Source: Macrostomum lignano | Taxonomy: Eukaryota | Assembly (NCBI GenBank): GCA_002269645.1 | Contig: NIVC01001816.1 | Coordinates: 62,001-126,000, forward strand | DNA length: 64,000 nucleotides | Direction: 5' to 3' | Part shown: piece after piece, positions 1 through 64,000 of the stretch | Position numbering within the stretch: the first letter of the stretch is position 1 | How the letters are laid out: each line of letters opens with the position of its first letter | Program-made: the position numbers and the translations under genes | Notes under the pieces: generated by a model | Told to the model about the DNA's origin: nothing | Seen by the model: the letters and a program-made list of their open reading frames with translations, nothing else | Databases searched by the model: none

Positions 1-2686
1 TCCAGCTGGCTGAGAGTTCGAAAAAGCGACGATTCGAACGATTTCTGACTTGGCTGATCGGGTCTGTTGGGATCTGAGCCGAGCAGGGAGCCTCGGTGAT
101 TTGCTAGGGACTCCAGATCGACTACCTGGTAATTGTAAAAAAGGAAGTCAAGTTTTAAATGACCCTTTTCGGGCAGGTTATTTACAGGCAATTCTAGTCT
201 AGTTCTACTAAATCTAGTCAGTTCAAACGGCCCTTTTAAGGCAGGTTAATTACAGACACTTTTAGTCTAGTCTAGTTCTACTAAATCTAGTCGGTTAAAA
301 CGGCCCTTTTAAGGCAGGTTACTTACAGTCACTTCTAGTCTAGTCTAGTTCTACTAAATCTAGTCAGTTAAAACGGCCCTTTTAAGGCAGGTTACCTACA
401 GACACTTTTAGTCTAGTTCTACTAAATCTAGTCAGTTAAAACGGCCCTTTTAAGGCAGGTTACCTACAGACACTTTTAGTCTAGTTCTACTAAATCTAGT
501 CAGTTAAAACGGCCCTTTTAAGGCAGGTTAATTACAGACACTTCTAGTTCTACTGAATCTAGTCAGTTAAAACGGCCCTTTTAAGGCAGGATACTTTTTT
601 TTATTAGAGGCAGGGGGGTTGTGTGCACCCTGGCGCACTTTAAGCGACATGGGCACGCAACCGGCGAGAGGCATTACTGCCCATTCCGCCGACTCCCCTG
701 AGCAGGCACACAAGCGCGCGGATACGTACGCAGGCACACACTCACACAGGAGTGTACAGCGGCCCTAACTTTATATTATCGTTAGGCATGTACACTTCAC
801 TGCGCCTTGGGGGGTTGGCTCTCAAGGCCGTTAATTGCACGAGCAGAGCCAAGCCGAGATTCCAATTTAGCCCCAAATTAATGTGACTGCACTTGGAATC
901 GAGCCTGGGTCGCTGGCACACCAGAGCAGCTGCGCTACCGCTGGGCTACGCCCCCCCTAGGCAGGATACTTACAGACACTTCTAGTTCTACTACATCTAG
1001 TTCAGTTAAAACGGCCCTTTTCAGGCAGGTAATTACAGATTACTAATGTTATGCTCATAAGCAAAAACTTACACCTAAAATGGCTAAAATTAAAACGGCT
1101 CTTTTCGGGCAGCGCTTTAAAAACTAGACGAGATCTACTGTTAACTCTATAAAACAGTATAATTGCATACCTGCTCTCCTTGTCTAGCCAATCGTTCAAG
1201 CAGGTAAGTCTTGCCTGAACCTGTCAGCCCAGCTAAAACCACTGCGCGTTTAAGTCGTCCAACAGGCGGCTCAACACCGGCAAGGTCATTCAGTGACTTC
1301 ACAACGACGCGCCTGTAGGCCCGGTAGCCGCCGGCAAGAACTGTTGGCTGGTAGCCAATCTGGGAAAGCACGATCGCTAGAGAGTGGGAGCGCTGGCCGC
1401 CGCGCCAGCAGTAGATTAAAGGCCTGGCGAGGATTTCAATAATTATGGAGAATTATGAAATTTGCAAGACACCTTGCGACGCATTTTAGGGCACTAAGAT
1501 ATTGGGATGCGAAGATATAATTCTAATAATTTAAGGATTTTTTGCAATGGGAAAAGGGGATTTTGTAGACACATCTACTCCATCTAGTCAGTTTCTAACC
1601 AGGATTCTGGGAAAGGGGATTTTGTAGGATTTCAGGCAAAGGGGATATTGTAGGATTCCAGGCAAAGGGGACTTTGTAGGATTCTAAGTAAAGGGGATTT
1701 TGTAGGATTCTAGGTAAAAGGGGATTTTGTGGGATTCTAAGAAATGGGGATTTTGTAGGATTCTACAAAAAATGGGGATTTTGTAGGATCCTAGAAAAAT
1801 TGGGATTTGTGGGATTCTAGGAAATGGGGATTTTTGTAGAATTCTAAGAAATGGGGATTTTGTAGGATTCTAAGAAAAAGGATTTTGTAGGATTCTAGGA
1901 AATAAGGATTTTGTAGGATTCTAGGAAATAAGGATTTTGTAGGATTCTAGGAAATAAGGATTTTGTAGGATTCTAGGAAATAAGGATTTTGTAGGATTCT
2001 AGGAAATAAGGATTTCGTAGGATTCTAGGAAATAAGGATTTTGTAGGATTCTAGGAAATAAGGATTTTGTAGGATTCTAGGAAATAAGGATTTCGTAGGA
2101 TTCTAGGAAATAAGGATTTTGTAGGATTCTAGGAAATAAGGATTTTGTAGGATTCTAGGAAACAAGGATTTTGTAGGATTCTAGGAAATAAGGATTATGT
2201 AGGATTCTAGGAAATAAGGATTTTGCAGGATTCTAGGAAATAAGGATTTTGTATGATTCTAGGACTCTAGACTCACCTAAAATCGACACTCTTATCAGCA
2301 AAGTGAGTGCCCAGCAGTTCACCAATTCTCTGACTAATCACAGAGGCTCCCAAGCGTCGCCCATCAAACGGCGATCGGGCGAATGTTTTACCAATCGCTG
2401 CTCGATCCCCGTCGCCTAATAGCGGCAGATTAACAGCTCCGGGCAGGTGATCGTCTGCAAATTCTGACGGAGTTCGAACGTCAATCACTTCGTCATAGGC
2501 TGCCCAATTCAATGGGTTGGGTTCTGTTTGAATCGAACTGTTGTTATTGTTATGCTTGATGTTGTAGCTAAATGTGCTGCACCTGTTTAACTGGTAGCGG
2601 CTGAACACGCGACACACCGTCGCTAAGGCCGCGGTGGTGACACGGCAGCGACCGAACTGCAACCAAGCCAGTGACAGGTTATGCAT
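1..2686 (-). CDS. selU: tRNA 2-selenouridine synthase (SelU/MnmH/YbbB family), rhodanese + P-loop, with N-terminal transit-peptide-like extension; 3' part runs off the left edge
   Basis: Exons 2686-2277, 1423-1171 and 125-<1, all GT-AG with matching phases (2, 0). Spliced protein has IDVRTPSEFADDHLPGAVNLPLL, LIYCWRGGQRS (rhodanese Cys motif), GGYRAYRR, Walker A GLTGSGKT and VVDLESLANHRGSLLG...QPSQKSFE, in the order I recall for E. coli SelU. First ~50 aa are Arg/Ser/Thr-rich with no acidic residues. The ORF-track start at 2698 is TTG; first ATG is at 2686. Confidence 0.92.
200..590. repeat. Tandem minisatellite, ~59-70 bp unit (GGCCCTTTTAAGGCAGGTTACCTACAGACACTTTTAGTCTAGTTCTACTAAATCTAGTCAGTTAAAAC), SelU intron 2
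   Basis: About 6 copies read directly; degenerate copies continue after the SINE at ~960-1140. Confidence 0.9.
596..958 (-). mobile_element. tRNA-derived SINE (family A), full length, with 12-bp TSD
   Basis: The reverse complement begins GGGGGGGCGTAGCCCAGCGGTAGCG (A box) and contains GGCTCGATTCC (B box). It ends in an A-rich tail. AGGCAGGATACT flanks it at 584-595 and 959-970. Near-identical to the copy at 18914-19275. Confidence 0.9.
1545..2265. repeat. Tandem repeat, ~26-bp unit GGATTTTGTAGGATTCTAGGAAATAA, filling SelU intron 1
   Basis: Read directly; homogeneous near the donor (1880-2265) and degenerate toward the acceptor. Confidence 0.9.
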
Positions 2687-2769
2687 GATAATATTCAAGG
2701 TACGTTTTTGATAATTAGGGCGATTTAAAAAATCTTTACAAAATTCCAGGAGGCTCTTAGAGCGATTGG

Positions 2770-3650
2770 ATTCTGGGGCGATTCTAAGGGAGGTTCCGGG
2801 GCGATTCTAAGGGAGGTTCCGGGGCGATTCTAAGGGGAGATTCTGGGGCGATTCTAAGGAGGATTCTGGGCGATTCTAAGGAGGATTCTGGGGCGATTCT
2901 AAGGGGGATTCTGTGGCGATTCTAAGGGGGATTCCAGGGCGATTCTAAGGGAGATTTCGGGGCGATTCTAAGGGGGATTCTGGGGCGATTCTAAGGGAGG
3001 TTCTGGGGCGATTCTAAGGGAGGTTCCGGGGCGATTCAAAGTGGGATTCTGGGGCGATTTTAAGGGGGATTCCGGGGCGATTCTAAGGGGGATTCTGGGG
3101 CGATTCTAAGGGAGATTCTGGGGCGATTCAAAGTGGGATTCTGGGGCGATTCTAAGGAGGATTCCGGGGCGATTCTAAGGGGGATTCTGGGGCGATTCTA
3201 AGGGGGATTCTGGGGCGATTCTAAGGGAGGTTCTGGGGCGATTCTGGGGCGATTCTAAGTGGGATTCTAGGGCGATTCTAAGGGGGATTCCGGGGCGATT
3301 CTAAGGGGATTCTGGGGCGATTCTAAGGGGGATTCTGGGGCGATTCTAAGTGGGATTCTGGGGCGATTCTAAGGGAGGTTCTGGGCGATTCTAAGGGAGG
3401 TTCTGGGGCGATTCTAAGGGGGATTCCGGGGCGATTCTAAGGGGGATTATGGAGCGATTCTAAGGGAGGTTCTGGGGCGATTTTAAGTGGTATTCTGGGG
3501 CGATTCTAAGGGAGGTTCTGGGGCGATTCAAAGAGGAATTCTGGGGCGATTCTAAATGGGATTCTGGGGCGATTTAAAGGGCAATTCTGGGGCGATTCTA
3601 AAATGGAGATTCTGGGGCGGTTTTAAGGGAGATTATGGGGCGATTTTAAG
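2770..3650. repeat. G-rich tandem repeat, ~21-bp unit GGGGCGATTCTAAGGGAGATTC, between the YIPF1 stop and the SelU start
   Basis: About 40 degenerate copies read directly. Confidence 0.9.
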
Positions 3651-4328
3651 GAAGTTTTTTAAGTCGTTTTAGCAGAGATACTTCACGATGACAATATCTA
3701 TTTACAGTAAATTGGCAAGCTATTCAACAAAAACATTAAACAAACAAAAAAAGTTAAACAATTCTAGAAGCAGTGTATTTATATGAATGGCATTTGATCA
3801 AAGCAGTACTTGACTCCCTCAAAACTAAATCTACTAAAATCAGAACTGTATACAGTTTACATTTCAAAACTGAATAAATTGTCATAGGGAATGCATTTGA
3901 CACCGTTACAATCGTTACAATTTACTGTATTACAAGCGTTACACACTACTGAAGATATAGTAGATAGTCTTACTTACAATTTTACAAAAAAATCGATATA
4001 AACCGACACCAATAGCCAAATAAAAATATCAAACGAGTCATAAACGGTACAAGTCGCCCCAGAGTCACCAGTGAGTTGTTTGCAATGACTCTTTCGCAAT
4101 TCTTGTTAGGGTAAGGTTTTCAACCGGACAGCCAAAGCAAAACAAATTACACATTGTATATCATCTTTTATACCTTGGTAATGGTTTACCTTCAAGAAAT
4201 TTTAAATTCAAAACGTTACATTTCCAATGGTGTCTACACTAGTCTATATTTAACCATGTGTTCCAATAATTAGATGTATAGCAGAAACATTAATGGGGTC
4301 GAGCATTTACAGACTACAGCTTTTTTAT

Positions 4329-4509
4329 TCAACCGCTTGGGGTCTTGCGAGTTGTCGCGGCTGCCCGAGTGGTTGCCGAGGTTCTGCCGGAATAAGCTGG
4401 CGTCGCGGGCGAACTGGCTGACCCGCCACCGCCGCTTGTGACGTGGAAGAAATACAGCTGAAATGTATTGTTGCTAACTGCTGGAATACTGCTGTTGGCA
4501 GACAGACAC

Positions 4510-4564
<55 letters not shown>

Positions 4565-4645
4565 CACAGACAGATAGACAGACAGACAGACAGGCAGACA
4601 GACACACAGACAGACAGACAGACAGACAGACAGGCAGACAGACAC

Positions 4646-4676
<31 letters not shown>

Positions 4677-4683
4677 CACAGAC

Positions 4684-4720
<37 letters not shown>

Positions 4721-4721
4721 C

Positions 4722-4764
<43 letters not shown>

Positions 4765-4805
4765 CACAGACAGATAGACAGACAGACAGACAGGCAGACA
4801 GACAC

Positions 4806-4840
<35 letters not shown>

Positions 4841-4847
4841 CACAGAC

Positions 4848-4896
<49 letters not shown>

Positions 4897-4963
4897 CACA
4901 GACAGACACACAGACAGACACACAGACAGACACACAGACAGACACACAGATAGACACACAGAC

Positions 4964-5036
<73 letters not shown>

Positions 5037-5067
5037 CACAGACAGATAGACAGACAGATAGACAGAC

Positions 5068-5108
<41 letters not shown>

Positions 5109-5109
5109 C

Positions 5110-5148
<39 letters not shown>

Positions 5149-5750
5149 CACAGAGCCCTCACCTTGAAGCCAACAGCCAGGGCAGCGTGCAGCAGCATGG
5201 CGGCAGTCAACAATCCCACAGCTGTCCGCCGCTCCCCAGAGGACACGCTGGGCCACAGCGAGAGGGCCAGCACAGTGCCGGACAGGGCCATGGCCAGCAG
5301 TATCAGCGCCCACTGCACAGCGGCCAGCTGTATAACGCACAGCACGGACACGGGGATGTAGATTGACAGGGAATAGCCGTACAGACACAGCAGCTCCAGG
5401 TAGGCATACTTCTCTGGCACCTGGCGCCACCAGGTGACCGCCCACAGCAGCAGCGGCACCAGCCACCAGTACAGATAAATTGCCGTGGCGGCGAATGTCA
5501 CCTTGCGAAAATCGTAAACCCACACGTAGTTGCCGCCGGCTGCTGATGTTTGGAAATAATCCGCCAGATTGCCGGCTATGGCGGTGACGAACACCAGGGT
5601 GGTGCACACCCAGAACGGGCCGTAAAGGTCCGGCGAGTGACGGATATCGTCAGATACTAGATTGCGGTTGGGTCTGGGCACGAAGGAGCTGAGGATGCGC
5701 TTGCCCACCTGGGAATGGATAGATAGATGCATAGATAGATAGATAGATAC

Positions 5751-5784
<34 letters not shown>

Positions 5785-5806
5785 GGATAGATAGATAGAT
5801 AGATCA

Positions 5807-5868
<62 letters not shown>

Positions 5869-5870
5869 CA

Positions 5871-5901
<31 letters not shown>

Positions 5902-5966
5902 CATAGATAGATATATAGATACATAGATAGATAGATAGATAGATACATAGATAGATATATAGATAC

Positions 5967-6008
<42 letters not shown>

Positions 6009-6009
6009 G

Positions 6010-6053
<44 letters not shown>

Positions 6054-6178
6054 CATAGATAGATAGATAGATAGATGGATAGATATATAGGTACATAGAT
6101 AGATATATAGATAGATAGATAGATAGATGGATAGATAGATAGATAGATATATAGATACATAGATAGATAGATAGATAC

Positions 6179-6216
<38 letters not shown>

Positions 6217-6217
6217 G

Positions 6218-6269
<52 letters not shown>

Positions 6270-6270
6270 C

Positions 6271-6304
<34 letters not shown>

Positions 6305-6413
6305 GGATAGATAGATACATAGATAGATATATAGATACATAGATAGATAGATAGATAGATACATAGATAGATATATAGATACATAGATAGATAGATAGAT
6401 AGATAGATAGATG

Positions 6414-6453
<40 letters not shown>

Positions 6454-6574
6454 CATAGATAGATAGATAGATGGATAGATATATAGGTACATAGATAGAT
6501 ATATAGATAGATAGATAGATAGATGGATAGATAGATAGATAGATATATAGATACATAGATAGATAGATAGATAC

Positions 6575-6628
<54 letters not shown>

Positions 6629-6629
6629 G

Positions 6630-6681
<52 letters not shown>

Positions 6682-6818
6682 CATAGATAGATAGATAGAT
6701 AGATGGATAGATAGATAGATATATAGATACATAGATAGATATATAGATAGATAGATAGATAGATGGATAGATAGATACATAGATAGATATATAGATACAT
6801 AGATAGATAGATAGATAC

Positions 6819-6876
<58 letters not shown>

Positions 6877-6877
6877 G

Positions 6878-6933
<56 letters not shown>

Positions 6934-7050
6934 CATAGATAGATAGATAGATGGATAGATAGATAGATAGATATATAGATACATAGATAGATATATAGAT
7001 AGATAGATAGATAGATGGATAGATAGATACATAGATAGATATATAGATAC

Positions 7051-7092
<42 letters not shown>

Positions 7093-7093
7093 G

Positions 7094-7137
<44 letters not shown>

Positions 7138-7149
7138 CATAGATAGATG

Positions 7150-7189
<40 letters not shown>

Positions 7190-7326
7190 TATAGATACAT
7201 AGATAGATAGATAGATACATAGATAGATAGATAGATGGATAGATAGATAGATAGATAGATAGATACATAGATAGATATATAAATACATAGATAGATAGAT
7301 AGATAGATAGACAGATAGATGGATAG

Positions 7327-7357
<31 letters not shown>

Positions 7358-7378
7358 CATAGATAGATATATAGATAC

Positions 7379-7420
<42 letters not shown>

Positions 7421-7421
7421 G

Positions 7422-7453
<32 letters not shown>

Positions 7454-7490
7454 CATAGATAGATAGATACATAGATAGATATATAGATAC

Positions 7491-7553
<63 letters not shown>

Positions 7554-7605
7554 CATTGATAGATAGATAGATACATAGATAGATAGATAGATAGATAGAT
7601 AGATG

Positions 7606-7637
<32 letters not shown>

Positions 7638-7675
7638 CATAGATAGATAGATACATAGATAGATAGATAGCTAGC

Positions 7676-7706
<31 letters not shown>

Positions 7707-7734
7707 ATAGATAGATTAATAGATAAATAAATAA

Positions 7735-7818
<84 letters not shown>

Positions 7819-7819
7819 G

Positions 7820-7865
<46 letters not shown>

Positions 7866-8310
7866 AATAGGTAGGCAGATAGGCAGACAAGTAGTTTTAT
7901 AAACACGCTAAGCAACCCACCTGGTTGGTATCCACATCAAAGAACTGTTGATAATAGGCCATAGACAGCACGCTGGGCTTTTTAGCTGCTTCTTCAGTGG
8001 TTTCGCCATCTTCTCCATCAGCTCCGCCATCTCTGATCAGCTTGGCCCTGTCTCCAGCGGTGCTACCCGGTCTGTCATAATGCACATCGTCATCTTCGTC
8101 TCCATCATCGAGGCCCACAGAGGTGTCCCTAGCTGGGAATTCTTTGTGCGGACTGTTTAAGTCCACTTTGGTGTATTCCACGTCTAAAGGAGAAATTGAG
8201 GGCAGAAATATAATCTTGAAATAATTAACTAATTTGCGATTGCTCTTTTAACGATAGTAAAGGTTAGAAAAAAACTAATCATTTAACTCACCTTTAAAAC
8301 TTCTAGCCAT
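4329..8310 (-). CDS. YIPF1: Yip1-domain Golgi membrane protein, YIPF1/YIPF2 orthologue (~318 aa)
   Basis: Exons 8310-8292, 8183-7921, 5708-5163 and 4457-4329 sum to 957 nt with consistent phases. Motifs [51 protein letters not shown] and AVGFKLYFF are typical of YIPF1/2. Confidence 0.93.
4500..5150. repeat. (GACA)n microsatellite forming nearly all of YIPF1 intron 3 (4458-5162)
   Basis: Read directly; starts ~12 nt after the donor. Confidence 0.97.
5716..7885. repeat. (GATA)n microsatellite, ~2.2 kb, forming nearly all of YIPF1 intron 2 (5709-7920)
   Basis: Read directly; GATA/GATG/TACA variants; abuts the acceptor. Confidence 0.97.
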
Positions 8311-9904
8311 TTTTACTTCTATTTAACAGAGAGCTAGAAAGTTGAGTGTAGATAAACTGTAGAATACCTAGAAATATTCAAATATCAATATAAAATAGCC
8401 AAAATCATGTTCATAGACACCAAGCATAAATGACCTGGTTTAAGTGGATCCTAGTCATTTTGTCAGCTTGTCCACATGTGGAAAGGGGGCCACTTCTTTA
8501 GTAAATTTGTCAATAGGCCAATTATAAGATAAATAAAGTTAGTCATAAAATTAAAAACAATACAATGCAAATAGCCAAATATCAACACTATTCTTTCTTA
8601 TCTTGGCTTAGGACAAGACCCAAGACCTAAGATTCGTGGAAGTTGCCTATAGTGTTATGATTTTGTATGAGGATATGGCAGATTTGAAAAGCCCTAATGC
8701 AGAACATCGTTCTTAGCTCCTATCTCTGCAGTGTAAAAGTTCCAATGTACGATCAAACTTACGCTATGACAGCTATATATTGTGACCCCTAAATTCTTAG
8801 AATGAAACTCTATAAGCCTAGTTTAAAAGCTCAGTGTCAAGTCAGTTTACATCAACGCTGATAAGAATCCACTTGCAAAGCATCTGTAGTAAGTAATAAT
8901 TGACAGACCAACTTCACAAGCAATCAAAACAAGCAAGCAGACAAGAAAATATTCTAATTTGGCAAGTTAAAACCTTGCAATTGTGATTGCAAATTTCTAG
9001 GAAGCAGATGACGTAGGGCTTACTTCTGCCTCTATTAATAATATCCTACTATTGCCACCAAAGTTGTTACAGGCCTTTTAACTCCCTATGAGGATCCCAC
9101 TAGATGCCACCAAAAGCTGCCATAGGGCTCCGTCTCTCTATACAATTTCAACCGCTGACACCAAAGTTGTTACAGGGGTTATTTCTTCTTGTTAATATTG
9201 CTGGTTATTATCTGTTTTTTACTAGTAGCGTATGTACTTCTATTGGTAGCGTATGTACTCTTATTGGTAGCGTATGTACTTTTATTGGCCTGAGCGGTCT
9301 TCTGGCACTAATCCTCTAACTCTATGTATCCCCAATTTACTCCTCTAGGAGGGTTTCTCTCAGTCCGGGCGTTGCCGGGATCAGAGGGTCACAGCGCACT
9401 TTGCTGGGTATTCGGCCCTGAGGCGGGTTTCTCAGACTCTAAGCCTGGATTTCTCTACCCTGTGGTAGGATTTCTGCCTTTCTAAAGGCGGGTTACTAGA
9501 CTTCTAAGTCTAGGGTTCCTCAGATCCTAGATCTGGTTATCTCGTCCTCTGAGGACAGATTGTACTCCCAACCTTGGGGCAATTCCTATACTAGTATCTA
9601 CTACTAAAAAAAATTAGTAATACTGGAACAACTCTTAAACTCAGTCTGAATTTGTCTGGTTAAGCTTGTAATATTCAAGCACGAGCTCAAAGCAGAGCAA
9701 AGACTTTATTATTCTTAGCCTCTAGTGGGCTTCCTTTTATAGCAAAAATTTTAGAATGGTTTAAAACAAACTATAATATTCGTAATATGCAAAATATACA
9801 ATATATAAAAAATATTCAACATATTCGTATAGTAAAACAATAGTTATGTTTTCAAAATACAATTTCCTAGAAACTAATAAAATGCGGCCTATTACACAGA
9901 CATC

Positions 9905-10175
9905 AAAATTCTGCAAACAAAGTTTGGCAAGCAAAGTTCTTGCAAGCAAACTTTGGCAATAGAATTCCTACAAGCAAATTTCCTGCAAGCAAACTTCAGC
10001 AAGCAAAGTTTGGCAAACATAGTTTGGTGGGCGAAATTCCACAAGCAAAGTTTGGCAAGCAAAATTTGGCAAGCAAAGTTTGGCTAGCAAAATTCTGTAA
10101 GCAAAGCTCGGCAAGCAAAATTACTGCAAGCAAACTTTGGCAAGCAAACTTCCCGCAAGCAAATGTCATACTCCT
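9905..10175. repeat. Degenerate ~15-bp subrepeat array (GCAAGCAAAGTTTG), related to the foldback arms at 12730-13995
   Basis: Shares the GCAAACxTxxG subrepeat style with the foldback arms; ends GCAAATGTCATACTCC. Confidence 0.65.
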
Positions 10176-12729
10176 GAGTTCTTTAGGCCTATAGACCCTG
10201 GCATTAGCTATCAGCCAATAGGTCAGGGGGTCACCTACTGATTTTTATGCTGCTAGCATCAAGAAGTTGCCTAAGAGATAGGACAAGTGCATAAGTCTTA
10301 AGGGTGCCTATGTTGAAAAATAAGAAGAGTAGTGTTACATTTGCTCAATCTATTAATCTGTTAGAAATGTTTGATTGCGGACTTTCCAAATAACCCTTAT
10401 AATATATACCCAAAAATTTAGGCATGCATTAGCCTTGTATGCCAAAAGTTAGACATGCACATGCACATAGCTAGGCCTAGGCTTATACCTAGCCTAGCTA
10501 ACTTAAGAACCCAATCAAATATTTTCCATTATAATTAAAAACATAGACCTATAAATATAATTTATAAACAAACTTATCTCCTAAGCCCATTATCATAGAC
10601 TAGACCTAGATCTAGGCTAGCTAAAACTAGTTAAGAGCCAATTATGTCAAAAAACTAAGGGAAAAGGCTCTAATTGTTTGCTTTGCTAGGATTGGAATTT
10701 AGCAGGTTTAGGTTCAAAATCCTTGTTTTCTTATAATGATAATATTGCTATAAAAAAGGGACATTGCATTAAATTGATGTCTTTTTTTTCACAAAAAGGC
10801 CACTTTCTAGTTTTCTAATCAGATACATCTATATAGGCCTATGGCCATGGGGGTAGGGCAGGGGGCCCTACTAAAATTATTATAGCAAAATGTATTATGT
10901 TTGCAAATTGCTATGGCCTATGACATCTTAAATTATGTCAAAGTACAGACTGTACAGGCAATTAGCTATAGCCATATAGTCTACAAGTTTTATATAAAAA
11001 AGATACTAGCTATCCTAAAAAGAATTCTCTACAAACCACACCCAGTACATTTTCTATATTTCTACATTTTAAAAAAGTATTGCTTGCTAACTAAGGCTAG
11101 GCCTAGCTAGGCCTAGACCTAATCTAGCTAGCTAAGCCTAAGCCAAGGCCAACCAACTTAACAAGCCTGAAAATAAGGAATTTTTGGCGAAAGACGCCTC
11201 AGCGAAAGTGAATTTTAGGTTTCAATAGATGTACATTTCGGCGAAAGAAAGTGACCAGTTCGGCGAAAAGATGGGCTACGTATATATTGCAAATATACCA
11301 CTTTGGTGATTGAAGCTTTTAATAAATTGTTCATTGCAGCAAATTATTTGCAGTTAGAAAATTTAAACACTTATATAACTTAGCTCGTAGCTATGTTATG
11401 TACATGCGATCTATCGATATGCAGTCGATAGACTAGGGATGATGACGGTGTTAAAACAAAGGCTACTAAAATCGTACTTTGAAATTCCGCCATCTAATAA
11501 AGCATCTAATAAAACAACTAAATTAAACTGCGACAAAACAAAAACATATCAAGATAAAATTAGTCTTTTTAAAGTTCGTCGTTTTTTTTTTTAACTTTCT
11601 CGTAAACAAAAAACTCTTTAACAAAGCTTGGAATAAATTTTTCGCCGAAATGGTCAGCTTTAGACGAAATATGGTCATTGCGCGAAAGTAATTTTTTTTC
11701 GCCGTTATTGGGCCTTTTCATATTACCAATAACCAATTCCACTATTCCAGAACCAAATTTGGTTCGGATCTTCCAAGAAAAACAGCAGTATAACTATTTA
11801 ATTCTGTTGAATGTTTGACTGCCTTAACAATCTCACTTAGCTTAGCACAATTTTTCACTTTCTTTTTGGCGATTGTCATTTAATAATAAAAACTTTATAG
11901 CACGTATCTCCCTCTAGTTGTGGGGACAAAAATTTATACTTCACAAATTGGTTCTGGTTCTGGAACCAGAACAAGCAATATGAAAAGGCCCATTGACTTT
12001 GGCCAAAAATTCTTTCGCCGAAGTAGGTTGAAACCCCTGGCACTCCCTGCACTTGACAAATCATCATTCTATTGCCCATCATTTTTTTAATTATATTGCA
12101 TTAGGCCAGAGGGTGCAAGCAATTGAAATGCCTATAGTTAGATATAGGTAGCCTAATAGGTTATGTAGTCTATAGATATAAAATGCAGTAATGCCAGTAT
12201 ATTTATTCTTAAAAAATAGAAATGGGTGCCATTCTTTAATTTTGAGCCTAGGCCTTATTTTAGAAATCTATTTAGCAGTCTATTTTACCTATTTTTATTT
12301 TATCTATTTTACCCTCCAGAATCTATCTCCCCTTTAGCAAATTTCTGCTTTAGTTGCACTATTATTTAGGCCTAATATTGAATAATTTATTTTATTTTAC
12401 ACATTTTTCATTTAAGTGAAAATAATTATTGATTGAACTTATCTTACCTTCTTACTTTAGCCTAGGCTAGCTAGCAGCCTAGCAATATAAACAATAGTAT
12501 GAATATGAAAGTATAAGTATAAAAGAATGTCTAGATTTTATAGCTTAGCAACCTTTTTAGCCTTGATATTATAGGACATAGGGGCTAGTAATCTTTTTAG
12601 GTATGTAGTCATTTTGTCTACTGCCTTTTTGTCTACTGGTAGATAAAACAACTTTTTTAAATAAAGAATAAAATCAGCTAGGCCTACAAAACTTATATCC
12701 AATATACTAAAAATGAGTTGTTTGTATGG

Positions 12730-13995
12730 GTCTACGACGTTTGCCAGCGGGACATTTGCCAGCCGACGTTTGCCTGTGAGACGTTTGCCTGCCGAGGTTT
12801 GCCAGCCGACGTTTGCCTGCGAGACGTTTGCCTGCGAGACGTTTGCCAGCCGAAGTTTGCCTGCCAGACGTTTGCCAGCCGACGTTTGCTTGCGGGGACG
12901 TTTGCCAGCCAACGTTTGCCTGCCGGAAGTTTGCCAGCTAAAATTTGCTAGCCAATATAAAGCCAGTCAGTGAAAAATTTGATACTGAAATATTCACATT
13001 TTAGCGGTTTGACAAAAACTGTTTTTACTTCAACTTTTTGACGGTTATTCGCATATACACAAGTTCGAAAGCAAAATTTAGTTTACTTAATTTTTGACAA
13101 TTGTGTATCGTTTTTTCCAGTTTGAGATGTTTGATTTTTGATGTGCAAAAGAAGACGCGCAGATTACAACAGGAATCTCCAGCGATTAAGTTATGAGGCA
13201 AACAAAAAGAGCTGCTGAGCGGTAATTCTGGCTCATATATTTCTCAGTTCATTGGGAGATCCAAAAGTAAGCAAATTGATTCCAATTCTGTTGTATTACT
13301 ATTCAAGTAAGCCAGGAAACCGCGATCTCAACGTACATGTGTAGATGAGTCGAATGTGGTACGTTTGTATATTAAGCTAGCTGAATAGCCAGACAAGCCG
13401 CCAGTAGCAAGAACTAGTAGGATAGCAAGCGCTAGACACTTCGTATACAAAGCTTAGTCACGCCAAGGCCTACTAAAGTAGAAGGACGCGCAGCACTCGA
13501 AATCTATGGAAAATGTTTTGAAGGCCATAGGGAGATAGGAAGTTTTCATCTTTTCAGCACAACCATTGTTATCGCTTTCATACGAGGCAAACCGATGAAT
13601 GTTCATCTTTTGATATGTTGTGCCAAAATCGTTGTTAAACTAGATATTAGACGTTAGACTAATGAACTGCATAGTTTATATAGATTTTGCTTTCGAACTT
13701 GTATATATGCAAATAACCGTCAAAAAGTTTAAGTAAAAACGGTTTTTGTCAAACCGTTAAACTGCGAATATTTCAGTATCAAATTTTTCACTGACTGGCT
13801 TTAAATTGGCTAGCAAATTTTTGCTGGCAAACTTCCAGCAGGCAAACGTCGGCTGGCAAACTTCGGCTGGCAAACGTCTCACAGGCAAACATTGGCTGGC
13901 AAACGTCGGCTGGCAAATGTCGGCTGGCAAACTTCGGCTGGCAAACGTCCCGCAGGCAAACGTCTGGCAGGCAAACTTCGGCAGGCAAATGATCT
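12730..13995. mobile_element. Foldback/MITE-like non-autonomous DNA element with ~300-350-bp inverted arms
   Basis: 12730-13080 is the reverse complement of ~13682-13995: GCCAGTCAGTGAAAAATTTGATACTGAAATATT pairs with AATATTTCAGTATCAAATTTTTCACTGACTGGC, and the arms carry 15-bp subrepeats. No clear TSD. Confidence 0.8.
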
Positions 13996-14253
13996 GTCAA
14001 CATTTTTCTGCTAGCTGGATTAGCCAGGGTGATTAGTAGTTATATGTGTATAGTATAGGCCTATTGTGTTTTATAGATGACAAGGTAATTATATTAGTTA
14101 ACACAGTCATTGTTACTCTCGCTATTTATCTATATAATTACAATATGGTAGAATAACACATTTCTTAAGTAATTAATAATTTTAATCAATTATCAATGTA
14201 TTTAGCATTTTTATTGATATAATATACATATTTATTCATAAACATTTCCTGCC

Positions 14254-17086
14254 ATGGACTTGCTGTTGACAACTGAATCTCAATTAACCATATATAATGT
14301 CACCAATAATAGTGTCTGGAATTCCACAGCCAGTGTTACACCCTGCTCATCTTCTGATTATGTCTCGCATGTACAGCTGGCACCATGTGGCCAGTATGCC
14401 CTGGCATTGTCAGAGTCAGGTCGTCACCTACTACAGGTATATTCTTTTGTTAACGTTTTCAGTGTTTCTGTAGCTTGGGGAGTGATTTCTGTACCATCTG
14501 AAGCTTCTGGTGTGCGAAGTTGAGACCTGAAGCTTCTGGTAGAAGTAGAGTTGATAGCATCTGAAGCTTCAGGTAGAGGTAGAGTTGATAGCATCTGAAG
14601 CTTCAGGTAGAGGTAGAGTTAATAGCATCTGAAGCTTCAGGTAGAGGTAGAGTTGGTAGCATCTGAAGCTTCAGGTAGAGGTAGAATTGATAGCATCTGA
14701 AACTTCAGTTTGAAGTAGAATTTATAGCATCTGAAGCTTCAGGCTCGTATAACTTACAGTTTGTAAGGCAAACCTCTGTTCTGTTAAAGACAATTCTTCC
14801 CAAATCCTCATCTCTCTCAGATCCCGCTGGCCAGCCTCTCAGACCAGCTGTCGCATCGGCAGCTTCCGGTTGCCGGGCAGCACAGCTGCATCGCTCTGTC
14901 GCCGTACACAGGCCGGAGCCTGTCGGCCGGCTCCCACACCGGCCAGCTCACTGTCTACGACGCACCTGAAGGTCATTGCCGTTGGCAACGCCCATCGCTT
15001 CCCTCGCCAGTTGTCTGTTTAGCCTTTGATCTGGCCGCCAGAGACGATTCCCGCTGTTTAATTGGCTATCAGAGCGGCGATGTTGCCTTGGTGAACATCG
15101 GCACTGGCTACAGGCACTCACCGATGGGTCTGAGGCCTGAGGATCGTTCGGCTTGCGAGTGCCTGGCAACCAGCCAGTTCTGTCCGGGCGTGGCCGCTGC
15201 CGGCTACCGCAGCGGCGCCCTACTGCTGTGGGACACGAACTCCGGCAGCTCGCGTAGCGTGTTGGCCTGTCCGAGTCGAGAGTCTGGCTCGACCGGCTTC
15301 TGTCAGCCTAGGCGAGCTGTACAGTTCTCTCCAGTCAATGCCAGTCTGCTCTGTTCAACCAGCTGCGACTCCAGCGCTGGCCTGTACGACTCTCTGGCCG
15401 GCATTGAAGTAGGCCGGATTCGCCTGCCGGATGCGGCTACCAGGGGATTAACGTTTAGCCCGGATGGCCAGCTGGTCCTGGTTGGGACTCGAACTAGCGG
15501 CTGTCTGGCCTACGATCTCAGACGAATGCACCAGCCTGTGATGCAAATTCCTGCCGCGGCTGCTGACACCGCTGCTGACCGGGCCAGATCAGCGGCTGTC
15601 ATTGATTTGAAGGTTTGTATTTTCTGTGTCAGATAATGCCTGAGTGTGTCAGATAATGCCTGATTGTGGCAGATAACGCCTGAATGTGTCAGATAATACC
15701 TGAGTGTGTCAGATAATGCCTGAATGTGTCAGATAATGCCTGAAAATGTCAGATAATTTCGGAATGTGGCAGATAATGCCTGAATGTGTCAGATAATTCC
15801 CGAATGTGTCAGATGATGCCTGAGAAGTCAGATAATTCCCGAATGTGTCAGATAATGCGTGAATGTTTCAGATAATGCCTGAATGTGTCAGATAATGCCT
15901 GAATGTTTCAGATAATGCCTGAATGTGTCAGATAATGCCTGAATGTGTCAGATAATGCCTGAATGTGTCAGATAATGCCTGAATGTGTCAGATAATTCCC
16001 GAATGTGTCAGATGATGCCTGAGAAGTCAGATAATTCCCGAATGTGTCAGATAATGCCTGAATGTGTCAGATAATGCCTGAATGTGTCAGATAATGCCTA
16101 AATGTGTCAGATAATGCCTGAATGTGTCAGATAATTCCTGAATGTGTCAGATACGGTATTGAGGTGTCTAACAATGTCTAATTGGTGTAAGTTATTGGAT
16201 TATACCCGGACATGTCACATAAGTTGCTTGAATGAAGTACCCGACCCTGTAACTGCCCTAACAATGGTTACCTAGCAACACGCACTCAAATGTCAAACTC
16301 ATGAGTAACGCTTTATCATATAATATTATTTTCAAACAGTTGATCCCTCAACGTCGCGAGTTCGATCTGAGCTCCCCAACTCCAACGCGTCACAAACCGG
16401 AGGCAACTGTCCAACACAATGAGAACCCGGCTCGGCCGCTAGTTGACTTGACCAATCGTCATGCCGACGCCCCATCGACTCCTTCGAATCATTCAACATT
16501 GTCGGCTACAAAAGACAGCAGCGGCGGCTTGTCAGGGGACAGCAGCGCCGAGGGCCGGGCTCTTGACCGCATTCTCATGGCTCCGCTGCAGCTGACTATG
16601 CAAGATCACAGTGTTCTACCGCCAAATGATGCTAGTAATACTACTGCTACTGCTACTGTCAGTAGTCAGTCGGCAACTAAACGAGTAACATTTGCGGAAT
16701 CATTGGCCGTTTCCTATTCAATGTCTGGTTCTTCGCCTGTCAATCCAACTACTACTATTAGTAGGAGTAGCGCCAGCGCCACTTCAACTGTTGACGTGGC
16801 CTGTCAGACTACTGATGCTACTGACAGTAGCAATGACAGTTTTATCAGACAATTAATACGCGATGAGACAAGAGAATTGCGCAGACAATTAAACGATTTA
16901 CGCTATCAGCTGGTGCACCAGTTGGATATTACGGAAACTAATTTGATGGATGCCATTAGACAGGCCGTGTTAGTGGCGACAACTGCTCACAATGGTGCTG
17001 TTGACTCAACCGAAACCGGCTCTAACCGGCTGGCTCGCGACACCAATCAACTTGATGGACAAATAATTAAATTTCCCCACTTTTGA
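14254..17086 (+). CDS. NEDD1: NEDD1/GCP-WD, gamma-tubulin ring complex adaptor (WD40 + C-terminal coiled coil, ~573 aa)
   Basis: Exons 14254-14436, 14821-15612 and 16340-17086, all phase 0. WD repeats include LLLWDTNSG, VQFSPVNASLLCSTSCDSSAGLYDS and TFSPDGQLVLVG...YDLRR. A Ser/Thr-rich linker precedes the C-terminal FIRQLIRDETRELRRQLNDLRYQLVHQL helix, which matches the NEDD1 gamma-tubulin-binding tail. Confidence 0.85.
14500..14742. repeat. 34-bp tandem repeat (GCATCTGAAGCTTCAGGTAGAGGTAGAGTTGATA), NEDD1 intron 1
   Basis: Period 34 (14557 to 14591), ~6-7 copies. Confidence 0.88.
15625..16152. repeat. 20-bp tandem repeat (TGTCAGATAATGCCTGAATG), NEDD1 intron 2
   Basis: About 26 copies, beginning ~12 nt after the donor. 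Confidence 0.92.
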
Positions 17087-17409
17087 ATAAACTTGAATTC
17101 ATCTCTAATGCTGTTAAACCATGAAAACTCTTCTTCTATCTAGTATCTTCTATTATTATTTATTCATAATTATGCATTTCCTTTTATAATTAACAAAACT
17201 GCCAAGCCAAGTCACATATAGTCTTAATAATTAAAACTTTAATTATGCATTTTTATTATGTTAACACTATACATATTTACATTTTGCAATAATTTGTATT
17301 GTATAAATACAATCGATCCGGTTTCAAAATAGCTATAGTCACGTGTGCTGTTTGTTGGTTAATACGCACTTTTGGATACGTCTATCTGCTCACATATAGA
17401 CACATTCAG

Positions 17410-20400
17410 GCTGGACATCAATCTATTCTACTCATTTTCAATGCTTCACACCCGCAGCCGTCATCTGTGACTACTCAGCAGCAGCCGCTGCCGCCTCCCC
17501 TTCAACTGTTTGTGGTCGGCGCTAGTGGAGGCTCTGACGCTGCGTCCCTTCAGCTGCAGCAGCGACATCAACAGCAGCAGCATCTTCAGTTCACCTGGCA
17601 ACAGGATTTCGGTAGCGGTATTGTCTATAGCCTTACCGAACTCTTGCCAATACCGTTGCCATGCGGAATCGCAGTAGACGATCTGGTTCCGGTTCTGTCT
17701 AACCGGCACCAGCTGCCGGAGTTCACCCGGCCTCAATTGCATCAGTCGCTAACAGAATTTGTTGTTAAAAGTACGGCCAATTATTTTGATAAGATTTGCG
17801 AACAAAGGCGCGCTGCCGTTGGCGCCGTGGGCTTGGGCGGCGCCGCGGATTTAAACAACTGCGCTGAGCAGCTCTGTAGGGAGTTCCGGCTTGTTAAGGT
17901 AAATAGGGCTCTTAGTGATTAATTAGTTCTTGGAGTACTCAGTCAGACTGGTTATGATCTATTCTATCCTCTATTATATCCTTACCTGCATTCTATCCTC
18001 CATTATATCCTTACCTGCATTCTATATCCTCTATTATATCCTTACCTGCATTCCATTCCCCAATTTATTCTATGTGCACCCTGGTGCACTTTAAACGACA
18101 TTGTCGCACAACCGGCGAGAGGCCTTACTGCCCATTCCGCCGACTCCCCTGAGCAGGCACACAAGCGCGCGGATACGTACGCAGTCACACGCGCAGGCAC
18201 ACACTCACACAGGAGTGTACAGCGGGCCTAACTTTATTTATCGTTAGGCATGTACACTTCACTGCGCCTTTGGGGTTGTTGGCCTCAAACTGGTCGTTAA
18301 TTGCACAAGCAGGGCGAAGCCGAGATTCCAGTTTAGCCCATAGATTAATGCGACTGCTTTTGGAATCGAGCCTGGGCCCCTGGACTCCCTTCAACACCAC
18401 AACCCGCACCCTCTCGCAGACCTATTCAACCCTGGTGCAAACTGCCGGTGTCCAAGCCGACCACGACGAGCCTGACTGCGGCGACTCCGCATCGGTGCTG
18501 TCGTCCTCGTTGGCGTCGAACTCCTCGCCGTCGCACAACACGGCTAACAGCTTCGATTCGGTCAGCGGATGCGGCGGCAGCGCCGGCTCCGATGTTGAAC
18601 GTTCAGAATTTCGTCGAGCCTATTTGCAATTGGTGAATTGTGCACCCAGCAAAGCTGCTAAACTGGTCAAGATTGAACGGGCTATGGCTAAACAGGTTGA
18701 AGATCTGCTGTCCAGCGCTGGCAGGGCTATGCGAGAGTTGTCAGCTAAACAGCAGGCTGTGATGGAGGAGGCGGTGGCTCAGAGTGGCCACAGATACACC
18801 GGTGAGAGCTGAGCTTTATTTAGTGTGTTTTATAGGTTGTCTCTCGAGCAATCTTCCCTAGAGCATATTCCCTAGATCTACTAATAAAATCCATTTATCC
18901 ATCCATCCATCAAGGGGGGCCGTAGCCCAGCGGTAGCGCAGCTGCTCTAGTGTGCCAGCGACCCAGGCTCGATTCCAAGTGCAGTCACATTAATTTGGGG
19001 CTGAATTGGAATCTCGGCTTGGCTCTGCTCGTGCAATTAACGGCCTTGAGAGCCAACCCCCCAAGGCGCAGTGAAGTGTACATGCCTAACGATAATATAA
19101 AGTTAGGGCCGCTGTACACTCCTGTGTGAGTGTGTGCCTGCGTACGTATCCGCGCGCTTGTTTGCCTGCTCAGGGGAGTCGGCGGAATGGGCAGTAATGC
19201 CTCTCGCCGGTTGTGTGCCTATGTCGCTTAAAGTGCGCCAGGGTGCACACAACCCCCCTGCCTCTAAAAAAAAAAATCCATCCATCAACCTATGCTATAC
19301 ATGGCTTGTCTAATCAACTGACTGTACACTCGGCAACAGTCAAAAGTTCCACCCTCCAGGCGAGATGAACATTGTCTTAATTATTGTGACAACTTCTGGC
19401 TCACAATTCAACCCTCAAATTGCGCAACAAAGCCGCCGCGAGGAAAGGAAAGTTAATTGAATCAATAATAAACGTCAGTCCCACAAAATCATAACAGTTT
19501 TTATGCAATATTCAGTTAGAATCGCGATACTTAATAACGCGCGTGGGATCCCCTCGCACACAGGGGAAGCTGCTGCCAAGCCTTTTCAAGGGCATGAAGC
19601 AGCTCCGCAACATTCTGCTGTGGTGGATTTTCGTTTCGAAAGCAGAATTTTAGAAAGTCCCAGACATGCTCGATGAAAAAAATTCATCGATCGCTTGGAG
19701 GGTGGAACTTTTGTCTGTTGCTGAGTCATGCTGCTATGTCAATATGTGATTGATTTCAGAAGAACAGCTCAACCGATTTTCTTGAAAATTGCACCATTCG
19801 ATCAGATATTTTCCCGTGACAGTACGTGCTGTGGCTAAGAAATTGCTCTATCCCAAAAGGATTAAATATTCGGAAAAAAACATGCTTTTTGCAAAGGTAA
19901 AGCAGACTTTTCGACTTGAAATGTGTTTTGACCATTGTAGAGCAAATACTGAAAGACTGAACTCTGATTCTGATAAAGATTGCATCACAACAGCCTTTTA
20001 TTTATCGTCGCTTTACTGGCTTGGCTGAATCGTGACACCGATTTTAATTGAGTCACAGTGTGGAAAAAAGTATGGAAGCATAGCACATGACTTGGTTTAG
20101 ATTGCGTAACTACGTTTAATGGAGACTGATACTTGCTGACTGACTGACTGACTGAGAAATCGATTATATAACTCAACGAAAAAGAATAAAAAGCGCCATT
20201 TCAGCCTCGTGTCAACAAAAAAGAAGCGTCATGTCAAAATAAAAGCAGCGTGTTTAACCTAGGTTCAGTTTCATTCATCGTATTTGAGCGATATTGAGAT
20301 CCGGTTGTGCAACTCAAATAAGAAATCTACATGCAGCAGCAACTTTACTTGTGACAGTTTGCATCTGGCATCAGGTTGAGGCGACATGCAAAAATCTATC

Positions 20401-23400
20401 TTGGAAACTGCAAACTCATATTTAAACATCGATCCAGGCACAGGGACACTTTGAACTATTGTGGCTCATGGGGGGATTACTGAGATGTCAAGACTCATGA
20501 GGGGATTGCTGAAATGCTGTGGCTCATAAGAAGGAGAGGTTGCTGAGATGCCAAAGGGTCAATTGGGAGTTGTTGGTAGGCCAAGCATCAAAGGGAGAGT
20601 TAGGGTTAAGTCATGACTTAAAGGGAGCCTTTGGTGCGAAAGCTTGCATGAGGGGCAATGCTTTTTTGCTTGAAACATTTTCTCTAAGACACTAACAATA
20701 GCGAGTGTACAAGCCCATGTAGTAATTGTTGAAATTTTTGGTTCATGCGGGTTGCTCAGATGCCTTGAGCCAAAGCTCATAGAGGCTAGACATTTTTGAT
20801 AGCTTGGCTTTCAGGGCAGATACTTTTTGATTTAAAAATAATTTTCCCTAAAAAATTAACAATGGTGACTGTACATAACCTAAATATTTACATGTAGTTT
20901 ATTCAAACATTTTTATTTCTATCTTTGTTGACTCCCCAACAGCCAAACAGGGGCGCAGATTATATTTAGCCTAGGCGTGATAAAACAGAATGAAACGCAC
21001 GGCAGCCCGCCCGCTGCAATCAATCATCTATGGCTGACTTCAATAAATAAAAAACTGCATATAAGTATCTAGTTAATGCTATTACAACTTGTATATTTCG
21101 AAAGCAAAGCTTAGTACTGCTTAATATTGCTTAGTACAGTTATTAGTACTATTTTTTCGATTCACAAAACAAGGAGTTTTGGCCATAGACAATTTCTTAG
21201 ATGTCATTCTTTCTTTCTCTAGAGTGCTGGTGCTCAAATGTGGGGGCTCCGCCCCCACACCCCCGCAATGGGGCTCCACGCCCCCTTGACCCCGCTGTCT
21301 TCTGACTTTGCCATAGACAGTCTCAGAGGGCCGTGAAACCGACTGAATGCATTGGAGTAAATGATATTTAACCATAGACCGTCTCAGCGGGCCGTGAAAC
21401 CGACTGAATGCATTGGAGTAAATGATATTTAACCATAGACAGTCTCAGCGGGCCGTGAAACCGACTGAATGCATTGGAGTAAATGATATTTAACCATAGA
21501 CAGTCTCAGAGGGCCGTGAAACCGACTGAATGCATTGGAGTAAATGATATTTAACCATAGACCGTCTCAGCGGGCCGTGAAACCGACTGAATGCATTGGA
21601 GTAAATGATATTTAACCATAGACAGTCTCAGCGGGCCGTGAAACCGACTGAATGCATTGGAGTAAATGATATTTAACCATAGACCGTCTCAGCGGGCCGT
21701 GAAACCGACTGAATGCATTGGAGTAAATGATATTTAACCATAGACAGTCTCAGCGGGCCGTGAAACCGACTGAATGCATTGGAGTAAATGATATTTAACC
21801 ATAGACCGTCTCAGCGGGCCGTGAAACCGACTGAATGCATTGGACTAAATGAGATTTTACCATAGACAGTCTCAGCGGGCTATGAAATAAACGCTAACTA
21901 CTGTATGACACTAATATGGATATTGGTATATTGCTGGTATTGTCTAAAATGAGTATCAATGCAGATGACATTTCAAGGTGATCAGAGCATGCGTCTCTTA
22001 CCTGTTCTCCCTAACAGACGAGGACATCAACCGTCTGAACGCTCAGCACGTTTCCAATTTAACTGGCGAAGCGCAGCGTTGGCGCAACGAGCTGGTAATG
22101 CTGAAAGACCGACAGAAGGCCGCCCATCGTCAGCTGGTATTGTGCCAATTGAACAGCCTAGCGGCGCTGGATTCGCGCCTCCTGCCAGCTGCCGAACCTG
22201 TCGCCAACCCGTCCGGCCCAGATGCTGGCGCGGAGTCGTCTACGCCGGCTGATGGCGACGCCAAGCTGTCCGAACTGAGCGGCGAAGCTGGCATTAACGT
22301 CACAGAAGATCCCAACGAGTCTTATCGCAATCCGATAGCCTGGGAGGAAAGCTTCACTATTAGCGTTGGCACTCAATTAAAGACGCAGCATAATTTGCGC
22401 TTATTAAGCGCAGATTTGAGACGATTGTTGAGTCCAAATTCTGCGGCTGATCGACTGCAGACCGCATTGAGTCTGTACTCTGACTCGCTATCCGCCTTCG
22501 TGCTCTTGTCTAGCCGCGATCAGGTTAGCGATTGGCACCTCTTCAGGGTTCCTTTCACAAGCTGGAGACTTCACATCCTTGCCAAGTCCAGCTGATCACT
22601 CTTTCACAAGCTGGAGACTTCACATCCTTGAGCACACCAGCTGATAACTCTTTTACAAGCTGGAGACTTCACATCCTTGCCAAGTCCAGCTGATCACTCT
22701 TTCACAAGCTGGAGACTTCACATCCTTGAGCACACCAGCTGATAACTCTTTTACAAGCTGGAGACTTCACATCCTTGCCAAGTCCAGCTGATCACTCTTT
22801 CACAAGCTGGAGACTTCACATCCTTGAGCACACCAGCTGATCACTCTTTTACAAGCTGGAGACTTCACATCCTTGCCAAGTCCAGCTGATCACTCTTTCA
22901 CAAGCTGGAGACTTCACATCCTTGAGCACACCAGCTGATCACTCTTTTACAAGCTGGAGACTTCACATCCTTGCCAAGTCCAGCTGATCACTCTTTCACA
23001 AGCTGGAGACTTCACATCCTTGAGCACACCAGCTGATCACTCTTTCACAAGCTGGAGACTTCACATCCTTGAGCACACCAGCTGATCACTCTTTTACAAG
23101 CTGCAGACTTCACATCCTTGCCAAGTCCAGCTGATCACTCTTTCACAAGCTGGAGACTTCACATCCTTGCCAAGTCCAGCTGATCACTCTTTCACAAGCT
23201 GGAGACTTCACATCCTTGAGCACACCAGCTGATCACTCTTTTACAAGCTGGAGACTTCACATCCTTGCCAAGTCCAGCTGATCACTCTTTCACAAGCTGG
23301 AGACTTCACATCCTTGAGCACACCAGCTGATCACCCTTTCACAAGCTGGAGACTTCACATCCTTGACTTGATCCTTGACTTCATATCCTGACTAATTTCT

Positions 23401-25542
23401 ATATTACCAACTTGCTTTCACCCGAACTGATTGATTTTTTAAGGCCTGCAATCCGCACGTGTCGGCTTCTCTGAAATTCAGCGATCTGTGCGAACGGAGC
23501 GCCGATTTTCACTTCGACGACTATGGCCGCCAAATGGAGTCGATATGGCGGCGGATTAATGGTGGGTTTGTTTTTCTTAGCCAATGGCAATGTGCCCGAT
23601 CATATATAGTCACTTGGTCACCTATCTAGTCACTTGGTCACCTATCTAGTCACTTGGTCACCTATCTAGTCACTTGGTCACCTATCTAGTCACTTGGTCA
23701 CCTATCTAGTCACTCGGTCACCTATCTAGTCACTTGGTCACCTATCTAGTCACTCGGTCACCTATCTAGTCACTTGGTCACCTATCTAGTTACTTGGTCA
23801 CCTATCTAGTCACTTGGTCACCTATCTAGTCACTCGGTCACCTATCTAGTCACTTGGTCACCTATCTAGTCACTCGGTCACCTATCTAGTCACTCGGTCA
23901 CCTATCTAGTCACTCGGTCACCTATCTAGTTACTTGGTCACCTATCTAGTCACTCGGTCACCTATCTAGTCACTTGGTCACCTATCTAGTCACTCGGTCA
24001 CCTATCTAGTCACTCGGTCACCTATCTAGTTACTTGGTCACCTATCTAGTCACTTGGTCACCTATCTAGTCACTCGGTCACCTATCTAGTCACTCGGTCA
24101 CCTATCTAGTTACTTGGTCACCTATCTAGTCACTCGGTCACCTATCTAGTCACTCGGTCACCTATCTAGTCACTCGGTCACCTATCTAGTCACTCGGTCA
24201 CCTATCTAGTTACTTGGTCACCTATCTAGTCACTTGGTCACCTATCTAGTCACTCGGTCACCTATCTAGTCACTCGGTCACCTATCTAGTTACTTGGTCA
24301 CCTATCTAGTCACTCGGTCACCTATCTAGTCACTTGGTCACCTATCTAGTCACTCGGTCACCTATCTAGTCACTCGGTCACCTATCTAGTCACTCGGTCA
24401 CCTATCTAGTTACTTGGTCACCTATCTAGTCACTTGGTCACCTATCTAGTCACTCGGTCACCTATCTAGTCACTCGGTCACCTATCTAGTTACTTGGTCA
24501 CCTATCTAGTCACTCGGTCACCTATCTAGTCACTTGGTCACCTATCTAGTCACTCGGTCACCTATCTAGTCACTCGGTCACCTATCTAGTTACTTGGTCA
24601 CCTATCTAGTCACTCGGTCACCTATCTAGTCACTTGGTCACCTATCTAGTCACTCGGTCACCTATCTAGTCACTCGGTCACCTATCTAGTTACTTGGTCA
24701 CCTATCTAGTCACTTGGTCACCTATCTAGTCACTTGGTCACCTATCTAGTCACTCGGTCACCTATCTAGTTACTTGGTCACCTATCTAGTCACTTGGTCA
24801 CCTATATAGTCACTCGGTCACCTATTTCGTCACTCACTCAGTCATCTATCTAGTCACTCACTAGATCACCTATCTAGTGACTATTTAGTCACTCACTCGC
24901 TCACATATTCACTCACTTTGTCACATACCGGTATCTAGTCACTCACTAAGTCATTTATCTAGTCAGTATCAGTTAACCATCTAATCACTCGCTTAAATCA
25001 CTCCCAAATCGAGCAACCTACTTATCTACCTATCTACTCATCCAACCGCTCATTCCACAGAGGCAAACCCAGCTGCAAGCAGTGGCGGTAGCAACAGCGC
25101 CTCAGCAATTGGCAAGCCATCTGTTGGCGACGTGTTCATCACGCGTCACTCAAATTTAAACGGCGCTCAATTAGTGTTCCATCTCATTACCGAATCGGGC
25201 GATTGTCCCGAATTGACCTCGCAGCATCCGGTCATTGCTCAAGGCCTCAGGCGTATAGTCCGCACCGCCCTGGTTCACGATGTTAATTGTTTAACTCTGC
25301 CTCTGCTGCTGACTACTCAGCTAACTGAAGAGATGACCATCACCTGGTGTCAGAAACGTGCTGAGCTGGTGCTGAAAACCATCAAAGGTTTCCTAGTTGA
25401 GTACATCACCTGGCAGAGTCACCGAACGCCCAGATGTTTCCAGTTCCTGTTGCCAGCCGGCCTGTCAGAGTCGATGCTGCAGTCGTTTAGCAGCTGCATT
25501 CAGTCTATATTCAGTTTAAGCCATGTTGCTCTGATGAAATAA
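17410..25542 (+). CDS. FERRY3: FERRY complex subunit 3 / C12orf4 orthologue (~659 aa); start uncertain, no in-frame ATG in exon 1
   Basis: Exons ~17410-17898, 18420-18801, 22018-22523, 23444-23561 and 25061-25542 with phases 0, 1, 0, 1. Motifs DEDINRLNAQH, EESFTISVGTQLKTQHNLRLL, RLQTALSLYSDSL, DFHF, FITRHSNL..VFHL and LPLLL...TEEMTITWCQKRAELVLKTIKGF match C12orf4 as I recall it. Confidence 0.9.
18070..18376 (-). mobile_element. SINE family A, truncated in the tRNA head, FERRY3 intron 1
   Basis: Colinear with 596-958 from TGTGCACCCTGG to GAGCCTGGG. Confidence 0.88.
18914..19275 (+). mobile_element. SINE family A, full length, with 13-bp TSD, FERRY3 intron 2
   Basis: GGGGGGCCGTAGCCCAGCGGTAGCG...GGCTCGATTCC tRNA-like head and a poly(A) tail. 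ATCCATCCATCAA flanks it at 18901-18913 and 19276-19288. Confidence 0.92.
21311..21885. repeat. 61-bp tandem repeat, ~9 copies, FERRY3 intron 2
   Basis: Period 61 measured at 21311, 21372 and 21433. Confidence 0.93.
22552..23370. repeat. 49-bp tandem repeat, ~17 copies, with mostly alternating A/B variants, FERRY3 intron 3
   Basis: Unit CTTTCACAAGCTGGAGACTTCACATCCTTG followed by either CCAAGTCCAGCTGATCACT or AGCACACCAGCTGATCACT. Confidence 0.93.
23610..24815. repeat. 20-bp tandem repeat (AGTCACTTGGTCACCTATCT), ~60 copies, FERRY3 intron 4
   Basis: Read directly; decays toward 25000. Confidence 0.95.
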
Positions 25543-25949
25543 ACAATGTGTTTAGGAGCCAGCGGAGTCTGCGCTCATTGTGGGTCGTTGGCCCAATAAA
25601 AATGATTTGAAAAGCCTCAATGTTTTGATAATATTTCCAAGCCCACTACAATAAATCAATGGTACTTTCTGACAATGTCCAAAATTTTATTAAGTGATAA
25701 TTTATTCTGAAGAAAAATTGTGTAACAGTGCAATAATAAACTTTTGATTGTTTTTCTACGATAAGTACAATTATTCTTGGAGTACTCGTACTGTACTACA
25801 TAATTTGTTATCAATTTTTAAGATAAACTGAGTTTATTGATTATTATTGTGATTGTAATAAAATTATTGATAATAAATTTGTTTGATTGTGTTCTAATTC
25901 ATTATTTATGTGTAATATTTTTATTTTCTTTCTTTATTAAGGAATTGTA

Positions 25950-26240
25950 CGTCACACTGCCCCAATTGGGCCAGATGTGCAACCGACAGCTCAGCCGCAG
26001 CTATTGCGTGGCGCATCTGAAGGCTGCGTACGGCTGTTCCTGCAGTCCAAGGACTGGAGGGTCGCCACACACAGCCTCAATTACCCCAGCTAATGCTGGC
26101 ACCCATTTTACAGCTGGGTGAACTGAAGCAATGCAGAGTTAAGCGTCTTGCTCAAGGACACAAATTGTTCAGTGGGTCGAGAATCGAACCCCAACCTTTC
26201 AGTCGTGGGTCCGACTCTCTAACCACTAGGCTACAACCCC
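25950..26240 (-). mobile_element. tRNA-derived SINE (family B, CORE/MIR-like central domain)
   Basis: The reverse complement starts GGGGTTGTAGCCTAGTGGTTAGAG...GGTTCGATTC, then GTCCTTGAGCAAGACGCTTAAC...CACCCAGCTGTAAAATGGG, a CORE-like block. Other copies at 32835, 42640, 50430 and 52447. Confidence 0.85.
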
Positions 26241-26288
26241 CTAAGTATATTAGAAATTTATAAATGATTAGGATACTCCCAGCTTCAG

Positions 26289-29200
26289 ATGCACATGCAA
26301 AAAACTAAGGATAACATTTATCAATCTGTTTGTATTTCATGCATGTCTCTTCAACGAGTGACAGCTCTAACGATGGGCAGCCGCCATGTGTCGCTTCTCA
26401 GATCGACAATTCGACTGGCCTCATTTTTGCTATCTACTTCTCAGCGGCAGCATTTTTATCATTGCCTGTCTAGACCGCTGAATCTGTGTTCTCAACTAAC
26501 TACTCGACCGCTGGTTTCAGTAGTAGCCAGTTGCTATAGTAATAATAATAATAGTAACAGTACCAGGGTGGCTACAGACGGTGAGAAGCAGATTGAGTCG
26601 GCTTTGCGAACAGCTTTTCCCGGGACGCGTTCTGTCACGGTAGAGGATGTCAGTGGGGGCTGCGGTCAGATGTATCAGGTGGGTTATGCCCTGTGTTTTT
26701 AAAAATAAATTTCACTTTGTTGAAATTCGTTCAAGTTGTGGGCTAACGCAAATGTTTGAAGACAGGGGCCGTGTGCACCGTGCACGTTAAGCGATATTGT
26801 TGCACAACCGGCGAGAGGCATTACTGCCCATTCCGCCGACTCCTCTGAGCAGGCACACACTCACAGGAGTGTACAGCGGCCCTAACTATATTCATCGTTA
26901 GGCATGTACACTTCACTGTGCCTTGGGGGTTGGCCCTCAAGCTGGGCGTTAATTGCACGAGCAGAGCCAAGCCGAGATTACAATATGTAGCCTTAAATTA
27001 ATGTGACTGCACTTGGAATCGAGCCTGGGCCGCTGGCACACCAGAGCGCCGCGCCAGACTACTGGGCTACGGCTCTCCTTGCTAGCGGAAGTAACTAGCA
27101 AAACTTCGACTTGAACTTTGACACGTGAAATTTCTAGCCAACGAATGCACTAGCCGCTAACCCATATCATACTTAGCAATATCAGAAGTGACAGTCGATT
27201 TTCAAAAAACTATAGCTAAATTAAAAAAACTGCATTCAGTCCATTCCGGCAAGTGTTTTTCGTGGGCTACCATTTGCTGGATCCATATTTATCCAATCAG
27301 AATATGGCGTATCTCTGTGCTAGAATATCTGAGTATATTAGAGTGGAAATAGATCCCAGGACACTGGGCCAAACAGACGAGTTTTGAATTTCTTAGCTAC
27401 CGTCAACACGAACAACTATAAGCGGCATGCTGTCCAGATCTACATTTAAATATGCTGTGCTGCTCTATTACATAATCGTTGCCCAATACGCGTTGTGCAA
27501 TCAACAATGTCGCTTAAGCTACTCCTTCAAGGAGATCGATGGTTTTCTGTGCATTCGCCGTAAGTTCGTCCGCACCATCGACACCTGCACCAATCATGCC
27601 GGCTGCTCAATGCTGTGCGCCAGAGACCGGCGCTGTCAGGCGTTCAGCCTGGCTGACGGTCCGTGCCAGCTGTTCGTGTTCGACAAGTGCAGCAAGTCGG
27701 TGAGGGACTGCGGCTGCTCCAGGAGAGGTCGGGTGTTTGTGAAGCAGCAGCCGGGACTCGAGGCGGGCGCGCTGTGTCCGTCTGGCTACGGAGACGACCT
27801 GTGCGGAGTGAAGTACAAGCTGCACTCTTCCAAACTGATGGATTGGATGAAGAGTAGGCAGTTGTGCGAATCTGAAAGCGGTCTGGTAATTATGACCGAC
27901 GTAATGAATATCGCGGAAATGAATCATGTCGATTTATTGCACGAAAATTACAGCGTCGGAAGGTCATTCTGGTTGGGCGGTTGGCAGATTCCTGACAGTC
28001 CTGAGCCCGCAGGTGGCTGGATCTGGGTGTCCTGCAATATCGCTTTGAATAGCGCGCTGTGGGCTGCTGGCGAGCCAAACAATAATTTGTGGGTCGAGAA
28101 TTCGGTCTGTAGATACAAATCCAGTACCATGTTAAACGACTGCGGTGGAGCAGCAAAGCTGTCGGTTCTGTGTGAATGCGTATCTCCGTTTGATTGAGCA
28201 AGCCTGCAACTGACCTTAATTGACGAGATGGTGTTTACTGTTACCTGCGATAAAATAGTTCGCTGTCCTCTTACCTCTATATTAGTACATTCTTTAATTG
28301 GAATATTAAAGAGTCTCTTACTCTATTGTCGTGGAATTATCAGGTGTAAACTCGACGAAAACGCATCTGGTTTAAAGAACAGATCCGTCACTCAAAATTT
28401 GTTTATTCAGGCAACGCCCTTAGCCAAGCCTATAATATTATATTGACAGTCAACACCTGAATGAGAAATTGCTTTCAAAGAGGCTTGCAACAAAGTGCTA
28501 GTCTCTTTATTTCTGCTGGAAAGTTTTTTCTTTATTTTCCCAAACTGCATTACAAGTAGCTGGTGGCTACGTTGTTTGGGCGTAAAAGTTTTTTGGTAAT
28601 ACAAAACTCGGTTACAAGGACTAGGTTGAAATTTCATAGCATCGAAAACTTTTAGCAAGACTTCATAAGGTCGAAATTTCACTACGTAGAAAACTACTGC
28701 ATGTTCTTGTTATATTAAGTTTTTTGACGTTGTAAAATTTCGACTTTGTGAAAGCACCCCTATTTTGTTACACAGTCAGCTAAGGATGATAAAATTAGAT
28801 TCATGAAACCAATGAGTCGAGCTGTGCCATTCTTATTATTTTAGGCACAGTATACATGCACGATCGACGTAGGATATAGGATTAATATATATAGAATTTT
28901 AATTTTCTAAACGAAAGTCTTAATGAACATCAATAGAGTCGTAAGAAAGGCAAGATATACACTCAGCAACAGTCAAAACCGCCACCCTACCGAGAGAGGC
29001 GACTTCTCTCTCACCTCAACTGCAAGTGACGTAACTTGCGCCACGGTGTGATGCAGTGTACAGTGTCAGTGTCTTTCGACCAGCGACTTTTTAATGTTGT
29101 TGACTATTATATATCCAATCAATAATAGTTTTTAATATCATTTCAACTTGGGACTAAAATTGCCTCAATAGTTTGGTAGCTAGCTACTTGGTTGCAAATT

Positions 29201-30490
29201 GATAGAATGAATGTTGGAAAAAGTTTTAACTTGTCGAAAATATTTGACAAACAAACGTCAATTCTTACAATCTAGTTCAAGTGACTTTTCGTGTGAACCC
29301 GCGCCATCTAGGAGGCGTTGCTCACCAATTGCAAATAGAGTCTGTCTTGTATCCTACTGAAATGTAAATAAGCCACATTCGGTATGAAAGATTCTGATTT
29401 ACTCTAGCTAGAGTGCATGTGTGTGTGGACAGATTCAGGTCGGCATTTGAGTGACTGCTCATGGAAACTTACCCGAAAATTTGAAATATTGAAAACTTTC
29501 GGCCTGATGTAGCCAATTACTGCTACTACTGTTAGCAAGTGTGCCTTTTATATGAGTTCACAATGTCAGTTGACTACACTATAAAGTTTTTTTTCATTTC
29601 TGTATGCACATCGCCATATCGAATTTCGAACGAAAAATCTCCGATAACAAACACTGAATGAGGATTACGGTTGCAAAATAAAAAAGATGACTTAGACTTT
29701 GCGTATGTCAGAGTTAGTCTACTGATGAGTAGAAAGTATAGAGTGTGGCGCAAAACTTGCCAATGGGTGAACTCTCTTTTGCCAGCCCATTAGGTCGGAT
29801 CACTTTCACAGGCTCGAAGTTTCACATCGTCGAAAACTAAAATTGTCGGTCACTTTCACAGGCTCGAAGTTTCACATCGTCGAAAACTAAAACTGTCGGT
29901 CACTTTCACAGGCTCGAAGTTTCACATCGTCGAAAACTAAAACTGTCGGTCACTTTCACAGGCTCGAAGTTTCACATCGTCGAAAACTAAAACTGTCGGT
30001 CACTTTCACAGGCTCGAAGTTTCACATCGTCGAAAACTAAAACTGTCGGTCACTTTCACAGGCTCAAAGTTTCGCATCGTCGAAAACTAAAACTGTCGGT
30101 CACTTTCACAGGCTCGAAGTTTCACATTGTCGAAAACTAAAAATGTCGGTCACTGTCACTCACTAACTAGCCTTTTTAACGATGTGAAATTTCGAGCTTG
30201 TGAAACGTCTTCACGATCGAAGTCTGCAGGGACAGAAACCGGTCCTGATAGTATCGCCTGCGATCGATTCCACTTTAATTACAATACGTTAATTACCGCT
30301 ATATTGTCTATCTATCCCTTCTTGCCTGCCAACACAGGTGCGTATTGTTGCTGACGAGTTTCGCGGCGCCCGCACCCTGGCCCAGCATCGCATGGTGAAG
30401 GCCGCCCTGGCCAAATTCATTCCCGACATGCACGGCCTGTCCATTGACACAGAGGCTCCGCCAGCTGCCGATGGTGCACCATCAAAATGA
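26289..30490 (+). CDS. BOLA3: Mitochondrial BolA-like protein 3 (Fe-S cluster maturation)
   Basis: Exons 26289-26678 and 30338-30490, phase 0. Splices to DGEKQIESALRTAFP...VEDVSGGCGQMYQ|VRIVADEFRGARTLAQHRMVKAAL...MHGL. SGGCG is the BOLA3 signature, and the N-terminus is Arg/Ser-rich like a transit peptide. Alternative Met at 26343 or 26373. Confidence 0.92.
26767..27080 (-). mobile_element. SINE family A copy, diverged, BOLA3 intron
   Basis: Colinear with 596-958, with small deletions. Confidence 0.85.
27427..28197 (+). CDS. Secreted PAN/Apple + C-type lectin domain protein (256 aa), intronless, nested in the BOLA3 intron
   Basis: ATG-started ORF with a hydrophobic N-terminus. It has a PAN-like Cys pattern (CSMLCARDRRCQAFSLADGPCQL) and a CTLD with W..SRQLC, FWLGG, W.W, WAAGEPNN and C..C. 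Confidence 0.82.
   Translation: MLSRSTFKYAVLLYYIIVAQYALCNQQCRLSYSFKEIDGFLCIRRKFVRTIDTCTNHAGCSMLCARDRRCQAFSLADGPCQLFVFDKCSKSVRDCGCSRRGRVFVKQQPGLEAGALCPSGYGDDLCGVKYKLHSSKLMDWMKSRQLCESESGLVIMTDVMNIAEMNHVDLLHENYSVGRSFWLGGWQIPDSPEPAGGWIWVSCNIALNSALWAAGEPNNNLWVENSVCRYKSSTMLNDCGGAAKLSVLCECVSPFD
29790..30210. repeat. 50-bp tandem repeat (GGTCACTTTCACAGGCTCGAAGTTTCACATCGTCGAAAACTAAAACTGTC), ~7 copies plus an inverted copy
   Basis: Direct copies at 29790-30150 and an inverted copy at ~30175-30210. Related motifs occur in both orientations at 28620-28755. Confidence 0.85.
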
Positions 30491-31434
30491 CCCCGTGGCT
30501 TGCTGCTAGACTTTTGATTTAATTTAACGTTAAACTTTAGCATATAGCAACCATGAAAATTTCAATTATGCATGACTTCGCATGCTCGAACTGCACTACT
30601 TAGTGCCGTGCTTGATTAGTAGCAGCTAAAGATGTTTTTTTAATAAACAACAAAGTTGCTGAGATCGTTGAGATCTGATAAATAAGTCTAATCGAACATC
30701 TATGCCTTTGTTTCAATGGCCAATTGGTAATGTATTGCACTTATTTATTTATAGCTATGCAAATAAGGGTAATTTATAAGCAAATTTAATATTTTATACT
30801 TAGATTTATCGTAATAGTCATTAGAAAAATTGAGGTTTTTTTATTACAGGAATATCTGTTTTATAAAAGTTCTAAATAGATGGCTCTAGAAAGTTTTAAA
30901 GGGCTTTAATTTAAGCATGTACAGTATAATGTGTCATAGGCATATAGAAAGGCATCAAAAACAGACTACAAGCAAAGAAAAGTGATTAAATTAACTTAAG
31001 CAAGAGCTCCTATACATGCATTTATAACGTGTCGAATTTATTGTACTGAAGCGTAGGTGTTGAAGCCTTTGAATGTCGTAATGTGTGCGTTTTAAAACAA
31101 ATAGACTATAACTAATAAAGTTAAATGTTAGATTAGCTACTTCTAGTAATTTCATCATGCTAAAAGTATTATTTATTCCGAACCCAAAATAGCGGTGTGT
31201 TAGTAATTCAAGGAACCAAACATTTTACATGCATTAGCGATTGCCCATCTCCACCCTGCAACACCCTCCCTCACAGCACCCACCACCCCATAGAAGTCAG
31301 TATCTCGCTCCCACCGGTCTCGGTCTCGCAACCACCACCACCCCTCACCCACACATACTAGGATAACTAGAATAGTTACTAGAATATACTAGCTCGTATA
31401 TATAATAGATACTAGAATAAATATTCTAGTATGT

Positions 31435-32100
31435 GTGTTTCACCCGCACCCACTACTACCTCATAGAGGTCAGTCTCGCACCCACCACTCCTCAAACAAG
31501 CACCCACCACCCCATAAAAGTCAGTCTTGCACCCACCACCCCTCATACAAGCGCCCACCACCCCATAAAAGTCAGTCTTGCACCCACCACCCCTCACACA
31601 AGCGCCCACCACCCCATAAAAGTCAGTCTTGCACCCACCACCCCTCATACAAGCGCCCACCACCCCATAAAAGTCAGTCTTGCACCCACCACCCCTCACA
31701 CAAGCGCCCACCACCCCATAAAAGTCAGTCTTGCACCCAACACCCCTCACACAAGCGCCCACCACCCCATAAAAGTCAGTCTTGCACCCAACACCCCTCA
31801 CACAAGCGCCCACCACCCCATAAAAGTCAGTCTTGCACCCACCACCCCTCATACAAGCGCCCACCACCCCATAAAAGTCAGTCTTGCACCCACCACCCCT
31901 CACACAAGCGCCCACCACCCCATAAAAGTCAGTCTTGCACCCAACACCCCTCACACAACGCCAACCACCCCATAAAAGTCAGTCTCGCACCCACCACTCC
32001 TCAAACAAGCACCCACCACCCCATAAAAGTCAGTCTTGCACCCACCACCCCTCACACAAGCACCCACCACCCTATAGAAGTAGTCTCGCACTGGCCACCC
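31435..32100. repeat. C-rich 51-bp tandem repeat, ~12 copies, between the convergent 3' ends of BOLA3 and the MATH gene
   Basis: Unit CCCACCACCCCATAAAAGTCAGTCTTGCACCCACCACCCCTCACACAAGCG. Confidence 0.92.
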
Positions 32101-32222
32101 TTACCCACCACTGCTGCTTACTCAGCAACCGGATTATACGGTAGAAGTTATCCTTCTAAGATTAGGTAATCTTATCAGTGTTACGGTCGTACGAGCGTAT
32201 TTATATTTAAATCAGTAAAGTT

Positions 32223-45689
<13,467 letters not shown>

Positions 45690-48051
45690 CTGTGACGGCT
45701 TCTGTGAGCTGAAGAGCTGCCGGATGCCATTGACGATGCCGAGTTAGTGATGCTGCAGCCTCAGCTTAATTAACAGAACTGGGGCATTTACCTCGGGTCA
45801 GGTGAGTGCAGATTCAGTTGGTTTGGGAACGCAGAACCTTAGGGGAATCTGCGAGGCTTCAGCTGCTGCTCAGCCGTCCTCGCAGCATTTTATTGCTTCA
45901 TACTTCAGTGGGCGCCTCGCCCGATTGAGCCGCTGATGAAGAGAGTTGATTGGCCCGGCCCCGGAGAGTCCGTACCAATTTGGGCTGGGGGGAGGGGAAT
46001 TGATATAGGCTCTCAGCTGTAACATTCCTTGCCTAATTCATGGACTTCTAGAGACATGAAATCTGGATTGAAAAAGTTTATTAATAGGCGTGCTGTTGGC
46101 TTCTAGCACAATTGAAATATTTTTAAATCGAAATTTAATTATAATAAAACAGTTGACTCATAAAACTATGAAACGAGACGAAACTAAAAATCAAAGTTTC
46201 ATGTGTACAAGTTTTCAATCCAGCTTCTACGTGTACACGGAGCTCCATGGCTCACTGCTCTCTGACGTTGGATGCATTGGGGAAGGGGGGAGTATAGCAG
46301 TGCCGGCCTCTCCCATCGGTCCTACTCTATACACAGAGAAATAATGCAATGGGAACAATGCAAACTATATAAGTACCGGAGTGAGAGAAGGGTTGAAGAG
46401 ACAGAGAGGATGTGTGCGTGAGTGTGCGTGTGCGGTGGACCTCCTGCCCATGGATTTTTGGTGGAGACTCTGCTTACGAAGGGAAATTGGGCTTGGAATC
46501 TTGGATGCTAGTCGTCGGCGGTGGGCGGTACAGGATGAGAGAGGGATTACAAGATGCAGAGAGGAAGCTGGACTTCCATGGTCCATGGGGCGCTAGCTCT
46601 GGGCCTTTCTCCTGCCTATGTTCCGTAGCTTTGGTGCTACACTGCTTCCAGCTGTCCAGCTGTCGGTAGAGTGATTAGCCTAACGCAGAGCCATGAGCCG
46701 CTGAATTAAAAGGACGCTTGTACACTCGATTATTTTATTAAAAACATAAAGATTTTTGAACGCAACGCAATTAAAAGTGATTTTTCGTCAATCTTATTTG
46801 AGGCTATATGAACCACAGACCATGAAGTTCAACCATAGACAATAGCAAGCCGGCACGCTGGAGAAGGTGTGACAAAAGGTTTTTTATCAGTTTCTAAAAA
46901 TAAATTTCTCCTTTAGACTTAACTTAAAGGAGGTTTTGCCATAGACAAAATTCAAAATTTGGAAATTCTGCACGCGCACTCGTGTTTGGCCATTATTTCA
47001 GCCCCTTACCTACTACGCAATCTACTATTGTAATAATTGTTTTGTAAAAAAGAACATTTTTACCCAGCTAACATAAAACTTGTTCATAAAACATAAAACA
47101 CACACTTGTTCAGTTATCAAATTTTTGGGAGCCCAGAAGGTGAAATATCGTGAGAATTTAGCGTTAAAAACAAACTAACAAAAACAAACTAACGAAATTT
47201 GCACGACTTGCGAATGTGGCATCTTTCTGCTCGAGCGATCTATACTCGGGATGCAAATTTATATTTTTTGAGAACGAAACCTCTTTGAGAGCTTCTCAAT
47301 AACGTGTCACTCTAGCTGTTTTTGCTATTTTAAAACGAGTTTCACGCCGAGAGAGAGGCGAATCGAAACGGAGAGACTTGATACTGCCGGTCGATACTCT
47401 CGAAGCGAGACACCATTGCAAATCTCAGGCCTCGGGAGAGGAGGGGTTTATTTGGCTCATGTTTCCCTATCAATCCTGCTGATTAGGTCGCACTCGAGCA
47501 GGTAAAAGGATAGCTCGTATAATTATTAATGCCTTCCCATAATACCGGAGCAGCTTTTGCTAACTCTGATGATGATCATCGAACTGCTATAGTAAATCCT
47601 AGATGAAAGGAGGAAGAATGAGGATTAAATGAGTACGATTTTAGGTAAGACTTAAGACCCCAAATCCTCAAATCCTTGTAGATCAGATCGATTTAACAAC
47701 TGATATCAATTTGATAGATGATGAGTAGGCACCATTTAAAGCAGCGTATTATCATAAGTGCAATTTCGACAAAATAAACATACACTCGGAAAAATGAGTG
47801 AAAATTTTTAGCATCAATCTCCGACTTTTGGAGCAACAGCAAACAGCTGATAGTAACGAGCTTAAAAACGACTTTAATTTTTATACGACCTGTCAACTAC
47901 AGAGTGAAAAGGATGCTGCGAGTTACATTGTAGGTTTACAATGCTTTAACCTACATCCCACACTTTTGAGCGCATCTTCAGTCAACCATTGAAACCATCA
48001 ACAGCTACCTGGTTAACTAGACATATCTCAAAGCTTTAAGTTGAATCAGCT

Positions 48052-51000
48052 TCAATCAGTAGACGGCAGTTCCATGGTTGGTGGCGGGTTAATCCGCATC
48101 TGCCATCGCTCGAAGGCGATACGGAGCAGCTTGCCAAGACTGACCTCCAACAGCTTGGCCCCAACCAAGCCAGCAGACACCCAGATTGTTATTCCAATTA
48201 TTAACGGCTGGAAAGTCTCGGTACACCAGGTGCGCAGGTGACGCAGAGCGTCCGCTTCCGGCGGCAGCGGATCCAAGCACTTCTCGGCGTCGTGACAAAC
48301 TTCAAACTCGGCCTCCGGACCGAAACAGTCGACGCTGGGGCCGAGGCAGACTCGACGACGTTTCTTAGTGACGTCACCGAATCGGTGGCTGCAGTGCGGA
48401 CTGCAGGGCGTCCAGGGAGTCCACTGCGACCAGAGACCTTTCAGGTGTTCGCAGCTCTTGCCATGGAAGCCGTGCTCGCACTGGCAGGACGTGTTGCTGC
48501 CGTCCTGGCTCTCAATGCAGCTGCCATAGAGGCAAACTCGCTTTGTGCACAGTGTCTCAGTCTTGTAGCAGTTGCTATAGGGATGATCTCTGCTAGGCAG
48601 GTAGCCGGGGCTGCATTTGCATCTGTACAGGCTGGTGCCAATCTCTGGCACGCATTCGTTGCCAGTGAAACCAGTGACGCGACATGCTTCATTGCCAGTC
48701 ACAAGTTCCGGATGGTGCGATCTGAGAGTGTGGTTGTTGAATTCGGTTGATACTAGTTTTTATGAATCTTGCAGTAAGATATTTAGCGAGTATAATGAAC
48801 TCTGCAAATCTTAAATCTGGTTTGCAAGCCACTAGACAAACAGACACAAGTGCCTCATTGAAACACTCCCATGTTTGTCAAAGTTTTTTATTTATATTTT
48901 ATTGATACACTTTGGAGTGTCTGTAAAAGTACCTCACTGACACACACCCCTCGAGTGTTTGTAGTTGTTAAACTGTTTCATTGATACACTTCAGAGTGTC
49001 TGTCAAAGTACCTCACTGACACACACCCCCTCGAGTGTTTGTAGTTGTTTTTAAGTGTTTCATTGATACATTTCAGAGTGTTGGTAAAAGTACCTCAAAG
49101 TACAATTAAAATTGTACTTGTATATTAAAGTGCAGCTGCAAAAGTTAGGGGTAAGTGTAAAGAGTCTCTGCTATGAGTCGAAATACGTTTAATAGATTTC
49201 GTCATAGCTTGACTCGCCTGTTAATGCACGCATTGTTTCTCGCCCGGCATCTTCGGCCCATAAAACTGCTGTGACAGACGCACGTGACCTGTCCTGAGGT
49301 GACATTAAACTTGCAGGCCGAAGTGCCCATCTTGCTGCAGAACATGTCGCCCCTGCACAGGTCCATCGGTTTGCACTGGCCGATGTTGCGATCGAACTGG
49401 AAATTATGCCGGCACTTGCACTCGTAGTCGGTCTGCAGGAAGCCGAGAACAACGCAACTACCTGTGGCAAAGTTTTTTCTGGCGCACGGATTTCCGAGAC
49501 ACGGATTGGGACAGATGTAGCGCTGCTGTCGAAATGCTTCAGTCGATGCGTTGAGCAGCAACTCTGAGCAATTGGCCAATGAATTTCTAAACTCAGCATA
49601 TGATTAGCACTGAACCCGACTTGGGTAGTATAATTCGTTCAATTGAGACTATGAACAAGCCTACAGACGTCAATAATGTCAAGAGGAAATACATTCTGCG
49701 ACAGCTGAAAATATCCTGCCTATTTTCAAGGGCTACAGCTCCTGTACATGTACCACATCCCGTCTGTACAATAGACACGGTAGCTTCAATGGCTTTAGTT
49801 ATTCAACGGCCGAATTTGTCTACATTGGTAAAACATCGGACCAAACACACGCATTAGTTGTCAATGCAATCCCCTTTGGCCCCCTTGAACTCACTTTTGT
49901 AGCGCATACAAAAGTTGTAAATGTATAAAGCCGACAGTGTGTCGATGTCCCGAATCGGATAGCAGCTTTTCTCCTTATAGGGCAGGTAGAATATTGGCCC
50001 GAATGTGTGCGGATTCTCGTATCGTCTGCTGAACCCATCGAACCGGGTGACCATGCCGAGATCCAGCTGAGAATAATAGTCGATGGCGAACGGGTCAAGC
50101 AGGCCCAGGAATCTGTGCCAGGAGCAGCGGGGCTGCTTGATTTCGTTGCAGTTATCCATCAGTTTTTGCCAGTCCATTTGATGCAGCATTGTGTTAAAAG
50201 TGTGAATCTGTGTTGGAGTCAAGACAGGAATTTGACCTTACAATTCTGATTTTCAAAACCCTTTGTTTCTTTTTAATGCAATGTTAATCGACTAGAAGTT
50301 TAAGAAATTTAAAGTTTAAGCAATACGGAATCCGAGAAACGATCTGAAGTTCAACCCACCTGAAATTCTAATTACCTGAGGTTCATTGGGTCAACCAAGT
50401 TCGTTCAGTTCACCCGAAATTTCAGGTGGTTAGAGTGTCGGACTCGTGACTAAAAGGTCGGTGGTTCGATTCTCAAACCACTCGGAAAAATTTGTGGTCC
50501 TTGAGCAAAGACACTTAACTTTGCATTGCTTCAGTTCACCCAGCTGTAAAAAGAATGCCAGCATTAGCTGCTGTAATTGAGGGTGTGTGTGTTGACCCCC
50601 CAGTCCTTGGACTGAACAGCCGTACGCAGCCTTCAAATAGCTGCGGCAGTGCATTCTTTACGTTTGTCAAAGGCATCACTCAATACAGACTTTACCTGAA
50701 ACAACTCGTTGCAATTGTTGGCATCGCGAAGCACCCTACAGGCTTTTTGCTGCCTAGGATTTTTCGTACGGTCCTCAACGCAGAAAGTGCCTTGAAGTCG
50801 AACCCACCAGAACAAAACTGGCAGGGCTCCGCTGGCGTAGGCATTTCCAGGAAACCCGGACTCCATTGATTTCACAATTGGATTAGTCATCAGGTTGAAA
50901 GTTCTCAAACCGAGCATCCGATAAGAATTGGTGCCTCTGGGCCGGATTAGGCCAGCGTTCCGGTCGCGTATTCGCATCAGTTCCAACTCGCCAATCAGAT

Positions 51001-51133
51001 CAGCCTTCCAGTGCTGCAATCTGTTGTTTCCGGCGGCGCTCTTTGTTTGTATCATGTCATTAGATGAAGAATTGATTAGATTCGGCAAAGTGATCAAAAC
51101 TATCAATATAATAACTAACTTTTTTGGGATCAT
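48052..51133 (-). CDS. Single-pass membrane protein: signal peptide, uncharacterised N-terminal domain, several EGF-like repeats, TSP1 repeat, TM (~588 aa)
   Basis: Exons 51133-50696, 50207-49895, 49563-49218 and 48721-48052 sum to 1767 nt with phases 0, 1, 2; the third intron is GC-AG. It has EGF Cys patterns (CQCEHGFHGKSCE), TSP1 WSQWTPWTPCSPHC...RRRVC and TM PLIIGITIWVSAGLVGAKLL. Confidence 0.82.
48895..49100. repeat. ~72-bp tandem repeat, ~3 copies, EGF gene intron 3
   Basis: ATTGATACACTT..GAGTGTCTGT.AAAGTACCTCACTGACACACACCCC repeated. Confidence 0.8.
50428..50665 (+). mobile_element. SINE family B copy, EGF gene intron 1
   Basis: GTGGTTAGAGTGTCGGACTCGTGACT...GGTTCGATTC...GTCCTTGAGCAAAGACACTTAAC...CACCCAGCTGTAAAA. 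Confidence 0.85.
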
Positions 51134-52027
51134 ACTTGTCGCTTTATCGAATATTTAAAATCACCTAGCGAATACACTAATGAATCGAAGATTGCTGATG
51201 ACTCTGTTTTTACCAAAATCATGATTCTTTACCGCTTTGAAAAGAGAGCCAGAGCGACCATAGACAATAAAGAATTAGAACTGCACCGATCGGCTGCATG
51301 GCTGGGCTGGGAGTGCAGCGAAGCTACTCCTATTATAGCCCGAGTGTCTATGGGCGTGCCTGCACGAGCAACATTGATGCACGGACCATGGAAGGCTCAA
51401 TGTGTATAGAAATCCATTGTTTAGCAATTTGACGATCATTATTCGCATTTTTTATGCAGAACAATACATTACTACAAACAATGCATTGTTTTTAGGATCC
51501 TCAAACAGAAGAACAATGCAAAGAATCAGCGGTCGTAGCACGTGACAACGATTGTCTGGCGAGCGCCGGTATTTATCCATTCTTGCCTATTAAGCTACAC
51601 TTTCAGAGTGAAGCAGTGAGTGAGTCTTCACCTCACTACCGCAAACTATTTGTGGTTTTCTACTTGTAAAAATAAACTCTGATAAAGTATAAATCAGAGC
51701 AATTGCATTCGCTACTTTTCCAACTTTTCCTACTCAATTCATCGTGCCGTTTAGTTCGCAAAATCATTGGACAATATGGATTGGACAAAACCAAATTGTT
51801 TCTTACAAATCTTTCTATTACTCAAAAGAAAAGATACTATAAAAGATAATATTTATTGATAAATTGGTCTTGAAACACTCTGAACTCAATTCTTTAAAGA
51901 TTCGTTTGCAATTTTAAATTTAACAGTTAACCAGACAGACAGACAGACAGACATCAACTGGAACAAGAGCTCCTTGCTCATATTAAATGAATTAACAGCA
52001 GTGCTAGTAATTCAAGTTCTGTTCAAA

Positions 52028-56947
<4,920 letters not shown>

Positions 56948-57575
56948 AATCAACTATGCTATCTTTACTGCTTCTCTTTAAAATTTCTGCCAACTTGTCT
57001 TGTTTGCGATTTTCTATTGCGATTTAAAAGCAGAATTGTGTTTCCGTTTCCATGGTAACAGTCCTTTCATCTCTCATCAAAGTCTCCCAATCAGCGACTT
57101 CCCTTTTCGATTGAAAAAGCGAATCAAACAAAGTCGCATTGATTCCCGGGATTTCATTATTTTCCAAATCCCCTCGCATTGTGCCGAGTCACGTCTCTCA
57201 GCCCTTCACTGTGTTTTTTTGTATAGAAAATCCCATTTCACTTCATCCGAAAATTCATCTGTTACTTCCTAGCCACTTCCGGTAGCTGACATTCCCAATT
57301 TTGTGACACGTCTGCCGTACAAGCAGGAGACTTTCATCATTGATGGCGCACTGTTCTCGCCATCGTGCCCTGATGCCAGCAGGTGATGTCTTGCTCAGGG
57401 ACTACTCAAACATGTTTGAGTAGTCTCTGGGCATGTTTGATTAGTCCCTGGGCTTGCTTTTTTAATGCATTTCCAAGCGCAAAAGAATATTGATGTTGAA
57501 TTTTTTATTATTTTCAGAATACAGTTTTTTAACTGCATCAATTTTTGTTAACAATATTTGTTAATTCTGCTTCAG

Positions 57576-58417
57576 GGACTGTGTGCACCCTGGTGCAGCT
57601 CAAGCGATATCGAGAGGCATTACTGCCCATTCCGCCGACTCCCCTGAGCAGGCACACAAGCGCGCGGATACGTACGCAGTCATACGCACAGGCACACACT
57701 CACACAGGAGTGTACAGCGGCCCAAACTTTGTTTATCGTTAGACATGTACACTTCACTGTACCTTGAGGTTTGGCTCTCAAGGCCGTTAATTGCACGAGC
57801 AGAGCCAAGCCGAGATTTCAATTCACCTTCCAATTAATGTGACTGCACTTGGAGACTGGGCTGCTAATGCAGGGGCGTAGCCAGGAATTTTGATTGGGGG
57901 GGGGCCGTGAGTTAGGGGGCGCCAGCTTCTTATAGGGGGGCGCCAGTTTCTTTTAGGGGGGGGGCGCCAGTTGCTTATAGGGGGGGCGCCAGCTTCTTAT
58001 AGGGGGGCGCCAGTTTCTTTTAGGGGGGGGGGCGCCAGTTGCTTATAGGGGGGGCGCCAGTTTCTTTTAGGGGGGGCGCCAGTTTCTTTTAGGGGGGGGG
58101 GCGCCAGTTTCTTTTAGCGGGGGGCGCCAGTTTCTTTTAGCGGGGGGGGGGGCGCCAGTTTCTTTTAGCGGGGGGGCGCCAGTTTCTTTTAGGGGGGGGG
58201 GCGCCAGTTTCTTTTAGGGGGGGCGCCAGTTTTTTAGGGGGGGCGCCAGTTTCTTATAGGGGGGGGGGGCGCCAGTTTCTTTTAGGGGGGGGGGGCGCCA
58301 AGGCCAGAGTTGGTTGATTGGGGCGGGCCACGGCCCCCCTTGCCCCCCCTCTGGCTACGCCCCTGTGCTGATGGCCTATATGAGCGCCTTGCTTGACCAC
58401 CGGGCTACCCCCCCCCT
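57576..58417 (-). mobile_element. SINE family A variant interrupted by a hAT-type MITE
   Basis: Body at 57576-57855; the tRNA-like head (reverse complement GGGGGGTAGCCCGGTGGTC) resumes after the MITE at 58374-58417. Confidence 0.7.
57870..58365. mobile_element. hAT-type MITE (496 bp) with internal G-run tandem repeats
   Basis: Perfect 15-bp TIR CAGGGGCGTAGCCAG / CTGGCTACGCCCCTG. The 8-bp TSD is TGCTAATG (57862-57869) and TGCTGATG (58366-58373), with one mismatch. Confidence 0.88.
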
Positions 58418-58559
58418 AAGATGCACCATGTCAAATGCACTTTTCAAGTCAAAGAATGAAGACTAGATGGAATTTTTTTGGAATGGAAATGTAGCACTTG
58501 ATGAGTCGTGCAAACAGGTTGTGAGTCGGGGTCGCATGTGTACTCTACTTATGTACATC

Positions 58560-59475
58560 GGGCCGCTCCCAATCAATATGAATCGGAGGGGTGCTTCCAT
58601 AGCGCTGGCCTGCTGCTCTGCTGCTTCCTTTGCTCTCGCCTTTTTAAGACTTCGTCAAATGAGATGTCCTTGGTTTGCAGCAGGTCTCAGCGCAGCCTCT
58701 TAGATGAGCAATAGGCGACTATCTTGTCGCGAATGAGAGAGTCTCGCAGATGAGCAGTAGGCGACTATCTTGTCGCGAATGAGAGAGTCTCGCAGATGAG
58801 CAGTAGGCGACTATCTTGTCGCGAATGAGAGAGTCTCGCAGATGAACAGTAGGCGACTATCTTGTCGCGAATGAGAGAGTCTCGCAGATGAGCAGTAGGC
58901 TACTATCTTGTCGCGAATGAGAGTCTCGCAGCTGTTCAAAGTTGCAGGCGTCGGCTGCCTTGCGCAGCCACTGGTGCCACTGGTCCACTGACTCTTCTGC
59001 CTGCTGTCGACAGGTCTCAAATTTGAAGCGGAGGAAGACAATGTTGTTCTTTCCGTCCCAGTGTTGCTGGATGTTTTTCCTTGTGACCCTCACCTGCCGC
59101 GATCTGGTTCTTCTCAACTACATTCTGCAGTTCTTCTCCGGCCGCTTAAAGAAGCAGCTGCTGAGCCCTTTTCTCGTCAGAGATTCCGGTCGCTGCGATT
59201 TAGGTCTCAAACCTGCGAGCCCAAGCTGCCCCACGCTTGGGTGTGAGTGTCGCATTCTATCGCAAACGGGCCGGGCAGCGCTAGTGAAATTTGCTGTGTC
59301 ATGCTGCTTATTAGTTCGCGGCTTGCGACGCCACTGTAGTGAGTAAACTCAGACGGTTGGCGCGAGGTGGAAAAATAGTTCGGCTCTCGCAAGAACCCGC
59401 AACCACTAAATGTACATAATTAAAGTACACATGCGACCCCGACTCACACAGGTGAGAGCCAGTTTCACCATAGCA
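58560..59475 (-). pseudogene. Decayed Ty3/gypsy-type LTR retrotransposon 5' end: short LTR, PBS and gag remnant
   Basis: The LTR ends in CA at 59335, followed by PBS TGGCGTCGCAAG at 59333-59322 and ATG at 59302. Translation gives FET*IAATGISDEKRAQQLLL*AAGEELQ...LRFKFETCRQQAEESVDQW..WLRKAADACNF..LRDSLIRDKIV...LLQTKDISFDEVLKKARAKEAAEQQASAM, a typical gag helical region with stops. Confidence 0.8.
58719..58930. repeat. 46-bp tandem repeat, ~4.5 copies, amplifying the LRDSLIRDKIV gag motif
   Basis: Period 46 (58719 to 58765). Confidence 0.9.
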
Positions 59476-59514
59476 CTGGACGCAACTCCGATTGAGAACC
59501 AGGGGTCGGCAAGC

Positions 59515-60030
59515 GCAAGTGCAGATAGAGACCGCAAGTGCCAGATAGAGACCGCAAGTGCCAGATAGAGACCGCAAGTGCCAGATAGAGACCGCAAGTG
59601 CCAGATAGAGACCGCAAGTGCCAGATAGAGACCGCAAGTACCAGATAGAGACCGCAAGTACCAGATAGAGACCGCAAGTGCCAGATAGAGACCGCAAGTG
59701 CTAGATAGAGACGGCAAGTGCCAGATAGAGACCGCAAGTACCAGATAGAGACCGCAAGTACCAGATAGAGACCGCAAGTACCAGATAGAGACCGCAAGTA
59801 CCAGATAGAGACCGCAAGTGCCAGATAGAGACCGCAAGTACCAGATAGAGACCGCAAGTGCCAGATAGAGACCGCAAGTACCAGATAGAGACCGCAAGTG
59901 CCAGATAGAGACCGCAAGTACCAGATAGAGACCGCAAGTGCCAGATAGAGACGGTAAGTGCCAGATAGAGACGGCAAGTGCCAGATAGAGACCGCAAGTG
60001 CCAGATAGAGGCCGCAAGTACCAGATAGAG
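59515..60030. repeat. 20-bp tandem repeat (GTGCCAGATAGAGACCGCAA), ~25 copies
   Basis: Read directly. Confidence 0.93.
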
Positions 60031-60576
60031 AGATAGAAAAAGCAGAGAGAATAGAAGATGAGAGAAGAGAGAAGAGAGAAGAGACGAGAGATGGGATGAG
60101 AGAAGGGAGAGAGGGGAGAGAGGGGGAGAGGAGAGAGAAGAGAGCGGAGAGCCGCATAACTTTTTCTGCGCAGCAACCTAGTGATAATTTTACGTTTTTG
60201 ATAAGCGAACTACTATGAGTAGGATAAGAGCACAGTTAAACTGTAATTTTTTGTCTGTCTCTTATTGGATCAAGATTCAACGGCCAGTAAGAACAGGTGC
60301 CTGTTTTGCTTTATTCGTTTATTCAAAGGAATATTTTCGAGAACTTCAGGTGGTTCTTTGAAACTCGGACAGAGTTCTTTTGAACTTTTATTACCAACAA
60401 GTTTTATATTATTTATCAATATTTACAACGCATACAATGGAGCCTTGTCACCAGGAATTCGGTACAAATAGATCGCTTGGTATGTACACACCAACTATTA
60501 TTTTACTATATCTGATTGTCACAGAGTGCTACCTAGAAGTTTATTACAGAGCTCGAAGGCATACTTTTTACTCCTA

Positions 60577-60838
60577 GGAAAGGAGAGGAGAGGAAAAGAG
60601 ATTTGAGGAGAGGAGAGGAGAGGAGAGGAGAGGAGAGGAGAGGAGAGGAGAGGAGAGGAGAGGAGAGGAGAGGAGAGGAGAGGAGAGGAGAGGAGAGGAG
60701 AGGAGAGGAGAGGAGAGGAGAGGAGAGGAGAGGAGAGGAGAGGAGAGGAGAGGAGAGAGAGAGGAGAGGAGAGGAGAGGAGAGGAGAGGAGAGGAGAGGA
60801 GAGGAGAGGAAAGGAAAGGAGACGAGGAGAGGAGAGGT
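60577..60838. repeat. (GAGAG)n polypurine pentamer array; further GA-rich tracts at 60035-60150 and 61215-61440
   Basis: Read directly. Confidence 0.93.
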
Positions 60839-62599
60839 GGTGTCCAGGAATTCGACCTCGGTGCTGCAGTAGTTAAGTTGCCACCGGATATTCGGTTTGA
60901 GAGCGTCCAGAAGAACCCAACTAACTTATCCTTCGTTCTATGCATCCCGCCGAATATGTTGGGAAGGAGAGGAGAGGAGAAAAAATACAGAAGTGCCAGA
61001 CAACTGAGAGTTTGGTTTAATTGAACAATTGTGATGAAACAGCTTGTCAGAAATATTGTCTATCAGGTAGTTGCATGAGCTTTGTAATGTTTAAAACGAA
61101 TCAATGAGTGCAATTTGCCTTCGATTTCGATAGCGATAAGTTCAAAAGGCAAATAATTGTTTGCCTTAGGGGCTATGGAGATAGAGAATCCAGCTCACGG
61201 CTGCGGGCAGATGAGAGTGGAAATGAGAGAGAATAGAAGATGAGATATGAGAGAAGAGAGGAGATAAAACATATGAGCAGAGAAAAGTGGAGGGGAGAGG
61301 AGAAAAGAGGAGAGAGGGGAGAGAGGAGTGAGAGGAGAGTGCAGAGAAGAGAGGAAAGGAGAGAGAGGAGAGAGGAGAGTGCAGAGAAGAGAGGAAAGGA
61401 GAGAGAGGAGAGAGAAGAGGGGAGAGAAAGAGAGTGAGCTGAGCAGAGTCACAAACCTTAAACTGGCTGGATTGCTATTGCAAAGTTATCAGGGACCCAA
61501 GGGCCGGATAGAGAGGCTTCACGGGCCGCTTGTGTCTGGCCGGCCGGAGCCTGCCGACCCCTGACCAGGTGGCCACGCAGTCTTGAAAAGGTGTTGCATT
61601 TTTCGATTGAAGTGAAAAATAGCTGAGAATTGGCAAGAAGCTCACTTTATAAAGTGAGCTCTAATTCTGAGCAACAGCAAAGAGGATTTGTGCATCCTTG
61701 ATGCTTGTCCTCAAATATTTGAGTTTGTGAGTCGCTGCTAGCAGCTGAGCACACATTAAAATTGTTGGCATCAAGGAAAAGAATTGAGCTGCTTATGCTT
61801 AACATTGTTCAGGCTTAACATTGCACGGTCTCTCCGTGTACGTAGAGCTAAACAACGAAAAGCGGAAATCCTTTGGGAAAACGTACATGTAGGGGATAAA
61901 AATAGAATCGCAGGATGGAGGAAGGAAACGTCTTGGAAGAAAAAACACGGCACAACGAGTGGATTAAGAAATATACACCCTTGAGAAGTTCTTCGAATTC
62001 CCCATTGAAAAAGGTTTTGGTTTGCATAGTTGAATATTATCCAGGCTTTTTTGTGCCCTATATCGGTGTGAACTTTCAAGAAAAAGCTACTCATGAAGCA
62101 CTCTCAAAACTACAAAGTTGGAACTTTGCAAGTCTCCTCAGTAGAAAATAAAGGCAAATATTCGTTGAACGAAACAGAGGCCTCGGACAGATCTCTATAC
62201 GCATATGAGCTAGGTCTCATATCCAAGTAGACTTTTTTCACCTGGGCATGCACCTGGGGAAAACCGAGAAGAAGGAAGAGAGAGAAGAGAGAGAGGGAGG
62301 TCTGATAAGCACCGCATGGAGATTTCGTCAATAGACTTGAGTGGAAAACTTTGAAAGCAGGCAATGCATAGTAAATGAGATGCCAGGGCCTAGGAGAATA
62401 TTTGACGAAGAGAAGTGTTTTCTGGCCTCCGGTGTGGGCGAAAGTGAGCAACGCTTTATCGCCGAAAAACAGCACCAGACACAGCTAGCGTTCTTTAGCG
62501 GTTTGCAGATTAAAAAATATTTTATATTTTAAAATCTACAAAAACTCCGTCTCTTAGAATTCTACCCAAGAGACCTCAAAATGAATGAATAAATTTCAG

Positions 62600-63993
62600 G
62601 TTGGAACCACACAAGCCTAGACTATCAATTCTGTCCTGGATATTTCGATGGCTTTCTGTGCTGGCCACCAACAAGGAATGGCAGTACTGTTTGGATGGCC
62701 TGTCCGGATAGTGAGTTGGCTAGGGATATTCGGCCTAACTTGTCTTTAGAGCTTGAGTTTATAACCTTGCGCGTGTTTTGCCCATGCGGTTCGGAGTATG
62801 TAACCTTGCGCGTGTTTTGCCTATGCGGTTCGGAGTATGTAACCTTGAACGTGTCCTGTCTATGCGGTTTGGAGTGTGTAACCTGGAGCGTGTCCTATCT
62901 ATGCGGTTTGGAGTGTGTAACCTTGAACGTGTCCTGTCTATGCGGTTTGGAGTGTGTAACCTTGAACGTGTCCTGTCTATGCGGTTCGGAGTGTGTAACC
63001 TTGAACGTGTCCTGTCTATGCGGTTTGGAGTGTGTAACCTTGAACGTGTCCTGTCTATGCGGTTCGGAGTGTGTAACCTTGAACGTCCTGTCTATGCGGT
63101 TCGGAGTGTGTAACCTTGAACGTCCTGTCTATGCGGTTCGGAGTGTGTAACCTTGAACGTCCTGTCTATGCGGCTTGGAGTGTGTAACCTGGAGCGTGTC
63201 CTATCTATGCGGTTTGGAGTGTGTAACCTTGAACGTCCTGTCTATGCGGTTCGGAGTGTGTAACCTTGAACGTCCTGTCTATGCGGCTTGGAGTGTGTAA
63301 CCTGGAGCGTGTCCTATCTATGCGGTTTGGAGTGTGTAACCTTGAACGTCCTGTCTATGCGGTTTGGAGTGTGTAACCTTCAGCGTGTCCTGTCTATGCA
63401 GTTTGGAGTGTGTAACCTTGAGCGTGTCCTATCTATGCGGTCCGGAGTGTGTAACCTAGAGCGTGTCCTATCTATGCGGTCCGGAGTGTGTAACCTTGAG
63501 CGTGTCCTGTCTATGCGGTTTGGAGTGTTTAACCTAGCGAAATCGACCATGCTTTAGGGTGAGTTATCAGCTAGATCATGGCTCTCTTACCACGAACCTT
63601 GGTTCCATTCCGAGAGCGACGAAGATCAATCAGGGCTTGTGCATGAGAAATTGGCCCAGGGGTTGTCGCGCTATTCACACCCATGAGGGCCAAACCCCAA
63701 GGCTCAGGCGCTTGTATGTGTGCTCAGGATTGCCTCACCGCGGGTTGTGCAATCAATATTGACTGGTCTGTCTCAACTATAGAGGCTCGCCTTGCATGTG
63801 TACATTTAAATTTAGTATCAAACCAACTCTGACTCCTACGCAGAGCCAGACGCTGTGAAAGCTTCGAGGGTGTGTCATCAATCCGGACGATGGTTGTCTC
63901 GCGGCGGAGTTCCCGTGGACGATCCGAAAGACTCGTACAGCAGCTATGCACTGTGCCTACTGCCTTTCACCCGGGAGTTTGTCAAAGATAAAA
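62600..63993 (+). CDS. Class B (secretin-family) GPCR, two exons of the extracellular hormone-binding domain; partial, upstream exons not identified, gene continues right
   Basis: Exons 62600-62710 (FCPGYFDGFLCWPPTRNGSTVWMACPD) and 63844-63993 (ASRVCHQSGRW...YSSYALC), both phase 1-1. They give the C-x4-D-x3-CWP-x10-CP...C-x3-G-W...Y-x2-C HRM pattern. Confidence 0.85.
62755..63540. repeat. 39-41-bp tandem repeat (GTGTGTAACCTTGAACGTGTCCTGTCTATGCGGTTTGGA), ~19 copies, GPCR intron
   Basis: Read directly. Confidence 0.92.
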
Positions 63994-64000
63994 GTAACGA

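What the first reader, a model, noticed from the sequence alone, without database searches (positions are those of the whole stretch)
1..2686. Spliced, apparently mitochondrion-targeted SelU/MnmH in an animal: possible selenium or geranyl wobble modification of mt-tRNAs
Seen: a three-exon (in window) GT-AG gene encoding an intact-looking rhodanese + Walker A protein with all SelU hallmark motifs. It has a ~50-aa acid-free, Arg-rich N-terminal extension and sits next to ordinary metazoan genes, with host SINE and satellite insertions in its introns, so bacterial contamination is unlikely. Established: bacterial SelU/MnmH converts (c)mnm5s2U34 in tRNA-Lys/Glu/Gln to the S-geranyl form and then to 2-selenouridine using selenophosphate from SelD. 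Animal mt-tRNA-Lys/Glu/Gln carry the xm5s2U34 substrate (MTO1/GTPBP3/MTU1). I know of no such enzyme in vertebrates. Inference: this animal may make Se2U or geranyl-S2U in mitochondrial tRNAs, which would need selenophosphate supply in the matrix. The gene may be an old horizontal acquisition or a patchily retained ancestral gene.
Basis: partly seen in the sequence, partly recalled or inferred. Interest (0 to 1): 0.85.

Follow-up and report, generated by a model that had tools for sequence, protein, structure and literature searches.

The report
Selenouridine synthase gene in a flatworm
The flatworm Macrostomum lignano carries an intact, spliced, transcribed nuclear gene for SelU/MnmH, the otherwise bacterial enzyme that puts selenium (or a geranyl group) on the wobble base of tRNAs, and its added N-terminal leader looks like a mitochondrial import signal, so an animal may modify its mitochondrial tRNAs this way.

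Summary
The window is Macrostomum lignano contig NIVC01001816.1. On the minus strand lies a SelU/MnmH gene with three coding exons and GT-AG introns. Exon 3 runs off the window edge and is intact to its stop codon in the same contig, giving a 425-aa protein. The full protein passes three NCBIfam MnmH equivalog cut-offs (382 bits against 266). It keeps every invariant SelU residue, including the selenation cysteine, the Walker A lysine and the Gly67 equivalent.

Contamination is excluded. Three homeologous loci each hold the gene between Yip1 and a MYST acetyltransferase. Intron positions are identical and dN/dS is 0.16-0.37. A host interspersed repeat sits in one intron, and the gene models are RNA-seq based.

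The 54-residue acid-free, Arg-rich leader has an amphipathic helix and an RVF|S cleavage motif. That fits mitochondrial import but is unproven.

No other animal relative appeared among 1.84 billion cluster representatives, where the nearest hit is 45-52% identical. Unstudied homologues with leaders do exist in algae and a choanoflagellate. The donor is unresolved. I found no paper on a eukaryotic SelU.

Verdict: new member of a known enzyme family in an unexpected host. Its function in mitochondria is inferred.

The parts
2277..2686 (-). Coding exon 1 of the SelU/MnmH gene (codons 1-137; ATG at 2686-2684). It encodes the leader and most of the rhodanese domain.
   Evidence: Translation and splice donor AG|GTGAGT. 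tblastn of the full protein. ATG conserved in all three homeologues. The upstream frame holds no in-frame ATG before a stop and carries a 1-nt indel between copies.
2507..2686 (-). N-terminal extension (codons 1-60), absent from bacterial SelU. Putative mitochondrial presequence.
   Evidence: Alignment A1 shows bacterial proteins starting at about residue 55-60. Residues 1-54 are acid-free, with 5 R and 1 K. Helical hydrophobic moment is 0.53-0.70. R-3 motif RVF|S at residues 26-29. The AlphaFold2 model gives a low-confidence N-terminus with a single helix.
1424..2276 (-). Intron 1 (853 nt, GT-AG, phase 2), mostly a 26-bp satellite (1601-2264).
   Evidence: The position is identical in the three homeologues while the length differs (853, 1432 and 1884 nt).
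1171..1423 (-). Coding exon 2 (codons 137-221). It holds the rhodanese active-site loop and the Walker A motif.
1408..1410 (-). Codon for Cys142 in YCWRGGQRS, aligned with E. coli SelU Cys97, the residue required for selenation.
   Evidence: Alignment A1 and residue mapping. Role of Cys97 from PMC4830565.
1207..1230 (-). Walker A / P-loop GLTGSGKT (Gly202-Thr209). Lys208 aligns with E. coli Lys155, which is required for geranylation.
   Evidence: PMC4830565.
126..1170 (-). Intron 2 (1045 nt, GT-AG, phase 0), holding a 68-bp satellite (163-596) and a SINE-like insertion.
596..962 (-). 367-bp interspersed repeat with an A-rich tail and, by eye, tRNA-like A/B boxes, inserted in intron 2 of this copy only.
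   Evidence: blastn finds five further matches in the window (for example 18913-19275 at 98%). There is no match inside intron 2 of L001 or L004. ARAGORN and Rfam give no tRNA call.
1..125 (-). First 125 nt of coding exon 3 (codons 222-262). The exon continues for 490 more nt beyond the window to the stop codon, giving 425 aa in total.
   Evidence: The window is 100% identical to L002. Full exon at L002 12529-13143.
2687..3651 (.). 5' flank. About 80 nt of unique sequence, then a 23-bp-unit satellite (2768-3651) between the SelU gene and the upstream Yip1 gene.

Best explanation
The locus is a functional nuclear gene of Macrostomum lignano (gene cluster Mlig025034, three homeologous copies). 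It encodes a bona fide tRNA 2-selenouridine synthase / geranyltransferase (SelU = MnmH = YbbB).

The gene probably entered this lineage by horizontal transfer from a bacterium or an alga. It has since gained two spliceosomal introns, host-like base composition and a roughly 55-residue N-terminal leader.

The leader most likely directs the protein into mitochondria, the only flatworm compartment whose tRNAs carry bacterial-type xm5s2U34. There the P-loop domain would bind geranyl pyrophosphate and geranylate the 2-thio group of wobble U34 in mt-tRNA-Glu and mt-tRNA-Gln (and mt-tRNA-Lys only if it has a UUU anticodon). The rhodanese Cys142 would then use selenophosphate, made by the flatworm's SPS2, to replace the S-geranyl group with selenium, giving xm5se2U.

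Shown here: gene integrity, family membership, host integration, purifying selection and transcription-based annotation. Inferred: mitochondrial import, the tRNA substrates, in vivo selenation and the selenophosphate supply.
For: Identity:
- The full protein scores 382.2 bits on NF008752 (cut-off 266), 307.3 on TIGR03167 (cut-off 219.75) and 279.6 on NF008750 (cut-off 241).
- All invariant columns of the 10-sequence and 70-sequence SelU alignments are kept.
- E. coli Gly67, Cys97 and Lys155 align with Gly113, Cys142 and Lys208. Their roles are described in PMC4830565.
- The AlphaFold2 model has pLDDT 86.7 and pTM 0.81, with a rhodanese domain followed by an NMP-kinase-like P-loop domain. Foldseek hits the rhodanese N-domain of a putative ATP/GTP-binding protein from C. 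difficile (3g5j) and, more weakly (rank 48, E = 0.01), the prenyl-PP-using tRNA enzyme MiaA.

Real host gene:
- The window equals M. lignano contig NIVC01001816.1.
- Three loci carry the same Yip1-SelU-MYST order and the same two intron positions, all GT-AG, all intact at 425 aa, with dN/dS 0.16-0.37.
- CDS GC is 53% and GC3 is 55%, within the range of neighbouring host ORFs. RSCU correlation is r = 0.64.
- A host repeat lies in intron 2.
- The genome annotation is built only from RNA-seq and transcript evidence (PMC5730564).

Targeting:
- The single Met of the whole protein is M1, so the leader must be translated.
- Residues 1-54 are acid-free (P about 1e-3 given the mature composition), with 5 R and 1 K, an amphipathic helix and an RVF|S motif.
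- Independent eukaryotic SelU homologues also carry presequence-like leaders.

Selenium donor: flatworms have one SPS2 gene (Mariotti 2015).
Against: - No localisation predictor or experiment was available. The leader could serve another purpose, or be shortened if the mRNA is SL trans-spliced at the CAG at 2659-2657.
- Selenophosphate synthetase is not known to be mitochondrial, and no matrix selenophosphate supply is known.
- The three copies are too similar (dS 0.03-0.05; 8-11 nonsynonymous and 8-16 synonymous differences) for dN/dS to be strong evidence.
- I did not verify that M. lignano has SPS2, MTU1, MTO1 or GTPBP3, nor the anticodons of its mt-tRNAs.
- No other animal is known to have the enzyme, so there is no comparative support within Metazoa.
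Confidence: 0.5

Rival explanations
1. The enzyme is active but works in the cytosol on cytosolic tRNA-Lys(UUU), Glu(UUC) and Gln(UUG), converting mcm5s2U34 to mcm5se2U next to cytosolic SPS2. The leader is not an import signal.
For: Selenophosphate is made in the cytosol, and flatworms have SPS2. A review lists mnm5se2U under Eukarya from older reports (PMC7694415). Mitochondrial import was not tested. The leader is low-confidence and mostly unstructured in the model.
Against: The leader has the composition, amphipathic helix and cleavage motif of a presequence and no other recognisable function. Leaders recur on independent eukaryotic SelU homologues, which points to organelles. The family's characterised substrates are bacterial-type (c)mnm5s2U.
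Confidence: 0.2
2. The protein is organellar but selenium-independent. It only geranylates s2U34, or acts as another rhodanese-type sulfur/persulfide transferase, because no selenophosphate reaches the matrix.
For: Geranylation needs only the Walker A motif and geranyl-PP, not Cys97 (PMC4830565). No mitochondrial selenophosphate source is known.
Against: Cys142 and the whole CxRGGxRS loop, which are needed for selenation but not for geranylation, are conserved on a branch that is otherwise only about 45-57% identical to its relatives.
Confidence: 0.15
3. The gene is a transcribed but functionally neutral relic of horizontal transfer, on its way to decay.
For: It has been seen in only one animal species. 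The copies are young duplicates, so purifying selection is weakly measured.
Against: All three copies are intact. Nonsynonymous change lags synonymous change in every pair. All family-invariant residues survive on a long branch that also gained introns and a leader. Exons are about 98% identical between copies against 93-94% for the flanks.
Confidence: 0.08
4. The sequence is bacterial or food-alga contamination, or a chimeric assembly.
For: The closest named relatives are bacterial.
Against: It has spliceosomal GT-AG introns filled with host satellites and a host repeat. It lies in three separate 194-286-kb contigs between Yip1 and a MYST acetyltransferase. Its composition is host-like.
Confidence: 0.01

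Closest known systems
Bacterial tRNA 2-selenouridine synthase SelU / MnmH / YbbB (E. coli b0503; NCBIfam TIGR03167, NF008752)
   Same: It has the same two-domain architecture: a rhodanese domain with the family-specific insertion, then a P-loop domain. Catalytic Cys, Walker A and all invariant motifs are kept. It scores above three equivalog cut-offs and is 30% identical to the E. coli enzyme (alignment A1). Across bacterial relatives identity ranges from 35-52% (full-length matches) to 49-58% (conserved 262-aa query).
   Different: It is encoded in an animal nucleus and interrupted by two spliceosomal introns. It carries a roughly 55-residue basic leader and a small insertion (GVEPPVGRLKRA) before the P-loop. 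It is present as three homeologues. Its partner SelD would be a eukaryotic SPS2.
Uncharacterised eukaryotic SelU homologues: Diaphanoeca grandis EP00040_P043869, Aureoumbra lagunensis A0A7S3NPK4, Diacronema lutheri A0A7R9UTZ0, Cymbomonas CYMTET_56972, and environmental eukaryote-like proteins P0008/P0126/P0127
   Same: The four scanned here (the M. lignano protein, D. grandis P0301, P0126 and Aureoumbra P0277) pass the MnmH equivalog cut-offs. The N-termini inspected carry long leaders that resemble organelle-targeting peptides. None has a described function.
   Different: They come from protists and algae, where a plastid or mitochondrial role is expected. They are only 37-52% identical to the flatworm protein. 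Grouping with the P0008 clade has 64% NJ bootstrap in one data set and is lost in others. D. grandis falls in a different, algal clade.
Archaeal bipartite SelU (TIGR04568 + TIGR04569)
   Same: Same chemistry and domain content.
   Different: It is split into two genes and matches only weakly (52 and 30 bits against cut-offs of 200 and 180). The flatworm gene is of the single-chain bacterial type.
Mitochondrial 2-thiouridylase MTU1/TRMU with MTO1 and GTPBP3 (the animal pathway that makes xm5s2U34)
   Same: It would act on the same wobble nucleotide of the same mt-tRNAs. It is nuclear-encoded and carries a presequence.
   Different: It belongs to an unrelated protein family. SelU would act one step later, exchanging sulfur for selenium or adding a geranyl group. 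No such step is known in animal mitochondria.

Membership tests
SelU/MnmH tRNA 2-selenouridine synthase | Whole-protein HMM score above the curated equivalog cut-off | tested here: met
   382.2 against 266 (NF008752), 307.3 against 219.75 (TIGR03167) and 279.6 against 241 (NF008750) for the 425-aa protein. The 262 aa inside the window alone fall 3-7 bits short, only because they are truncated.
SelU/MnmH tRNA 2-selenouridine synthase | N-terminal rhodanese domain with the catalytic Cys in a C-x-R-G-G-x-R-S loop (E. coli Cys97, essential for selenation) | tested here: met
   Cys142 in YCWRGGQRS aligns with Cys97. The column is invariant in 10 and in 70 sequences. Pfam Rhodanese scores 40.7 bits.
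SelU/MnmH tRNA 2-selenouridine synthase | Family-specific insertion of about 33-36 residues in the rhodanese domain, including the Gly67 position that controls geranylation | tested here: met
   The region aligns apart from single-residue gaps. Gly113 aligns with E. coli Gly67 in an invariant column. The feature is defined in PMC4830565.
SelU/MnmH tRNA 2-selenouridine synthase | C-terminal P-loop domain with Walker A G-x4-GKT (E. coli Lys155) | tested here: met
   GLTGSGKT, with Lys208 aligned to Lys155. The precomputed Pfam hit is PF26341 AAA_SelU. The model shows an NMP-kinase-like fold.
SelU/MnmH tRNA 2-selenouridine synthase | Co-occurrence with a selenophosphate synthetase (SelD/SPS2) in the same genome | not tested
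   The literature states that flatworms have a single SPS2 (Mariotti 2015). I did not look for the M. lignano gene.
SelU/MnmH tRNA 2-selenouridine synthase | Catalysis: geranylation and selenation of (c)mnm5s2U34 in tRNA | not testable with these tools
   It needs an enzyme assay, complementation or nucleoside mass spectrometry.
Nuclear-encoded mitochondrial matrix proteins with a cleavable presequence | N-terminal extension relative to bacterial homologues, free of acidic residues and rich in Arg, Ser, Thr, Ala and Leu | tested here: met
   The extension is about 55-60 residues. Residues 1-54 have 0 D/E, 5 R, 1 K and 11 S/T.
Nuclear-encoded mitochondrial matrix proteins with a cleavable presequence | Amphipathic helix and an MPP cleavage motif | tested here: inconclusive
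   The hydrophobic moment is 0.53 (18-mer) and 0.70 (11-mer). An R-3 motif RVF|S lies at residues 26-29. The model predicts a helix at residues 18-31 of the full protein. These are home-made heuristics. No trained predictor (TargetP, MitoFates) was available.
Nuclear-encoded mitochondrial matrix proteins with a cleavable presequence | Demonstrated mitochondrial localisation and import | not testable with these tools
   It needs a GFP fusion or cell fractionation.
Horizontally acquired gene in an animal genome | Physical linkage to host genes, host-type introns and absence from other animals | tested here: met
   Linkage and introns. The flatworm protein is alone in its 50% cluster, and no animal sequence was recognised among the hits whose source could be named.
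Horizontally acquired gene in an animal genome | Phylogeny nesting the gene inside a specific donor clade | tested here: inconclusive
   NJ trees give a sister group of eukaryote-like P0008/P0126/P0127 at 64% bootstrap. With other taxon sets or distances the partner changes to unnamed environmental sequences. The protein is roughly equidistant from all named phyla, at about 46-57%. No maximum-likelihood software was available.

The most novel reading that the evidence does not exclude
An animal uses selenium, or an S-geranyl group, at the wobble position of its mitochondrial tRNAs. This would make M. lignano the first metazoan with a genetically defined seleno-tRNA pathway. It would imply an unknown route delivering selenophosphate (or selenide plus an SPS isoform) into the mitochondrial matrix. 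It would also add a selenium-dependent layer to mitochondrial decoding of Glu and Gln codons.
Probability: 0.35. Interest if true: 0.8.

Novelty: new member of a known kind. Interest (0 to 1): 0.6.

Why it matters
SelU-type selenation of tRNA is treated in the literature as a prokaryotic trait. A recent review still lists a selenouridine under Eukarya, yet no paper I found assigns a eukaryotic enzyme to it.

This is an intact, selected, transcribed SelU in a genetically tractable animal. M. lignano has transgenesis and a published genome; RNAi is, from my own knowledge, also available. That gives a concrete gene with which to ask three questions:
- Do any animals make seleno-tRNA or geranyl-tRNA?
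- In which compartment?
- How does selenophosphate get there?

The locus is also a clean example of a bacterial-type gene domesticated in an animal, with gained introns, a leader, ameliorated composition and three homeologues. It also points to a wider, unstudied set of organelle-type SelU genes in algae and a choanoflagellate.

Tried and rejected
- Contamination or mis-assembly: rejected.
- More exons, or a broken 3' end beyond the window: rejected. tblastn shows exactly three coding exons and an intact stop in all three copies.
- An upstream start or further 5' coding exon: no in-frame ATG before an upstream stop, and a 1-nt indel between copies upstream of the ATG. An SL-supplied ATG remains possible.
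- A solved SelU structure for comparison: none full-length in the PDB.
- Donor identification: three NJ analyses with two distance measures disagree. Pairwise identities are flat. Left unresolved.
- Other animal orthologues: not seen in two word-index searches, one exhaustive HMMER search, or a search seeded with the choanoflagellate protein. Most hits are unnamed, so absence is not proven.
- Literature on eukaryotic SelU, on Mlig025034, and on the mt genetic code of M. lignano: nothing found.
- tRNA or Rfam identity of the intronic SINE-like repeat: no hit.
Full report
**What is in the sequence.** Reading the minus strand of window 1-2700 gives three open segments joined by canonical splice sites.
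- Exon 1 is 2686..2277. It starts at ATG 2686-2684 and ends AG|GTGAGT.
- Exon 2 is 1423..1171, bounded by CGCCAG|G and CAG|GTATGC.
- Exon 3 starts at 125 after ACCAG| and runs off the window edge.

The 262 residues encoded in the window match NCBIfam MnmH models at 263 bits, and Pfam Rhodanese.

**Which organism and which gene.** A protein search returned a 100%-identical 420-aa entry. Its cluster members are Macrostomum lignano proteins: PAA88412.1 and PAA77333.1, BOX15_Mlig025034g2/g3, and UniProt A0A1I8IY82 and A0A1I8FYH4. They are named only 'hypothetical' or 'Rhodanese domain-containing protein'. The window is 100% identical to contig NIVC01001816.1 of assembly GCA_002269645.1 (locus L002).

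**The gene is complete.** In that contig exon 3 continues for 615 nt in all to a stop codon. The gene therefore has exactly three coding exons and encodes 425 aa. The full protein scores 382.2 bits on NF008752 (cut-off 266), 307.3 on TIGR03167 (cut-off 219.75) and 279.6 on NF008750 (cut-off 241).

**Catalytic residues.** Aligned with E. coli SelU (b0503) and bacterial homologues, the flatworm protein keeps every invariant column. E. coli Gly67, Cys97 and Lys155 correspond to Gly113, Cys142 and Lys208. According to PMC4830565:
- Cys97 is indispensable for selenation.
- The Walker A lysine is indispensable for geranylation.
- The Gly67 region tunes the balance between the two activities.

**Predicted structure.** An AlphaFold2 model built on 70 sequences is confident (pLDDT 86.7, pTM 0.81) from about residue 50 onward. 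It shows a rhodanese domain followed by an NMP-kinase-like P-loop domain. The best structural match is 3g5j, the N-terminal rhodanese domain of a putative ATP/GTP-binding protein from C. difficile. The prenyl-pyrophosphate-using tRNA enzyme MiaA is among the weaker matches.

**It is a host gene, not contamination.**
- The assembly holds three homeologous loci (L001, L002, L004) on contigs of 194-286 kb. This fits the known hidden polyploidy of this species (PMC10468722 abstract).
- Each locus has the order Yip1, SelU, MYST histone acetyltransferase on one strand.
- All three SelU copies are intact and have the same two intron positions with GT-AG ends. Their introns differ in length (596-1884 nt).
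- Pairwise dS is 0.026-0.052 and dN is 0.008-0.012, giving dN/dS of 0.16-0.37. The counts are small, with 8-11 nonsynonymous and 8-16 synonymous differences. This is supportive rather than strong.
- The introns are filled with satellites (26-bp and 68-bp units).
- In this copy intron 2 also carries a 367-bp A-tailed interspersed repeat. It has five more matches elsewhere in the window, one at 98% identity.
- CDS composition (GC 53%, GC3 55%) and codon usage (RSCU r = 0.64) lie within the range of neighbouring host ORFs.
- The published annotation of this assembly is derived only from RNA-seq and transcript evidence (PMC5730564). The existence of the gene models therefore implies transcription.

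**The N-terminal leader.** Bacterial homologues begin at flatworm residue 55-60. M1 is the only methionine in the whole 425-aa protein. There is no in-frame ATG between it and an upstream stop, and the copies differ by a 1-nt indel just upstream. The leader must therefore be translated.

Residues 1-54 contain no Asp or Glu. The probability of that is about 1e-3 given the mature part's composition. They hold 5 Arg, 1 Lys and 11 Ser/Thr. There is a stretch with a helical hydrophobic moment of 0.53-0.70, and an R-3 type cleavage motif RVF|S at residues 26-29. The structure model gives one helix there in an otherwise low-confidence tail. These are the classic features of a mitochondrial presequence, but my tests are heuristics, not a trained predictor.

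One caveat concerns the mRNA 5' end. The M. lignano spliced leader ends in ...TTGCATG (PMC8629364). A CAG acceptor-like site at 2659-2657 would place that ATG in frame, giving MFGRCRV.... Two of the deposited partial gene models begin three nucleotides after it. The leader would then be ten residues shorter but of the same character.

**Relatives and origin.**
- Word-index searches and an exhaustive HMMER scan of 1.84 billion cluster representatives found nothing closer than 45-58% identity. The flatworm protein is alone in its 50% cluster.
- Named near hits are bacterial: cyanobacteria, Betaproteobacteria, Verrucomicrobia and a Fimbriiglobus MAG.
- About 30 of the 149 other representatives listed carry N-terminal extensions of 45 to over 250 residues, many presequence-like.
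- Those whose source could be named are eukaryotes: Diaphanoeca grandis (a choanoflagellate, EukProt), Aureoumbra lagunensis, and Diacronema lutheri and Cymbomonas tetramitiformis. One environmental contig has an AATF-Che1 neighbour.
- The three of these homologues that I scanned (D. grandis P0301, P0126 and Aureoumbra P0277) also pass the MnmH cut-offs.

SelU is therefore present, and unstudied, in several protist lineages. The flatworm is the only animal seen.

Neighbour-joining trees place the flatworm protein next to an environmental eukaryote-like clade (P0008/P0126/P0127) with 64% bootstrap in a near-neighbour data set. With broader sampling or a different distance measure the partner changes. 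Pairwise identities to all groups are flat. D. grandis belongs to a different, algal clade, so vertical holozoan inheritance gets no support.

I conclude that acquisition by horizontal transfer into the Macrostomum lineage is most likely, roughly 80% against 15% for patchy ancestral retention. The donor, bacterial or algal, is unresolved. The worm is, from my own knowledge, fed diatoms in culture.

**How it most likely works.** The mechanism follows from the family's established chemistry (PMC4830565; PMC7694415). The P-loop domain binds geranyl pyrophosphate and, per those papers, probably the tRNA. The enzyme geranylates the 2-thio group of xm5s2U34. The rhodanese cysteine then mediates replacement of the S-geranyl group by selenium from selenophosphate.

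Flatworms are reported to have one SPS2 (Mariotti 2015). In an animal, the tRNAs with bacterial-type xm5s2U are mitochondrial. That, together with the leader, makes mitochondria the most likely site.

From general knowledge (NCBI translation table 9, not verified here for this species), rhabditophoran mitochondria read AAA as Asn. mt-tRNA-Lys should then have a CUU anticodon, so Glu and Gln tRNAs are the likelier substrates.

The unexplained step is how selenophosphate would reach the matrix. Because of this I keep two live rivals: cytosolic action on mcm5s2U tRNAs, and a selenium-independent (geranylation-only) role.

**Comparison with what is known, and novelty.** By every sequence-level criterion the protein is a member of the SelU/MnmH family of the single-chain bacterial type. 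It is not the archaeal split type, which scores only 52 and 30 bits. What is new is the host and the setting:
- an animal nuclear genome;
- spliceosomal introns;
- an organelle-type leader;
- three homeologues.

Nine literature searches found no paper describing a eukaryotic SelU, this gene, or selenouridine in flatworms. Comparative-genomic papers treat ybbB as a prokaryotic marker. I classify the finding as a new member of a known kind. The gene is real, however, and the hypothesis is directly testable in a tractable model.

Noticed in passing
L013 3122-3124, and the same position in L014-L018 (planctomycete-type metagenomic and MAG contigs, off-window): The many exactly 207-aa 'SelU' hits (Fimbriiglobus MAG and others) are not truncated. 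In three distinct loci the SelU frame has a conserved in-frame TGA at codon 208 and continues in the same frame to a full ~357-aa SelU. Gene callers split it into 207 aa plus 140-177 aa. It could be selenocysteine, read-through or a true two-piece enzyme. The column is Ser or Gln, not Cys, in other SelUs, and the downstream hairpin is not significant (z = -0.78).
   Followed up: partly
window 2657-2659 (minus strand): A CAG acceptor-like site lies ten codons into the ORF. The M. lignano spliced leader ends in ATG, which would be in frame here (MFGRCRV...). Two deposited partial gene models start 3 nt downstream. Possible SL trans-splicing that supplies the start codon.
   Followed up: partly
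window 1-8310 and L001/L002/L004: Yip1, SelU and a MYST acetyltransferase lie on the same strand, 0.9-2.8 kb apart, in all three homeologous loci. M. lignano has many SL-resolved operons, so the three genes might be co-transcribed.
   Followed up: no
window 596-962, 18913-19275, 18073-18383, 26765-27079, 57580-57853 (weak partial match at 53114-53268): A roughly 365-bp interspersed repeat family with an A-rich tail and, by eye, tRNA-like A/B boxes. Copies are 79-98% identical. The copy in SelU intron 2 is absent from the other two homeologues, so it is a recent insertion. ARAGORN and Rfam give no hit.
   Followed up: partly
window 4325-7915, 33900-35900, 37879-38946, 40933-41776, 54196-55285: Kilobase-long arrays of short tandem repeats, mostly of a few-base unit, that read as artefactual 200-700-aa ORFs in several frames (repeating SVCL, SIYL, SV/TD and poly-Tyr or poly-Leu). 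They include a tract of about 1 kb that reads as poly-Tyr or poly-Leu. Some lie inside the Yip1 gene's introns.
   Followed up: no
P0271, P0313, P0285 (environmental, eukaryote-like, off-window): A subgroup of SelU-like proteins, two of the three (P0271, P0313) with leaders, has altered signature motifs: YCARGGLRS/YCARGGMRS, Walker A GLTGT(R/K)KT, and HYD(L/K)RY instead of HYDPxY. They may be a functionally diverged eukaryotic branch.
   Followed up: no
window 27427-28197 (+), 44853-45668 (-), 48052-48702 (-): Long single-exon ORFs that by eye look like ordinary animal genes: a C-type-lectin-like protein, a MATH/TRAF-like protein, and an EGF/thrombospondin-type cysteine-rich protein with a transmembrane tail. 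Not scanned against domain libraries.
   Followed up: no
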